Origin: Candidatus Sericytochromatia bacterium
GTDB taxonomy: Bacteria > Cyanobacteriota > Sericytochromatia > S15B-MN24 > UBA4093
Direction of reading: 5' to 3'
Assembly (NCBI GenBank): GCA_036676985.1
Contig: JAKFBU010000007.1
Coordinates: forward strand, 1 to 64,000
DNA length: 64,000 nt
Below the pieces are notes generated by a model, which saw nothing but the letters and a program-made list of their open reading frames with translations, had not been told where the DNA came from and did no database searches. Position 1 is the stretch's first letter. Every line of letters begins with the position of its first letter. Position numbers and translations under genes: made by a program. This document shows, one piece after another, positions 1 to 64,000 of the stretch.

Positions 1-102
1 GGTCCGATCGTTGGTTACGCGCAGCATGGGCCTTGTCTCTCTCTCACGGCTGAATCCAGAACTCCCATTCTACGTCCAGCCGTGGGGCTCAGCAAGCGAC
101 TC

Positions 103-1041
103 CTACCAGTAGACCAGGACGCCAAAGCTGCCGCCGGGGCTGAGTCCCCAGGAAGCACCCTGCGTGCCGGACTGGCGCGAGAAGGTGTAGCCCACCGCGG
201 CGGTCACTCCGAGGTTGTTGAAGAAGAGGTAGTCGACGCCCACGCCCGGCGCCACGCCCAGGTCCCAGCGCTCCGAGACGGCGGGGACCCCGGGCGGGTA
301 GGTACCGTCCGGATTCTGGGGCGGATACGCGGTGGTTTGCGTGCGATTGTAGAGGGCTCCGAGACCCAAGAGGCCGTAGAGCCGGACTCGCTGGCCCTTG
401 AAGAAGGGCATCATGCCCTGGACACCCAGGTTCACGAAACCCGAGGGCTCGTTGTTGCTGACCGACACGAAGGGGATGCCCGCGACCTGATAGCCCCAGT
501 CGTTCTCGAACCAGCGGCGATAGGTGATGCCCGAGCCCGAGAGGTTGGAGACGCTCAGACCCATGGCCCGGCCGTAGTTGACGGGACGGACGGGGGTCTC
601 GGCGATGGTGGCCTTGTCCGGCTCACCCTTGGCGCTGATGGGCTCGACGGCGACCACCAGGCCGCTGGGAACCTCGACGACGCGGAAGTTGGCGCTGTCG
701 TCGTCCACCCCGCGGGTGTAGCTGAGGACCTTGCTCACGCCGAGCCCCTTGAGGTGCTCGAGGGGCTCGCGGTCTTCGGGGCGCGGCCCCGGGAAGGAGA
801 GATCCCGGACTACCGCGACCTTGCGCGCGAGGAGGGCGGCGGTGAGGTCGTCCATGACTTGGAGGTCCGCCTGCGACCACTTGAGCTCGACCGGCTGGAG
901 CCAGACGCGATCGCCCGGGGCCACGAGCTTCTTCTTGATCAGGGAATCGGCCCAGCCGGCGGCGGTCTGGGCGGCCGCGGGCAGCGCCACCATGGGGGCG
1001 ACGAGAGCAGCCAGGAGAAGGGGGACGGAACGTGACGACAT
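103..1041 (-). CDS. Secreted outer-membrane protein: CsgG/FlgO-like N-domain plus C-terminal beta-barrel
   Basis: Signal peptide (SVPLLLAALVAPMVALPAAA); LGVSKVL...FRVVEVPSGLVVA resembles CsgG/FlgO; amphipathic strands ending GVLVYW. Alternative start at 1077. Confidence 0.6.
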   Translation of the reverse strand: MSSRSVPLLLAALVAPMVALPAAAQTAAGWADSLIKKKLVAPGDRVWLQPVELKWSQADLQVMDDLTAALLARKVAVVRDLSFPGPRPEDREPLEHLKGLGVSKVLSYTRGVDDDSANFRVVEVPSGLVVAVEPISAKGEPDKATIAETPVRPVNYGRAMGLSVSNLSGSGITYRRWFENDWGYQVAGIPFVSVSNNEPSGFVNLGVQGMMPFFKGQRVRLYGLLGLGALYNRTQTTAYPPQNPDGTYPPGVPAVSERWDLGVAPGVGVDYLFFNNLGVTAAVGYTFSRQSGTQGASWGLSPGGSFGVLVYW

Positions 1042-1101
1042 ACGGGCCTCCGAATCGAGCAGCCGATCCGTCGCCATGCTAACGGCTAGAAGGGCTTTTC
1101 G

Positions 1102-1812
1102 CTAGCGGACCCGTGGGTTGCGCGCGTGGAGGAAGGGCAGGTACCGCTCGTAGAGGCGCTGGTAGGACGAGTAGTACGAAGGGTCCATGTTCGGCGCGTC
1201 GAGGGCGACCCGGCCGATGCCGGCCAGGAGCGCGAGGCCGAGGATCACGCTCCAGGTGAGGCCCGCGACCGTCCGCGCACGCGCGCCGGCCCGCAGCCAT
1301 CCCAGCTCGCCCAGGGCCACCGCCGCGCCCATGCCGGCATGGAACGCCCCCGCGGCCGCCAGCAGGAGGTAGAAGGGCACGACCCACCACCAGTTCTCCA
1401 CGGCGAAGGCCAGGTAGGAGGCGGACGCCGAGTAGCCGTCCAGGGCGGGCAGGATGCGCGCGATGAGCACGTGGACGCCCAGGAGCACGAGCAGGACCGT
1501 GCCGCTCAGGCGCAACCAGCGCACGCTCGGGATCGCGACCTCCCGGGCCCGGCGGCGCTCGGCGGCCACCGCCCAGGAGGCGAGGAGGTGCAGCGCCAGG
1601 GGCGTCCAGACGAGGAGGGCCTCGACGAGCTCGCTGGGACGGTAGAGACGGCGCATGGCATAGAGCGCCTGGTCGAAGGCGTCCGGGGCCACGACCAGGG
1701 CCGCGACCGTGAGGACGTGCAGGAGGAGGAAGAGGCCGCAGGCGAGCCCCGACCACACCTGCAGGCGGCGGAAGACGGAAGGCTCGGCGGCAGGGACGTC
1801 GCGGGCGGCCAT
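1102..1812 (-). CDS. Di-heme cytochrome b membrane protein, SdhC/FrdC (cytochrome b558)-like
   Basis: About five TM helices; RRLQVWSGL..GLFLLLH start like SdhC; four intramembrane His (LLH, ALH, GVH, AFH). ATG lies 2 nt after the upstream stop. Confidence 0.6.
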   Translation of the reverse strand: MAARDVPAAEPSVFRRLQVWSGLACGLFLLLHVLTVAALVVAPDAFDQALYAMRRLYRPSELVEALLVWTPLALHLLASWAVAAERRRAREVAIPSVRWLRLSGTVLLVLLGVHVLIARILPALDGYSASASYLAFAVENWWWVVPFYLLLAAAGAFHAGMGAAVALGELGWLRAGARARTVAGLTWSVILGLALLAGIGRVALDAPNMDPSYYSSYQRLYERYLPFLHARNPRVR

Positions 1813-1814
1813 GC

Positions 1815-2585
1815 TCACAGGTTGTAGACGGGGACGCGCTCGTTGCGGGCGGGGCCGTCGATGCGGGCCGAGACCTCGACGTAGTCCTGGATGCCGCTCT
1901 TCAACAGCTTGTGCTTGAGGAGGCTGTCGACCTGGAAGATGCCCGCCGAGGAGTTCATGAGGATCTCCACGCCCACGGGCTTGGCCTTGCCCTTGTCGAT
2001 GTTCACCTTGTCGATGGCCGCCGCCGAGAGCGAGTGGATGGAGACGCGGCCCGCCTTGATGATGGCGCGCGATCGCCACTTGGTCATGTCGAGGGCGTCG
2101 GCGAGCTTGACGATGCCCGCCTCGACCGTGAAGCACTTCTTGTGGGAGTTGTGGCCGATCATGGCGTGCAGCGTCTCGCAGACGATGGTCGTCTTCGCGA
2201 CCGGGTCGTAGACCGGATCCAGCGCATCCATGAGGTACTCGTAGGCCATGAACAGGCTGTGCTCCTCGTGGGCGTCCCGGTGGACGTTCATGCCGACGTC
2301 GTGGAGCATGCCCGCGAGCGCGACCACCACCTGGGAGTCGTGCGGGGTCAAGCCGTGATCCGTGACCAGGTTCATGGCGACGCCCGCGTCCGAGAGCAGC
2401 GTGTGCAGCTTGAGGGCGATGTTGGCGACGATCTTGACGTGGGTGGGGCCGTGGTCGTTGACCCCCGCCCGCAGGCTGTTGAGGTCCGCCATGCGCCAGT
2501 AGCCGGCGACGGCGCGATCGCGCTCCATGATCGCGAGGATGGCGTTGAGCTTCGGGTTGTCCTTGACGGGTAGATTGACGAGCAT
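1815..2585 (-). CDS. HD-superfamily metal-dependent phosphohydrolase
   Basis: NDHGPTH...MLHDVG...H...LADALD motifs; AAGGAGG RBS before MLVNLP. Confidence 0.85.
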   Translation of the reverse strand: MLVNLPVKDNPKLNAILAIMERDRAVAGYWRMADLNSLRAGVNDHGPTHVKIVANIALKLHTLLSDAGVAMNLVTDHGLTPHDSQVVVALAGMLHDVGMNVHRDAHEEHSLFMAYEYLMDALDPVYDPVAKTTIVCETLHAMIGHNSHKKCFTVEAGIVKLADALDMTKWRSRAIIKAGRVSIHSLSAAAIDKVNIDKGKAKPVGVEILMNSSAGIFQVDSLLKHKLLKSGIQDYVEVSARIDGPARNERVPVYNL

Positions 2586-2733
2586 CGCCCCTCCTTGGCT
2601 GGGTTCGTTCATGGACTATACCCGATCAGGGCCCCGTTTTCGGACGATTCATCGGATCCGAATGGATCGTGAAGACGCTTGGTATCCTGGGTATATGAGG
2701 CACAGTTGGTAACGTCATAAGGGAGACCGTTTT

Positions 2734-2922
2734 ATGTCGGACGAGCAAGCTACCAGGAATCCGGCCAAGGCCACGCAGATCCTCCAGAAGAACGCGCTGG
2801 AGGAGCGCTTCCGTGACCATGTGCCGCAGCCCACGGACCCGGACTACGCCGATTACTGCACTTACATGGCCCTCAAGCTCGTGGAGGAGCAGCGGCTCAA
2901 GCGCTTGGACAAGGGTGTCTAA
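2734..2922 (+). CDS. Small hypothetical protein (62 aa)
   Basis: AAGGGAG RBS, GC3-biased codons, terminator directly downstream. Confidence 0.65.
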   Translation: MSDEQATRNPAKATQILQKNALEERFRDHVPQPTDPDYADYCTYMALKLVEEQRLKRLDKGV

Positions 2923-2940
2923 ACCCAGGACTTCCAAACG

Positions 2941-2971
2941 AAGAAGGGGCGGCTGAGCCGCCCCTTCTTTC
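2941..2971. terminator. Bidirectional intrinsic terminator
   Basis: AAGAAGGGGCGGC-TGA-GCCGCCCCTTCTT hairpin between convergent genes. Confidence 0.8.
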
Positions 2972-4114
2972 TTACTTGCCGCCGAGCGCGCTCTTGAGCA
3001 TGTCCATCCAGTTCAGGCCGTGGTGCTCGGCCTTCTTCTTGGCGACCTCGTCGTAGCGGCGCAGCAGATCGGCTTCCTCGTCGGAGAGCTTGGTCGGGAC
3101 CGCGATCTTGACCTCCACGTGCAGGTCGCCGCGCCGGCCGCGGGGATCGCCGAGGTACGGCACCCCCTGCCCCTTCAAGACGAAGACCGTGCCATGCTGG
3201 GTGCCCGCCGGGATCTTGATCTTCTCGGAACCTTCGAGCGTCGGCACCTCGACCTCGTCCCCCAGGGCCGCCTGCGGGAAGGTGATGGCCTCGGTGTAGA
3301 AGAGCTCGGTGTCCTGGCGCTCGAAGCGCTCGTCCTGCTGGACGTGCAGGACGATGTACAGGTCGCCCGCAGGGCCGCCCTTGGGACCCACGTCGCCCTC
3401 GCCCGTGACGCGCAGCCGCGCTCCGGTGTCGACGCCCGCGGGCACCTTGACCGAGAGCTTCTTCGAGGTCTTGTTGCGGCCCGCCCCCTTGCACGTGGGG
3501 CACGGCGTCTCGATGACCTTGCCTTCCCCGCTGCACTTGGGGCACATGGCCACCTGGGAGAACTGTCCGAAGATGGTGCGCTGGGTCTGGGTGATCTGCC
3601 CGGTGCCCTGGCACATGGTACAGGTGGAGACGGCGCTGCCTTCCTTGGCGCCCGAGCCCGTGCAGTCGTCGCACTTCTCGAGGTGCGAGACGTCGACGGT
3701 CTTCTCGACCCCGAAGACGGCCTCCATGAAGGGCAGGTCCAGGTCGTAGCGGAGGTCGGCCCCCCGCTCGGGGCCCCGGCGGCGCCGGGCACCCGCGCCA
3801 CCCGCGGCCCCTCCGAAGAAGGCCTCGAAGATGTCGCTGAAGCCGCCGAAGCCCTCGAAGCCCTCGAAGCCCGAGAACCCGCCCGCCCCCGCACCGGCCG
3901 CGGCATGGCCGAACTGGTCGTAGCGCTGGCGCTTCTGCGGATCCGAGAGCACCTCGTAGGCCTCGGTGATCTCCTTGAACCGGTCCTCGGCGCCCGCTTC
4001 CTTGTTGACGTCCGGGTGGTACTGGCGGGCCAGCTTGCGGAAGCCCTTCTTGATTTCGTCGTCCGAGGCGCCGCGGGCGACGCCGAGCACCTCGTAGTAG
4101 TCGCGTTTGCTCAT
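2972..4114 (-). CDS. dnaJ: Chaperone DnaJ
   Basis: J-domain with HPD, G/F region, four CxxCxGxG repeats. Confidence 0.98.
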
Positions 4115-4205
4115 GGATTCCTATCCGGTGAAGTCAGGGAGGAACGCCCCGGCGCACCGGCGCGTCCCCCCCTGGTCCGTTCCGGCCCCCGCGGGGGCCG
4201 AAGAC

Positions 4206-6087
<1,882 letters not shown>

Positions 6088-6095
<8 letters not shown>

Positions 6096-6717
6096 GGTTG
6101 TCCTCCTTATCCGAGTCGGCAGGTGCCGCGGTCGTTTGTTCGGTAGTTTGAGTGGGTGCTGCGCCGTGGGGGTTGCTCGCAACCTGGACCATCGCGTGGC
6201 GCAGGACCTTGCCGCTGAGATAGTAACCCTTCTGGATCTCCGCCAGGACCGTCTGATCGGGGGCCTCGGTGGTCTCCATCTGGGCGATCGCCTCATGCAG
6301 GTTGGGGTCGAAGGGCTTTCCGACCGCCTCCATCGGGGCGACGCCCGACTTGTTGAGGAAGTCCTGCATCTGACGGTAGATGAGCTCGACGCCCGTCAGG
6401 ACCTGCTGGACGTCGGACGCCTTCTGCGAGCTCAAGAGCGCGCGCTCGAAGTTGTCCACCACGGGCAACAGGTTCTCGAAGACGCGCGACGCCGCGAACT
6501 TGATCAGCTCCTCGCGCTCCTGGGCCTGACGGCGCCGGAAGTTCTCGAAGTCCGCGGCCAGGCGCTTGAGCTGTCCCTCGAGGTCGAATATCTGCTTCTC
6601 CTTGCGGGCCAGCTCGTCGTTGGTGTCGAGCTGTCCGACGCTGGAAGCGGCCTCACCGGTCGGTGCCTGCTGGGGCTCCGGGGATTGGCTAGCCTCCTTG
6701 AGTTCTTCTTCTGCCAA
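6088..6717 (-). CDS. grpE: Nucleotide exchange factor GrpE
   Basis: [21 protein letters not shown]...VLRHAMV; TTG start. Confidence 0.97.
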
Positions 6718-7780
6718 GGTGTCCTCCTAGGGGGGATGACTCGAGCCCATAGAGCTCGGTGAGGGCCGCCGTGAGGCGTTCGGCCATGAGTTCCACGGCC
6801 GCGATGGCCTGGGAGTAGTGCATGCGGGTCGGACCGATCACCGCGAGCTCGCCCAAGACGCGACCGCCCAGGCGGTAGGTGGCCGTGACGAGCGAGCATT
6901 CCTGCAGGTCGGGCACCGGGTTCTCGCTGCCGATGGCCACGCGCACCTCGGCCCCGTCCGGGGCGATGGCGTCCATGACCCGGATCATCATGGGCTCGCG
7001 CTCGAGCAAGCTCAACAGCTGGCTCACCTTGCCCACGTCGCTGAACTCGGGCTGCTGCGCCAGGTACGACTGGTGGCTCACGTAGAGCCGCTCGCTGTCC
7101 GCCGTCGGCTGCACCCGCGCCATCAAGGCGTGCAGGAAGTCCTGGTAGGCCGCGAGCTGTCCGTTGACCTCCTGCAGGGCGCTCTCGGTGAGCTGATCCA
7201 GCGGCTTGTCGCGCAACTGCTCGTTGAGGAAGTTGGCGATGAGCACCAGCTCGTCGATCGCCATGGGGCTCGGCAGGCGCACCAGCTGGTTGGTGACCTG
7301 ACCCTGATCCGTCAGGAGCACCATGAGAATGTCCTGCTCGGCCACCGGCGTGAGCTGGATGAACTTGACCCGGCTGTTGGCGCGCTTGGGCGGCCGCACC
7401 ATGGCGGTACAGCCCGACAGCAACGCCGTGAGCTTGGCGGCCTGCTGCATGAGGTCCGAGAGGTCCTCGCCGCGCAGGGGCCAGCGCTCGAGCTCCGCCC
7501 GCTTGTCGACGGGCATGGCCTCGCGCTCCATGAGCGTGTCCACGAAGAGCCGGTAGCCGTGATCGGAGGGAATGCGACCCGCCGACGTATGCGGCTGGCG
7601 CAGGAGCCCCTCCTCCTCGAGGTCGCTGAGCTCGTTGCGAATGGTCGCCGGGCTCAGGCCGAGGTCGTACTTCTTGGAGAGCGTGCGCGACCCGACCGGC
7701 TCCGCGGTCAGGATGTAGTCGCGAATCACCGCCCGCAGGATGTCCTGCTTTCGCGGCGTCAATCGATAGTCACGTTCCAT
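6689..7780 (-). CDS. hrcA: Heat-inducible transcription repressor HrcA
   Basis: EPVGSRTL, SPATIRNEL, HTSAGRIPS, GPTRMHY; CIRCE directly upstream. Confidence 0.97.
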   Translation of the reverse strand: MERDYRLTPRKQDILRAVIRDYILTAEPVGSRTLSKKYDLGLSPATIRNELSDLEEEGLLRQPHTSAGRIPSDHGYRLFVDTLMEREAMPVDKRAELERWPLRGEDLSDLMQQAAKLTALLSGCTAMVRPPKRANSRVKFIQLTPVAEQDILMVLLTDQGQVTNQLVRLPSPMAIDELVLIANFLNEQLRDKPLDQLTESALQEVNGQLAAYQDFLHALMARVQPTADSERLYVSHQSYLAQQPEFSDVGKVSQLLSLLEREPMMIRVMDAIAPDGAEVRVAIGSENPVPDLQECSLVTATYRLGGRVLGELAVIGPTRMHYSQAIAAVELMAERLTAALTELYGLESSPLGGHLGRRRTQGG

Positions 7781-7833
7781 TAGTCGGATTCCATCGTCCG
7801 GTCGGCTCACCCCGCATGGATCCCATGCCGATG

Positions 7834-7860
7834 TTAGCACTCTAGCCTGCTGAGTGCTAA
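7834..7860. promoter_or_regulatory. CIRCE operator (HrcA site)
   Basis: Perfect TTAGCACTC-N9-GAGTGCTAA. Confidence 0.98.
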
Positions 7861-7864
7861 GTCT

Positions 7865-7894
7865 TTTCTATCACCTTGAGTTGGGTTTTGTCAA
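7865..7894 (-). promoter_or_regulatory. sigma70-type promoter of the hrcA operon
   Basis: TTGACA-N18-TAGAAA immediately upstream of the CIRCE. Confidence 0.7.
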
Positions 7895-8051
7895 TTCAGC
7901 TGGTTTCGCTGTGATGCAGGCCACGCGGGCATCTGCCGCGGCTCCCCTGCTCCGGGAACGGGGGCGCGGGCCGCACGCCGCGCTGCCGATTACCGATAAC
8001 CCTTCCTCCTCCGGTATAATGGGGAGCTTTCGCCCCAGAGGAGGTCCCGGC

Positions 8052-10361
8052 TTGACGATCCGTTTCACCGAGTCCCAGATTCTCATCAACGACCGCCCGG
8101 ACCTGGTCCTCGGCGGCGAGTTCCAGTATTTTCGCATCAAGCGGGATCAGTGGGAAGGCGTGCTCACCTCCTTCAAGGAGGCGGGGGTCAACCTGATCGC
8201 GGCCTATATTCCATGGATCTGGCACGAGATCCAGGAGGGCGAGTTCGACTTCGACGGCCGCACCGCGCCCGAGCGCGACCTGCGCGGCTTCCTCTACCTG
8301 TGCCGCAAGCTCGAGATCCCCCTCATCCTCAAGCCCGGCCCCTACATCTACGCCGAGTACCAGGGCTTCGGCATCCCGTTCTGGCTGCGCCAGAAGTACC
8401 CCGAGACCCGCATGCGGCCGCCCGCGGAAACGGACTATCAGGAGATCTTCCTGAACCACCCCCGGTTCCTGGAGCTGACCCGCAAGTGGTTCCAGGCGCT
8501 GGCGCCCCTGATCCAGCCCATGATTCAGGCGGGCGAGGTCGTCGCCCTGCAGCTCGACAACGAGACGGGCATGCCCCAGTACGGTGCGGGCCCCTACCTC
8601 ACGGACCACAGCCCCGAGGCCGTGCGCCAGCTGAGGGCCTACCTCGCGTCGCGCTACGCGGACATTGAGCAGCTCAACGCGGCCTGGCAGACCCAGTACC
8701 AGGGCTTCGACCAGATCGATCCGCCCGTGGAAGCCCCCAAGACCCGCCCACAGCTCGAGGATCTCGCGACCTTCGTCGAGGACACCCTCGTCACGTACCT
8801 CGGCACCCTCAAGCGCACGTGGCAGGAGCTGGGCCTCGATCCGTACTTCTACCTCAACGACGTCTGGCTGCCGAGCTGGCCCAACCACTTCGCCAAGAAG
8901 AACACGGTGGCGCCGGTGGGCTTCGATATGTACCCCAAGTTCATCCGGGTCTCGACGCCCCTGGATCAGCCCTACGCCATCTCGTTCGTCCCCAAGATGT
9001 ACCAGTCCATGCTCAAGGGCGGCCCCCTGATGGGCCCCGAGATCGGCGCGGGCTGGCTGGACGTGGGCGTCAAGGTGCCCGTCGTCGCCACCCTCCAGAA
9101 GATGATGGCCACCTACCTGCGCGGCAGCAAGGGCAACATCCTCTATCCCCTGCACGAGGGCGAGGACCCGGAAGGCTACAAGTACATCTTCCGCTCTCCT
9201 TTCACCCACGCGGGCGAGCGCTCGGAGCGCATGGAGGTGGTCGAGGCCCTCGGCACCTTCTGCCGGGACTGGGGGACGCTGCTTGCGACCTCCGAGGAGG
9301 CCACCAGCCCGATCGGCATCCTGCACTACCAGGACGCCACTCTCGATGTCCTCGAGTACGTGAGCGATCCCCTGAGGACCGCTCGCGAGAACCTCGACGA
9401 GGCCATCGACCGCGGCGTGACCATCTTCCCCGCCAACTCCGGGCTCTACGGCGCCCTTTTGGAGGGCGGGTACCAGCCGCGGGTCCTCGAGCTGTCGGGT
9501 GCGAGCCTCGACGAGCTCAAGCAGTGCAAGATCCTCTTCTTCAACAGCACCGGGCACCTCAAGGAGCACCTGGTGGAGAAGCTCGAGGCCTTCGTGGAGG
9601 CGGGCGGCACGCTCGTCACCATGGGCGTGCCCTTCGTCGAGGGGGACCATCGCCTCTTCCCGGGCCGCGTCAAGCGCACCTGGCGACCCCGCTCGCTGGC
9701 GGTGGTAGCGGGCACGGTCACGGATCTGGCCGTCTTCCACATGCGCGAGCGCCGCAAGATCTCGCACCCCCTGGTGCGCTTCACCATCGAGAAGCTGCAG
9801 CCGGTCATGAGCATGGTCAAGCACGCGACCCGCGCGGGCGTCTGGCTCACGGACTCCATGCACGGCGGCAAGGTCTGGTGCAGCCGCATGGTCACCTACG
9901 TCACGGTGCCTTCCGGCGGCACGGAGCTCATCAACTACATGAAGGCCCCCGTGGGCTACCTGGCGCCCCTGGGCGAGGGCCAGACCGCCTACATTGGGAC
10001 CCTCTTGGGCCCCATCGTCGACAGCCCGGGGTACTACCTGGACGATCCCGCGCGCAAGCAATCGGTGGTGAGCTTCGTCTCGAGCCTCATGGTCCACCTG
10101 GGCGTGAAGCCCCTGACCCGGCCGGTGGCCGGGATCGAGCCCATCGTGCGCAAGACGCCCGAGGGCACGCTCATCGGGCTCATCAACCGGGGAGCCGAGC
10201 GAGAGTTCACGTTCACCCTGCCCGAGGGCTGGTCGGCCGCGCGGATCACCCAGCAGTTCTCGTATTTGGGCTCGAGAGCCACCTGGGAAGGCCACCTGGC
10301 GGGAACCATGAAGTCGGGCGACGTCCTGTGCCTCCACCTGGCGGAAGAGCAGAAGGCCTAG
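8052..10361 (+). CDS. Glycoside hydrolase, GH35 (GH35/GH42-like beta-galactosidase family)
   Basis: GGEFQYFR, YIPWIWHE, KPGPYIYAE, QLDNE (acid/base), PLMGPEIGAGW (nucleophile). TTG start after GGAGG; TATAAT at 8015-8020. Confidence 0.85.
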   Translation: MTIRFTESQILINDRPDLVLGGEFQYFRIKRDQWEGVLTSFKEAGVNLIAAYIPWIWHEIQEGEFDFDGRTAPERDLRGFLYLCRKLEIPLILKPGPYIYAEYQGFGIPFWLRQKYPETRMRPPAETDYQEIFLNHPRFLELTRKWFQALAPLIQPMIQAGEVVALQLDNETGMPQYGAGPYLTDHSPEAVRQLRAYLASRYADIEQLNAAWQTQYQGFDQIDPPVEAPKTRPQLEDLATFVEDTLVTYLGTLKRTWQELGLDPYFYLNDVWLPSWPNHFAKKNTVAPVGFDMYPKFIRVSTPLDQPYAISFVPKMYQSMLKGGPLMGPEIGAGWLDVGVKVPVVATLQKMMATYLRGSKGNILYPLHEGEDPEGYKYIFRSPFTHAGERSERMEVVEALGTFCRDWGTLLATSEEATSPIGILHYQDATLDVLEYVSDPLRTARENLDEAIDRGVTIFPANSGLYGALLEGGYQPRVLELSGASLDELKQCKILFFNSTGHLKEHLVEKLEAFVEAGGTLVTMGVPFVEGDHRLFPGRVKRTWRPRSLAVVAGTVTDLAVFHMRERRKISHPLVRFTIEKLQPVMSMVKHATRAGVWLTDSMHGGKVWCSRMVTYVTVPSGGTELINYMKAPVGYLAPLGEGQTAYIGTLLGPIVDSPGYYLDDPARKQSVVSFVSSLMVHLGVKPLTRPVAGIEPIVRKTPEGTLIGLINRGAEREFTFTLPEGWSAARITQQFSYLGSRATWEGHLAGTMKSGDVLCLHLAEEQKA

Positions 10362-10441
10362 AGCCTCCTCCTCACGAACCATTCAGCGTATTTTCATCCC
10401 TGATGGGTAAAATATCCTCAAGGTGAAAGGAGCCCTCGCGC

Positions 10442-12625
10442 ATGCAACTCGTCCGCTTCCCAGGCGCCACCTATCTCGCAGCGGGAAATCGCCGGATCTT
10501 GTTCGGCACCTTCCCGGAGATCCACCAGCACCTGATGAAGCGGGGGCTCGCATGGCCTGACACGGTCGTTTTCACCGAGGCCGTGGTGCGCGATCGCCTT
10601 CCCCAGATGGTCCCCGAGTTCCTGTTCTTCGGGCACGTCTTCTTCAACCAGAACTTCGATTTCGCGACGCTCTCGATCAAGAAGCCCCTGACCTTCCTGG
10701 GCACCGAGAGCCAGGTCGATCGCGCCTACCGGATCATGGACGTCTCCTACCTGGGGACGGTCCCCGAGCTCCTGGCGCGGGACCTGGATCCCGCGCGTGC
10801 GGCCATGCTCGATCGCGAGTGCCGCTTCTACGCCCTCAAGGACAAGGCGGGCGAGATCATCCCGACCCGCGAGTACCTGGATCTCCGGACCTGGGACGAC
10901 GCGGACACGGCCTGGCTCGACGACGTGAAGGTCATGCGCACGGGCATGCTGCGCTACCGCGTCGAGCATGCGGGCGAGGTCGCCGAGATCGATCTGACGG
11001 ACAACGGCCTGCAGGGGCCGGCATGGACGATCCCCGAGGTGACCGAGCTTGGCTCGGCGCCCCAGTACGCCCTGCGCATCCTGGGGGCGGCGGGTGCGTT
11101 CCAGCATGTCTCGCCGAGCACGAGCTACCTCTTGACCCTCAACGGCGAGCACTACCTCATCGACTGCTCGCCCTACGTCCACCGGACGCTCGAGTACTTC
11201 GGCGTCGCCCCGGACCAGATCAAGGGCATCTTGATCTCGCACATCCACGACGACCACACGGGCGACCTGGTGGCCTTCGCCATGAGCAACACCCGTCCCG
11301 AGCTCCTGACCACCCGCGAGGTGTGGGAGTGCCTCAAGATCAAGCTCTCCTGCATCCTGGACTGCGACGAGGCCACCGTCGAGGGCTACTTCCGCTTCCG
11401 CGAGGTGCTGCCCGACCAGCCCGTCTACATCGGCGGCGGCCGGCTCGACTTCCATGACGCCTGCCACTCGGTGCCCTGCGTGGGCGTGACGGTGACGGTG
11501 GGCGACCAGGAGGTGGTCATCACCTCGGACACCTCGGGCCACCGGCAGCTCGTGGACATGCTCGCCAAGGGCATCATCAGCGAGGAGCGTTACGCCAAGC
11601 TCGAGCGCCTCCTCGAGGGCCAGAAGGTCATCGTGGACTGTGGCGAGTCCATCATCCACGGCTACATCCAGGACTTCCTGCATCTCGAGGACCACAGCAA
11701 CCTGGTGCTCGCCCACCGGCACACCCTGCCGGAGGAGTACCGCGAGGCCTTCGAGCTCGCGCATCCCCTGCAGGCCTTCGAGTTCCAGACGCCCAACGAG
11801 GCCGTGCTCGACATGGCCCAGATCGGCCGCTCGGTCGAGGGGTGGCACCTCTCGGATCTCTGGGGGTGGACCAGCCTGTTCGCCATGCACCGCGGGGTAC
11901 GCGAGCCCAAGGTCGGCGAGGTGATCATCCGCCAGGGCTCCAAGGCCGAGGACGACTACTTCTACGTGGTCTCGCACGGGTTCTTCGACGTGCTCGTCGA
12001 CAACGTCAAGGTGGCCCAGCTCAAGACCGGCGACTACTTCGGTGAGCAGGCCTTCGTGCAGCCCAACGGCACGCGGGTCGCCTCGGTGGTCGCGACCTCG
12101 CCGGCAAGGCTCATCGCCATCCCCGGCACCGAGTTCAAGGCCATGCTCGCCGAGGAGGATCGCCGCGCCAAGGCGGAGGGCCGCGAGACCGTGACGGCCC
12201 GGCTGCTGCGCCTGTGGGAGAATCGCGACGTCGTCTCGCGCGCCAAGGTCTTCGCGGGCCTGGACGTGCAGGCCCTCAACGCCTTCTCCTTGCGCCTCGA
12301 GCGGGTCCAGGTGGGTCCGAGCCAGGTGGTCATCGAGCAGGGCGCCCAGGACGACTCGGCCTGCTACCTGGTCATGCAGGGCAGCCTGAGGGTCGAGAAT
12401 CCGGACAAGCCCGAGGCCCATATCCTCCGGGAGACGGATCTCTTCGGCGAGGGCGTGGCGGCCGGCTTCACGGGCACGCGCTCGGCGACGGTCCGGGCCA
12501 TCGAGGAGTGCACCCTCCTTAAGCTCTCGCACCGCGACCTGCAGGTCATCGGCAACGAGCACCCGCACGTGCTCTTCGCCCTGAGGGACCTGGTGGCCGA
12601 AAGGCAGTACCTGCCCGCCGTCTAG
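10442..12625 (+). CDS. MBL-fold metallohydrolase fused to two cyclic-nucleotide-binding domains (putative cNMP-regulated phosphodiesterase)
   Basis: SHIHDDH, HSVPC, TSDT; two cNMP cassettes (GDYFGE..RVASV and DLFGE..RSATV). Confidence 0.85.
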   Translation: MQLVRFPGATYLAAGNRRILFGTFPEIHQHLMKRGLAWPDTVVFTEAVVRDRLPQMVPEFLFFGHVFFNQNFDFATLSIKKPLTFLGTESQVDRAYRIMDVSYLGTVPELLARDLDPARAAMLDRECRFYALKDKAGEIIPTREYLDLRTWDDADTAWLDDVKVMRTGMLRYRVEHAGEVAEIDLTDNGLQGPAWTIPEVTELGSAPQYALRILGAAGAFQHVSPSTSYLLTLNGEHYLIDCSPYVHRTLEYFGVAPDQIKGILISHIHDDHTGDLVAFAMSNTRPELLTTREVWECLKIKLSCILDCDEATVEGYFRFREVLPDQPVYIGGGRLDFHDACHSVPCVGVTVTVGDQEVVITSDTSGHRQLVDMLAKGIISEERYAKLERLLEGQKVIVDCGESIIHGYIQDFLHLEDHSNLVLAHRHTLPEEYREAFELAHPLQAFEFQTPNEAVLDMAQIGRSVEGWHLSDLWGWTSLFAMHRGVREPKVGEVIIRQGSKAEDDYFYVVSHGFFDVLVDNVKVAQLKTGDYFGEQAFVQPNGTRVASVVATSPARLIAIPGTEFKAMLAEEDRRAKAEGRETVTARLLRLWENRDVVSRAKVFAGLDVQALNAFSLRLERVQVGPSQVVIEQGAQDDSACYLVMQGSLRVENPDKPEAHILRETDLFGEGVAAGFTGTRSATVRAIEECTLLKLSHRDLQVIGNEHPHVLFALRDLVAERQYLPAV

Positions 12626-12670
12626 CGGGAATGCCCTGGCGGTGGCAGTTATCCCTTGAGACCCGCAACA

Positions 12671-12716
12671 AACCGTTCGTGTTGAGCCCGGTCGAAACAC
12701 GAACGGTTCCTTTTTC
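12671..12716 (+). terminator. Intrinsic terminator
   Basis: 13-bp stem AACCGTTCGTGTT/AACACGAACGGTT followed by CCTTTTT. Confidence 0.7.
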
Positions 12717-12901
12717 TAGGCGTAGGCATCGAATCGGAGGCCCTTGTCCGGTTCCGGCACCGGCTGGGCCTCTTCCGCAATCTCCTTATTGACCGGATTC
12801 GGCCGCCAGTAGGCCCACTCGGGAGGCAGCACGGCTCCGCCCGCGACCCTGCCGCAACGCTCATTGACCCAATCCACGAACGATACCGGAGTAATGCGCA
12901 T
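12716..12901 (-). CDS. Small hypothetical protein (61 aa) ending in GLRFDAYA
   Basis: AAAGGGGG RBS before MRITPV; C-terminal G-x-x-(hydrophobic)-D-x-x-A tail. Confidence 0.5.
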   Translation of the reverse strand: MRITPVSFVDWVNERCGRVAGGAVLPPEWAYWRPNPVNKEIAEEAQPVPEPDKGLRFDAYA

Positions 12902-13069
12902 GGAGGCCCCCTTTCGGAACCTCCTCATCCTGCCGCACGCCAAGCAGGCAAGCGTATGGCACCACGCCGGTTTCCCTTGTGCATCCTGCATAAGAGTGCC
13001 GAACAGTCGTTGGGACGCCCCCATCCCGTATGGTGGGCCGATTCCCTGGTTGATTCGCGGCTGCCAATC

Positions 13070-13214
13070 TTGGGAAACGCTCGCCCATGGCCAACCTGCG
13101 CCTGACGTAGTTCGTCCACCTGGCGGACATGGCCATGACCACGGGCGGCCATAGCATCTGGCCGAGCAAGCGATGAAGTGCTACGAGAAGGTTCAGGAGC
13201 GGCGATCGCCCCAG
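13070..13214. ncRNA. Candidate rod-like structured RNA (weakly 6S-like)
   Basis: Nested helices TGGG/CCCA, TCGCC/GGCGA, AACCT/AGGTT, CGTAG/CTACG, TTCGTC/GATGAA, ATGGCC/GGCCAT in an apparently non-coding gap; folded by eye only. Confidence 0.25.
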
Positions 13215-13219
13215 TTCGC

Positions 13220-14635
13220 TCAGTAGCGCACGCCCACCCCGAGCAGGATGCCCGTGAGGGCCTGGGTGTAGTTGATGGCCCGGTTGCGGCTCGTCTCGTC
13301 GGAGTAGCCGAGCGTGACGAAGGCCGGGGCCAGGTCGTACGTCAGGGCGATCGCATACCGCTGCTGGAAGAGCGGGAAGATGCTGCCGTAGTCCACGCTG
13401 CCGAAGTTCCGGAACAGGCTGCCACCGACCAGGGGCAGGGCCTGATACTGCACCGAGATCGAGAGCGCCGGCAGCAGGCGGTAGCGCACGGCCGCTCCAA
13501 GGGTGGGGCCGTGGTAGAACTGGGTCGGCGAGAAGGGCAGCGTGCTGCCCGGCTTGGTCGAGACCACCGTCACATGGCGCCCCATGTACCCGAGATGCAC
13601 CTCGGGCTCGAGCGCCCCTCCGAGGAACGGGTAGCGGAACACCATCTCCGGCAGGACCATGAGGTCTGTGCGGTGCTGGTGAACGCCTTCGGCCGCGATG
13701 TCGAAGGTCATGGCCCGGGAGTCGAGGCCGAAGCCCACCCACGGCTGCATCCAGTGCCGGACTTCGACGCCGTTGAGGCCCGCCGGATACGCGAACACGG
13801 GTCCGGCCGACGAGCCGTAGTCCTCCAGGGTCTCCACCTGCTGCCAGCGGACCATCACGGTCGATCCGAAGCCCGGATCACGCCGCCGGACGACCTCTCC
13901 GGGGCCGGGGTTGGTGAACTCGGGCGGCGGAGTGACCGCTGGCTCGGGAGATGGCCAGGCCGGCCGGGGCGTCGGGCGCGCGGGCGGCGGGGTAGGAGTC
14001 GGCTCGGGCGAGGGGGCGACGACCACCACCGGCGCCGGGCTCGGCGCGAGGACCAGGGGCGACGCGGTGGCCGCCACTGGCACGACGGTCGGCGTCGGAG
14101 TGGGGACGGGCGCGGACACGAGCAGGTCCGACGGCGGCAGGGTCTCGAGGTCCTTCTCGCCCTTGGGCGGCGGGGAGTCGGCGAGGGTCACGGTGACGCG
14201 GCCTGCGACCTGGCGAACGGCCACGAGCGGCTCGACGCCGGGCTTGAGCTCGACGACGAGGCGGACGACGCCCGGGTTGAGGCTGTACTGGATGGCGCGG
14301 AAGCCCTGGATCTTGCGACTGGTGATGGTCGCCTGGCGATTGGCGAGGCCGCTCAGCTCGGAGTCGAGGACGTCGATGACCAGACGGTCGGGGTTCAGCA
14401 GACGCTTGGTCTTGACCGTGGGCGAGCCCGTGGTGTCGATGGTCAGGGCATGGCGGGTGTCGTCGTAGCGAACGTTGCCGACGAGCGACGGGGCCGCCAG
14501 GACGGGGTGCGTGAGGGCGAGGATCAGGGCGCTCGCGAGCAGGAGACTCGTTCTCCCCCCCCTTCCCCCCCTGCTAGGGGGGGCGTTGAAGCGGTTGGCC
14601 CCTGTTCGGGGTGCTTCAAAGGGGGGGTGGTCCAT
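13220..14635 (-). CDS. AMIN-domain protein with Pro-rich linker and C-terminal outer-membrane beta-barrel
   Basis: LLNPDRLVIDV...VVRLVVEL (AMIN); P/T-rich linker; amphipathic strands ending GVGVRY. Confidence 0.8.
   Translation of the reverse strand: MDHPPFEAPRTGANRFNAPPSRGGRGGRTSLLLASALILALTHPVLAAPSLVGNVRYDDTRHALTIDTTGSPTVKTKRLLNPDRLVIDVLDSELSGLANRQATITSRKIQGFRAIQYSLNPGVVRLVVELKPGVEPLVAVRQVAGRVTVTLADSPPPKGEKDLETLPPSDLLVSAPVPTPTPTVVPVAATASPLVLAPSPAPVVVVAPSPEPTPTPPPARPTPRPAWPSPEPAVTPPPEFTNPGPGEVVRRRDPGFGSTVMVRWQQVETLEDYGSSAGPVFAYPAGLNGVEVRHWMQPWVGFGLDSRAMTFDIAAEGVHQHRTDLMVLPEMVFRYPFLGGALEPEVHLGYMGRHVTVVSTKPGSTLPFSPTQFYHGPTLGAAVRYRLLPALSISVQYQALPLVGGSLFRNFGSVDYGSIFPLFQQRYAIALTYDLAPAFVTLGYSDETSRNRAINYTQALTGILLGVGVRY
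14547..14587. repeat. Palindromic C/G-tract repeat, subfamily B, inside the 5' end of the AMIN gene
   Basis: CTCGTTCT-C8-TT-C7-TGCTA-G7-CGTT, near-identical to the copy at 36177-36218. Confidence 0.75.
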
Positions 14636-14638
14636 CGG

Positions 14639-15598
14639 TTAGACGCGCTGGAGGGCGCCGAAGCGCGCGAAGGCCTGGCCGGCAGCGCCGATCATGCCGG
14701 CGCCTTCGCCGAGCTCGGCAAGGACCAGGTTGCGGACGTCCCAGCCGCGCGCGCCGTACAGCTCCGCCACGTACTCGCGCACCATGGGCATGAACAGGTC
14801 GCCCTGGCTGCTGACGCCGCCGCCCACGATGATCCGCTCGGGGTCCACGAAGTTGATGATCGTCACGATGCCCACCGCCAGGTGGCGCGCCATGTCGCGC
14901 ACCAGGCCGAGCGCCCGCTCGTCGCCCGCCCGCGCCCACTCGAAGATCATGTGGCTCGAGGGCGAGGGATCCCAGTGGCCCGCGCGCTCGGCCGCCTTGG
15001 CGAGTGCGGTGCCCGAGACGTAGGACTCGATGCAGCCGAGCTGGCCACAGTTGCATGCGTAACCCGAAGGAACGAGGATCGTGTGGCCGATCTCGGCCCC
15101 GCCGCTGCGGGCCCCGCGCACCAGCTTGCCGTCGACGAGGATGCCGCCGCCGAGGCCCGTGCCGATGGTGAGGGCCACCAGGTTCTCGACGCCGCGGCCG
15201 GCGCCCACCCAGTACTCGCCGTAGGCCGCGCAGTTGCCGTCGTTGTCGGCCATCACGGGCAGACGATGCACCTGGGTGAGGGCCTCCGTCACGTGCGTGC
15301 CCGTCCAGCCCGGCAGGTTGGGCGTGCAGTACTCGACCACCCCCGTCGCCTGGTTGATGTGGCCTGCGGAGCTCACGCCCACGCCGACCAGGCGATCGCG
15401 CTCCTCCTGGGACAAGTTGCCCAGGATGGTGCCGACGGCCTCGACCAGGGCCTTGAGGATGGCAGGACCGCCGCCGCCCGTGGGAGTGGAGATGCGCCAC
15501 TGCTGCCGCACCTTGCCCGTCCCGTCGACGAGCCCCGCGAAGATCTTGGTCCCTCCGAGGTCGAGCCCGAGGGCGTAGGTGTCAACGGGGTACTGCAT
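14639..15598 (-). CDS. ROK-family sugar kinase (probable ManNAc/GlcNAc kinase)
   Basis: GLDLGGTK, NDGNCAAYGE, GTGLGGG, EIGH, CNCGQLGCIE; adjacent to nanE. Confidence 0.9.
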   Translation of the reverse strand: MQYPVDTYALGLDLGGTKIFAGLVDGTGKVRQQWRISTPTGGGGPAILKALVEAVGTILGNLSQEERDRLVGVGVSSAGHINQATGVVEYCTPNLPGWTGTHVTEALTQVHRLPVMADNDGNCAAYGEYWVGAGRGVENLVALTIGTGLGGGILVDGKLVRGARSGGAEIGHTILVPSGYACNCGQLGCIESYVSGTALAKAAERAGHWDPSPSSHMIFEWARAGDERALGLVRDMARHLAVGIVTIINFVDPERIIVGGGVSSQGDLFMPMVREYVAELYGARGWDVRNLVLAELGEGAGMIGAAGQAFARFGALQRV

Positions 15599-15615
15599 GC
15601 GGCATCTCCTCTGGT

Positions 15616-16308
15616 TCAAGGTTGGGCGACGTCGGCGACGGCCTGGGCGAAACGGGCGGCGATGAGTTGCGGGCGCGTGATGGCCGAGCCCACGACGACC
15701 GCCCAGGCGCCCATTTCGAGCGCCCGGCGAGCCTGCGCGGGCTCCCAGATCCGGCCCTCCATGATCACGGGGATCCGGGCCTGGGCCAGAAGGTCCTGCA
15801 AGAGGCGCCAGTCCGGCTCCTCCTGCTTCGGGCTCTGGGGGGTGTAGCCGGAGAGCGTCGTTCCCACCACGTCCGCGCCCAGACGCTCGGCTCTCAGGCC
15901 CTCCTCGAGGGTCGAGACGTCCGCCATGACGGGCAGCTTCAGCTCGTCGTGGATGCGTCGGATGGTCTCCTCCAGCGTGAGGCCGTCCGGACGCAGCTCG
16001 GTGGTGGCGTCGAGGGCGATCGCGTCCGCTCCCGCCTCCGCGATGGCCTGGGCCGCCTCGAAGGTGGGCGTGATGTAGACGGGGTGGTCCGGCACCTTGA
16101 TCTTGTAGAGGCCGAGGATGGGCAGATCGACCGCCTGACGGATGGCCCGCACGTCGCTCGGACCCTCGGCGCGGATGCCGGCGGCTCCCGCCTGGGCCGA
16201 CGCCCGCGCCATGGCCGCCATGATGGGCGAGCCGTGCAGGGGCTCGTCCGGCTGTGCCTGGCACGAGACGATCAGTCCACCCTTCAGTCGATCGAAGATG
16301 CCCATCAT
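15616..16308 (-). CDS. nanE: N-acetylmannosamine-6-phosphate 2-epimerase
   Basis: GLIVSCQA, YITPT, GTTLSGYT, EGRI, VVGSAITRP. Confidence 0.95.
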   Translation of the reverse strand: MMGIFDRLKGGLIVSCQAQPDEPLHGSPIMAAMARASAQAGAAGIRAEGPSDVRAIRQAVDLPILGLYKIKVPDHPVYITPTFEAAQAIAEAGADAIALDATTELRPDGLTLEETIRRIHDELKLPVMADVSTLEEGLRAERLGADVVGTTLSGYTPQSPKQEEPDWRLLQDLLAQARIPVIMEGRIWEPAQARRALEMGAWAVVVGSAITRPQLIAARFAQAVADVAQP

Positions 16309-16311
16309 GTC

Positions 16312-17862
16312 CTATTCGAGGGGGCCGCAGGCCGTCTCGACGGCCGCGAGCAAGGAACCATCCCGGATGATCGCCATCATGGCCTCGATGTCCTTGGCCA
16401 CGACGCGGTCCGCCCCGAGATAGGGAACCGCACGGCGAATGGCCTGGTAGGCGGCGTTGCTGCCGGTGCCCGGCCGGAGGCCTTCGCGGAAGTCGATGGC
16501 CTGGGCCCCGCACAACAGCTCGATGGCGAGGACCCGCTCGGCGTTGTCACAGATGTTGACGGCCTTGCGGGCGGCGGTGGTGCCCATGCTGACGTGGTCC
16601 TCCTGCCCCGCCGAGGTGGGGATGGAGTCGACCGACGCCGGGTGCGCGAGCACCTTGTTCTCGGAGACGAGCGACGCGGCCGTGTACTGGGCAACCATGT
16701 AGCCCGAGTTGAGGCCGCCCTCCTCGGAGAGGAACATGGGCAGGCCGTTCGAGTAGGTGGCGTTGACCAGGCGCTCGATGCGGCGCTCGGAGATGTTGGC
16801 GAGCTCCGAGAGGGCGATGCCCAGGAAGTCCATGGCGAGCGCCACCGGCTGGCCGTGGAAGTGGCCGCCCGTGAGCACCTCGTCCTGGTCCGGGAAGATG
16901 AGCGGGTTGTCGGTCGCCGAGTTGAGCTCGATGGCGACCACGCCCTCGCCGTAGCCAATGGCGTCCCGGCTCGCGCCGTGCACCTGGGGCGCGCAGCGCA
17001 GCGAGTAGGCGTCCTGGACGCGATCGCAGCCCGCGTGCGAGGCGATGAGGACGCTGTCCTCGGTCAGGCGGATCAGGTTGCGCGCGCTCGCGGCCTGGCC
17101 CGGGTGCGGACGCTGGGCGTGGAAGTGCGGCAGGTAGGCGTTGCGGCTGCCGAGGGTCGCCTCGACGGTCATGGCGCAGGCCACGTCCGCGAGCTTGGCG
17201 AGCCGACGGGCGCGCGCCAGGGTGAGCGTCCCGATCGCCGTCATGGCCTGGGTGCCGTTGATGAGGGCGAGACCCTCCTTGGCACCGAGGCGGATGGGAC
17301 TGAGGCCCACGGCCTGGAGGGCGGCGGAACCGGGCATGACCTGGCCGTCCACCTCGGCCTCGCCCTCGCCGATCATGACGAGCGCGAGGTGGCTCAGGGG
17401 CGAGAGGTCACCGCTCGCGCCCACCGAGCCCTGCGAGGGGATGCGGGGGTGCACGCCGCGGTTGAGCATCTCGATGAGCAGCTGCAGCGTCTCGGGACGG
17501 ATGCCCGAGTAGCCCTTGGCGAGCGCGTTGGCCCGCAAGAGGAGCATGGCACGCACGACCTCGCGGGGCAAAGGCTCACCCACGCCCGCCGAGTGGCTGA
17601 CGATGAGGTTGTGCTGGAGCTGCTCGACGGCGTCCTGACCGATCCGGCGCTCCTTGAAGTAGCCGAACCCGGTGGTGATGCCGTAGACGACCTGCTCCTC
17701 GCGGATGAGCTTGTCCACGTAGGCGCGGGACTTCTCGACGGCCGCGAGGCTCAGGGCGCTGAGGGCGACCTTGGCGCCGGCCGTGCAGACCTGCAGGACG
17801 TCTCCGATCGACAGGGCGTTGCCGTCGAGGCTGATGGGAGCTTGTTCGGTCAGGGTGGGCAT
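16312..17862 (-). CDS. hutH: Histidine ammonia-lyase
   Basis: YGITTGFG, GSVGASGDL (MIO-forming ASG), QDAYSLRC, QEDHVSMG. Confidence 0.97.
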   Translation of the reverse strand: MPTLTEQAPISLDGNALSIGDVLQVCTAGAKVALSALSLAAVEKSRAYVDKLIREEQVVYGITTGFGYFKERRIGQDAVEQLQHNLIVSHSAGVGEPLPREVVRAMLLLRANALAKGYSGIRPETLQLLIEMLNRGVHPRIPSQGSVGASGDLSPLSHLALVMIGEGEAEVDGQVMPGSAALQAVGLSPIRLGAKEGLALINGTQAMTAIGTLTLARARRLAKLADVACAMTVEATLGSRNAYLPHFHAQRPHPGQAASARNLIRLTEDSVLIASHAGCDRVQDAYSLRCAPQVHGASRDAIGYGEGVVAIELNSATDNPLIFPDQDEVLTGGHFHGQPVALAMDFLGIALSELANISERRIERLVNATYSNGLPMFLSEEGGLNSGYMVAQYTAASLVSENKVLAHPASVDSIPTSAGQEDHVSMGTTAARKAVNICDNAERVLAIELLCGAQAIDFREGLRPGTGSNAAYQAIRRAVPYLGADRVVAKDIEAMMAIIRDGSLLAAVETACGPLE

Positions 17863-17866
17863 GGTC

Positions 17867-18535
17867 CTATCCTTGGGGCAGGGAGTGGATGCGTCCGCGC
17901 ACCGTCTCCCACATGGAGGCGCGCAGCTCACCGCCCCGCGCGAAGAGGCGCACCAGCTCCTCCTTCTTGGCGGCGACGTAGTCCGCGTCCTTGATGGCGT
18001 CCAGGTTGGTCGCGACGTTGAGCGCCGCCCCCTCCAGGCCCGTGAGGGCGAGGAGCATGGCGACAGCCGCGTCCGAGCTCGCGTTGGGGTTGCCCTTCTC
18101 CATGGCGATCGCCGCCAACTCGGCGGCGGCGAGGCACTCCTCGGCCACCTCGTAGGGCACCTCGGCGGCGAGCTTCATGGCGGCCTGGATGGCCTGGCTG
18201 CGCGCGGCCTTCTCCTCGTCGGTAGCCTTGGGCAGGCCGAAGGCCGCCATGACCTCGTTGTAGGCCGCAGCGTCGCGATCGACGGCCTCGGCGAGCTTTT
18301 CGGAGATCTCGTGGCCCTGCTCGCAGAGCATCTCGAGCATCTCCGAGACCTCCTCGAAGCCCTTGCGGCCGACGGTCAGGCCGCCGACCATCTTCACGAG
18401 GGCCGCGCTCAGGGAGCCCGCGAGGGCCGCGGCGCTGCCGCCGCCCGGCGTGGCGTCCGAGCCCGCGAGCTTGCGGATGAAGGCGTTGACCTCCAGCTCG
18501 ACGAGGGGCTTCACGCTAGTGAACGAGTTCGACAT
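17867..18535 (-). CDS. Formiminotetrahydrofolate cyclodeaminase / methenyl-THF cyclohydrolase
   Basis: PGGGSAAA, GNPNASSD, LNVATNL; lies next to the formiminotransferase. Confidence 0.9.
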   Translation of the reverse strand: MSNSFTSVKPLVELEVNAFIRKLAGSDATPGGGSAAALAGSLSAALVKMVGGLTVGRKGFEEVSEMLEMLCEQGHEISEKLAEAVDRDAAAYNEVMAAFGLPKATDEEKAARSQAIQAAMKLAAEVPYEVAEECLAAAELAAIAMEKGNPNASSDAAVAMLLALTGLEGAALNVATNLDAIKDADYVAAKKEELVRLFARGGELRASMWETVRGRIHSLPQG

Positions 18536-19442
18536 TGGCCTGTTCCTTTTCTAGCATCGCGTTCTCCAGCACCAGGCTGGGCGACCAGTTCTCGACCTGC
18601 AGGTAGTAGGCGGCGGCCTCCAGGAGGGCCTGCTGGGGCAGGAGGCCGACGATCTCGGCGCCCACCACCCGGGCGCCGTAGCGCGCGGCCTCGATCTTCA
18701 CGAGCTCCTGCACCCGGTGGATGGGCGTCTTCTCGTAGTTGAGGAGGTTCATGGAGACCTGGGCCTGGTTGCGGTCCGCGAGGAAGACGCCCATGGCCTG
18801 CACGTTCTGCAGACCGCCGGAGCTCGCGCGGACGGCCTTGGCGATCGCCTGGGCCACCTTGAGGTCGGGCGTGTCCAGCTGCAAGTTGTAGGCGACGAGG
18901 AAGAAGCGCGCGCCGATGGCCGACACGCCCGCCGAGGGGTGCGGGGCCGCGGGACCGAAGTCGGCCTTCCAGGCCGGGTCCTGCATCTTCGCGGCCATGC
19001 CCTCGAACTCGCCCTTGCGGATGTTGGCGAGCACCTTGCGGCCGGGATCGCTCGCGGCCTCGGCGTAGAGGAACATGGGCACGCCGAACTTCTCGGCGAC
19101 GAGCTCGCCGACTTCCTTGGCCAGCGCCACGCAGTCCTCCATGGTCGCGTTGCGGACCGGGATGAAGGGCACGACGTCGACGGCTCCCATGCGCGGGTGC
19201 TCGCCCTTGTGCTCGCGGAGGTCGATGTGCTTGAGGGCCGCCTCGTAGAGCTTGAGGACGGCCTCCTTGAGGCCCTCGGGGCTACCGGCCAGCGTCAGGA
19301 CCGTCCGGTTGTGGTCGTGGTCGCTGCTCTGGTCGAGCACGACCACGCCGGGCACGCGCGAGACCGACGAGACGATCGCCTCGATGACCTCGGGGCGACG
19401 GCCTTCGCTGAAGTTGGGCACGCATTCGATCAGCTTCGACAT
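18516..19442 (-). CDS. ftcd: Glutamate formimidoyltransferase
   Basis: ECVPNFSEGR, DHDHNRTV, HKGEHPRMGAVDVVPF, QVSMNL. Confidence 0.96.
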   Translation of the reverse strand: MSKLIECVPNFSEGRRPEVIEAIVSSVSRVPGVVVLDQSSDHDHNRTVLTLAGSPEGLKEAVLKLYEAALKHIDLREHKGEHPRMGAVDVVPFIPVRNATMEDCVALAKEVGELVAEKFGVPMFLYAEAASDPGRKVLANIRKGEFEGMAAKMQDPAWKADFGPAAPHPSAGVSAIGARFFLVAYNLQLDTPDLKVAQAIAKAVRASSGGLQNVQAMGVFLADRNQAQVSMNLLNYEKTPIHRVQELVKIEAARYGARVVGAEIVGLLPQQALLEAAAYYLQVENWSPSLVLENAMLEKEQANVELVH

Positions 19443-19471
19443 TGAAACTGCTTTTATCCTTTCTCTAAAAA

Positions 19472-19539
19472 ATCCGCAGATTGCGCAGATTTCACAGATT
19501 TTGGGTCAAGCGGCGGGTCAATCTGCGTCATCTGCGGAT
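19472..19539. repeat. 9-bp periodic palindromic REP-like element within the hut operon
   Basis: CCGCAGATT GCGCAGATT TCACAGATT ... AATCTGCGT CATCTGCGG. Confidence 0.7.
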
Positions 19540-19552
19540 CGCCCCACCTCGC

Positions 19553-20844
19553 TTAGGGTGTCACCTCGACCGGACGCGTGGCGACCCAGGGGATCCGATG
19601 GACCACCTGGCCGCGCTTGATGACGGTCTTCACCAAGTTGATCCCCATGTGATAGGGGATCATCCGGTAATCATCGGCGTCCCAGAGGACGAGATCCGCC
19701 TGCTTGCCGATCTCGAGGCTGCCGATCCGGTGGGAACGGCTCACGGCGTGCGCCGCGTTGATGGTCGCGGCCACCAAGGCCTCGGCCGGCGTGAGCTTCA
19801 GCTGGGTGCAGGCGAAGGACATCATGAGAGGCATGGACTCGCTGTAGCAGGAGCCCGGGTTGAAGTCGGTCGCAAGGGCCACGGGCACGCCGAGCTCGAT
19901 CATGCGCCGCGCGGGCGCGTGCTCGCGCATGCCGAGGAAGACGGCCGTGCCGGGCAAGAGGGTGCCCACCACGCCCGCGCGGGCCATGGCCGCGAGGCCC
20001 TCCTCGTTGGCGCAGTGCAGGTGGTCGGCCGAGACGGCCCCTACCTTGGCCGCGAGTGCTGCCCCACCGGTGTCGGCGAGCTCGTCGGCGTGGAGCTTGG
20101 CCTCCATGCCGTGCTTCTGGGCCGCGCGCAGGATGCGCTCGGACTGCTCGGGCGTGAAGACGCCCTTCTCGCAGAAGACGTCGCAGAACCGCGCGAGCTT
20201 GCGCATGGCGATACGGGGAATGGCCTCGACGCACAGCCACTCGACGTAGGCGTCGGGATCCTCGCCCTGGGGCACGGCGTGCGCGCCCATGAAGGTGGGG
20301 ACGACGTCCACCGGATGCCGGCGGCCCACTTCCATGAGGGCCTCCAGCTGCTTGACCTCGGTGTCGAAGTCGAGGCCGTAGCCGCTCTTGGCCTCCACGG
20401 TGGTGGTGCCGTAGGTGAGCATGGTCTGGAGGTGATGCTCCGCGCCGCGGATCAGGTCGAGCCGGGCGGCCTCGCGCGTCTTGCGGACGCTCGAGTAGAT
20501 GCCGCCGCCCTCTTCCATGATCTGGGCGTAGGTGGCGCCCTTGGCGCGCAGCTCGAACTCGTGCTGGCGGGTGCCCGCGAAGACCAGGTGGGTGTGGCTG
20601 TCGATGAGGCCCGGCGTGACGACCGAGCCGCGGGCGTCCAGCTCGACGGTGTCGCTGTCGATCGGCAGCTGGGTCATGACCTCGTCGGTCTTGCCCACCA
20701 TGACGATCTCGCCGTCCGAGATGGCGATCGCCCCGTCCGGGATGATGTCCAGCATGCCCTGCTCGGCGCCCGCGCGCGGGGTCGAGGGCCCCGCGACGGT
20801 GACGAGCTGCGCGGCGTTGCGGACGACCAGGTCGATGCGTGCCA

Positions 20845-20845
<1 letters not shown>
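19553..20845 (-). CDS. hutI: Imidazolonepropionase
   Basis: PGLIDSHTHLVF, EAKSGYGL, HADEL, DHL, ATDFNPG. Confidence 0.97.
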
Positions 20846-22554
<1,709 letters not shown>

Positions 22555-22833
22555 TGATGAACACCTCTCTGCGGGGGCCTGCGAACGCGCCGCGGCCGAG
22601 AGGCCGTCCATGCGCGGAAACCTTGGCCATTGTACGATCGCACGCCTCCCAGAGCAAGGCGCGACGCCATCATCGGCGCTCTCGCCGGAGCGATCGCCAT
22701 GACCCGCATGACGAGCGGATCCCTGAAAAAAGTTTAAAGATCTTGGAAAATTAAACGCAAGTTTTAACCTGTTTAAGGCTATCTTAATTTCAGCGCCCCG
22801 TGGCACGCCCTCCCCGAGATGAAGGAGCTACCG

Positions 22834-24072
22834 TTGAAGAAGAACGTCCTGATTGCCCTGCTCAGCCTCACCTCGCTCTCCATGGGCATCGTCGGTTGCG
22901 GCGTGACCCCCGGTGCGGCTCCCATCGGCGAGCGCTCGGCCATGGGTTACAACCCCGAGGAGTTCCGCGCGGACGGCGTCGCCAAGAAGCAGGTGCTCGT
23001 CTCCTTCAAGGGCCGCATGACCACCAGCGAGCTCACGAGCTTCGAGAAGCGCACCGGCATGAAGGTCAAGCGCAACCTGGGCGCCATCAGCTCGGCCCTG
23101 GTCAACATCTCGGGCAGCCCCGAGGCCGCCGTCGCCAAGCTGCAGAAGGACGCCGCCGTCCGCAGCGCCGAGTTCGACCGCGCCGTGCTCCTGGACGACG
23201 TGAAGGTGAACGACCCCTCGCGCGGCAAGCAGTACGCCCTCGACACCGTCAAGGCCGACGCCGCCTGGGGCGTGACCATGGGTAGCGAGAAGGTCGTCAT
23301 CGGCATCCTCGACTCGGGCCTCGACCTCGACCACCCGGACCTGAAGTCCAAGCTCCTGCCCGGCCACAACACCACCGCACCCGGCGCGGCCCCCAAGGAT
23401 GACATGGGCCACGGCACCCACGTCGCGGGCATCGCGGCGGCCGTCTCCAACAACAACGAGGGCATCGCGGGTCTGGCTGCCAACTGCAAGATCCTCCCGG
23501 TCAAGGTGCTCGGCGCCGGCGCGGGCTCGGCGGCGACCATCGCCGAGGGCATCATCTGGGCCGCCGACCACAACGCGGACGTCATCAACATGAGCCTCGG
23601 CTTCTACGAGGAGAACGAGGCCGTCGGCAAGGCCGTCGCCTACGCCCTGAGCAAGAACGTCGTCATCGTCGCGACGATGGGCAACAACAACATCGAGCGC
23701 AAGCGCTACCCGGCGGCCTTCCCCGGCGTCATCGCGGTCGGCTCGACGGCCGAGGGTGACAAGCGGTCGGACTTCTCGAACTTCGGTTCGTGGATGAGCG
23801 TCTCGGCTCCCGGCTCGAACATCCTCTCGACCTTCCCGACCTACCCGGTGCAGATCAGCGGCACCAAGGGCTACGCGAGCCTCTCGGGCACCTCGATGGC
23901 GGCTCCTTTGGTCGCGGGTCTCGCGGGCCTGGTCCGCAGCAAGCACCCCGGCATGGCTCCGGCCGAGGTCAAGAAGATCCTCGAGTCGTCGACGGTCGAC
24001 CTGGGCGACAAGGGCTTCGACAAGAACTTCGGCAACGGCCGCATCGACGCGCTCTCGGCGGTTTCGAAGTAA
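22834..24072 (+). CDS. Subtilisin-like S8 serine peptidase, lipoprotein with I9-like prodomain
   Basis: Lipobox IVGC; catalytic D (ILDSG), H (GHGTH), S (GTSMA); TTG start after AAGGAG. Confidence 0.92.
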   Translation: MKKNVLIALLSLTSLSMGIVGCGVTPGAAPIGERSAMGYNPEEFRADGVAKKQVLVSFKGRMTTSELTSFEKRTGMKVKRNLGAISSALVNISGSPEAAVAKLQKDAAVRSAEFDRAVLLDDVKVNDPSRGKQYALDTVKADAAWGVTMGSEKVVIGILDSGLDLDHPDLKSKLLPGHNTTAPGAAPKDDMGHGTHVAGIAAAVSNNNEGIAGLAANCKILPVKVLGAGAGSAATIAEGIIWAADHNADVINMSLGFYEENEAVGKAVAYALSKNVVIVATMGNNNIERKRYPAAFPGVIAVGSTAEGDKRSDFSNFGSWMSVSAPGSNILSTFPTYPVQISGTKGYASLSGTSMAAPLVAGLAGLVRSKHPGMAPAEVKKILESSTVDLGDKGFDKNFGNGRIDALSAVSK

Positions 24073-24091
24073 GTCTGAACCACGGAAATCC

Positions 24092-24125
24092 AGAGAGGGG
24101 GCCCAATGTGGGCCCCCTCTCTTTT
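24092..24125 (+). terminator. Intrinsic terminator
   Basis: AGAGAGGGGGCCC-AATGT-GGGCCCCCTCTCT then TTT. Confidence 0.8.
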
Positions 24126-24168
24126 GGCGCTCGGAGGAACGGCAACCAAAACTTAACTCGAACCCACG

Positions 24169-24197
24169 TTGAATCGTGTGTATGTAGTGTGTATAAA
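24169..24197 (+). promoter_or_regulatory. hicAB promoter with overlapping direct-repeat operator
   Basis: TTGAAT-N17-TATAAA; GTGTGTAT at 24176 and 24187 (11-bp period). Confidence 0.6.
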
Positions 24198-24233
24198 TAG
24201 GATAGGGGGAAGGTCTACAGTAGCCGTGAGCTC

Positions 24234-24404
24234 ATGGACATCGTGCAGGCCGATGGCTGGAAGCACGTTCGGACGAAGGGCGACCACTATCATTTCAAGC
24301 ACCCGACCAAACCGGGCCTGGTCACCATCCCGCATCCGAACCGCGAGATCCACCCGAAGACCGCCAAGAGCGTCCTGAAGCAGGCCGGGTTGACGGAGGA
24401 GTAG
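24234..24404 (+). CDS. hicA: HicA-family mRNA interferase toxin (absent from the ORF track; N-terminus uncertain)
   Basis: (KVYSSREL)MDIVQADGWKHVRTKGDHYHFKHPTKPGLVTIPHP...SVLKQAGL; directly upstream of hicB. Confidence 0.88.
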   Translation: MDIVQADGWKHVRTKGDHYHFKHPTKPGLVTIPHPNREIHPKTAKSVLKQAGLTEE

Positions 24405-24409
24405 GCAAG

Positions 24410-24823
24410 ATGGCGAACTACATCGCGCTCATGCGCAAGTCGGCCGAAACCGACTACAGCGTGGACTTTCCCGACTTTCCCGGGTGCATCACGGCTGGCA
24501 AGGACCTGGACGAGGCCCGGCGGTTCGCCGAGGAAGCCTTGACCGGCCACATTGAGGTATTGGTCGAGGAGGGGGAAATCATCCCCGAGCCGAGCACCCT
24601 CGAGACGATCATGGCCGACCCGGAGAATCGGGACGCCGTCGTGCTGGTGGTAAGCGTGCCTCCGATCAAGGGAAAGACCGTGCGTGTGAACTTCACGATC
24701 GACGAGGCGACGCTGAACGTCATCGACCGGTACGTCACCAGCCACGGCACAAATCGTTCCGCATTCTTGGCAGATGCGGCTATACAGGTTATCCGGAACG
24801 CAAAGGTTAACCAACCAACGTGA
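24410..24823 (+). CDS. hicB: HicB antitoxin with C-terminal ribbon-helix-helix domain
   Basis: YSVDFPDFPGCITAG..LDEA; VRVNFTID...NRSAFLA. Confidence 0.93.
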   Translation: MANYIALMRKSAETDYSVDFPDFPGCITAGKDLDEARRFAEEALTGHIEVLVEEGEIIPEPSTLETIMADPENRDAVVLVVSVPPIKGKTVRVNFTIDEATLNVIDRYVTSHGTNRSAFLADAAIQVIRNAKVNQPT

Positions 24824-24862
24824 TTCAAAGCAAAAGGCCGGCCCTTTCGGGCCGGCCTCCAT

Positions 24863-26371
24863 TTATTCACCGTATCGAATAGTGGCATTGTATAGCGACT
24901 GATTTTGGCCCAGGGTCTCAGTCGTGACGTTGACGCGAGTGTCGATGTATCGAGTGTGGATATACAAGCTATTGCTCGCCGCCGAAGCGAAGGTGAATGA
25001 TCCTGTCGCCTCATGGTTTTGATACAGTTGGGCTCCGCTCTGGTCGAAAATATAGAGACGTTGGTTACCCTGATCGTATTGGGGGGCTTCGTAGTTAATC
25101 CGATAGACCAGGTTAGGCATGGTTGGAAACCGGTACCACTCCAAGCTTCCATAGCCATAAATCTGGTTGTAGGTAGAACTGCTAAAACTCCCCGTGGCGT
25201 CCACTGTTACGGGCTTTGAAACATCGAAAAACTGGATATCCAGATATTGTGTGGTGCCAGGCACAACGCTCGTTGTCGCACTCCAAGTCGGAATCACGTA
25301 CCACGGCTTTGCGGCATAATAACTGCCCGCGAACGTAAGTTGATACTCGCCAGGCGGTATGCTGGTGAAAGCCTGCTGCGATTGGCCACCATAGATGTGC
25401 TGGTTCTGCCCAGACATGGGGTCCGAAAGAGTGAAGTACATGTAGGGACCCGAGGTTGTGGAGTCGAAACTAGACCCATCCGGGATCCCATCCCCAGTTC
25501 GATCGGCCATACCGGTCGAGCGACCTTGATTGGGCAGCGTGTAACTGTTACCTTGCGGATCGCGGAGGCGAACGATGACCGAGCTACCAGGATAGATCGG
25601 CTGAGCGCCGTTCAAGTGATCCGAAATTTGCCCGGTGGTAATCGAGCCAGGCTGCACCCCCGCCAAAACCAGCGCATTAATGGCGGCTATTACCGGCGCT
25701 GGGTTGATAAACGTGGGGTGCGTGATGTAGCTGACAGCCCCGTTGTTATTGGTAGGATTCAAAATGGGGTTGATGATCCCATTGACGGCGCTCGGATTGA
25801 TGAGGGGGGCGACTTCGGGGCTGAGGCCGCCGATGACGTTAGCGAGCGGAGTGGTACCGAACTTGGCTTCGGCATTCACGACTTGGCCGGCCACGCTCGT
25901 CGCGACGCCCTTGACGGTGGAGACGACACTCCCGCCGCCATCCCGTCCTACAGCCGTAATAATCTGGTTGCGGCCCGCATTGAGGACGACCGTTCCTGCG
26001 GCCGAGGCGCCACTTGAGACATTGATGCTCGTCCTGACGGGAGACGACAGGTTCTCGCCCGTTATAGTCACGTCGACGCGCGAAATGTTGCTGAAATTGA
26101 TGTACTGTGCCGACCGATCGCCTTCCGGTGCCACCTGCTTCTGTGGGATCACGACGAACAGCGTCATTGCCGCCTTGCCCTGCGGCACCACCACCTCCTC
26201 GCCCACCGGAATCGCCTTCACGAATTCCGGGGGATTGGGATTCGAGGCGTAGGTCTCGCCCATCACCTGCGGCATGGTCGTCTTGAGCAGCGAGGGTGCA
26301 CTCACGCATCCGGCGACCAGCGCGGCGCTCATCGCGAGCCCGATCCAGGGGGTCAAACGCTTCTTGGACAT
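24863..26371 (-). CDS. Lipoprotein with Ig/carboxypeptidase-regulatory-like domains and lower-GC C-terminus
   Basis: Lipobox LVAGC; IPPGEYQLTF; paralogous to the upstream gene. Confidence 0.75.
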   Translation of the reverse strand: MSKKRLTPWIGLAMSAALVAGCVSAPSLLKTTMPQVMGETYASNPNPPEFVKAIPVGEEVVVPQGKAAMTLFVVIPQKQVAPEGDRSAQYINFSNISRVDVTITGENLSSPVRTSINVSSGASAAGTVVLNAGRNQIITAVGRDGGGSVVSTVKGVATSVAGQVVNAEAKFGTTPLANVIGGLSPEVAPLINPSAVNGIINPILNPTNNNGAVSYITHPTFINPAPVIAAINALVLAGVQPGSITTGQISDHLNGAQPIYPGSSVIVRLRDPQGNSYTLPNQGRSTGMADRTGDGIPDGSSFDSTTSGPYMYFTLSDPMSGQNQHIYGGQSQQAFTSIPPGEYQLTFAGSYYAAKPWYVIPTWSATTSVVPGTTQYLDIQFFDVSKPVTVDATGSFSSSTYNQIYGYGSLEWYRFPTMPNLVYRINYEAPQYDQGNQRLYIFDQSGAQLYQNHEATGSFTFASAASNSLYIHTRYIDTRVNVTTETLGQNQSLYNATIRYGE

Positions 26372-26389
26372 TGGATATCGCTCCTTACG

Positions 26390-27478
26390 CTACTGGTCGA
26401 AACGGATGAGAAGGTTGAAGAAGCCCTCGCCACCCGGAGGCGGCGGCAACGGGGTCGGCGTGGGAGTGGGCAATGGCGCAGGCGTCGGCGTCGGAGCCAC
26501 GCTCGGCAACGGATTCGGCTGGGGCGCCGATTGCGTCGCCTCGTCCCCGAAGTCGATGCCGATGGCCTCGCTGCCCGCGTAATCGACCTCCACGCTCGCC
26601 GAAGCCCCCTCGTAGAGGGTCAGGTCCGCCGTCTTGCGGCCATAGTCCGCGGAGTTCAACACCAGGACCCAGCTCCCAGGCGTGATGGGCTCGATCCGGT
26701 AGCGGCCGTTGGCCACGTTCACGAAGACCTTGGAGGCCGGATCCGTGATCTGGGCGGTGATCGTCTTGCCCGACGGCAAGCCCCGCACCATCAGATCCAC
26801 GTAGGCCGGCGCAACGGCGAACGAGTGAGTGGCCGGCGGTACCTGGCCGTTGCTCGCGCGAATCTGGCTCGCGATCGCCTCCGCCTTCACCAGGCTCGGA
26901 TGCGCCACTCCGAAGGTCGAGGTCACGGACGCCACGAGCTCCTGCACCTTCTCCGCCGACACCGTCGCGCTCAGGGCCCGCCCCGTCTGACGATCGGCCT
27001 GGTGCAACGCATGGAAGACGCTGCCCGCGGGCGTCGACTCCCAGGTGACGGAGGCCTGATTGGATCCGGGCTTGATCGTGACCACGGCCCGCAACACCGC
27101 GCCCGGCACCGCAGCGCCCGTCGAGTCCAGGCCCTCGACCGTCAGGATGCGGTTCGCGCCGATGGGGATGTTGGCGATCTCGGCGTTTGCCCGGCCGTTG
27201 TTGACCGGGACGGTCGTGGTCAGGGGATCGAAGATGAAGTCGCCCGTCACCGTCACCCGTGCCCCCGCGACCGTCGAGACCGGCAGGGCCTGGGCCTGAT
27301 AGGACGAGATCTTGATCTTGGGCTCGAAGGCGGAGAGGTTGATCGTCAGCGCGCCCGACTCGCGGGCGGGCTGCTGGACCTTCTGGGTGGTAGGCGTGCC
27401 CGTGATCGGCGCGAGCAACGCGCAACCCGCAAGGGAAAGCGTGGACAGGACAAGACACCGGACGACAAAACGGTTCAT
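26390..27478 (-). CDS. Lipoprotein with Ig-like domains and Pro-rich tail
   Basis: Lipobox LAGC; IANIPIGANRILTVEGLD; ITPGSWVL; PTPTP tail. Confidence 0.75.
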   Translation of the reverse strand: MNRFVVRCLVLSTLSLAGCALLAPITGTPTTQKVQQPARESGALTINLSAFEPKIKISSYQAQALPVSTVAGARVTVTGDFIFDPLTTTVPVNNGRANAEIANIPIGANRILTVEGLDSTGAAVPGAVLRAVVTIKPGSNQASVTWESTPAGSVFHALHQADRQTGRALSATVSAEKVQELVASVTSTFGVAHPSLVKAEAIASQIRASNGQVPPATHSFAVAPAYVDLMVRGLPSGKTITAQITDPASKVFVNVANGRYRIEPITPGSWVLVLNSADYGRKTADLTLYEGASASVEVDYAGSEAIGIDFGDEATQSAPQPNPLPSVAPTPTPAPLPTPTPTPLPPPPGGEGFFNLLIRFDQ

Positions 27479-27684
27479 GAGGCCTCCCGGCAAGCTGCTG
27501 GGGAAAAACTTGCTTGTTTGATTATGACATAAGTGATGATTTTATGGTCAACAACCGCTACCGGGGCCCCATCAGCGAAAACCGTCTAGAACCCTCTAAC
27601 CAAGCTCGACCTAACGGGGCCCGTTTGCTATGATGAGCGCAACACGACGCCCGCGCGGGCGCCCCTACAGGAGAGCACGGATCC

Positions 27685-27903
27685 ATGCCACTCAAAGACA
27701 CGCGCGCCATCCTCATGTTTACGGGCGACGAAGGCAAGTACGAGCTGGAAGTCGACTTCGACGGCAAGGTCGGCAACCTCATCAACCTCGCCGACGTCGA
27801 CATGGTCACCAAGCCCGAGGGCAAGTACCGGATCGTCAAGAAGGACGTGATCCCGGCGCCCAACGAGCCGACCCAGGTCATCTACCTGCTCGAGAAGTTC
27901 TAA
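27685..27903 (+). CDS. Small hypothetical protein (72 aa)
   Basis: AGGAGAG RBS; strong GC3 bias; TAATG overlap with the next gene. Confidence 0.75.
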   Translation: MPLKDTRAILMFTGDEGKYELEVDFDGKVGNLINLADVDMVTKPEGKYRIVKKDVIPAPNEPTQVIYLLEKF

Positions 27904-28433
27904 TGACGCGGGCGATCGCCCTATCCCTCCTCATGGCCGGGGCCCTTGCGGCCCCCGCCATGGCCGAGACGTCGTTCACCCTGCCTGGCGGCTACCGATC
28001 CCTGGTCCTGTCCGGCAACGGTACCCAGATCGAGGCCCGCGGCGCCTACGTCCCCGTCGTCTGGTACGGCGGACCCACGCGCTTCTTCAAGCTCCGCTTC
28101 GAACTGGGCGGCGCCTACTTGCGCGACGGCCAGGGCGGCAACTACTCCTACGGCGTCGGCCAGACGTCCGCCAACTTCGAGTTGCCCATCGGCCCCGTCA
28201 TCCCCTACCTCGGGGTGGTCGGCCATGCCGCCTTCCCCTTCCAGCAACCGAGCTACGTCACGGGCTTCCCCTACGGAGCCATGGGACAGGCCGGGCTGCA
28301 GCTCGACCTGGGCATCGCCCTCATCGATCTCCACGCCGGCACCGGACCGGTCTGGGGGCTCTCCCAGGCCCAGGGCTCCGCCTACGAGGGCAACCTCACG
28401 GACATCGGCGGCCGCGTCCTCTTCGCGTTCTAG
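27903..28433 (+). CDS. Small outer-membrane beta-barrel protein
   Basis: Signal peptide ending AMA; amphipathic strands; terminal Phe (GGRVLFAF). Confidence 0.7.
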   Translation: MTRAIALSLLMAGALAAPAMAETSFTLPGGYRSLVLSGNGTQIEARGAYVPVVWYGGPTRFFKLRFELGGAYLRDGQGGNYSYGVGQTSANFELPIGPVIPYLGVVGHAAFPFQQPSYVTGFPYGAMGQAGLQLDLGIALIDLHAGTGPVWGLSQAQGSAYEGNLTDIGGRVLFAF

Positions 28434-28437
28434 GCGC

Positions 28438-29769
28438 CTAGGGAGTCCGCACGCTGGACTCGGGCCAGGCGAGCAACCGCACCATGTCCCGCTGCATGCG
28501 GGCCGCGATCATGCCCGCCGCTTCCCCTTCCAGGATGGCCTCGACCCCCTCGTAGTAGTAGGTGCTGAACGCGTTGTAGCGAGGGCCCACGCGCCCGCTG
28601 GGGCGCTGGATCATGTTCGGCAACTGCGGCGCCACGGCCGCCAAAAGGGGTAAATCGGAGCGCAGGCCCGGATCGTCCCAGAGCTTCTGGACCGTGGGCA
28701 GGTAACTCCCCTCGCGCGCCCGCCACGCCTGGACCTCGGGGCTCGTCAGGTAGCGCACGAAGGCCACGGCCGCCTCGGGGTGGCGCGATCGCCGGGACAC
28801 TCCCAGCTGCCAGCCTCCCATGACGCTCACCGAGCGATGCCCCGCCGCCGCCGGCAAGCCGGCCACGCCGACCTTGCCCCGAATCGGCGAGTCCGCGGCC
28901 TCGAGCCCCGCATGGACGTATGCCCAGTTGCGCATGAACACCGCGCCGCCTTCCCGGAAGCGATCGAGTGATTCCGGCTCGTCATAGCTGATCACGGCCG
29001 GGGGCGTGATCGTCCCGATCCAGCCGGCGGCACGCCGGAAGGCCGCAATGGCCCGCGGATCGTCCACCGAAACCTGCCCCGTCCGTGGATCGATCAGCCC
29101 GCCACCCCCATGGCTCTCCTGCCATTCCAGGGCATTGCACGTGAGCCCCTCGTACGCCAGTCCCTGCCAGATGAAGCCCCAGAGGTCCCTCCCCCCGGAT
29201 CGCTCGCCGGACTGGATGTCCCGGGCCATCGCCTCGAGCTGCTCCCAGGTCACGGGCGGGCGGGCGTACCCGTGCTGTTCGAGCAGGTCCTTCCGGTAAT
29301 AAAGCAGACCCAGATCCAGGAAGTAGGGCATGGCAACCAGGCGTCCGCCCACCGTGTCGCTCTCCCTGCACATGGCTAAGTGGTTCCGAGCCTCCGTCGC
29401 CAGCGTGGGCGTGAGATCGAGGAGGTACGGGGCAAAAGCCGCGGGCCAGATCAGGTCGATCAAGTAGACGTCGACTTCCGCCTCTGCGGCCTTGAACTGG
29501 CGATCGTAGGTCACGTAGGTCTCGGTGGTCGATTCGGGCCGGGGCACGAGGTTGACCCGGATGCCCGTGTCCTGCTCGAAGCGCTGGATCAAGCTCCGCT
29601 CGAGGGTTCGGCCGAGCTCATGCGAGTCCCCGTAATAGGTGATCGATACCCCGGCGAACCGGCGCGTCGCCTCGGGCACAGGAGGCGGCGAGAGCTCCTC
29701 CGCCGTCCGGTGGCACCCCCCCGCGGCACAGAGTACGATCAGCAAGCTCAGAAGCAGCCTCCGCGCCAT
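28438..29769 (-). CDS. ABC-type sugar solute-binding lipoprotein (trehalose/maltose ThuE-like)
   Basis: Lipobox AGGC; LYYRKDLL, WQG..YEGLTCNALEW, FMRNW, GGWQLGV. Confidence 0.9.
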   Translation of the reverse strand: MARRLLLSLLIVLCAAGGCHRTAEELSPPPVPEATRRFAGVSITYYGDSHELGRTLERSLIQRFEQDTGIRVNLVPRPESTTETYVTYDRQFKAAEAEVDVYLIDLIWPAAFAPYLLDLTPTLATEARNHLAMCRESDTVGGRLVAMPYFLDLGLLYYRKDLLEQHGYARPPVTWEQLEAMARDIQSGERSGGRDLWGFIWQGLAYEGLTCNALEWQESHGGGGLIDPRTGQVSVDDPRAIAAFRRAAGWIGTITPPAVISYDEPESLDRFREGGAVFMRNWAYVHAGLEAADSPIRGKVGVAGLPAAAGHRSVSVMGGWQLGVSRRSRHPEAAVAFVRYLTSPEVQAWRAREGSYLPTVQKLWDDPGLRSDLPLLAAVAPQLPNMIQRPSGRVGPRYNAFSTYYYEGVEAILEGEAAGMIAARMQRDMVRLLAWPESSVRTP

Positions 29770-29771
29770 GT

Positions 29772-31703
29772 CTAGACCCCCGACTCGCGCATGGGTGGCG
29801 GTACGGCCGACCTCTGGCTGGCCGGCAGGCTGAAGCGGAAGGTGGAGCCCTTCCCGAGTTCGCTCGCGACCTCGATATGCCCGTCATGGGCCTCGATCAC
29901 CCCCTTGATGAGGGCGAGGCCCAACCCGCTGCCCTTTTCCTGCTGGACCTCGCGGCGCGCGGAGCGGTAGAACTTCTCGAACAGATGCTGCTTGTCCTCG
30001 TCCGACAGACCGATGCCCGTGTCCTGCACCTCGAAGACGACGCAGGCCTCATGGACGCTCGCCCGGACGGTGATGGACCCGCCCGGCGGCGTGTACTTGA
30101 TGGCGTTGGAGAGGAGGTTGTTGAGGATCTGGCGCAGCCGGTCGGGATCGACGACGACCTCGGGCAGGTTGTCGGGCCACTCGGCGGTGATCGTGAGGTG
30201 CTTCTGGGCGGCGAGCGGGCGGAAGAAGGCGAGGGTCTCCTCGATCAGGGCATAGGGATCGACCGGCTCGAGGCGCAGCTTGATGCGACCGACCTCCATG
30301 CGCGCGTAGTCGAGCAGCTCCTCGAGCATGGCCTGCATGCGGTTGCAGGCCTCGATGATCTGCTGCACGTATCCGAGTTCGGCGCTGCCGAGAGGCGGAT
30401 CCTGGGCATCCTGCAACAGCTCCGCGTACCCGATGATCGAGGTCACGGGGATCCGCAGATCGTGGCTCAGCGCGTCGAGGAAGTCTGCCCGGAGCCTATC
30501 GAGGCGCTTCAGGGCTTCGACCGTGGCCTCCCGCTGTTGGTTGGTGAGCGTCAGCTCGTTGGAGCGGGCCTCGAGCTGGACGATGTTCTCGGCGAGGGCG
30601 TCGTAGAGCACCTTGGCGCTCCTGGCCACATGGTCGTATTCCTCGACGCCGCCCGCCACGTTGATCAGGATGTCCGCCTGACCCGGTCGGATGGGCTCGG
30701 TGGTGAGCCGGCGCAACTTCTGGCTGAACTCCTCGACCGGCCTCGCCAGGCGTAGGCTGAGGACCGCCGTCATCCAGACGGCGAGCATCAGGCCGATGGT
30801 CATGATGAGGAGGGTCTGGCGGTTCGCCACGCTGGGCGAGACGAGCATGGTGCTCGCCGCCGGCTGGATGGCGATGAGCGACCAGCCGAGCTTTTCCATG
30901 GGCAGGTAGACCGCGCTGCGCTCCTGGCCCGTTTCCGGATCCCGGAAGACCATGGTCCCGGACCGGCCCTCCTGCGCGAGCTTGACCGGGGGCAGTCCGC
31001 TCAGATCCTGTCGATCCGCCTGGATGCGCTCGTCCGGGTGGGCGATGGTGCGCCCGTTCCGATCGACCAGGAAGGCGACCCGATCGAGCTGGACGGTCTC
31101 GGGATCGCGAAAGGCATGCTGCAGCTGGGACAGACGATAGGTCGCGACGATCGCGCCGCCCGGCGCGAGGGGCAGCACCATGCGCACCACGTAGCGGCCG
31201 CCCGACTCCGGCTCCGGATCCGAGATGACCGTCATCCCCGTGCGCCGGTACTCCTGCCAGTAGGGCCGTTGCGCCAGGTCGAGGCCGACGTCGGCCGGCG
31301 CAGAGCTGGCGGTGACTCGCCCCTGCGGCGAGACCACCCAGACCTGACGAAACGCATCCGAGCGGTAGGTGAAGTCCCCCAGCGCCCGGTTGCGCTCGGC
31401 GCTCACCATGGACGGCCAGGCGGCCGCGATGATCTCGGCCTGATCGAGCGCGTTGGCGATGAGCGTCGTCAGGATCTTCTCCCGGGCCGTGGCGGTCACG
31501 AGCAGGTCCTGCTCGATGTTGTGCTCGACCGTGCGGATCTCCGTCTCGTATTGCCATTGGGTGGCCAAGGCGACCAGCAGGATCGGTAAGACCACCACCG
31601 GCAGGAAGGCCATCAGCAGCAGGGTCTTGAGCGATCGCTTTCGCCTCAAATCGACCTCCGCGGTGCCCGCTCGTCGCGGCGTCATTGTAACATCTCGCAA
31701 CAT
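29772..31703 (-). CDS. Membrane sensor histidine kinase (dCache, HAMP-like, HisKA, HATPase)
   Basis: Two TM helices; IAHPD Cache motif; SHDLRIP, NLLSNAIKY, DTGIG, GSGLGL. Start may be 31685. Confidence 0.92.
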   Translation of the reverse strand: MLRDVTMTPRRAGTAEVDLRRKRSLKTLLLMAFLPVVVLPILLVALATQWQYETEIRTVEHNIEQDLLVTATAREKILTTLIANALDQAEIIAAAWPSMVSAERNRALGDFTYRSDAFRQVWVVSPQGRVTASSAPADVGLDLAQRPYWQEYRRTGMTVISDPEPESGGRYVVRMVLPLAPGGAIVATYRLSQLQHAFRDPETVQLDRVAFLVDRNGRTIAHPDERIQADRQDLSGLPPVKLAQEGRSGTMVFRDPETGQERSAVYLPMEKLGWSLIAIQPAASTMLVSPSVANRQTLLIMTIGLMLAVWMTAVLSLRLARPVEEFSQKLRRLTTEPIRPGQADILINVAGGVEEYDHVARSAKVLYDALAENIVQLEARSNELTLTNQQREATVEALKRLDRLRADFLDALSHDLRIPVTSIIGYAELLQDAQDPPLGSAELGYVQQIIEACNRMQAMLEELLDYARMEVGRIKLRLEPVDPYALIEETLAFFRPLAAQKHLTITAEWPDNLPEVVVDPDRLRQILNNLLSNAIKYTPPGGSITVRASVHEACVVFEVQDTGIGLSDEDKQHLFEKFYRSARREVQQEKGSGLGLALIKGVIEAHDGHIEVASELGKGSTFRFSLPASQRSAVPPPMRESGV

Positions 31704-31760
31704 TCAGAACAACCGTGCGGCACTCGAGCAGTCCTCTTCAAAGGACGTTCGACCGGGTAC

Positions 31761-32681
31761 ATGACCGGCATGCTAGCCACACATTCCCTCACCACCGCCG
31801 CCCGCCTCCTCGATCGCCTCGGAGAGAACGCCCTGGAATGGGTCACCACCAAAGGCCTCTCGGTCCTCGTGACCTTGGTGGCCGCGGGCCTCGTGCTCCG
31901 GGTCGGCACCTCGCTCATCGACAGCATCCAGGCGAAGCTGCAGGAGAATCCGCGACCCGAGATCAACGCCCGCCTCACCCAGCGGAGCCTGACGCTCACG
32001 ACCATCCTGCGCAGCACGCTGCGGGCCGTCATCCTCTTCGCCGCGACCCTCACGCTCCTGTCCGCAGTGGGCATCAACATCACGCCGATCCTCGCGAGCG
32101 CCGGCGTGGTGGGCCTCGCGGTCGGCTTCGGGGCTCAGAGCCTGGTCAAGGACGTCATCACGGGCTTCTTCATCCTCTTGGAGGACCAGTACGGCGTCGG
32201 GGACGTCGTGACCATCGACGGCAAGTCCGGGCTGGTCGAGCGGATGAACCTCCGCATCACGCAGCTGCGCAACACGGCTGGCGAGCTCATCACCATTCCC
32301 AACGGCCAGGTCTCCGTGGTCGCCAACCTGTCGAAGGAGTGGGCGCGCGCCGTGCTCGAGCTCGGGGTGGCCTACGACGCGGACATCGACCACGTCCTCC
32401 AGGTCATGGTCGACGAGGGCACCCGCCTGCGCCTGGACTGGCCCGAACGGGTCATCGCGGATCCCGAGATCAGCGGCATCCAGTCCTTCGGGGACTCGAG
32501 CATCCAGCTGCGCGTGCTCATGAAGACGGCCCCCCTCAAGCAATGGGAGGTGGCCAGCGAGTGGCGGCGGCGGGTGAAGTTCGCGTTCGATCGGGAGGGC
32601 ATCTCGATCCCGTACCCGCAGCGGGTGTTGCGGATCGTGCCCGAGGCCAAGGGCCAGGAAGCGCTCGACCGTCTGGTCTAG
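31761..32681 (+). CDS. Small-conductance mechanosensitive channel (MscS family)
   Basis: GLAVGFGAQSLVKD..GFFILLEDQYGVGD; IPNG; GISIPYP. Confidence 0.93.
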   Translation: MTGMLATHSLTTAARLLDRLGENALEWVTTKGLSVLVTLVAAGLVLRVGTSLIDSIQAKLQENPRPEINARLTQRSLTLTTILRSTLRAVILFAATLTLLSAVGINITPILASAGVVGLAVGFGAQSLVKDVITGFFILLEDQYGVGDVVTIDGKSGLVERMNLRITQLRNTAGELITIPNGQVSVVANLSKEWARAVLELGVAYDADIDHVLQVMVDEGTRLRLDWPERVIADPEISGIQSFGDSSIQLRVLMKTAPLKQWEVASEWRRRVKFAFDREGISIPYPQRVLRIVPEAKGQEALDRLV

Positions 32682-33376
32682 CGGGAGACGGACACCCCGA
32701 CGTTCCAGTCCTTGAAGGCCATGTAGGCCGCCAGCTCCGCGCGGGAAATGGTCAGGCTGCCGACCTTCGACTGGGGGTCGTTGATGGTGACGCGATCGCC
32801 CTCGATGCCCGTGACCAGGATGAAGTGACCGCCGTTGAACTTGGCGTACTGGTCGTCGGTGAAGCGATGCGTGTAGGCGACGGGGTTGCCGGCGAGCACG
32901 ACGGGCTTGCCCTGGGCGATCGCCCGCTCCACGCCGGCCATGCCGTAGACCTTCTCGGCCCGCGCGCCGCTCGCGAGCGCGCCGCGCAGCACGTCGTCGT
33001 CCGAGGTGAGCTTGTAGTCGTTCTCGTCGCCCTCCATGGCCATGCGGGTCTTGTCGATCCATGCCTCGGGGTTGGAGGGGTCGTAGAGGCCGGGCGGCAT
33101 GAGGCCCACGGCCTTGAGGGCCATGGCGAGGCTCGCCGGGCCGCAGTTGGTGTTGCCGTTGTTGGCGTTGGGGTTCCAGCCGGACCGGACCTGGCTGATG
33201 AAGAAGCTGTTGGGGTCGCGCCGGGGAATGCTCGGGACGAAGACGTCCCGCCCGAGAGGCGCGTAGCCCGGAATCGGAGCCTGCGGCAGGACCGGACGCG
33301 CAGGGGGGACGGCCTGAACCATGCGGTGCAGGGCCTGCAGCATTTCGGCATAAGATCCGAGCCGTCCAACCGACAT
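32678..33376 (-). CDS. C39-like cysteine peptidase without a Sec signal
   Basis: Q...NCGPASLAM, GHFIL, INDP catalytic motifs; GGAGG RBS. Confidence 0.8.
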   Translation of the reverse strand: MSVGRLGSYAEMLQALHRMVQAVPPARPVLPQAPIPGYAPLGRDVFVPSIPRRDPNSFFISQVRSGWNPNANNGNTNCGPASLAMALKAVGLMPPGLYDPSNPEAWIDKTRMAMEGDENDYKLTSDDDVLRGALASGARAEKVYGMAGVERAIAQGKPVVLAGNPVAYTHRFTDDQYAKFNGGHFILVTGIEGDRVTINDPQSKVGSLTISRAELAAYMAFKDWNVGVSVSR

Positions 33377-33492
33377 AGGGTACCTCCTGAGGGGAGTTAT
33401 CGGCGGATCGGCGGGATCAGGCGTTTATCGCACAGTTAAGGTTGAAGTAAGCTTCCGGGAAAAGAAGTGACCCTGGCGGGGGTCATGCGCAC

Positions 33493-33643
33493 AAGGAGGA
33501 CCCCCCCTAGCCCCCCCTCTAGAGGGGGGGGAAGCCATTGGGAGGGGTTGTTAGAGCCAAGATCCTAAGGAGAAGCCCTGTTCTCCACCTACCCATGATC
33601 CTTACACCCCCCCTCTAGAGGGGGGGCTGGGGGGGTCCTCCTT
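33493..33643. repeat. MITE/REP-like palindromic element, subfamily A (reverse orientation)
   Basis: Terminal inverted repeats AAGGAGGA-C7-(T)AG-C7-TCTAGA-G7; core shared with the 42536 and 51508 copies. Confidence 0.85.
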
Positions 33644-33696
33644 AGAAAAACCCGCATGCAAAAACCCCCGGCTTCGGCCGGGGGCGAGAGAAGAGT

Positions 33697-34443
33697 TTAG
33701 ACCTGCGGCTGGGGCGGCTGCGGGCAGAGGATGTGCTGCAGCTGCTTCACGGCGCGCTTGAGCCGGCGGCAGATCTCCATCTGGGAGACCCCGAGGCGAC
33801 GCGCGACCTCGGCCTGGGTCATGTCCTGGAAGTACCGCATCTCCAGGAGCTCCTGCTGCTGCTTCGACAGGCGGCCCATCGCTTCCTTGAGCAGAAGGCG
33901 CTCGTCCAGGTCCAGCTGACCGTCGCGCTGCGAGCGCGGATCCATCAGGGTGTCGAGCAGGGTGCGAGTGTCGTCGTCGTCGCCGCGACCCTCCTGGTCC
34001 AGCCAGTACACCGACACGCGGTTGTCGTACTGCTTGACCTCGTCGATCTGCTGCACCGAGATTTCCAGGATGGTTGCCAGCTCTTGGTGGGTCGGCTCGC
34101 GGCCGAGCTCGTGGGAGAGGTTCGCCGTCACGACGCTCAGACGGTAGCTGAGCTCCTGCAGGGCGCGCGGACCGCGCATGAGGTTCTGGCGATCGCGCAG
34201 GTAGTGGCGGATGTGACCGGTGATGTAGTGGACGGCGTAGGTCTTGAACTCGGTGTTGTGACCCAGTTCGTAGCGGTCGATGGCCTCGAGGAGACCGATC
34301 GAACCCACCTGGATCAAATCCTCGACGGGGTCCGTGCTACGACGGGCGAGACCGCGGGCAATCTTCTTCACCAACGGCAGGAACTCGTGCACGAGACGCT
34401 CGCGTTCCTTGGCGGTCAACGACCACTTACGGGTACCTTCCAC
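33697..34443 (-). CDS. Group 3 alternative sigma factor (SigF/SigB family)
   Basis: EDLIQVGSIGLLEAIDRY, GHIRHYLRD, LGREPT, MTQAEVARRLGVSQM; GTG start after GGAGG. Confidence 0.92.
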   Translation of the reverse strand: MEGTRKWSLTAKERERLVHEFLPLVKKIARGLARRSTDPVEDLIQVGSIGLLEAIDRYELGHNTEFKTYAVHYITGHIRHYLRDRQNLMRGPRALQELSYRLSVVTANLSHELGREPTHQELATILEISVQQIDEVKQYDNRVSVYWLDQEGRGDDDDTRTLLDTLMDPRSQRDGQLDLDERLLLKEAMGRLSKQQQELLEMRYFQDMTQAEVARRLGVSQMEICRRLKRAVKQLQHILCPQPPQPQV

Positions 34444-34751
34444 GCATAACCTCCGGATCATTCAAGTCTGGCTTGCTAGATTCGGGTCCACCGTGACGCG
34501 TCCCCTTACCTGTTGCCGAGGCTTGCTGCTGCTCTCCATTCGAGACGCGTGGGCCCCTTCGACTAGGTAAGGTGAAGTATAACAGAAAGATTAAGTCGTT
34601 ATGAGCTTCTCAGCCCTTACGAATTGTTAATCCACTGTCAATTAGTGCGTTTTCCTTCTTAGACGTGGGTAAAAGATCTCGGTTAACGTCTAAATCAAGT
34701 AAGCGAGGGTTAACCCTTGCTCGCTTGGCGGAAAATCGCACCGCGCCTCGG

Positions 34752-36143
34752 TTATTTTCCCACGCAGAAGCTCGCGAAGATGTGATCGATCACCTCTTCC
34801 TTGAGGTCCTCCCCGGTGATTTCGCCGAGCGCCTCGACCGCGTCCCGCAGGTCGATGGCGACGAAATCGGCCGGAAAGCCTCCTGCGACGCTCTCATTCG
34901 CCTTGTTGAGGCTCTCCCGAGCCCGCAACAGGGCGGCGTGGTGGCGGGCGTTGATGGCCACGGCTTGAACCGGGGCCAAGGCAGCGCCTACCGCCACATC
35001 ATAGATCGCCTGCTCGAGATCCGCCAGTCCTACGCCCGTTCGTGCCGAGATCGCCACGGCCCGAACCCCGCTCGGCAAGCCTTTCAGAGGACCGTCGACA
35101 GGACAGCGATCGATCTTATTCAGGACAACCAGGGTGGGTCCGGCCCCCATTGCCGCCTCCAGGATCGCATGGTCCGCCGGCCCGGGCTCCGTGCCCGCTT
35201 CCAGCACCACGAGCCGGAGATCGGCCTCGCCGAGGGCGGCGCGCGATCGCGCGATCCCGATCCGCTCCACCAGATCGGCCCCCTCGTCCCGGATCCCCGC
35301 CGTGTCGAGCACCCGGAAGGGCACGCCCTTGATGGCGAGCCCCGCTTCCAGGACGTCGCGCGTCGTGCCGGCCACGTCCGTGACGATGGCGCGCTCCGCC
35401 TGCAACAGGGCGTTCAGGAGGCTCGACTTGCCCACGTTGGGACGCCCCACGATGGCAAGCGCTGCCCCCTCGCGCAGGATCCGGCCGCCCTCGGCCGTCG
35501 CGATGAGGTCGGCCGCACGCGCCATGAGGTCGTCGAGCGTCGCGCGCATCCGCTCGTCGGGAGGGGCGTCGATCTCGTCCGGAAAGTCGATGGAGGCCTC
35601 GAGCTCGGCCAGGAGGTGCTTGATGGGCGCGCGCAGGGCGGACGTCGCCCGGGCGAGATGCCCCTCGAGCTGCCCCACGGCCGTCTTGAGGGCCCGCTCC
35701 GTGCGCGCGCTCGAGATCTCCGCGATGGCCTCCGCCTGCGTCAGATCGATCCGCCCGCCCAAAAAGGCGCGCTTGGTGAACTCCCCGGCCGCCGCGAGGC
35801 GCGCGCCCTGCGCGAGGACCGCGGCCAACAGGCGCTGCATGACCGCAGGACCCGCGTGGCACTGGAACTCCACCACGTCCTCGGTGGTGTAGGAATGTGG
35901 GGCGCGGAAGACCAGCATGACGATCTCGTCGAGCGTCTCCTCTGTCGCGGGATCGACGAAGTGGCCCACGTGGGCCTGGCGGCCGGGACGAGCCGCTAGC
36001 GGGGGATCGAGGGGGCGCATGCCCCAGTCACGAAAGAGGGCCTGCGCCATGGGCATGGCGTCGGGCCCGCTGAGTCGGATGATGCCCACCCCTCCGACCC
36101 CCGGAGGGGTCGCGATGGCGGCGATGGTGTCGATCAGGTGCAT
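34752..36143 (-). CDS. mnmE: tRNA modification GTPase MnmE
   Basis: DTIAAIATP, GRPNVGKSS, GTTRD, DTAGIR, FCVGK. Confidence 0.98.
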   Translation of the reverse strand: MHLIDTIAAIATPPGVGGVGIIRLSGPDAMPMAQALFRDWGMRPLDPPLAARPGRQAHVGHFVDPATEETLDEIVMLVFRAPHSYTTEDVVEFQCHAGPAVMQRLLAAVLAQGARLAAAGEFTKRAFLGGRIDLTQAEAIAEISSARTERALKTAVGQLEGHLARATSALRAPIKHLLAELEASIDFPDEIDAPPDERMRATLDDLMARAADLIATAEGGRILREGAALAIVGRPNVGKSSLLNALLQAERAIVTDVAGTTRDVLEAGLAIKGVPFRVLDTAGIRDEGADLVERIGIARSRAALGEADLRLVVLEAGTEPGPADHAILEAAMGAGPTLVVLNKIDRCPVDGPLKGLPSGVRAVAISARTGVGLADLEQAIYDVAVGAALAPVQAVAINARHHAALLRARESLNKANESVAGGFPADFVAIDLRDAVEALGEITGEDLKEEVIDHIFASFCVGK

Positions 36144-36176
36144 GACTGGGCCTTCGCTAGCGGCATGGAGTGCCGA

Positions 36177-36248
36177 CTCGTTCTACCCCCCCCATCCCCC
36201 CCTGCTAGGGGGGGCGTTCCCGCTTCCCCGTTGGGGAAGCGGGGAAAC
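36177..36248. repeat. Palindromic repeat, subfamily B, plus an adjacent hairpin between jag and mnmE
   Basis: CTCGTTCTA-C8-AT-C7-TGCTA-G7-CGTT, then CCCGCTTCCCC-GTT-GGGGAAGCGGG. Confidence 0.75.
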
Positions 36249-36869
36249 CTAGCGGCCGAAGGGGCGGGCGGCGCCGCGGCGGGGATGGACCACCACGAAG
36301 CGGTTCGGCTCCTCGCCCTGGCTGCCCGTCTCGAGGTCCGCGAACGTCTGGAGCTCGTTGTGGACGATCTTGCGATCGGCCGCGCCCATGGGCGCCATGC
36401 GCACCGAGCGTCCCGTCGAGCGCACGCGCTCCGCCGCCTGATGGGCCTGCTCGATGAGCTTCTCCATGTGGCGGCGGCGGTAGTCATGCACGTCCACCTG
36501 CAGCCGCTTGCCCGTCCGGGGGCCGTAGGCCACGTTCAGGAGGTACTGGAGGGCGTCCAGCGTCGAGCCCTTGCGGCCGATCAGCATGCCGGCGTCGTCC
36601 TCGGTCTCGATGTGCAGCGTCACGGCCTCGGGCTCGAAGATGATGCCCACCGAGCACTCCATGCCCATGGCGTCCAGCACGTCGAGCAGCCAGTCCTGGG
36701 CCTCGTCGATGGCCGTGTCCCGCACGATGAGGCGCAGGCGGACCGGACCGCCGTCCTTGCCGTCGGAGAGAACCTCGACGTCCACCTCCTCGAGATCCCG
36801 CTGGAGCAGGTCGAGGGCTTCGTCGAGTGCCTGGTCGTAGGTCGGGGCGGCGTGCTCTAGCTGTTCCAC
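36249..36869 (-). CDS. jag: Jag/EloR (KhpB) RNA-binding protein (KH + R3H)
   Basis: LIGRKGSTLDALQYL; DRKIVH; GEEPNRFVV; synteny. Confidence 0.92.
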   Translation of the reverse strand: MEQLEHAAPTYDQALDEALDLLQRDLEEVDVEVLSDGKDGGPVRLRLIVRDTAIDEAQDWLLDVLDAMGMECSVGIIFEPEAVTLHIETEDDAGMLIGRKGSTLDALQYLLNVAYGPRTGKRLQVDVHDYRRRHMEKLIEQAHQAAERVRSTGRSVRMAPMGAADRKIVHNELQTFADLETGSQGEEPNRFVVVHPRRGAARPFGR

Positions 36870-36872
36870 GTC

Positions 36873-37652
36873 TTAGTTCCCTTTCTTGCCGGACTTCTTG
36901 GACTGGTTGTCTTCGACGACCGTGGGGGTGGTGTCGATGATGGCCTTGGAGGCCGGCACCGACGGACCCGCGGCGGGCACGGCAGCCGGGCCGCGCATGA
37001 GCAGGTAGTTCTGGGCGATGGTGAAGATGTTCGAGACGGCGATGTACAGCAGGATGCCCGAGGGCAGGGGGAAGAACAGGAACATGACCGTCATCATGAG
37101 CGGCATCATGGTCAGCATCTGCTTCTGCATCGGATCGTCCGGGTTGGTGGTCATCATCTTCTGGGTGACGTAGGTCGTCACGCCGAAGAAGATCACCAGC
37201 GCCAGGTTGTCCCAGAGGATGCCGTGGTCCTTGCCGGGCAGCACGCCCACCGCCGCGAGGTTCTGGATGAACAGGAAGCCCTTGTGGGCGATCTGATCCT
37301 GGAACTCCTTGTTGATGAGGGCCGAGTAAAGGGCGAACAGGAAGGGCAGCTGGATCAGCATGGGCAAGCAGCTGCTGAAGGGGTTCGCGTTGTGCTCCTT
37401 GTAGAACTCCATCATCTTGATCTGGAGCTCTTCGGGCTTGTCCTTGTACTTCTGCTGCAGCTCGACCAGCTTGGGCTGGAGGAGCTGCATCTGGCGACTC
37501 GCCTTGAACTGCTTGGCCGTGAGCGGGTAGAGGGCCGCCTTGATGGTGAGCGTGAGGAGGATGATGGCCCAGCCGTACGAACGGGTCAGCTCGTAGAACG
37601 AGTTGAGGATGGGGATCATCATCTCATTGGCAATGAAGTCGATGGGGTTCAC
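36873..37652 (-). CDS. yidC: Membrane protein insertase YidC (short form, no large periplasmic domain)
   Basis: [31 protein letters not shown]; synteny. Confidence 0.95.
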
Positions 37653-37900
37653 TCGGATCTCCTAAGCGGTCCGCCGGGGACCGGATCATAACCCCCTGGC
37701 GTCCAGGGGTGGCAGCGCAAGAGGCGCCAGACGGCGAGCCCGAGACCCTTGCCCGGACCGTGCCGGGTGATGGCCTCGAGGGCGTATTGCGAACAGGTGG
37801 GGTAGTAGCGGCACCGGCGCGGCGTCATTCGAGAAAAGAATTGGTAGATTCGAATCAGCGCGGCCAGGATTCCGGTCAGCGCGGCCATCAGAGCCTTCAT
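37649..37900 (-). CDS. yidD: Membrane protein insertion efficiency factor YidD
   Basis: [10 protein letters not shown]...[15 protein letters not shown]. Confidence 0.95.
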
Positions 37901-37951
37901 GGGCGACCTCTCCGCACGGCTGCACGTGGAGCGCAGCGCTACCCCAAAAGT

Positions 37952-38329
37952 TTAAGGTGCCTCCACCCCCTTGTCCACATTCGAGCTGAGGCGAAGCCGC
38001 GCGCGCTCGAGCACGCGGGACACCGCGGCGGCAAGGGCCGCGTAGTCCGCCTCGGCCGCTGGGGGCCGGGCGCGGAAGATGAGGTGGTGCCCGGGAAGAA
38101 GCCCCGGGAGCTCTCGGCGGACGGCCTCCCGCAGCCGCCGCTTCACGCGGTTGCGGATCACCGCCCCGCCCACCTTCTTGCTAACCGAGAAACCGACCTG
38201 GCATACGCCAGGCCGGTCCTTGAGAGCTTTGACATGCAGCACCACCAGGGCATCGGGATAAGCCTTGCCCGACTCGAAGACCGTCCGAAACTCGCTCGAA
38301 CGTTTTAGGCGGGCGCCCGGTGGCAACAT
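37952..38329 (-). CDS. rnpA: Ribonuclease P protein component
   Basis: GFSVSKKVGGAVIRNRVKRRLRE. Confidence 0.96.
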   Translation of the reverse strand: MLPPGARLKRSSEFRTVFESGKAYPDALVVLHVKALKDRPGVCQVGFSVSKKVGGAVIRNRVKRRLREAVRRELPGLLPGHHLIFRARPPAAEADYAALAAAVSRVLERARLRLSSNVDKGVEAP

Positions 38330-38339
38330 GGGTTGGGCT

Positions 38340-38489
38340 TTAGCCCGCCAGGCGCTTGCGGCCCTTGGCGCGGCGCGCCTTGATGACGCGGCGGCCGTTC
38401 TTGGTCGCCATGCGAACCAGGAAGCCGTGGGTCTTGGCGCGCTTGCGCTTCTTGCCGCCGTGGCGGAACGTCAGAGCTTGTTGAGCCAT
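38340..38489 (-). CDS. rpmH: 50S ribosomal protein L34 (absent from the ORF track)
   Basis: [49 protein letters not shown]; GGAGG RBS; synteny. Confidence 0.96.
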
Positions 38490-39008
38490 GTCGAAACCTA
38501 TCCTCCATTTGCCGTGGTCTGGGGTCGGGCCGGCTACCGTTATGGACCGTTAACTCCCGGCAAACCTCCCGCGCTTGCGGCGCCATGTGGGCGTTTGCTA
38601 GAATTCGGCTCCCTCGGGCGGGCCGGATCGGCGTCCATTGGGCGCGGAGGCTCCTGGGATGCCGAGAAAACCTCGCCAGCTTATCACAAACTTAACCGTA
38701 GATCAACGCAATTCCGGCGCTGCCCCATGGATCCGCCCCCCGGGCCGGGATCCAGGCGAGGGCTCCCGGCTTTCGAAATCTTCACATACGGATCGTCTAG
38801 CCTAGCAAGCGTTTCGGAGTTAGTATGATCACAACTTGGCCGATCACGGCCCTCCAAACCTCCGTGGCGCGCAGGTTTGCGCTCCACGCCAGGTCCCAAA
38901 TAAGCCCTTGATGCACATCGCTCCGGTTGGTGGAGCCGCCGCCCAGCGCGGCCGCTCCGCTTTGCCCTCGCGATGCCTGTGCTGCTTGGAAGGTTGATCG
39001 TTAACTGC

Positions 39009-40373
39009 ATGCAGGCAAATGAACTCTGGCAACGCACGCTGACGGTCCTGCGCGATCGCCTCAGCACGACGAGCTTCGAGACGCTGGTCAAACCGGCGCG
39101 GGCGATCGATCTCCAGGATCGGACCCTGATCGTGGAGACGCCCAACGACTTCGCGCGGGACTGGATCCACCGCAACATGTCCGAGTTCAGCGGGGCGCTG
39201 GCCGAGGCCTGCGGCACCGAGTACCGGTTCGCCTTCAAGGTGGCCGAGCCCGGCACGTTGGTGCCCGTCGAGGCCCAGCCCATGGTGACGGCCGTGGTGC
39301 CCGCCGCTCCGTTGAGCCTCGCTCCGGTGGTGCGGGAGCCCCAGGCCCTGCCGAGCCCCACCTTCGGGATCCTGAACCCCAAGTACACCTTCGACTCCTT
39401 CGTCGTCGGCAACCACAGCCGTTTCGCCCATGCGGCGGCCGTCGCGGTGGCCGACAACCCGGCCAAGGCCTACAACCCGCTGTTCGTCTACGGCGGCGTC
39501 GGTCTCGGCAAGACCCACCTCATGCATGCGATCGGCCACTACATGCTGGCGCGCAACCCGCGCACCAAGGTGGCCTACCTCTCGAGCGAGAAGTTCACCA
39601 ACGAGCTGATCAACTCCATCAAGGAAGATCGCATGGCGGAGTTCCGCGCCCGCTACCGGAACATCGATCTGCTCATGATCGACGACATCCAGTTCATCCA
39701 AGGCAAGGAGCGCACGCAGGAAGAGTTCTTCCACACCTTCAACGCCCTCTACGAGGCCGGCAAGCAGATCGTGCTGTCGAGCGATCGTCCCCCCAAGGAC
39801 ATCGCAGCGCTCGAGGACCGGCTCCGCAGCCGCTTCGAGTGGGGCCTCCTGACGGACATCTCGACTCCCGACCTCGAGACCCGGATCGCCATTCTCAAGA
39901 AGAAGGCGGACTCGGACGGCCTCGCGGTGGACGACGACGTGCTCACCTACATCGCCTCCAACTACCAGAGCAACGTGCGCGAGCTCGAGGGCGCCTTCAT
40001 CCGCGTGATGGCCTACGCCTCCCTCAACAGCCTGCCCGCGAGCGTGGATCTCGCCATGCAGGTGCTGGGCAATGCCGTGCGAAAGCCCATCACCGTGGAG
40101 CGGATCCGCCAGGTGGTCGCGGGACACTTCCACCTCTCCGACGACGATCTGATCGGCAGCCGCCGCACCAAGGACATCTCCTGGGCCCGCCAGATCGCCA
40201 TGTACCTGTCGCGCGAGCTCACCGACTCCTCTCTGCCCAAGATCGGGGCCGAGTTCGGCGGCCGGGACCACACGACCGTCATCCACGCCTGCGACAAGAT
40301 CAAGACGGCCACGACGACGGATACGAGCCTGGTGGGTCAGTTACAACATTTGAGCTCCCTTATAAAAGGTTAA
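39009..40373 (+). CDS. dnaA: Chromosomal replication initiator DnaA
   Basis: YTFDSFV, YGGVGLGKTHL, DDIQF, FGGRDHTTVIHA. Confidence 0.99.
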   Translation: MQANELWQRTLTVLRDRLSTTSFETLVKPARAIDLQDRTLIVETPNDFARDWIHRNMSEFSGALAEACGTEYRFAFKVAEPGTLVPVEAQPMVTAVVPAAPLSLAPVVREPQALPSPTFGILNPKYTFDSFVVGNHSRFAHAAAVAVADNPAKAYNPLFVYGGVGLGKTHLMHAIGHYMLARNPRTKVAYLSSEKFTNELINSIKEDRMAEFRARYRNIDLLMIDDIQFIQGKERTQEEFFHTFNALYEAGKQIVLSSDRPPKDIAALEDRLRSRFEWGLLTDISTPDLETRIAILKKKADSDGLAVDDDVLTYIASNYQSNVRELEGAFIRVMAYASLNSLPASVDLAMQVLGNAVRKPITVERIRQVVAGHFHLSDDDLIGSRRTKDISWARQIAMYLSRELTDSSLPKIGAEFGGRDHTTVIHACDKIKTATTTDTSLVGQLQHLSSLIKG

Positions 40374-40385
40374 TCGCCCGGTTAC

Positions 40386-40413
40386 GGCCCCCTCCGACTG
40401 GAGGGGGCCTTTT
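40386..40413 (+). terminator. Terminator-like hairpin after dnaA
   Basis: GGCCCCCTCC-GACT-GGAGGGGGCC-TTTT. Confidence 0.7.
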
Positions 40414-40449
40414 CAATGCCGGTGCGCCCGGAGGGTCCCTCGATCTCCG

Positions 40450-41215
40450 CCGAGTTGTCCCCCGGCTGTGGACAACCTGTGGGAATTCGATCCTTTGTTC
40501 GGTTGACGTTGTCCACACCGCCCCTTGTGGATAACTCTGTGGATAAGTTGGGGATGACGCGGAGACGAGGCGCATGTCAAGTAGAAGTTGCCAATCGAAC
40601 GATTTAAAACGCCTGTTCGACAACGGGCTGAAACGCTGTCAGGAAGCCGTCTACGCCTTTTTTAAAAATCTATTAAGCGGAGGGGGGAGTTGTCCACTCC
40701 TGTTCCTAACCGTGTGGAAAACTTTTCCCCAGCATGTGGATAACTGAGCCGGCCTCATGGGGATAACCTGTGGATTGGTGATCGAGATCCTGTGGAAAAC
40801 TTGGGGATAGGGAGGGGATTACTGGTCCTGGCTCCGTTTGAGCTTGTGGATAAGCCGGCGGAGATCGGGCCTCGAGATCGGGCATGATCCGCGATCGCTC
40901 CGTCGTTTCCGCCGCGCTGTGGACAACCGCCTGTGGAGAACTTGTTGACATCTGCTCCAAAGGGAGAAATCACGCGGGTTTGGAGCCTGTGGGTAACCAT
41001 GGGGATAAGCAGAGCTTTACCTGTGGACAAGGAGTGGATGGGGAGGGGGTAACTCCGGGCCTTCTCCGAGCTGGGGATAACTGGAGGAGTTATCCCCATG
41101 AGATCACACAGGCGCAAACGCCCTCGCGATGCCGCTCTCCGGGGTTATCCCCACAATCCACTCCCCCTATTACTACTAATTAAAGAAAGAACCCCCAAGA
41201 GAGAGTTAAATAATG
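40450..41215. other. Replication origin oriC
   Basis: About 20 DnaA-box-like nonamers (perfect TGTGGATAA at 40526, 40538, 40735, 40845); DnaA-trios TATTACTACTAA at 41168-41179 after TTATCCCCA; AT-rich tract; dnaA-dnaN position. Confidence 0.95.
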
Positions 41216-41386
41216 GATCGTGAAATCCAGGTGGAGGCTCCCTCCAAGGCCCAACAAACGTGGTTTTGAGACTTACCAAGCGTTCGAAGATCCGCTAGAA
41301 TCGTTGGAAGGTCGAGTCACCGATCGGCGTCGCCGACACGTTGCGGGATCGATCCGAATCACGTTGATCTGATGACGGGAGAGCAC

Positions 41387-42487
41387 ATGGAGTTCACTTG
41401 CACCCGAGATGATTTCTCGAAGGGGATTCAGGCCGTCCAGCGCGCGGTGGCCAGCCGCGGGCCGTTGCCGATTCTCAGCAACATCCTGATCGCGACCGAA
41501 GGAAACCAGCTCAAGATCACCGCCACCGACCTGGAGGTCGGCATCGAGGCGCGTGTGCCCGCTCAAGTGAGCACCGAAGGGGCCGTGACGCTGGCTGCTC
41601 GTCAGCTGTCGGAGATCATCAACAAGCTTCCCAACAGCGACGTGGCCTTGTCCGTCAACAAGGAGGACGTGCGCGCCACGGTGCAGTGCGCCCGTTCGCG
41701 CTTCGTGCTGCCGAGCCTGCCGGCCGACGAGTTCCCGGCGCTGCCCCAGGTCACGGCCAACGCGACGGTGGTGCAGCTCGCGGGCGACCAGCTCGCCAAG
41801 GGCATCCGTCAGACCCTGTTCGCCGCGGCCAAGGACGACAAGAGCGTCATCAGCGGCCTGTACCTCCAGCTCAACAACGGCGTGCTCGAGGTGGTGGCCA
41901 CCGACGGCTACCGCCTGGCCTGGCGCAAGTGGGACGTGGCGAACGCCGGTGAGCTCAAGGTGATCGTGCCGTCGCGCGCCATGGCCGAGCTGGCTCGTCT
42001 TTTGTCGGGCAGCGAGGAGACGGTGACGGCCGCCATGGCCCAGAACCAGATCACGTTCACGGTGGGCGATCGCTACCTGACGTCGCGTCTGATCGACGGC
42101 CAGTTCCCCCCGTACACGCAGATCATCCCGACGGCCTTCAACTACGAGATCCTGATGGACCGCAGCGCCCTGCAGAGCGCGGTGGAGCGCGTGAGCATCA
42201 TGGCCTCGGAGCGCGAGGCCAAGGTCGTGAACCTGAGCTTCGCGGCGGGCGACCTGCACCTGCAGGCCAACGCGGCGGACCTCGGCGAGGGCGACGAGCA
42301 CCTGCCGGTGGACTTCGACGGAGACGAGGTCAAGATCGCGTTCAACGCGACCTACCTGCTCGACGCCCTCAAGGCCATCGACGGGGAGACCATCAAGCTG
42401 CAGCTCAACGGCCCGCTGGCGCCGGCGCTCCTGGGTAGCCCGGATGACGCGAGCTACTCCTGCTTGCTGATGCCGATCCGCAGCTAG
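41387..42487 (+). CDS. dnaN: DNA polymerase III beta clamp
   Basis: PILSNILI, ATDLE, VATDGYRLA, RLIDGQFP, LLMPIR. Confidence 0.98.
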   Translation: MEFTCTRDDFSKGIQAVQRAVASRGPLPILSNILIATEGNQLKITATDLEVGIEARVPAQVSTEGAVTLAARQLSEIINKLPNSDVALSVNKEDVRATVQCARSRFVLPSLPADEFPALPQVTANATVVQLAGDQLAKGIRQTLFAAAKDDKSVISGLYLQLNNGVLEVVATDGYRLAWRKWDVANAGELKVIVPSRAMAELARLLSGSEETVTAAMAQNQITFTVGDRYLTSRLIDGQFPPYTQIIPTAFNYEILMDRSALQSAVERVSIMASEREAKVVNLSFAAGDLHLQANAADLGEGDEHLPVDFDGDEVKIAFNATYLLDALKAIDGETIKLQLNGPLAPALLGSPDDASYSCLLMPIRS

Positions 42488-42500
42488 TAGGGTTGATTCG

Positions 42501-42533
42501 AGCCCCTGGGCCTTTGGCCTGGGGGCTTTTTTT
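42501..42533 (+). terminator. Intrinsic terminator after dnaN
   Basis: AGCCCC...GGGGCT hairpin followed by a T-run. Confidence 0.75.
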
Positions 42534-42535
42534 CT

Positions 42536-42778
42536 AAGGAGGACCCCCCCAGCCCCCCCTCTAGAGGGGGGGTGTAAGGATGATGGGTGGGGGAAAGCGA
42601 GGCTTCTCCTTAGGATCTTGGCGGAAACAACCGCTCCGATGAGCTTCCCCCCCTCTTGAGGGGGGTGTAAGGATCATGGGTGGGGGGAGAGCAGGGCTTC
42701 TCCTTAGGATCTTGGCTCTAACAACCCCTCCCAATGGCTTCCCCCCCTCTAGAGGGGGGGTTAGGGGGGGTTCTCCTT
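42536..42778. repeat. Subfamily A element, tandem dimer
   Basis: Left end, palindrome, core, palindrome, core, palindrome, right end. Confidence 0.88.
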
Positions 42779-42788
42779 TAGTGCATGC

Positions 42789-43757
42789 CTACTCGTGTGT
42801 CTCTTCTTTCCGCGCCGCGCCCTCTTCCGGCAGCCACGTCACCCGCGGCTCCCCCTTCATTCCCTGCTGCGCCCTGGCCTCGGCCGTCAGCGGCACCGCA
42901 TGCTCCTCCGGCACGATCCGCGAGCCGTACCGGTTGGCGTAGACCTGCGTCAGCTCCGCACCGAAGAACAGGATCTGCGCCGAGTAGTAGGTCCAGATCA
43001 TCACGACCACCAGCGAGCTCGCCGCCCCGTACCCGGAGGCCAGGTTGCTGTTGCCCAGGTACAGCCCAATGGCGAACTTGCCCACCGTGAAGAGCAGCGC
43101 CGTCACCACCGCCCCGATCCAGACGTCCCTCCAGGCGATCTTCGCGTCCGGCAGGTACTTGAACATGGTCGCGAAGAGCAGGGTCGTGATCCCGAAGGCG
43201 ACGATCGTGTTGATCACCTGCCAAACGGCATCGTTTCCGGGTAGCGTCGCCGTCACGTAGCCCTGCATGGCTGATATGCCGGCCGTCAGCAGCATCGAGA
43301 CGAGCATGAGGAAGAGGAACCCCAGAAAGGTGCCGAAGGTGAACATGCGTTCCCGCACCATGGCCCAGATCCCCTTCTTCGCAACGGGCTGGACCTCCCA
43401 GATGGTGTTCAGCGCGTCCTTGAGCTGACCCACGACGCCAAAGGCACCCGCCACGAGCATGACCATCGAGACGAGGGTGGCCGTCAGGCCCGTGCCGGGC
43501 CGGCTGGCATGGAGGATCATCTCCTGGATGGCATCCGTCCCCTGGGGCCCGATCATCTCCTGGATGGCCGTCATGACCTGTGCCTGGGCCGCCTCATGCC
43601 CGAAGATCAGCCCCGCCAGCGAGATGATCACCACCAGCAAGGGCCCCATGGCGAACACGGTGTAGTACGCGAGGGCCGCCCCCAGTCGGGAGGCCTTGTC
43701 CTCGCTCCAATCCGCATAGGTTGCCTTGAGCAGCTCGAAGGCCGCCTTCGCGTCCAT
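42789..43757 (-). CDS. YihY/BrkB-family inner-membrane protein
   Basis: AALAYYTVF, ALNTIW, YGAASSLVVVMIWTYYSAQILFFGAE. Confidence 0.92.
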   Translation of the reverse strand: MDAKAAFELLKATYADWSEDKASRLGAALAYYTVFAMGPLLVVIISLAGLIFGHEAAQAQVMTAIQEMIGPQGTDAIQEMILHASRPGTGLTATLVSMVMLVAGAFGVVGQLKDALNTIWEVQPVAKKGIWAMVRERMFTFGTFLGFLFLMLVSMLLTAGISAMQGYVTATLPGNDAVWQVINTIVAFGITTLLFATMFKYLPDAKIAWRDVWIGAVVTALLFTVGKFAIGLYLGNSNLASGYGAASSLVVVMIWTYYSAQILFFGAELTQVYANRYGSRIVPEEHAVPLTAEARAQQGMKGEPRVTWLPEEGAARKEETHE

Positions 43758-43932
43758 GCCGACCGTTCCTTTCCGCACGCACCCCGCCACGAGCGTAGCA
43801 ACGCGCCCGGGGACCGCGCGATGGGCCCCATGGCCAAATCGACCCGACTTCTCGGTCGTCTTGCACAATTAGCCGCCACCCGCCCGCCGCGCGAGCCCCA
43901 TGGAGCGGGCGTGGCGTGAGATAATGAGGGCT

Positions 43933-45045
43933 ATGTTCCTCCGATCCTTGTCCCTAGAGAATTTCCGCAACTACACCGAGCTGCAGCTCAGTTTCGACCG
44001 GCACAAGGTCATCTTCCTCGGCGACAATGCCCAGGGGAAGACCAACCTGCTCGAGGCCATCAACCTCATCGCGACGGGGGTGTCTCCGTTCGCCGGTAAG
44101 GAGCAGGAGCTGATCCGCTGGGGACAGGAGTCGGCGATCATCCGTTCGGTCAGCGAGCGGGAGCTGGGGCCCATCGGCATCGATTTGCTCTTCAAGTCGA
44201 ACGGCCGACGGGCGATCCGCCTCAACGGGGCGTACCAGAAGCGGGTCTCGGACCTCCTGGGCAAGGTCATGGTCGTGCTCTTCGCCGCCAACGACCTCCA
44301 ACTGGTCAAGGGCTCCCCGAGCGAACGGCGCCGCTACCTCGACGGCATCCTCGTCCAGCTCTCTCCGACCTACTACCAGGCCTTGCACCAGTACACGCGC
44401 GTCCTGATGCAGCGGAACAACGTCCTCAAGCAGATTGGGGAGGGCATGTCGGCCGATCAGCTCTCGCTCTGGGACGAGCAGCTCGCCCAGTACGGCGTCC
44501 TGATCTGGCAGAAGCGCGCGGATCTCGTCGCCAAGCTCACGCCGAAGGCGGTGGACTGGCATGGGGCGATCGCCATGGGCCACGAAGAGCTCTCGCTGCG
44601 CCTCTTGCCGTCGGTGGATCCGCAGGGTGGGGACTGGCACGAGGCCTTCCTCACGACCCTGAAGGAAAACCGCGCCAAGGAGATCGCCCGCGGGCAGACG
44701 CTCTCCGGCCCGCACCGGGACGACATGGAGCTGCTCATCGACGGCCACGACGCGCGGGCGTACGCCTCGCAAGGCCAGCAGCGCACCATCGTCCTCGCCC
44801 TCAAGCTCGCGGAGCTCGACATCTTCCGTCAGGATGCGGAGGAGCCGCCCCTCCTGCTCCTGGACGACGTGCTCGCGGAGCTCGACATCCGGCGGCAGAA
44901 CGCCCTGCTCGCGGCCATCGGGCCGGACGTGCAGACTTTCGTCACCAGCACGCACCTGAGCGACTTCACGGCGGCCTGGATCGACGAGGCCTCGATCTTC
45001 TCGGTGCACAAGGGCGCGGTCAAACCCTTCGTGAAAGCCTTCTAG
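43933..45045 (+). CDS. recF: DNA replication and repair protein RecF
   Basis: NFRNY, GDNAQGKTNLLEAI, GPHRDD, ASQGQQR, LLLLDDVLAELD. Confidence 0.98.
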   Translation: MFLRSLSLENFRNYTELQLSFDRHKVIFLGDNAQGKTNLLEAINLIATGVSPFAGKEQELIRWGQESAIIRSVSERELGPIGIDLLFKSNGRRAIRLNGAYQKRVSDLLGKVMVVLFAANDLQLVKGSPSERRRYLDGILVQLSPTYYQALHQYTRVLMQRNNVLKQIGEGMSADQLSLWDEQLAQYGVLIWQKRADLVAKLTPKAVDWHGAIAMGHEELSLRLLPSVDPQGGDWHEAFLTTLKENRAKEIARGQTLSGPHRDDMELLIDGHDARAYASQGQQRTIVLALKLAELDIFRQDAEEPPLLLLDDVLAELDIRRQNALLAAIGPDVQTFVTSTHLSDFTAAWIDEASIFSVHKGAVKPFVKAF

Positions 45046-45085
45046 GAGCCCCTGGGAGGCGACTTTCTCCTCCGAAGGGTCTGCG

Positions 45086-46636
45086 TTACCTCACGGCCTG
45101 CTTGCACTTGCTGCAGCGGGAGCTGAGGCTCGAGAAAAGGGTCGCCCCGCAGTGGGGGCAGGTCGGCTTAGCGCTGGGACTCGCCGCAGCCTCGATAGCC
45201 GCAGGACTCTCGAACGGCAGGGCGATCGCCGGAACCTCCACCTCTGCGACGGCCGGCTTTTCCTCGGGCGCAATCTCGAAAGGCAGCTTGATCGCGGGCG
45301 CTGCCGCGATCGGCTCGGGCTCGGGGGCTTCGTCCGCCGGAACGATCTCGAAGGGCAAGGGCGCCGCGGCTTCCGGCTCGGGGACGACCTCGAAGGGTAA
45401 GGGAGCTACCGCTTCCGGCTCGGGGACGATTTCGAAGGGTAGGGGAGCCGCCGCTTCCGGCTCCGGGACGATCTCGAAGGGCAGGGGAGCCGCCGCTTCC
45501 GGCTCTAGAGCGGACTCTGGCTCTTCCGGAAGGATCGCGAAGGGCAGGGAATCCGTCGCGTCCGGCTCGTCGAGCTCGACGACGTTGGCCTCGGCGGCCG
45601 GTTCGGCCGCGAGGTCGAAGACGGGAGCGGCCTCCTCGACCGTCACTTCGAGCGTGAGGGGCTCGTCCGAGCGAACGATGGGCGCCTTCGGAGCCTCGGG
45701 CGCGAGCACCATGGTCTCGCCGCCGCCGGAGGGCGTGCCGTCCTCACCCGCGGTATCCCCTTCCTGCTTGCTCGCCAGACGCTTGCTCAAGAGGCTAGAG
45801 CCGATGCCCCAGCGCTTGGGCGCCTCCTCCGGATCGGCCTTGGCCTCGGCGGCCAGCGAGGGCACCGTCTTGAGCGCCACGGCGGGTGCTTCGACCTTGG
45901 GCGCCTCCTCCGCTGCGGGCTCCGCGAGGCCATAGCGCTTCAAGAGGACGGCCACGGGCAGCTCGGGCAAGGCGTCAAGCACGCGGGACAGGCTGTCGGA
46001 GCGCACGATGCGCTTGGCCTTGCGCAGCTCATGCTCGACGACGAGCAGGGCGCGCTGGTGCTCGAAGTAGGTGAGCCGCGTGGCTGGTAAGGAGTGGAGC
46101 TGGTCCTGGAAGAGGCTCTCGAGCGAGGAGAGGTGCTGCACGAAGAGCTCGTCGAGGGTCAGGCCGGGGATCTGCTGGACCCGTAGCGACGGGGGCTTGG
46201 TCGGATCGTCCGCCTCCTCGCTGTTGCCCGTGACGAGCGCCGAGAAGTCGTCGAACAGCGTGAAGAGCTCCACGTGGGCGGGCAGCCCCTGGCGCTCGAC
46301 GATGGCGGCATGGACCGGCTTTTCCTTGTGCACCAGGCCGCGGCAGTAGGTGTCGGGCCAGCCGGCGATGGCATAGTCGGCCACGAGGCGGAAGCCGAGG
46401 CGCTCCAGGTTGCCCGTCAGCCGGATGAAGCTCGGGAGGTTGGCCGGGGTGGCGTCGAGCGTCACCCGCTCGTACTCGAGCTTGTCTGGAGCGGGCGGCT
46501 TGCGGGCCGGAACGGAGCGGCGCCGGCCCATGCCCACGGTGAGGCTGAAGGGCAGCTTGCCCCCCGAGCGTTCGAATCCCTTGTAGGCGACGTATCCGAC
46601 GATCAGTACGCCCGCCAAAGCCAGCCGCAGGTCCAT
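45086..46636 (-). CDS. Membrane-anchored hypothetical protein with acidic LPF repeats and C-terminal zinc ribbon
   Basis: N-terminal TM; seven LPF motifs; CPHC-x9-CSKC. Confidence 0.7.
   Translation of the reverse strand: MDLRLALAGVLIVGYVAYKGFERSGGKLPFSLTVGMGRRRSVPARKPPAPDKLEYERVTLDATPANLPSFIRLTGNLERLGFRLVADYAIAGWPDTYCRGLVHKEKPVHAAIVERQGLPAHVELFTLFDDFSALVTGNSEEADDPTKPPSLRVQQIPGLTLDELFVQHLSSLESLFQDQLHSLPATRLTYFEHQRALLVVEHELRKAKRIVRSDSLSRVLDALPELPVAVLLKRYGLAEPAAEEAPKVEAPAVALKTVPSLAAEAKADPEEAPKRWGIGSSLLSKRLASKQEGDTAGEDGTPSGGGETMVLAPEAPKAPIVRSDEPLTLEVTVEEAAPVFDLAAEPAAEANVVELDEPDATDSLPFAILPEEPESALEPEAAAPLPFEIVPEPEAAAPLPFEIVPEPEAVAPLPFEVVPEPEAAAPLPFEIVPADEAPEPEPIAAAPAIKLPFEIAPEEKPAVAEVEVPAIALPFESPAAIEAAASPSAKPTCPHCGATLFSSLSSRCSKCKQAVR
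45340..45505. repeat. Coding tandem repeat, about 4 x 42 bp (PLPFEIVPEPEAAA)
   Basis: Repeated GCTTCCGGCTC(G/C)GGGACGA..TCGAAGGG units. Confidence 0.85.
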
Positions 46637-46829
46637 GGGCGCGGAGTGCCTCCGTATAGGTGTCAGCTGTCCTCTTTTACCCGGATTTCGAAGGGTCAAG
46701 CTACAGGGGGCATGCCGCGGGCCCCTCCAGCACAAAGATGTTTGTCGATCGTTGTCTTCTGGGTCGGTTGCTTGGGGTCCTAAAGTTGGAAGGACCATTG
46801 ACCCGTCGGACGTAAGAGAGGAGTCCCTC

Positions 46830-47399
46830 ATGATCGCATTGCACGGAGACTGGGACGCCGGCTACGCCATCCACACCTACAACCAGCCCGACGGCGCTCG
46901 GACGCTCTTGGGCGAGGCGATCTACCGGTACCAGTACCGCAAGCAATGGTACCTGGTCGACAGCCTGGCCCGCTGGGCGCAGGCGTTCATCCTCGCTACG
47001 CCGTCGATCAAGGACATCGACCTCCTCGTCCCGGTGCCGTCCAGCCGCGTGCTGTCGGACTACGACCCCTCGTCGCTGCTCGTGGACTGGGTCAGCCAGC
47101 TGACCAACATCCCGCGCGCCATCGGGATCCTCAACCGCTACGGGCTCATCTCCGAGTACTCGGAGCGCAGCGTCGACGGGTCCAGGGGCGGCATGAGCGT
47201 GGTCAGCCCCGAGGCGGTCAAGGGCAAGCGCATCCTCCTCATCGACGGGATCTACTGCTCGGGAAGCACGCTGGAGGCCGCCTCGAAGGCCCTGCGCAAG
47301 TGCGGGGTGGCCTCGGTGACGGCCCTCGTCTTCACCAAGATCGATCGCCATTCGCTCGACTCCTATGGGTTCGCGCAATACGACCAGGGGGGAGACTAG
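46830..47399 (+). CDS. ComF-like type I phosphoribosyltransferase-fold protein with degenerate motif
   Basis: LLVPVPSS; GKRILLIDGIYCSGSTL where LLVDD..TSG.T is canonical; GAGGAG RBS. Confidence 0.75.
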   Translation: MIALHGDWDAGYAIHTYNQPDGARTLLGEAIYRYQYRKQWYLVDSLARWAQAFILATPSIKDIDLLVPVPSSRVLSDYDPSSLLVDWVSQLTNIPRAIGILNRYGLISEYSERSVDGSRGGMSVVSPEAVKGKRILLIDGIYCSGSTLEAASKALRKCGVASVTALVFTKIDRHSLDSYGFAQYDQGGD

Positions 47400-47600
47400 C
47401 GATCCACCGTACGCCCGGAGCTTCACGAACCCCTTTCCGGAACGTTGCATGGGGATGACGTCTGGCCGCTCGAACGAGGGGATCGGGTGCAGCCATGGGG
47501 ATCGGGCGAGGGCTTGTCATATAGACGTGACGCCGATCCGCGCCGTTTCACGATCCAATTTTTTCCTTTACTCCGGCGCTCGGATCGGTTAGCATGAAAC

Positions 47601-47690
47601 TCCCCTGAACGGCAAGAAGGGTTACCCTTCTGCTTGAGACACGACCGCCCCGGGCCATCGGCCTGGGGCGGTCGTCATTTGCTGTTTTGA
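47601..47690 (+). ncRNA. Candidate small RNA
   Basis: TTTACT-N17-TAGCAT promoter (47567-47595), internal hairpin, strong terminal hairpin; no ORF. Confidence 0.3.
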
Positions 47691-47734
47691 GCCTGGGGAC
47701 GGGTAGCGCGGCCCTTGGTGCCCTAGTTCGGGGG

Positions 47735-49507
47735 CTAGGCCATGCCCCAGCGCGTGGTGGGCAGGGTGACGTAGAAGGTCGTGCCCGCCTCCGGGCGGCT
47801 CGTGAAGCCGAAGAGGCCGCCGTTGGCGTTGACGAGCTTCTTGACCTTGGAGAGCCCGCGGCCCTCGCCCGGAACCTCGGGGTGCCCCCGGAAGCCCGGC
47901 TCGCCGATCTTGGCCTGCTGGTCGATGGGGATGGGGGCGTCGTTGGAGACGTAGATGGTGGCCCAGCCATCCGACAGGGCGCACCAGAGCTTGATCTCGG
48001 AGGCCTCGGGGGCGTACTTGTTCGCGTTGTCGAGGAAGTGCGTGACGATCTCAGCGAGCTCCTTGTCGGCGATGGGCAACTCGACGGTCTCGGGGGTGGG
48101 GGAGAGCTCCAGGTGCTGCGAGCGCGCCGCGAAGCGCGGCAGGAACTCTTCCGAGATCCGCTCGAGCAGGGTACCCACCTCCGTGGCGGCGGGATTGGGC
48201 ACGCCCTGGGTCTGCTTGACCCAGGAGAGCTTCTCCTTGAGGAAGTTCGAGATGAAGGTGATCTGGCGGTCGATGGCGGAGACGCCGAACTGGATCTCGG
48301 CGTTCTCCTCGGCCATGAGCTGGATCTCCTCGTTGATCAGGCTGATGGCCTGGGTGGAGTTGCGCAGGTCGTGGACGATCTGCCGGATGAGGGCCTCGCG
48401 CTCCTTGGCCACCTCCTCGGCGAGGATCTTCTCGGAGTGGCTGGCGGCTTCGCGCTGGATGAGGCGCTGGTTCTCGATGGCGAGCCCGGTCAACTCCGCG
48501 ACGCCGACCAGGAGGGCATGCTCCTCTTCCATGGGCACGTAATCGGCCGCACGCCACAGCAGCACGAGCACGCCGTTGGGCGTTCCCTGGTGCAAGAGGG
48601 GAATGGCCGAGCATTGCACCGGATCGTCCGTCTTGAAGAAGGTCCGCTCCGCCTCGGAGAGGGTCTCCAGGTGGAACTGCGGCACGTAGAGGGGGGTTTC
48701 GCCCTGGAGCGTGCGCATCAGGAAGCTGTCGGGCACCGCCGGCCAGCGGGCGGCCGCCGTGTTGGGGCCGATCTCGGTGCTCGCGGCGAGCGTGAAGTGC
48801 TGGCTCTCGTCGAGCAGGAAGACGCCCGCGAAGTCGGGCTGCAGGAACTGCCAGGTGACGTCCACCGCATCCTGCAGGACCGAGGGGAGGTCCAGGTCCG
48901 ACCGCATGGCCTTGGCGACCTTGAGGAGGATCTCGGCGCGCTGGCGCAGCCGCACCTCGTGCTCCAGGTAGCGCGAGCTGACGATGGCGTTGGCGGCGAG
49001 GTCCCCGATGGCGCGCACCAGCTTGAGGTCCGTCTGGTCGAAGCGACGGGCGGGGTCCATGCTCGAGACCGAGAGCATGCCGAGCATGTGGCCGCGGCTC
49101 TGGATGCGCACGCTGATGTAGGAGTGGATCCCGAGGTCGAGGACGTAGCGGGGGTGGATGGCCGACAGCCCCTGGGAGTCGGCCAGGAGCAGGTCCTCGC
49201 CGGAGGTGAAGGCGCGTCCTGTCGCGTGCCGGACCAGCGTGATGGGGAAGTCCCGGCACAGCTGGCGCAGGTGGTCCTCCAGGCCCGGCTCGGGCGAGAA
49301 GATGGCGAACGGCTCGAGATGGGTCATCTCCGCGTCGGGCACGAACAGGCAAACCATGCCGCCCAGGGTCTCGCCGGTGGCGCGCAGTACCCGATTGACC
49401 GCCGTCGTCAAGTCGGCCGGGTCGTTGAAGAGGGAGCTCGTCGTCGCCAGCAGGTCGAGGTCGCGCTTGTAGCGTTCGATGAGGAGCTGTTCCGTTGTTT
49501 CCATCAT
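47735..49507 (-). CDS. Cytoplasmic GAF-GAF histidine kinase
   Basis: Two GAF domains; VHDLRN H-box, LDNANKY N-box, GRGLS; atypical G1 box (SNDAP). Confidence 0.85.
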   Translation of the reverse strand: MMETTEQLLIERYKRDLDLLATTSSLFNDPADLTTAVNRVLRATGETLGGMVCLFVPDAEMTHLEPFAIFSPEPGLEDHLRQLCRDFPITLVRHATGRAFTSGEDLLLADSQGLSAIHPRYVLDLGIHSYISVRIQSRGHMLGMLSVSSMDPARRFDQTDLKLVRAIGDLAANAIVSSRYLEHEVRLRQRAEILLKVAKAMRSDLDLPSVLQDAVDVTWQFLQPDFAGVFLLDESQHFTLAASTEIGPNTAAARWPAVPDSFLMRTLQGETPLYVPQFHLETLSEAERTFFKTDDPVQCSAIPLLHQGTPNGVLVLLWRAADYVPMEEEHALLVGVAELTGLAIENQRLIQREAASHSEKILAEEVAKEREALIRQIVHDLRNSTQAISLINEEIQLMAEENAEIQFGVSAIDRQITFISNFLKEKLSWVKQTQGVPNPAATEVGTLLERISEEFLPRFAARSQHLELSPTPETVELPIADKELAEIVTHFLDNANKYAPEASEIKLWCALSDGWATIYVSNDAPIPIDQQAKIGEPGFRGHPEVPGEGRGLSKVKKLVNANGGLFGFTSRPEAGTTFYVTLPTTRWGMA

Positions 49508-49648
49508 GGCGCTGATTCTACTTGGGAGCGATGGTTCGCCGCAAGCAACGAGGCGCCGCCGGGCCTGCGACCGCCCGAGGGCCCGGAGTCGGCCTTGACA
49601 GGGGATCTTCCACCCCTTATAGGTAAGGGCGGCCCCGGGAGGTGCCGC

Positions 49649-50095
49649 ATGCCGTCCGATAGGCCTTTCGCCCTCAACATCCTCGACCTTGCCGCCCGCG
49701 CGATCGCCGCTCAGCTCCTGCTCGGCGCGCCCTTCGGTTTGGCGGACTTCGGGACGGTGCTCGCCAAGACCGGGTCTCCGGCGATCGCCTGGGCCGTGGC
49801 CTTTGCCTTCGGCTGTTACCGAGCCATCGGCCTGCCAATCATCCTGGGCGGGGCGCTCATCGGGGCGACGGATCGGCCGGGCCGCCTGTGGGCGGTGGCG
49901 ATCGCGGGCCTGCCCACCGCGGTCATAGCAGGCGGCTACCTGCCCCAGATCCTCGGCGTCGCCAAGAGCTTCTCGCCGGGCAAGACGCTCGGGGGCATCC
50001 TCGCCCTGTGGCTCCTGGGGACGATGGTGGGCATGGTCGGTTACGGCCTCGGACGCATCTACAGACAATCGGTCAGAAAGCAGGTGGACTCATGA
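49649..50095 (+). CDS. Hypothetical four-TM membrane protein
   Basis: GGAGG RBS; TTGACA-N17-TATAGG promoter at 49595; ATGA overlap with purB. Confidence 0.7.
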   Translation: MPSDRPFALNILDLAARAIAAQLLLGAPFGLADFGTVLAKTGSPAIAWAVAFAFGCYRAIGLPIILGGALIGATDRPGRLWAVAIAGLPTAVIAGGYLPQILGVAKSFSPGKTLGGILALWLLGTMVGMVGYGLGRIYRQSVRKQVDS

Positions 50096-51489
50096 CGGCC
50101 CTGACGGCCCTGTCGCCCCTGGACGGGCGTTACCAGCCGAAGGTGAAGGTGCTCGGCGACTACTTCTCCGAGTTTGCGCTCAACCGCTACCGGGTGATGG
50201 TCGAGGTCGAGTACCTGATCGCGCTCCTGGGGGCCGTCTACGGCACGGACGTGGGCCGGATGTTCGAGCCCGGGGCCTTCGAGCGGCTGCGCGAGATCTA
50301 TGCGCGCTTCTCGGTGGAGGACGCCGCCGAGATCAAGCGCCTCGAGGCGACCATCAACCACGACGTGAAGGCCGTGGAGTACTTCCTCAAGGCGCAGCTC
50401 AAGGAGATTCCGGGCTTCGCGGCGGAGCTCGAGAAGGTCCACTTCGGCCTGACGTCGGAGGACACCAACAACCTGGCGTACGCCTGCATGCTGCGCGACG
50501 CGCTGCAGGACGTGATGCTCCCCGCGCTCATGGACGTCTTGGCGTCCCTGGTGGAGCTCGCCAAGCGGACCCGCAGCACGCCCATGTTGGCCCGCACGCA
50601 CGGCCAGCCGGCGAGCCCTACGACCATGGGCAAGGAGCTGGGCGTCTTCCTGAGCCGGCTCGAGGGCGAGATCGCGGGGCTCAAGGAGTTCGGGCTCTAC
50701 GGGAAGCTGAACGGCGCCACGGGCACCTTCGGGGCCCTGAACGTGGCCTATCCGCGCTTCGACTGGCTCAACTTCGCGGGACACTTCATCTCGACGCTGG
50801 GGCTCGTGCCGAACCTCATCACGACCCAGATCGAGCCGCACGATCGCTTTGCGGCACTCTTCGACGCCCTGCGGCGGGTCCACAACATCCTGATCGACCT
50901 GGATCAGGACGTCTGGCGCTACATCTCGGACGGCTACTTCCGGCAGGTGCCGGTGGCGGCCGAGGTGGGCAGCAGCACGATGCCGCACAAGGTCAATCCC
51001 ATCGACTTCGAGAACAGCGAGGGGAACCTGGGGCTGGCCAACGCGCTCCTGGCCTTCATGTCGGACAAGCTGCCCAAGAGCCGGCTGCAGCGGGACCTGA
51101 GCGACTCGACGGTGCTGCGCAACGTCGGGGTGGCGTGGGGCTACGCGCTCTTGGCCTATCAGAGCACGCTCAAGGGCCTGAAGCGCCTGGAGGTGGATAC
51201 GGAGCGGCTGCAGTCGGAGCTGGATGCGCACCCGGAGGTCTTGGCCGAGGCGATCCAGACGGTGCTGCGGGCGCAGGGCTATCCGGCGCCGTACGAGGCC
51301 CTGAAGGCGGCGACCCGCGGGGAGCGGGTGACGATGGGCGACCTGCATAAGCTCATCGAGGGGCTGGACATCGACGCCAAGACGCGGGGCTGGTTGCTGT
51401 CCCTGACGCCCGCGGGCTACACGGGCTACGCCGAGCGGCTGACGGACCTGGCGGTCCAGGCGGCCGAGAGCGTGCTGGCGGACCGGTAG
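50092..51489 (+). CDS. purB: Adenylosuccinate lyase
   Basis: LSPLDGRY, HDVKAVEY, RTHGQPA, GSSTMPHKVNPIDFENSEGN. Confidence 0.98.
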   Translation: MTALTALSPLDGRYQPKVKVLGDYFSEFALNRYRVMVEVEYLIALLGAVYGTDVGRMFEPGAFERLREIYARFSVEDAAEIKRLEATINHDVKAVEYFLKAQLKEIPGFAAELEKVHFGLTSEDTNNLAYACMLRDALQDVMLPALMDVLASLVELAKRTRSTPMLARTHGQPASPTTMGKELGVFLSRLEGEIAGLKEFGLYGKLNGATGTFGALNVAYPRFDWLNFAGHFISTLGLVPNLITTQIEPHDRFAALFDALRRVHNILIDLDQDVWRYISDGYFRQVPVAAEVGSSTMPHKVNPIDFENSEGNLGLANALLAFMSDKLPKSRLQRDLSDSTVLRNVGVAWGYALLAYQSTLKGLKRLEVDTERLQSELDAHPEVLAEAIQTVLRAQGYPAPYEALKAATRGERVTMGDLHKLIEGLDIDAKTRGWLLSLTPAGYTGYAERLTDLAVQAAESVLADR

Positions 51490-51507
51490 ACTTTTCAGGT
51501 TTTTTCC

Positions 51508-51688
51508 AAGGAGGCCCCCCCCAGCCCCCCCTCTTGAGGGGGGGTGTAAGGATGATGGGTGGGGGAAAGCGAGGCTACTCCATCGGATCTTTGGTGGAGA
51601 GCAGGGCTACTCCTTAGGATCTTGGGTGAAACAACCGCTCCCGATGGCTTCCCCCCCTCTAGAGGGGGGGCTAGGGGGGGTTCTCCTT
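51508..51688. repeat. Subfamily A element with partial internal duplication
   Basis: Same ends and core as the 42536 copy; GGCTACTCC segment present twice. Confidence 0.88.
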
Positions 51689-51744
51689 GTTCTTCCCCAT
51701 GAAAAAGCCCCCCGGCCAAAGCCGAGGGGCACAGGAGCCTGGAA

Positions 51745-52287
51745 CTAGACCGCGGCCACCGGGGCCTCGACCAGTGCCGCCTCGACGTCGAGCTCGATCT
51801 TGACCTTCTCGCCGACCAGCACGCCGCCCGTCTCGAGCGGGGCGTTGAAGTTGACGCCGAAGTCCTTGCGGTCGATCGAACCGGTCGCCGAGAAGCCGGT
51901 CACCGTCTGACCCCAGGGGTTCTTGTGGATGCCCGAGACCTCGACGTTCAGGGCCACTTCCTTGGTCACGCCGCGGATGGTCAGGTCGCCGTAGACGACG
52001 TACTCGTCGTCGCCCTTGCGCTCGATGCGGGTGCTCTTGAAGGTGATCTTCGGGAAGCTGGGCGCATCGAAGAAGTCGTTGGCGCGCAGGTGGTTGTCGC
52101 GATCCGCGTTGTTGGTGTCGATGCTCGCGACCTCGATCTCACCCTCGACCGACGAGCGGGTGAAGTCTTCGGTGTCCAGGTTGAGCTTGCCGCTGTACGA
52201 CTTGAACTCGCCGCGGACGGTCGAGACCATCATGTGCTTGACCGAGAAGCCGATGCGGGTGTGGGTGGTATCGATGTTCCAGGGCAT
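51745..52287 (-). CDS. YceI-family lipid/polyisoprenoid-binding protein
   Basis: WNIDTTHT..FSVKHMM, RDNHLR..DFFD, GDLTIRGVTK. Confidence 0.93.
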   Translation of the reverse strand: MPWNIDTTHTRIGFSVKHMMVSTVRGEFKSYSGKLNLDTEDFTRSSVEGEIEVASIDTNNADRDNHLRANDFFDAPSFPKITFKSTRIERKGDDEYVVYGDLTIRGVTKEVALNVEVSGIHKNPWGQTVTGFSATGSIDRKDFGVNFNAPLETGGVLVGEKVKIELDVEAALVEAPVAAV

Positions 52288-52321
52288 GTGAAACTCCTTC
52301 TTGTTCGAGGCGGGAATCCGA

Positions 52322-52380
52322 AACCGGACCGCAGTCCGATTGACATGGCTACCCTAACCGGACTATAGTCCTCTTGTCAA
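52322..52380. promoter_or_regulatory. Two TetR operators on overlapping divergent promoters
   Basis: AACCGGAC-N4-GTCC at 52322 and 52356; TTGACA on both strands with TATAGT and TAGGGT -10 boxes. Confidence 0.7.
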
Positions 52381-52393
52381 GAGGTGAATCGAA

Positions 52394-53026
52394 ATGTTTG
52401 AGCTTCCCGTGTTTTCCCAAGGCTCCGAGGCCCCACCCGAGCGCGCGGACGCCGCCGAGAATCGCCGCCGCATCCTGGCGGCGGCGCGCGAGCTGGTCCG
52501 TGAGCAGGGCGCGTGCGCCGTCTCGATGGACGACGTCGCCAAGAAGGCGGGGGTCGGCAAGGGCACGCTGTACCGACGCTTCGTGGACAAGGCGGCCCTG
52601 ATGATGGCGCTCTTGGACGCGGAGGCGCAGGCCATGCAGGCCGAGGTGATGGAGGGCTTCGTCAAGCGCGCGGACGCGCCGCGGCTCTGCCTCTTGGCGG
52701 ACTTCCTCGATCGGGTGGCCGAGTTCACCATCGCGCATGCAACGACGCTGGAGGTGTCCTCCCAGCAGGGGGTGGGGCGTTTCGAGGCACCGCACTACGT
52801 GTGGATGCAACAGCTGGTCGTGCGGTTGATGCGCGAGGCGATCGCCCGGGGCGAGTGTCCCGATCAGGACGTGGAGGTCTTGGCGGATGCGGTGCTCATC
52901 GCGCTGGATCCGGCGCTGTTGGCGCTACAGCTGCGGCGGGGGCACAGCCCGGTGGCGATCCGCCGGACGTACCTGCGCTGGGCGCTGGGCGGGATCCAGC
53001 ATCCGTACGAGCCGCAGGGCGATTGA
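52394..53026 (+). CDS. TetR/AcrR-family transcriptional regulator
   Basis: ERADAAENRRRIL...AGVGKGTLYRRF. Confidence 0.93.
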   Translation: MFELPVFSQGSEAPPERADAAENRRRILAAARELVREQGACAVSMDDVAKKAGVGKGTLYRRFVDKAALMMALLDAEAQAMQAEVMEGFVKRADAPRLCLLADFLDRVAEFTIAHATTLEVSSQQGVGRFEAPHYVWMQQLVVRLMREAIARGECPDQDVEVLADAVLIALDPALLALQLRRGHSPVAIRRTYLRWALGGIQHPYEPQGD

Positions 53027-53058
53027 GCGTATAGCAACACGATAAACCCCTTCCGGAA

Positions 53059-53181
53059 GCTTCCCCCCTCTAGAGGGGGGGCCAGGGGGGGTTCTCCTCC
53101 CGTGCATGACCATCCCGCGATTTGCCTACGAAGAGGCGATTAATAAGGCGGACCCCCCCAACCCCCCCTCTAGAGGGGGGG
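53059..53181. repeat. Two back-to-back half-elements of subfamily A
   Basis: Right end C6-TCTAGA-G7-CCA-G7-TTCTCCT, then left end AAGGCGGA-C7-AA-C7-TCTAGA-G7. Confidence 0.8.
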
Positions 53182-53242
53182 CGATCAATTGGGGGAAGGT
53201 CATTGGGGGAAGGCCACTAGCCAGGTGGCTGGGTGGTGAGCC

Positions 53243-53743
53243 CTAGTGGCTCGGCGTGGCCGTCCCCACTTCGGGCAGCCCGAGGGCTTCCCACTGGTGG
53301 AGGCCACCCTGGAGCGCGTAGACCTGCCGGAAGCCGAGCCCTTTCAGTTGAGACGCCGCACCGGCGCTCTTGTGCTCGTTCGGTCAGGTACAGTACAGGA
53401 CGATGTGCCGATCCTTCGGCAGCGTCGACGCCTGCTGCGCGACCTGCTCGAAGGGCAGCCAGATCGCCCCCTTGATGTGACCCCGCTCGTACTCGCCCTG
53501 CGTGCGGACGTCCACGAACACGGGGTTCGGGAGGTCCTTCGCCTCTTCCGCCGTGACCCGGCGGATGTCCGCATGACGGTTGTCCGGAGCCTGCTGCGTC
53601 GGCTGCGACCCCAGGAAGGCCGCCGCGAACACCTGCGCCGCCCCCGGAGGCACGGGCGGCAAGAGCAAGTAGCCGACCATACCGGCCAGGACGGCCCCGG
53701 CCGACAGGCATGCGTTCAAGACGGGTGGAAACTTCTCGGACAT
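53243..53743 (-). CDS. Membrane-anchored rhodanese-family selenoprotein (C-x-U), 166 aa
   Basis: VDVRT..EY..GHIKGA...IVLYCT-[TGA 53384-53386]-PNEHKSA...VYALQGGLHQW..LGLP; the rhodanese domain completes only if UGA is read through; SECIS-like hairpin follows. Confidence 0.85.
53351..53370 (-). promoter_or_regulatory. Bacterial SECIS-like hairpin
   Basis: AGAGCGCC-GGUGC-GGCGUCU; G-rich apical loop about 21 nt 3' of the UGA. Confidence 0.65.
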
Positions 53744-53979
53744 GGCTCGATTCTCGCATCTAGGCGCCGAAAGGACCAGAGGAAGCGCCCCCGGCCCGCG
53801 CCAGGGACCATATACCCGGACCCCGTGCCCTCTACCACCCGGGCTCCCTACGGATCTCCCGACCTGCGGCTTCACCAAAGCTTAGTCCACCATTTAACAC
53901 GTTCTTACCGATTCGCCCTGCTCCGCCCCGATAGAGAACCTGGTGCCCCGTGGCGCCTGGCGACCCATTGGAGGAGACG

Positions 53980-55602
53980 ATGGCCGGTACGGTCGGAGCT
54001 TCCAACCTGATCCCCCCCAGCGCGAGCCGCAACGCGGCGCCGGCGCCTGCCGCCACGTCCCGCCAGCCCTGGATGACCGACGCCCGGCGCGAGGCCATCA
54101 TCAAGTCGTCGGACATGCTGCGCGATCGCTTCGTCCGCAGCGGCGCGACCCTCAGCGAGCTCGATCGCACCTTCTCCAACCCGGCCGCCGACACCTGGAC
54201 CCGCACCTCGGCCGTCGCCGGCGCCTCGCGCGAGCTCGGCAACACCCTGCGCACCGTCGACGCCCTCAACGATCAGCTCGAGGTGGTCATGGGCGACTCG
54301 CCCGTCTACCAGCGCCTCGCCAAGAGCGGCTCCGGCCAGGCCCTCGTCAACACCACCCGCGTGGCAGCTCGCACGATCGCCCCAGTGGCGGACGTCGCAG
54401 GGGCCATGACCGACATGTCCCGCGCCCAGGCCCAGGCCGCCCGGGACTTCAGCGAGATGCAGCGCGTCCTCGCCGATCCCACGGCCACCACCAGCGTCAA
54501 GATCGCGGCCACCGCGCGCGCCACCCAGAGCGCCTCCACCTACGTCAACCAGCAGCGAGCGGCCATCAAGGCCATCCAGGCGGCGGACGCCAACTACCTG
54601 AGCAACCCCACCTACCAGCGCCTGACGGCCAACGTGCGCAGCTCGCGCTCGGCCCAGCTCCTCGACAAGATCGACAATGTCCTGACGCCCACCACCATGA
54701 AGGTGGTCCAGGCCGCCGGCACGGGCGCCGGCGTGGTGCTCGGCGTCATCACCCTGCCCAAGCTCGTCGAGAGCGTGAAGAGCAGCTATCAGAACCTCAA
54801 GACCACCCTCGACGACGGCATGTCCACCCAGGACCAGAAGCTCGACGCCGTCGCCGACTTCTCCCGGGCCAGCGCCGGCACCATCCAGGGCGTGCAGGGC
54901 CTGCGCATGTCCGTCACGGGGCTCGTCGACATGGCGGCCGAGAGCCGCCTGCTCGGTTCGCTGGTCGGCCGGGTGAGCTCGGCAGGCGTCCTCGCCCGCA
55001 CGGGCACCTGGTTCACGCGGATCATGGGCGTGCTCTCGCCCATCGCGGACGTGGGCATGCTCATCGCCGACGGCGTGAAGCTCCGGACCACCATGAAGGA
55101 CCCCACGGCGACCTTCTGGACCAAGGCCCGCGCCATCCTCAACGTCGGCCTCGACGGCCTCAAGCTCGCCACCTGGCTCATGCCGCAGACCGCGGCCCTC
55201 CGGCTCGTCTACATGGGCGCCTCCTTCTTCCAGCTGGGCCTGGCGACCTACGACTTCGGCCACTCGATCGTTCCTGCCCTCAAGAAGCTCGGCAACGCCG
55301 TCCTGCATCCCGTCGAGACCGCCCGGGCCATGGGCCAGGCCATCGGCGAGGGCATGGTCTACGTCTCGAACAAGGTCTACGGCGCGGCCGCGGCCGTGGA
55401 GTGGGCCGTCTTCCATCCGGGAGAGGCCATGCGCGCGGTGGGCGCCAAGGTGTCCGGCTTGGTCGCGGGCGTCAAGGAGGTCGGCGGCGTCCTCAAGCAG
55501 TCGGCCCAGGTCGTTGACAACAGCGCGAAGGGGATGGTATCCCCCCCTGCAGGAACCGCCGCGACCCCCGTGCCGGTGGGCGCGTTACCCGTCACGCCGT
55601 AA
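53980..55602 (+). CDS. Hypothetical alpha-helical protein with disordered N-terminus and hydrophobic Gly/Ala-rich segments
   Basis: GGAGGAG RBS; strong codon bias; no Sec signal; no recognisable catalytic motif. Confidence 0.75.
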   Translation: MAGTVGASNLIPPSASRNAAPAPAATSRQPWMTDARREAIIKSSDMLRDRFVRSGATLSELDRTFSNPAADTWTRTSAVAGASRELGNTLRTVDALNDQLEVVMGDSPVYQRLAKSGSGQALVNTTRVAARTIAPVADVAGAMTDMSRAQAQAARDFSEMQRVLADPTATTSVKIAATARATQSASTYVNQQRAAIKAIQAADANYLSNPTYQRLTANVRSSRSAQLLDKIDNVLTPTTMKVVQAAGTGAGVVLGVITLPKLVESVKSSYQNLKTTLDDGMSTQDQKLDAVADFSRASAGTIQGVQGLRMSVTGLVDMAAESRLLGSLVGRVSSAGVLARTGTWFTRIMGVLSPIADVGMLIADGVKLRTTMKDPTATFWTKARAILNVGLDGLKLATWLMPQTAALRLVYMGASFFQLGLATYDFGHSIVPALKKLGNAVLHPVETARAMGQAIGEGMVYVSNKVYGAAAAVEWAVFHPGEAMRAVGAKVSGLVAGVKEVGGVLKQSAQVVDNSAKGMVSPPAGTAATPVPVGALPVTP

Positions 55603-55611
55603 GGATCCTCC

Positions 55612-56085
55612 TTGCCGAACCGCACCACTTCTATTCGCCGGCGGCGCCAGTCGCTCGTCGGGCTCGCGCTGGCGCTGGCGCTCCTCTCCGGGTGCGCCCG
55701 GGAGCCGGAGACCACGCTCGCGTTCCGGGCCCAGACCGAGGGCCGGCGCCTGGTGGTCGAGGGCACGACCTCGCTGCCGGACGAAGCGCCCCTGCTCATC
55801 CAACTGCACAAGCCGCCCGACATGGCCCCGCTCCTCGAGTCCACGGCGATCGTCAAGGCGGGCACCTTCACCACCGCCATGCCCCTGCCTCCGACCATGG
55901 CCGAGGGTCCCTACGCGCTGCGCGTCTTCTTCTCACCCCGCGCCCGCGCGTGGTCTCCCAGGGTCCAGGAGGTGGTCGGTCCCGAGGGCGAGCACCTCCG
56001 AGGCCCGCTCGTGCGCCAAGACCCGGAGGGCTACAAGGTCCTGGAGCGGGTGGAGCCGGTCTGGATCGGGCCTTCGGGCGTTTAG
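55612..56085 (+). CDS. Hypothetical lipoprotein
   Basis: Lipobox LSGC; beta-rich body. Confidence 0.7.
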   Translation: MPNRTTSIRRRRQSLVGLALALALLSGCAREPETTLAFRAQTEGRRLVVEGTTSLPDEAPLLIQLHKPPDMAPLLESTAIVKAGTFTTAMPLPPTMAEGPYALRVFFSPRARAWSPRVQEVVGPEGEHLRGPLVRQDPEGYKVLERVEPVWIGPSGV

Positions 56086-56163
56086 ATTTTTTAAGCTACC
56101 GGGGCGATCCGGAGGGGTACAATGCCCTCACCGTCCCATTTTTAGCCAGAGGAGCCCCTCCGA

Positions 56164-56445
56164 ATGAACCTGTTCTTGAGCGAAAAGGCCCGCGGCAACG
56201 CCTACCTGGCCTCCATTCTGCTCATCTCGTTGATCGTCCGCATGGTGCTCGGCATCATCCACCCGAACCTGAACATGGAGCAGACGGCGCTCGTCGGCGT
56301 GACGACCGTGCTCCTGAGCGCTCCGTCGCTCTACCGTTTCTTCTACAACGAGAGCATGATCAAGCCCAACAAGCGCATCCAGTACGTGGCGCTCTCGGTG
56401 GTGGCCTGCGGGCTCTTCCTCTACTACATCGCCTTCAGCGCCTAG
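56164..56445 (+). CDS. Small three-TM membrane protein
   Basis: GAGGAG RBS; three hydrophobic helices; coupled to aroE. Confidence 0.7.
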   Translation: MNLFLSEKARGNAYLASILLISLIVRMVLGIIHPNLNMEQTALVGVTTVLLSAPSLYRFFYNESMIKPNKRIQYVALSVVACGLFLYYIAFSA

Positions 56446-56447
56446 CG

Positions 56448-57299
56448 ATGCCGGACGCCGCGACCTTCCTGCTCGGACTCATCGGGTATCCGCTCGGCCA
56501 TACGCTGTCGCCGCGGCTGCATCAAGCGGCCTTGGCGGCGGCTGCGTTGAACGGGGTCTACCTGGCCCTGCCCACGCCGCCCGAGCGTCTCGAGGACGCC
56601 GTGCGCGGCATCCGGGCCTGGCAGGTACGCGGCATGAACGTCACGATCCCGCACAAGGTTGCCGTGATCCCCTTCCTCGACGGCCTGACGCCCGGAGCGG
56701 AGCTGGTGGGGGCGGTCAACACGATCTACTGGGACGGCGATCGCCTCATGGGCGACAACACCGACGTGGCGGGCGTCAAGGCGCTCGCCGCGGGCCTCGC
56801 CGTGGCGGGTCGGCGGGTCCTGGTGCTCGGCGCGGGCGGTTCGGCCCGCTCGGTCGGAGTCGCCCTGGGGCAGCTCGGGGCGAGCGAGGTGACCTTCCTG
56901 GTGCGCCGCCCGGGGGCGGCCGCGGAGCTCGTCGCCAGGCTCTCGGAGGCGTTCGAGGGCCTGCGCGTGGTCGAAGCGCCCTGGGAGCGAGCCGTCGAGT
57001 GTCTGACGGCGGCCGATCTGGTCTTCAACACCACGCCCATCGGCATGGAGCCCCATGCGGGGGCCTCCCCGCTGTCCGCCGAGGAACTCGTGAGCCTGCC
57101 CGCGCACGCGGCGGTGCTCGACCTGGTCTACCGGCCCACGACCACCCGCCTCATGGAGCTTGCGGCCGCCCGTGGCCTCGAGAGCCGCAACGGGCTGCGC
57201 ATGCTCATGGCCCAGGCCCAGGCCGCCTTCGAGCGCTGGACCGGCCGGGACGTTCCCATGGACGTGTGGGAGCGATCGCTCGAAGGCCTCGTCCTGTGA
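56448..57299 (+). CDS. aroE: Shikimate dehydrogenase
   Basis: GYPLGHTLSP, NVTIPHK, GAVNT, NTD, LGAGGSAR, NTTPIGM. Confidence 0.95.
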   Translation: MPDAATFLLGLIGYPLGHTLSPRLHQAALAAAALNGVYLALPTPPERLEDAVRGIRAWQVRGMNVTIPHKVAVIPFLDGLTPGAELVGAVNTIYWDGDRLMGDNTDVAGVKALAAGLAVAGRRVLVLGAGGSARSVGVALGQLGASEVTFLVRRPGAAAELVARLSEAFEGLRVVEAPWERAVECLTAADLVFNTTPIGMEPHAGASPLSAEELVSLPAHAAVLDLVYRPTTTRLMELAAARGLESRNGLRMLMAQAQAAFERWTGRDVPMDVWERSLEGLVL

Positions 57300-57363
57300 C
57301 CAAGGACGGGCCAATGGAGGGTATAATGGGGTGCTCAGCGTGATCCGACCCGGAAGGTCAATC

Positions 57364-58323
57364 GTGGACACCGTTTTCCTGCAGTATCCCAGCCTCACCC
57401 TCGACCGCCCGGCCCAGCCGGCGGTGGTGGCCATCGGCATGTTCGACGGGGTCCACCTGGGGCACCAGGCGGTGGTCTCGGAGGCCCGCAAGCTCGCGAC
57501 CGAGCTCGGCCTCGCCTGCGTGGTCTTCACCTTCGTCACCCACCCGCGCACGGTCCTGAGGCCCGACACGCCGATTCCCCTCCTCACGACCTGGGAGGAG
57601 AAGAGCGAGCGGCTCGCAAACATGGGAGTGGACCTCCTGGTGGGCGCCCAGTTCACCCAGTCCTTCGCCGAGATCGGCGCCGAGGACTTCGTCCGTCGCA
57701 TCCTCCAGGAGCAGTTGCACGCCCGGCACGTGGTGGTGGGCTACAACTTCGCCTTCGGCCACAACCAGTCGGGGACGGTCGACACCCTGCGCCAGCTGGG
57801 CCCCGCTCACGGCTTCGACGTCACGATCGTGCCCCCCTTCACCGCCGACGAGGGCGCCATCTCCAGCTCGCGGATCCGCAAGCTCCTGGCCATGGGCCAC
57901 ATCGAGGAGGCCAACCGTCTGCTGGGCCGTCCCTACTCGCTGACGGGCGTGGTGGTCCAGGGCGATCAGCGCGGGCGACTGCTGGGCTTCCCGACGGCGA
58001 ACGTGCAGGTGGACGATCAGAAGCTCCTGCCCGCCTTCGGCGTCTACGCGGGCCATGCCAACTGGGACGGGCAGTCCAACCCCTGCGTGGTCAACCTGGG
58101 CATGCGTCCGACTTTCGACCCGCCCCAGCTGCGCATCGAGGCCCACCTGCTCGACTTCAACGGGGACCTCTACGGCCGCCGGATGACCCTGGATCTGCTG
58201 CACCGGCTGCGTCCGGAGCAGGCCTTCAAGGGCGTGGACGCCCTCGTCGCGCAGATCCGCGCCGACGTCCGCCAGGCCACGGAGCTCCTGGACCTCGCGC
58301 CCGTGCCCGATCGGAGGGTATGA
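57364..58323 (+). CDS. ribF: Bifunctional riboflavin kinase/FAD synthetase
   Basis: GMFDGVHLGHQ, ISSSRIR, GRLLGFPTAN, RPTF, EAHLLDF. Confidence 0.97.
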   Translation: MDTVFLQYPSLTLDRPAQPAVVAIGMFDGVHLGHQAVVSEARKLATELGLACVVFTFVTHPRTVLRPDTPIPLLTTWEEKSERLANMGVDLLVGAQFTQSFAEIGAEDFVRRILQEQLHARHVVVGYNFAFGHNQSGTVDTLRQLGPAHGFDVTIVPPFTADEGAISSSRIRKLLAMGHIEEANRLLGRPYSLTGVVVQGDQRGRLLGFPTANVQVDDQKLLPAFGVYAGHANWDGQSNPCVVNLGMRPTFDPPQLRIEAHLLDFNGDLYGRRMTLDLLHRLRPEQAFKGVDALVAQIRADVRQATELLDLAPVPDRRV

Positions 58324-58398
58324 TATCCCGAGGAACGATCAACGGTACCTCACATGGCGGGGCATGGACCGCCGGGAGGACCTGGAAGGAGGTCGACC

Positions 58399-58698
58399 TT
58401 GGAAGTGCGCAACGTCATGGAGGCCCTGGTGGACGGGGCGCTCGACGAGGAGCTCGGTGGATCGCCCGGGGTGTGCGCCTGCGATCGCTGCCGGATCGAC
58501 ATGAAGGCCTTCGCCCTCAACAACCTTCCGGCCCGCTACGTGGTCGACGACCCGGGGGCCGTGCGGGCCACCCTGGAGACCCTGGTGGCTCCTTTGCGGG
58601 GAGACGTCCGCTACAGCGTCCGGACGGCCATCCAGATGGTCGGCGCCCGACCGAGGCACGCGCGATCGCTGGTGGGACGCCGGGTCCAGCATGATTGA
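58399..58698 (+). CDS. ComFB-family protein (late competence development; cyclic-dinucleotide receptor family)
   Basis: NVMEALV...CACDRCRIDMKAFALNNLPARYVV...V..RPRH; TTG start after AGGAGG. Confidence 0.88.
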   Translation: MEVRNVMEALVDGALDEELGGSPGVCACDRCRIDMKAFALNNLPARYVVDDPGAVRATLETLVAPLRGDVRYSVRTAIQMVGARPRHARSLVGRRVQHD

Positions 58699-58728
58699 AG
58701 CGGGGAGCCCCCAGGGGCTCCCCGCTTT
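58698..58728. terminator. Bidirectional terminator
   Basis: AAGCGGGGAGCCCC-CA-GGGGCTCCCCGCTTT. Confidence 0.8.
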
Positions 58729-58730
58729 GC

Positions 58731-61079
58731 TTATTTCCCGTTCCCGCCTTTGCCCTTCGGATTCGCCGATTTGGCTTGAGTGGATGCGGAGCCGAGCTCC
58801 TTCACGAGGTCCCGGACCTCCTGACCGATGGTCGAGGGTCCGCCCTGTTTGGAATCGGCGCCCGCGGCGGTGACTTGGCCGCCATGTGCGCCCTGTTTGT
58901 GTGGCGAGCCGTTGTTCGGGTTGGAAATGGTACCGGTCACCTGAGCGATCGAGGGCCGGGATTGCAGGGCTTGGGTCGTTCGGAGCCTCAAGCGAACGGA
59001 GGTCCCGCTGATGGCTTGGCGCGAGCCGCCGACGCTCCGGTCCGAGGCGAAGCTGGACGCCCCGGCTTTCAGCGGAGCGGACTCGACCAGCTTGACCGGC
59101 GTCAGGTCCTGGCGCCACGCCCGGAGGGGGACGGGTACCGACTTGGTGGCCTCCCGGGTGCTCCCGCCGTCCCGCCGCCGCTTCTCGCCCGTCGCCGTCC
59201 ACGGGGAGTAGGCATCGCTGATATCCTGGCCGGGAACGGTGCTGACGAGCACCGAGTAGGTGCTGGTGCGGGTCCTAGGCTCCAAGACCGTGACGGATCG
59301 GGTCGCCCACTCGGTGGAGGTGACCGTTTCCATCAAGGGGCCGAACACGGGCTCCCTCATGTGGCGAATGGTCGATACGCCGCCGTTCGAGTCCACGGCG
59401 ACGGAGGTGCCGCCATAGCCACCTTTGGACGGGCCCATGGCACCGGTCGTCGGGGCCTTTCCACCTCCCGTCGCGGTTTTCGAGCCACCCGCCTGAGTCC
59501 TGCCGCTCGGGGTCGAGGCCGCCAGGTACTTGTTCTCGCAGCGAATGGTCGGATCGTCGTGGGTGTGGGAGAACTGGTACGTGGAGCCCCGGTCCAACCA
59601 TCGAACGACCGTCTTGACCGGGACCTGCTTGGTGACGAGGTGTGGCTTGGTGCTCCATTCCTGCCGGGTCTCGTAGTCGAGGACGGTGCTTTGCCGGGTG
59701 CCGACGCCGGCCGCGGTCATGGCGTCCGTGATGATCGGCATGCGGCTGGTATGGTGGCCCACGATCGTGTAGCCCTTCTTCATCTCGGGCTCGAGCAGGA
59801 CGATGCGGTCGGCGAGTTTGCCGAGCATGGGGCTGTTGGGATAGGTCGCCTCCTTTTCGGCGCGATTGGCCTTCGAGATCCGGGGGCTGTTGCTGGTCGT
59901 CACGGCGCGATAGCTGCACCCGATGCCGGGACAGTGATAGTGCCGCCAGAAGACCCCCTGGCCGACGCCCGTCCCTTGCAGATCGTCCGGTTTATCGGCG
60001 AACTGCTCCAGTTGGAGGGAGAACGTGGCGGGAGTGGTGACGGTGACCATCTTGGTCGAGGTCTCGGTATACGCGACCTCGCGCGTGGCCTGGACCTGCG
60101 TGTCGTAGGCCAGGTAGTTGTCGAGCTTGACCTTCACCTTGGCTCCCCACCAGTGGGTCCATGCCGCGTGCCGCAGGTCCCCTTCGAACTCGAGGTAGTG
60201 GGTGCCGTTGGCCGAGGTCACGACACACGTCCCCCCGATTTGCGGCTCGGACCCGACCCGGCCCCAGCCCTGTTGCGTGTAGGAGAGCTTGGTCTTCGAT
60301 CCGTCCGTGAAGCGCATGGAGACGTAGTTGAGCCGCAGATCGGGACAGTTGAGCGTCACCCCCGCTTCGTCCGTCCACATGGTCACAGTGCCCCAGTCCC
60401 TTCCCGTGACGTGATCGATCATGCGCCCGTCGTAGACGTTGCGCCGGGTGGTCGTGAACGATTCGGTCCGGGTCTTGGTGACGGTCTCGTCCTGCGGCAC
60501 CGTCTCCGTCTTGGTGTAGTGCTGCGTCGTGTAGATCGGCTGCGGCTCGATGCTGTAGGTGGAGGTGACGGTCTTGAAGACGGGCACCTGGACTTCGACG
60601 AGCTCGGGCTCGGTGCTCAGCTCCTGGACGGGGACCGTGACGGGCTTTTCGGCGCTCGTCGTTACCCACTCGCCGACCTCCTTTTCGACCGGCACCATGA
60701 CCGTCGAGGACGTGCTCTGCTCGGCGTACGTGCGTAGCTCGTAGCGTTGCGTGGACGTCGTCTTGGTGCGCTGCTCCTTGGCCTCCTGGGGGTAGGTGGT
60801 CGTGCGCTGGCGGTAGTCGTCCATCCGGTATTCCTGGAACTGGAGGAGCGAGGGACTGGGTTGGCTCTTTTGGACCCAGGTCCGCGATCCGACCAGCTCC
60901 CAGGGACCGGTGACGGTCTCCGTCGTTTGGATGGGTTGCCAGCGAACCTCCTGGGCCGTCGACTGGCTCTGGTCGAGGTTCACGCGGACGGGGGCCGGGG
61001 CCGCCCAGGCGAGGCCGGGGGCGATCGCGAGCGTGACGCACAGGAGCAAACCGGGAGCGCGGAAAAGGCTTGGGCGCAT
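58731..61079 (-). CDS. Large secreted Thr/Val-rich hypothetical protein (782 aa)
   Basis: GAGGAGG RBS; signal peptide ending LAWA; long extended T/V/K/E tracts. Confidence 0.75.
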   Translation of the reverse strand: MRPSLFRAPGLLLCVTLAIAPGLAWAAPAPVRVNLDQSQSTAQEVRWQPIQTTETVTGPWELVGSRTWVQKSQPSPSLLQFQEYRMDDYRQRTTTYPQEAKEQRTKTTSTQRYELRTYAEQSTSSTVMVPVEKEVGEWVTTSAEKPVTVPVQELSTEPELVEVQVPVFKTVTSTYSIEPQPIYTTQHYTKTETVPQDETVTKTRTESFTTTRRNVYDGRMIDHVTGRDWGTVTMWTDEAGVTLNCPDLRLNYVSMRFTDGSKTKLSYTQQGWGRVGSEPQIGGTCVVTSANGTHYLEFEGDLRHAAWTHWWGAKVKVKLDNYLAYDTQVQATREVAYTETSTKMVTVTTPATFSLQLEQFADKPDDLQGTGVGQGVFWRHYHCPGIGCSYRAVTTSNSPRISKANRAEKEATYPNSPMLGKLADRIVLLEPEMKKGYTIVGHHTSRMPIITDAMTAAGVGTRQSTVLDYETRQEWSTKPHLVTKQVPVKTVVRWLDRGSTYQFSHTHDDPTIRCENKYLAASTPSGRTQAGGSKTATGGGKAPTTGAMGPSKGGYGGTSVAVDSNGGVSTIRHMREPVFGPLMETVTSTEWATRSVTVLEPRTRTSTYSVLVSTVPGQDISDAYSPWTATGEKRRRDGGSTREATKSVPVPLRAWRQDLTPVKLVESAPLKAGASSFASDRSVGGSRQAISGTSVRLRLRTTQALQSRPSIAQVTGTISNPNNGSPHKQGAHGGQVTAAGADSKQGGPSTIGQEVRDLVKELGSASTQAKSANPKGKGGNGK

Positions 61080-61194
61080 AGGCACCTCCTCTCGGCATCG
61101 CCGACTGTTCGGAAAATCATGACGATGTTTCGTACTGGAGTCATACCCGGCGATCAGTAACTTAAACTGAAAACGAACGATATTTTTTACATCA

Positions 61195-61227
61195 AAAAAC
61201 CCGGGCACTCGACAGAGTGCCCGGGCG
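61195..61227 (-). terminator. Intrinsic terminator
   Basis: CCCGGGCACTC-GACA-GAGTGCCCGGG with an A-run on the + strand. Confidence 0.75.
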
Positions 61228-61240
61228 TGGGGTGAGGGTG

Positions 61241-61654
61241 CTAGTTCAGGGTGATCTGCTGGAGGGTGCGCAGGACGACGTGGAGGTTGGGCCCCAGCCG
61301 GCTGTTGAGCAGGGTGAAGCCACGGCGCTCGGCGAGGTCGATCAGCTGGCGATCGGGTGCGTTGTTGCCGACGGTGGCGACGATGACGGGGACGTCCAGG
61401 GGCAGATCGCGGATGGTGTCGAGCGGGACGGGTTCGTCGGAGTGCTGGAAGAAGACGATGGTGTCGGGGTGCTGGTGTTCGACGACATCGAGCGTGAGGT
61501 GGGGGACGCTGGTGACGTCGTAGCCTTGCTGGCTCAGGTCGGCGCGGGTGAAGCGGCCGATGGCGGCGGAGTCGATCCGCATGAGGATGCGGCCCTTGGG
61601 GTGGTCCACCGGGGACGTTTGGGGACGCGCTCGAGAGATGATGCGTTCCGGCAT
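61241..61654 (-). CDS. Hypothetical protein, DRTGG / HPr-kinase N-domain-like
   Basis: PVIVAT....PDRQLIDLAERRGFTLLNS pattern; AAGGAGG RBS. Confidence 0.55.
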   Translation of the reverse strand: MPERIISRARPQTSPVDHPKGRILMRIDSAAIGRFTRADLSQQGYDVTSVPHLTLDVVEHQHPDTIVFFQHSDEPVPLDTIRDLPLDVPVIVATVGNNAPDRQLIDLAERRGFTLLNSRLGPNLHVVLRTLQQITLN

Positions 61655-61812
61655 GCGAAGAGTGCCTCCTTCTATTCACTTGCCATCCTCACCATACCCT
61701 CCCCGGGAGACCGGAAACGGCACAAGCGGGCCCTTTTCAGGGAAAACTGCGGTGTACATTCGCGGGGCTGCTTGCTAGACTGTGGTACCGCCCACCTCAT
61801 AAGGAGAATCAC

Positions 61813-62739
61813 GTGGAAGCTCGTCGTATCAAGATCGGCACTCGGGGCAGCCAGCTCGCGCTCTGGCAGACCAACTGGGTCATCAGCCAGCTCTGCGCGG
61901 TGGCTCCGGAGATCAGCTGCGACATCGAGATCATCCGGACGGAGGGCGATCGCCGTCAGGACATTCCCCTGCCCGCCGTGGGCGCCCAGGGGGTCTTCGT
62001 CGCCGAGCTCGAGGCGGCCCTCGCCGATGGCCGGGTGGATCTGGCGGTGCATTCCTCCAAGGACCTGCCGACCTCGCTGCATGCCGACTGCATGCTGGGC
62101 GCCTTCATGCCGCGCGAGGACGCCCACGACGTGATCGTTTCGCACAAGCATGCCTCGATCGCGGACCTGCCCGACGGGGCGCGCATCGGGACGGGCAGCT
62201 TCCGGCGCGTGGCCCAGCTCAAGACCCACAACCCGAGCTGGCGCTTCGAGGATCTGCGCGGCAACCTGGACACGCGCCTCTCCAAGCTCGAGCACCAGGA
62301 CTTCGACGCCATCGTGCTCGCGGCCGCGGGCCTCATCCGGCTCGGCCTCGAGGAGCGCATCACCTCCCGGATCCCCATGGGCGTCTGCCTGCCCGCCGTG
62401 GGCCAGGGGGCCGTGGCCATCGAAGTCCGCACATCGGACTCCGGGCTGCGCGAGGTCCTCACGCGCTTGAACCACGACGCGACCCGCGCGGCGGTCCTCG
62501 CGGAGCGGGCCTTTTTGCGGACGCTGCAGGGCGGGTGCCAGGCGCCCATCGGCGCCCATGCGATCCTGTTCGGCGATCAGATCCAGCTGCAGGGCGTGGT
62601 GGCGGCGGCCGACGGTTCCAAGGTGATCCGCCGGGTCATGGAAGGCCCCATGGCCAAGCCGGAAGAGCTGGGCACCGCCCTGGCCCAGGAGCTGCTCGAC
62701 CTCGGAGCCAAGGACCTCCTCGCGGCCAGCCGGTCCTAG
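61813..62739 (+). CDS. hemC: Porphobilinogen deaminase
   Basis: IGTRGSQLALWQ, AVHSSKDLP, RGNLDTR, GGCQAPIG. Confidence 0.98.
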   Translation: MEARRIKIGTRGSQLALWQTNWVISQLCAVAPEISCDIEIIRTEGDRRQDIPLPAVGAQGVFVAELEAALADGRVDLAVHSSKDLPTSLHADCMLGAFMPREDAHDVIVSHKHASIADLPDGARIGTGSFRRVAQLKTHNPSWRFEDLRGNLDTRLSKLEHQDFDAIVLAAAGLIRLGLEERITSRIPMGVCLPAVGQGAVAIEVRTSDSGLREVLTRLNHDATRAAVLAERAFLRTLQGGCQAPIGAHAILFGDQIQLQGVVAAADGSKVIRRVMEGPMAKPEELGTALAQELLDLGAKDLLAASRS

Positions 62740-62742
62740 CGC

Positions 62743-63534
62743 ATGGCCGTGCGGCCGCTCGAGGGGCGGCGGGTCCTGGTGACCCGCCCGCGTGAGCAGG
62801 CAGCCGAGCTGACGGCGGGCCTTGCGGCCCTCGGGGCGGAGGTCGTGCACCGGCCGCTCATCGCCATCGGGCCACCCGAAGACGGAGGGCCGCTGGCGTC
62901 GGCCCTTTCACGTCTGGAGACTTTCGACTGGGTGGTCCTCACGAGCGCCAACGCCGTGGAGGCCGTGTTCGACCGCTTTTCGGGCGAGGTGCCCTCCGCC
63001 CTGCGGTGGGCGGTGGTGGGTCGGCGCACGGCGGAGGTGCTCGCGGGCCATGGCGTCACACCGGAACTGGTGGCGGAGCCCGCCACGGCCGAGCGGCTGG
63101 GCGAGCTCATGGCGGCATGCGGCATGGCCGGGCAGCGGGTGTTGTTTCCGCGCAGCGATCGGGCGCGCGAGGTGCTGCCACGGCTCTTGGGCGCGGCGGG
63201 AGCCGAGGTGGAGGCGCCGATCGCCTATCGAACGCTGTCCGCTCCTGACAGGGCGAGCCTGCGCGAGGCGCTGGCGGAAGTCGACTGGGTCACGCTGACG
63301 AGCCCCTCCACGTGGCACGAACTGCTCGCGGGCCTAGGGGAGTCTCCCTTGCCGGCAGGGGTGCGCCTTGCGGCCATCGGCCCGACGACCGCGGCGGCGG
63401 TGCGGGAGAGCGGGTACGAGCCCGCATGCGTGGCCGATCCTCCGGGGGTGCGGGGGCTGCTGGAGGCCATGGTCCGAGGCCCTCACATTTCCCACCCTCC
63501 GAGGGAGTTCCCGCCCCCCGGTGGGGCGGGTTAG
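62743..63534 (+). CDS. hemD: Uroporphyrinogen-III synthase
   Basis: RVLVTRP, TSANAV, AYRT, TSPST, AAIGPTTA. Confidence 0.95.
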   Translation: MAVRPLEGRRVLVTRPREQAAELTAGLAALGAEVVHRPLIAIGPPEDGGPLASALSRLETFDWVVLTSANAVEAVFDRFSGEVPSALRWAVVGRRTAEVLAGHGVTPELVAEPATAERLGELMAACGMAGQRVLFPRSDRAREVLPRLLGAAGAEVEAPIAYRTLSAPDRASLREALAEVDWVTLTSPSTWHELLAGLGESPLPAGVRLAAIGPTTAAAVRESGYEPACVADPPGVRGLLEAMVRGPHISHPPREFPPPGGAG

Positions 63535-63543
63535 GGTGGGGGG
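63510..63543. repeat. BoxC/PIT-like triplex motif overlapping the hemD stop
   Basis: CCCGCCCC-CCGGT-GGGGCGGG-TTA-GGGTGGGG: a hairpin plus a mirror purine tract. Confidence 0.6.
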
Positions 63544-63564
63544 ATTCAATCGCGAAGCGGTTCC

Positions 63565-64000
63565 TTATAGGTGCTGCTCGAACCACTCCGCCGCCGCATC
63601 CGCCGCGGGCTGATGGAAGAGGATGGTGAAATGGTTCTTCCGCGAGAAGGTATGCAGCTCCGCGGGCCCCGGCATCGCTTCCAGTAGCTCGTAGGCCGAC
63701 TCGGGCGGCACGATGGTGTCCCAGTCGCCCTGGATGAGCCGCGTGGGGATGGACGGCAGGTGCGGGGCATGCCCCAGCGGGTCCAGGCCGGTGATGATCG
63801 TGGCCGCATGGTCGTAGAACGGCGGATCCAGGAGCGTGTAGGCCAGCTCGGGCCCGAAGCGAACGTGGTTGAAGAAGCACGACATGACGTGCTCCATCGA
63901 GGCGTCGACCAGGGTGCCCGCGTTGATCGGGTGCACGGTCCCGATGGCCTCGCGCAGGCGCGTCCACTCGGAGACCTGCACCCTGAGCGGAGTGGCGATG
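63565..64000 (-). CDS. Alpha/beta-hydrolase, 3' part (5' end outside the window)
   Basis: PTRLIQGDWDTIVP (acid) ... KNHF (His) C-terminal pattern. Confidence 0.7.
   Translation of the reverse strand, partial: IATPLRVQVSEWTRLREAIGTVHPINAGTLVDASMEHVMSCFFNHVRFGPELAYTLLDPPFYDHAATIITGLDPLGHAPHLPSIPTRLIQGDWDTIVPPESAYELLEAMPGPAELHTFSRKNHFTILFHQPAADAAAEWFEQHL

Follow-up and report, generated by a model that had tools for sequence, protein, structure and literature searches.

The minus-strand gene at 53243-53743 of the window, by which we mean the whole 64,000-nucleotide stretch of DNA analysed here, is in our reading a real selenoprotein gene of a known kind that gene callers have overlooked, and its UGA codon 120 would be decoded as selenocysteine (Sec). 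We place the probability of this reading at about 0.9. The case for recoding is wholly comparative, made up of the Sec machinery of the genome, the recoding signature of the gene, the fold of the protein and its conservation among relatives. The features of the gene are listed in Table 1.

Table 1. Features assigned to the selenoprotein gene, with positions in the window
Feature	Position	Strand	Remarks
Predicted selenoprotein CDS, UGA as Sec	53243..53743	-	166 residues plus TAG at 53243-53245
UGA codon 120, putative selenocysteine, motif L-Y-C-T-U-P-N-E-H	53384..53386	-	Column is TGA or Cys in relatives; no variant in sequencing runs
Cys118, predicted Cys-x-Sec partner of Sec120 in the active-site loop	53390..53392	-	Invariant in 17/17 aligned
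N-terminal hydrophobic segment, about residues 8-29, read as signal anchor or TM helix	53657..53722	-	Kyte-Doolittle; orthologue signal peptides
Rhodanese homology domain, residues 67-153, across the UGA	53285..53545	-	Pfam PF00581
SECIS-like hairpin, 5 bp + bulged U + 3 bp	53350..53369	-	Loop G-U-G, or GGUGC if the closing pair opens

The frame across the UGA codon and the selenocysteine machinery

The standard ORF list terminates the protein at a TGA, and the first-pass annotation had proposed that the frame remains open beyond this codon and that the tail is the second half of a rhodanese domain. Both proposals agree with what we find. The ORF starts with the ATG at 53743, runs through ...PKDRHIVLYCT to the TGA at 53386-53384 (codon 120), and then continues for 46 codons (PNEHKSAGAAS...TPSH) to the TAG at 53245-53243, and the match to the Pfam Rhodanese model, which covers residues 67-153, crosses the TGA (71.2 bits against a gathering threshold of 22.2, E = 1.1e-19). 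The protein database entry for the window product (P0002) is 119 aa long and ends before the TGA, and three close relatives are also held in the database as fragments of 115-120 aa. The N-terminus MSEKFPP is common to the window protein and its same-genus orthologue. Confirmation of the TGA in sequencing data, suggested as a check by the first-pass annotation, comes from contigs of the public runs X2 (record 3), X4 (record 7) and X8 (record 19), which belong to three studies and which cover the codon with no other letter at any of its positions; the TGA is no assembly slip. Run X2 is from the same study as the possible source sample, and the site is uncovered in run X7.

The window is contig C7 of an assembly of 4.68 Mb in 79 contigs. 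The GC contents of the contigs compared are in agreement, at 65.8-67.8% (C7 66.7%, C62 65.8%), with the 67.3% of the whole genome. That this genome decodes Sec had been inferred from the letters of the gene, and on searching we recovered tRNA-Sec, selA, selB and selD, each above its curated cut-off. The tRNA-Sec, at 75.2 bits (the cut-off being 47), is called by ARAGORN as tRNA-SeC with anticodon tca; selA (627 bits) and selB (381 bits) are adjacent to each other and lie on the same contig as this tRNA, and selD (387 bits) has an in-frame TGA of its own in the motif ...SGUASK. In-frame TGAs are also present in three further rhodaneses with the motif YC[TSA]U (the paralogue on C27 reads exactly LYCAU), in an FdhA-like molybdopterin oxidoreductase (CARTUH), in three peroxiredoxins (TP[GV]U, a TPxU motif), in a thioredoxin-like protein (WUGAC) and in an AhpD-like protein (CNYU), so that the genome holds at least 11 candidate selenoprotein genes, the window gene included. 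These other in-frame TGAs fall on classical catalytic positions. One more rhodanese paralogue, on C38, retains the Cys and has Asp at the Sec position.

We searched 41 genomes (its own and 40 relatives) with the read-through protein, inspected 20 loci and aligned 17 of them (alignment A1), leaving out one Cys form (L023), a classical rhodanese with CRSGGRS (L037) and a distant YCGCP form (L038); the Sec and Cys counts refer to inspected loci among the matches listed. The first-pass annotation had expected related rhodaneses to carry Cys at the UGA position in a YCxCPNE-like motif, and such relatives exist: the column of residue 120 is TGA in 13 and Cys in 4 of the 17 aligned sequences, with YCxCP[NDAE][ED] in L025, L029, L034 and L039, and the sequence following the TGA aligns in all 17. 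selA is held by 12 of the 13 genomes with the TGA form, and the single exception in which no selA was found (G006) is 81% complete and belongs to a genus whose other two genomes have selA. Three genomes without selA (G004, G007 and G015) carry the Cys form, and for the family f6, in which 0 of 13 genomes have selA, there is no TGA among the matches listed. In two genomes (G024 and G027) selA is present, yet the best match is a Cys form. These distributions indicate that the putative Sec form tracks the machinery across genomes. Relative to the same-genus orthologue, 36 of the 46 tail residues are identical and dN/dS is 0.43 for the tail and 0.36 for the part upstream of the TGA, values that mark the predicted post-TGA tail as being under purifying selection.

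Two alternatives concern the decoding itself. Under one of them the TGA is a nonsense mutation, in which case the locus would be a pseudogene or yield no more than a 119-residue fragment, with the tail as a decaying remnant, and it is true that gene callers stop at this codon and that the database forms are 119 aa and 115-120 aa long. The TGA, however, is found at a single alignment column across 13 genomes, which represent 10 genera and 3 families, the tail has kept the constraint and identity given above, the Pfam domain crosses the codon and the genome has a full set of Sec machinery, all of which argues against decay, and we consider this explanation very improbable. The other alternative holds that UGA is read in a different way, by reassignment to Trp or Gly or by near-cognate decoding as Cys, and it draws on the fact that the frame would be open whatever the TGA encodes. 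This alternative conflicts with the use of TGA as the stop codon of L022, L024, L026, L030-L033 and the paralogue on C38, with the placement of in-frame TGAs at catalytic Cys positions of redox families, with the way in which these TGAs track selA across genomes, and with the presence of a dedicated tRNA that has anticodon UCA and a Sec-type architecture. We regard such a reading as exceedingly unlikely, and decoding of UGA 120 as Sec is the reading that we retain.

Two wider searches were also made. A Cys-codon pattern search of genome contigs gave five loci, all of them Cys forms and including one from Sericytochromatia, two from Dyella and one from Burkholderiales; the pattern had Cys codons at the Sec site, and Sec forms were not findable with it. 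A profile search with alignment A1 against 1.84 billion representatives gave 85,470 matches, of which the best 150 each hold at least two rhodanese stretches, and because these listed matches are multi-rhodanese proteins the search is uninformative on the CxU/CxC subfamily.

A SECIS-like hairpin in the coding sequence

A hairpin with a G-rich loop about 21 nt after the UGA was part of the original annotation of this gene; we find it in the window, and it is conserved 3' of the TGA in the Sec relatives. RNAfold pairs 53369-53362 with 53358-53350 around a G-U-G loop, with one bulged U, and when the closing G-C pair is open the hairpin reads AGAGCGCC/GGUGC/GGCGUCU with its loop 21 nt past the TGA. 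Expressed as the motif GCGCC-NGUGN-GGCG, it begins 19 nt from the U of UGA. In the consulted part of PMC1088965, a bacterial SECIS element is a stem-loop with a small apical loop containing G, located immediately 3' of the UGA and inside the CDS, and the window hairpin has these properties.

The energy of the single-sequence fold is not beyond chance (z = -1.23, with 27 of 200 shuffles folding at least as well), and as it lies within the shuffle range, we base the argument for the hairpin on how it is conserved among relatives. A core of CGCC/GGCG with a G-containing loop of 3-5 nt at the same distance from the UGA is folded by RNAfold in 13/13 Sec forms, and a hairpin is formed at that place in 0/4 Cys forms; one of the latter, L034, encodes the identical Ser-Ala-Gly-Ala-Ala peptide with other codons and has no hairpin. 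We compared codons in 12 Sec forms, omitting L024 for its close relationship to L022 and disregarding the Cys form L025. Each stem position keeps to one codon (AGC for Ser +6 in 12/12, GCC for Ala +7 in 12/12 and GCG for Ala +10 in 11/12), unlike most of the 23 columns in which the amino acid is conserved among these forms, which use two or three codons, as do the conserved 4-fold and 6-fold sites outside the stem. Across both strands of the genome the motif GCGCC-N-GU[GU]-N-GGCG occurs 14 times, and 4 of these occurrences lie exactly 19 nt past the TGA of four CxU rhodanese genes; a fifth copy is found 22 nt after a TGA without coding context.

In the alignment, 80% of cells pair in register, a share that drops to 30-53% if the partner is shifted by 1-3 columns. 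Covariation of the hairpin is not significant, with 1 of 8 pairs changed on both sides and 67 of 500 shuffles reaching the observed pairing, because the hairpin core never varies; since the residues that the stem encodes are themselves conserved, some of its conservation is at the protein level. A search of 53200-53500 against Rfam with E up to 10 returned no match, and a scan for promoters and terminators found no promoter-like site and one terminator-like match inside the CDS, at chance level.

We propose that UGA 120 would be recoded to Sec by the bacterial SelA/SelB/tRNA-Sec/SelD system, with SelB and Sec-tRNA binding the hairpin while the ribosome is at UGA 120 and so allowing Sec insertion. 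The same hairpin would double as the codons for Ser-Ala-Gly-Ala-Ala, with which the active-site helix begins. Under selenium shortage, an inactive fragment of 119 residues would be expected from termination at the UGA.

The rhodanese fold, its active-site loop and its location

The AlphaFold2 model of the domain, made from the 17-sequence alignment, has a pLDDT of 90.9 and a pTM of 0.85, and Foldseek relates it to the rhodanese structures 6mxv and 2kl3 (TM 0.81, E 2e-9); the structure matches at TM of about 0.8 are 6mxv, Alr3790 and BH2092. The active-site loop, C-T-U-P-N-E-H-K-S, exceeds the canonical C-R-x-G-x-R-S by two residues. It has Asp or Glu at U+3 in 17/17 aligned sequences and lacks the basic residues of thiosulfate sulfurtransferases, and this acidic character argues against a simple thiosulfate or cyanide activity. 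The canonical catalytic position can be assigned in two ways. The upstream register and the model favour C118, with the strand at 57-60, the loop from C61 and the helix from H67 in model numbering (the strand to Y, the loop from C118 and the helix from H124 in protein numbering), and the spacing to the Ser-Ala-x-Ala-Ala helix favours U120; whichever of the two is canonical, C118 and U120 are neighbours in the active-site cradle. Rhodanese-like phosphatases and arsenate reductases of the Cdc25/Acr2 type have a C-X5-R loop as their motif. In the window protein the sixth residue past C118 is His, the sixth past U120 is Ser, and there is no Arg in the loop.

The best 19-residue Kyte-Doolittle segments score 1.7-1.8, start at residues 8-13 and span residues 8-31. 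At the position of this N-terminal segment the orthologues have signal peptides, ending for example in ...LTAC, ...LGAC, ...IAAC or ...LPGC, which are of the lipoprotein type by the lipobox consensus. Three orthologues (G013, G017 and G023) end in a cytochrome c domain with CxxCH (PF00034, E from 1e-10 to 1e-12). Because c-type cytochromes mature outside the cytoplasm, the rhodanese domain of these fused orthologues is extracytoplasmic as well. The extracytoplasmic or membrane location that the first-pass annotation had read from an N-terminal TM segment is thus backed by both the signals and the fusions of the orthologues. The product would be a single rhodanese domain held by its N-terminal anchor at the outer face of the cytoplasmic membrane.

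The neighbours of the gene in the window are YceI, a TetR regulator and an unknown ORF of 550 aa. Among the 20 flanking ORFs at 10 relatives' loci, the only recurring ones are TetR (in the same genus) and adenylosuccinate lyase (in the same family), and this recurrence is synteny and does not identify a functional partner; no conserved neighbour pointing to a substrate was found in the window or among these flanking ORFs.

The sulfur or selenium transferase function that the first-pass annotation proposed stays a prediction, as does the chemistry of the protein. We give about an even chance to the proposal that C118 and U120 cycle between the selenol/thiol pair and a selenenylsulfide, or carry sulfane sulfur as Se-S-S(H), which would make the protein an extracytoplasmic redox or sulfur-relay enzyme; in the fused relatives electrons would pass to or from the c-type haem domain.

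Two other functions would leave the selenoprotein assignment in place. The protein may be an ordinary rhodanese sulfurtransferase that forms a persulfide or perselenide on one residue and in which the second residue has no redox role, as its rhodanese fold would suggest, together with its nearest characterised models (GlpE, PspE and the MoeB/MoeZ-type sulfur carriers) and a U120-to-helix spacing equal to the canonical Cys-to-Ser spacing. However, C118 and the Sec/Cys column are both invariant in 17/17 sequences, suggesting that neither is dispensable, the scores of the GlpE and PspE models are 41 and 34.8 bits against a cut-off of 102 in each case, and the loop is acidic rather than basic; for these reasons a one-residue mechanism seems to us a minor possibility. 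Alternatively, Cys-x-Sec-Pro-x-Glu-His may be a site for a metal or metalloid (e.g. Cu, Hg, selenite, tellurite or arsenic) in the periplasm. The loop would supply Cys and Sec together with an acidic residue that is invariant and, in most cases, a His, and has none of the basic residues of thiosulfate sulfurtransferases; in addition, a protein with a heavy-metal-binding domain adjoins the relative L035, there is a weak match to the ChrE chromate-resistance rhodanese model (36 bits against a cut-off of 120), and a rhodanese-like lipoprotein has reportedly been linked to selenite uptake in Geobacter, in work cited by PMC13510729. Against metal binding, no metal-resistance neighbourhood is conserved, the heavy-metal-binding-domain protein beside L035 being the one such neighbour among the 20 flanking ORFs of the 10 relatives' loci; next to the gene in the window lie TetR, YceI and an unknown protein, and electron transfer suits the cytochrome c fusions better than metal buffering does. 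We consider a metal site unlikely. The C118-U120 redox or sulfur-relay reading is the one that we carry forward.

Distribution in the lineage and comparison with known systems

The first-pass annotation had raised the possibility that the host is a relative of the Cyanobacteria, and the host is indeed a member of Sericytochromatia, a non-photosynthetic class of the Cyanobacteriota. A homologue with 44% identity (P0006) is labelled Candidatus Sericytochromatia. Of 121 genomes sampled across the phylum, 40 have PsaA/PsaB, and because these are absent from the sampled genomes of the class (0/40) and from the window genome, the host is taken to be a non-photosynthetic member. selA is above the cut-off in 23 of the 47 species genomes of Sericytochromatia, and it was not found in 354 genomes sampled from the rest of the Cyanobacteriota (0/354). 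The window stretch itself occurs in soil and groundwater metagenomes. According to a 2022 review (PMC9312934), Cyanobacteria seem to lack Sec, and our search of the texts of papers found none linking Sericytochromatia to selenocysteine. Sec in Sericytochromatia bears on the timing of Sec gain and loss around the origin of oxygenic photosynthesis.

As a tentative synthesis, we suggest that Sec decoding may be a trait of the Sericytochromatia lineage (about half of species genomes, 0/354 others), with a selenoproteome of at least a dozen genes in what is apparently a soil or groundwater organism, and that the exported Cys-x-Sec rhodaneses, of which there are four per genome here and some of which are fused to cytochrome c, might form a periplasmic module for selenol redox chemistry or sulfur relay, with electron exchange between it and the respiratory chain. 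For the function of the family, the exported forms and the fusions to cytochrome c supply a specific hypothesis that can be tested. Because the databases hold fragments of 115-120 aa, metabolic reconstructions lose the catalytic redox residues of these proteins, and at least 10 other genes of the genome are affected in the same way.

Predictions of rhodanese selenoproteins go back some twenty years. In the consulted parts of the literature, a table from 2026 distinguishes five forms, among them form 3, NF041203, with CxU (PMC13188914), the 2022 review lists COG0607 form 2, with CxU, as a predicted selenoprotein (PMC9312934), and a UxU variant is described in worm symbionts (PMC1976440). In the table rows of PMC9312934, CxU rhodaneses are listed as predicted and none is among the experimentally characterised selenoproteins. 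As the CxU rhodanese kind is already described in these sources (PMC13188914, PMC9312934 and NF041203, as far as consulted), only gene callers had missed the gene. The novelty lies in the lineage, the exported form, the cytochrome c-fused architecture in relatives and the size of the selenoproteome.

The closest known system is the family NF041203 (rhodanese_LYCAU), with which the window protein shares a single rhodanese domain, the L-Y-C-x-U motif (here LYCTU), homologues with Cys and a SECIS hairpin immediately past the UGA. Among NCBIfam models, NF041203 matches the window protein best (83.1 bits, E = 1.3e-23), and it is also found in 17/17 aligned relatives, where it heads the tally with a best E-value of 1e-24. 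Because 83 bits is under the curated cut-off of 115, the window protein falls just outside the equivalog, and the copies in its own genome, at 62-78 bits in a six-frame search, do not reach 115 either. The window protein differs from NF041203 in having an N-terminal membrane anchor, and its orthologues differ in their lipoprotein signals and, in three cases, in their cytochrome c fusions; the lineage is also different, being Sericytochromatia here and Deltaproteobacteria in the consulted literature on that kind.

PspE, YgaP and GlpE of E. coli are likewise small single-domain proteins of the same fold, YgaP is membrane-anchored, and YgaP and PspE are among the sequence or structure matches. 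These proteins, however, lack Sec and rely on a single catalytic Cys within a canonical loop, and the window protein, with its sub-threshold GlpE and PspE scores and its C-T-U-P-N-E loop, is not of the GlpE/PspE type. In the consulted part of PMC13510729, the polysulfide reductase MccSep of Geobacter sulfurreducens combines Sec, Cys and c-type haem outside the cytoplasm for sulfur redox chemistry, as the fused relatives of the window protein may do; MccSep is a pentahaem cytochrome without homology to the window protein, which has no haem domain, and the comparison is therefore one of possible mechanism only.

Rhodanese copies and other candidate selenoproteins

The genome from which the window derives carries three paralogues of the Cys-x-Sec rhodanese, and in all three (on contigs C19, C56 and C27) the TGA is followed after 19 nt by a GCGCC-NGUGN-GGCG hairpin. 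One of these paralogues has a signal peptide and another a lipoprotein signal, while the remaining one looks cytoplasmic. A further member of the same rhodanese subfamily, on contig C38, retains the first Cys and has Asp in place of Sec/Cys, and may represent a natural single-Cys form or an inactive one. Among the orthologues in related genomes, three (L031 in G013, L035 in G023 and L036 in G017) have a mono-haem cytochrome c domain (CxxCH; PF00034 and PF13442) fused C-terminally to the Cys-x-Sec rhodanese.

Seven further genes of the window's genome each contain a single in-frame TGA at a classical catalytic position, and the number of candidate selenoproteins is at least 11, with the four Cys-x-Sec rhodaneses included.

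Features of the window and of its genome (C, contig of that genome)
Feature	Motif or note	Location	Strand
Cys-x-Sec rhodanese paralogue	YCTU	C19:1140-1487	
Cys-x-Sec rhodanese paralogue	YCSU	C56:98799-99092	
Cys-x-Sec rhodanese paralogue	YCAU	C27:279397-279708	
Rhodanese paralogue, same subfamily	YCADP	C38:91942-92268	
SelD	SGUASK	C26:280471-281394	
Molybdopterin enzyme, FdhA-like	CARTUH	C27:47797-49065	
Peroxiredoxin	TPGU/TPVU type	C41:21442-21813	
Peroxiredoxin	TPGU/TPVU type	C23:185300-185674	
Peroxiredoxin	TPGU/TPVU type	C26:23094-23480	
Thioredoxin-like protein	WUGAC	C23:238057-238404	
AhpD-like protein	CNYU	C38:152048-152296	
Locus L053	both tRNA-Sec copies and interval	C62:9409-16165	
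tRNA-Sec	intact	C62:9409-9501	
tRNA-Sec, partial copy	directly after selB	C62:16072-16165	
Perfect palindrome, 20 nt	seven C, TCTAGA, seven G	window 53162-53181	
ORF, 550 residues	divergent from rhodanese gene	window 53950-55602	+

The UGA and hairpin in metagenomes and the flanking sequence

The depth of metagenome contigs is highest across a 42-60 nt segment containing both the TGA and the hairpin (window 53347-53409), and several foreign contigs align to the window at 53354-53395 only and are unlike it beyond that segment. The UGA-plus-hairpin module is thus conserved as DNA sequence among paralogues or in other organisms of the sampled metagenomes.

The palindrome is situated between the rhodanese gene and the TetR gene, which converge on each other, and was not called by the terminator scan because a T-run is absent. 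On the minus strand the palindrome is closely preceded by two copies of the short direct repeat CCTTCCCCCAAT. No Pfam match was obtained for the 550-residue ORF, nor for the window ORFs at 47687-50095, 45086-46831 and 58695-60737, and, at a GC content of 67%, spurious frames may be among them.

A possible insertion at the tRNA-Sec gene

The partial tRNA-Sec copy on contig C62 comprises only about 55 nt from the start of the tRNA. The interval of about 6.5 kb that separates it from the intact gene has a GC content of 47-59%, compared to 67% for the genome. Its genes code for an HTH-domain tyrosine integrase, an NHL-repeat protein and a replication protein of the filamentous-phage type (Phage_CRI/G2P, 1e-24). 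This interval looks like a small mobile element integrated in the selC gene.
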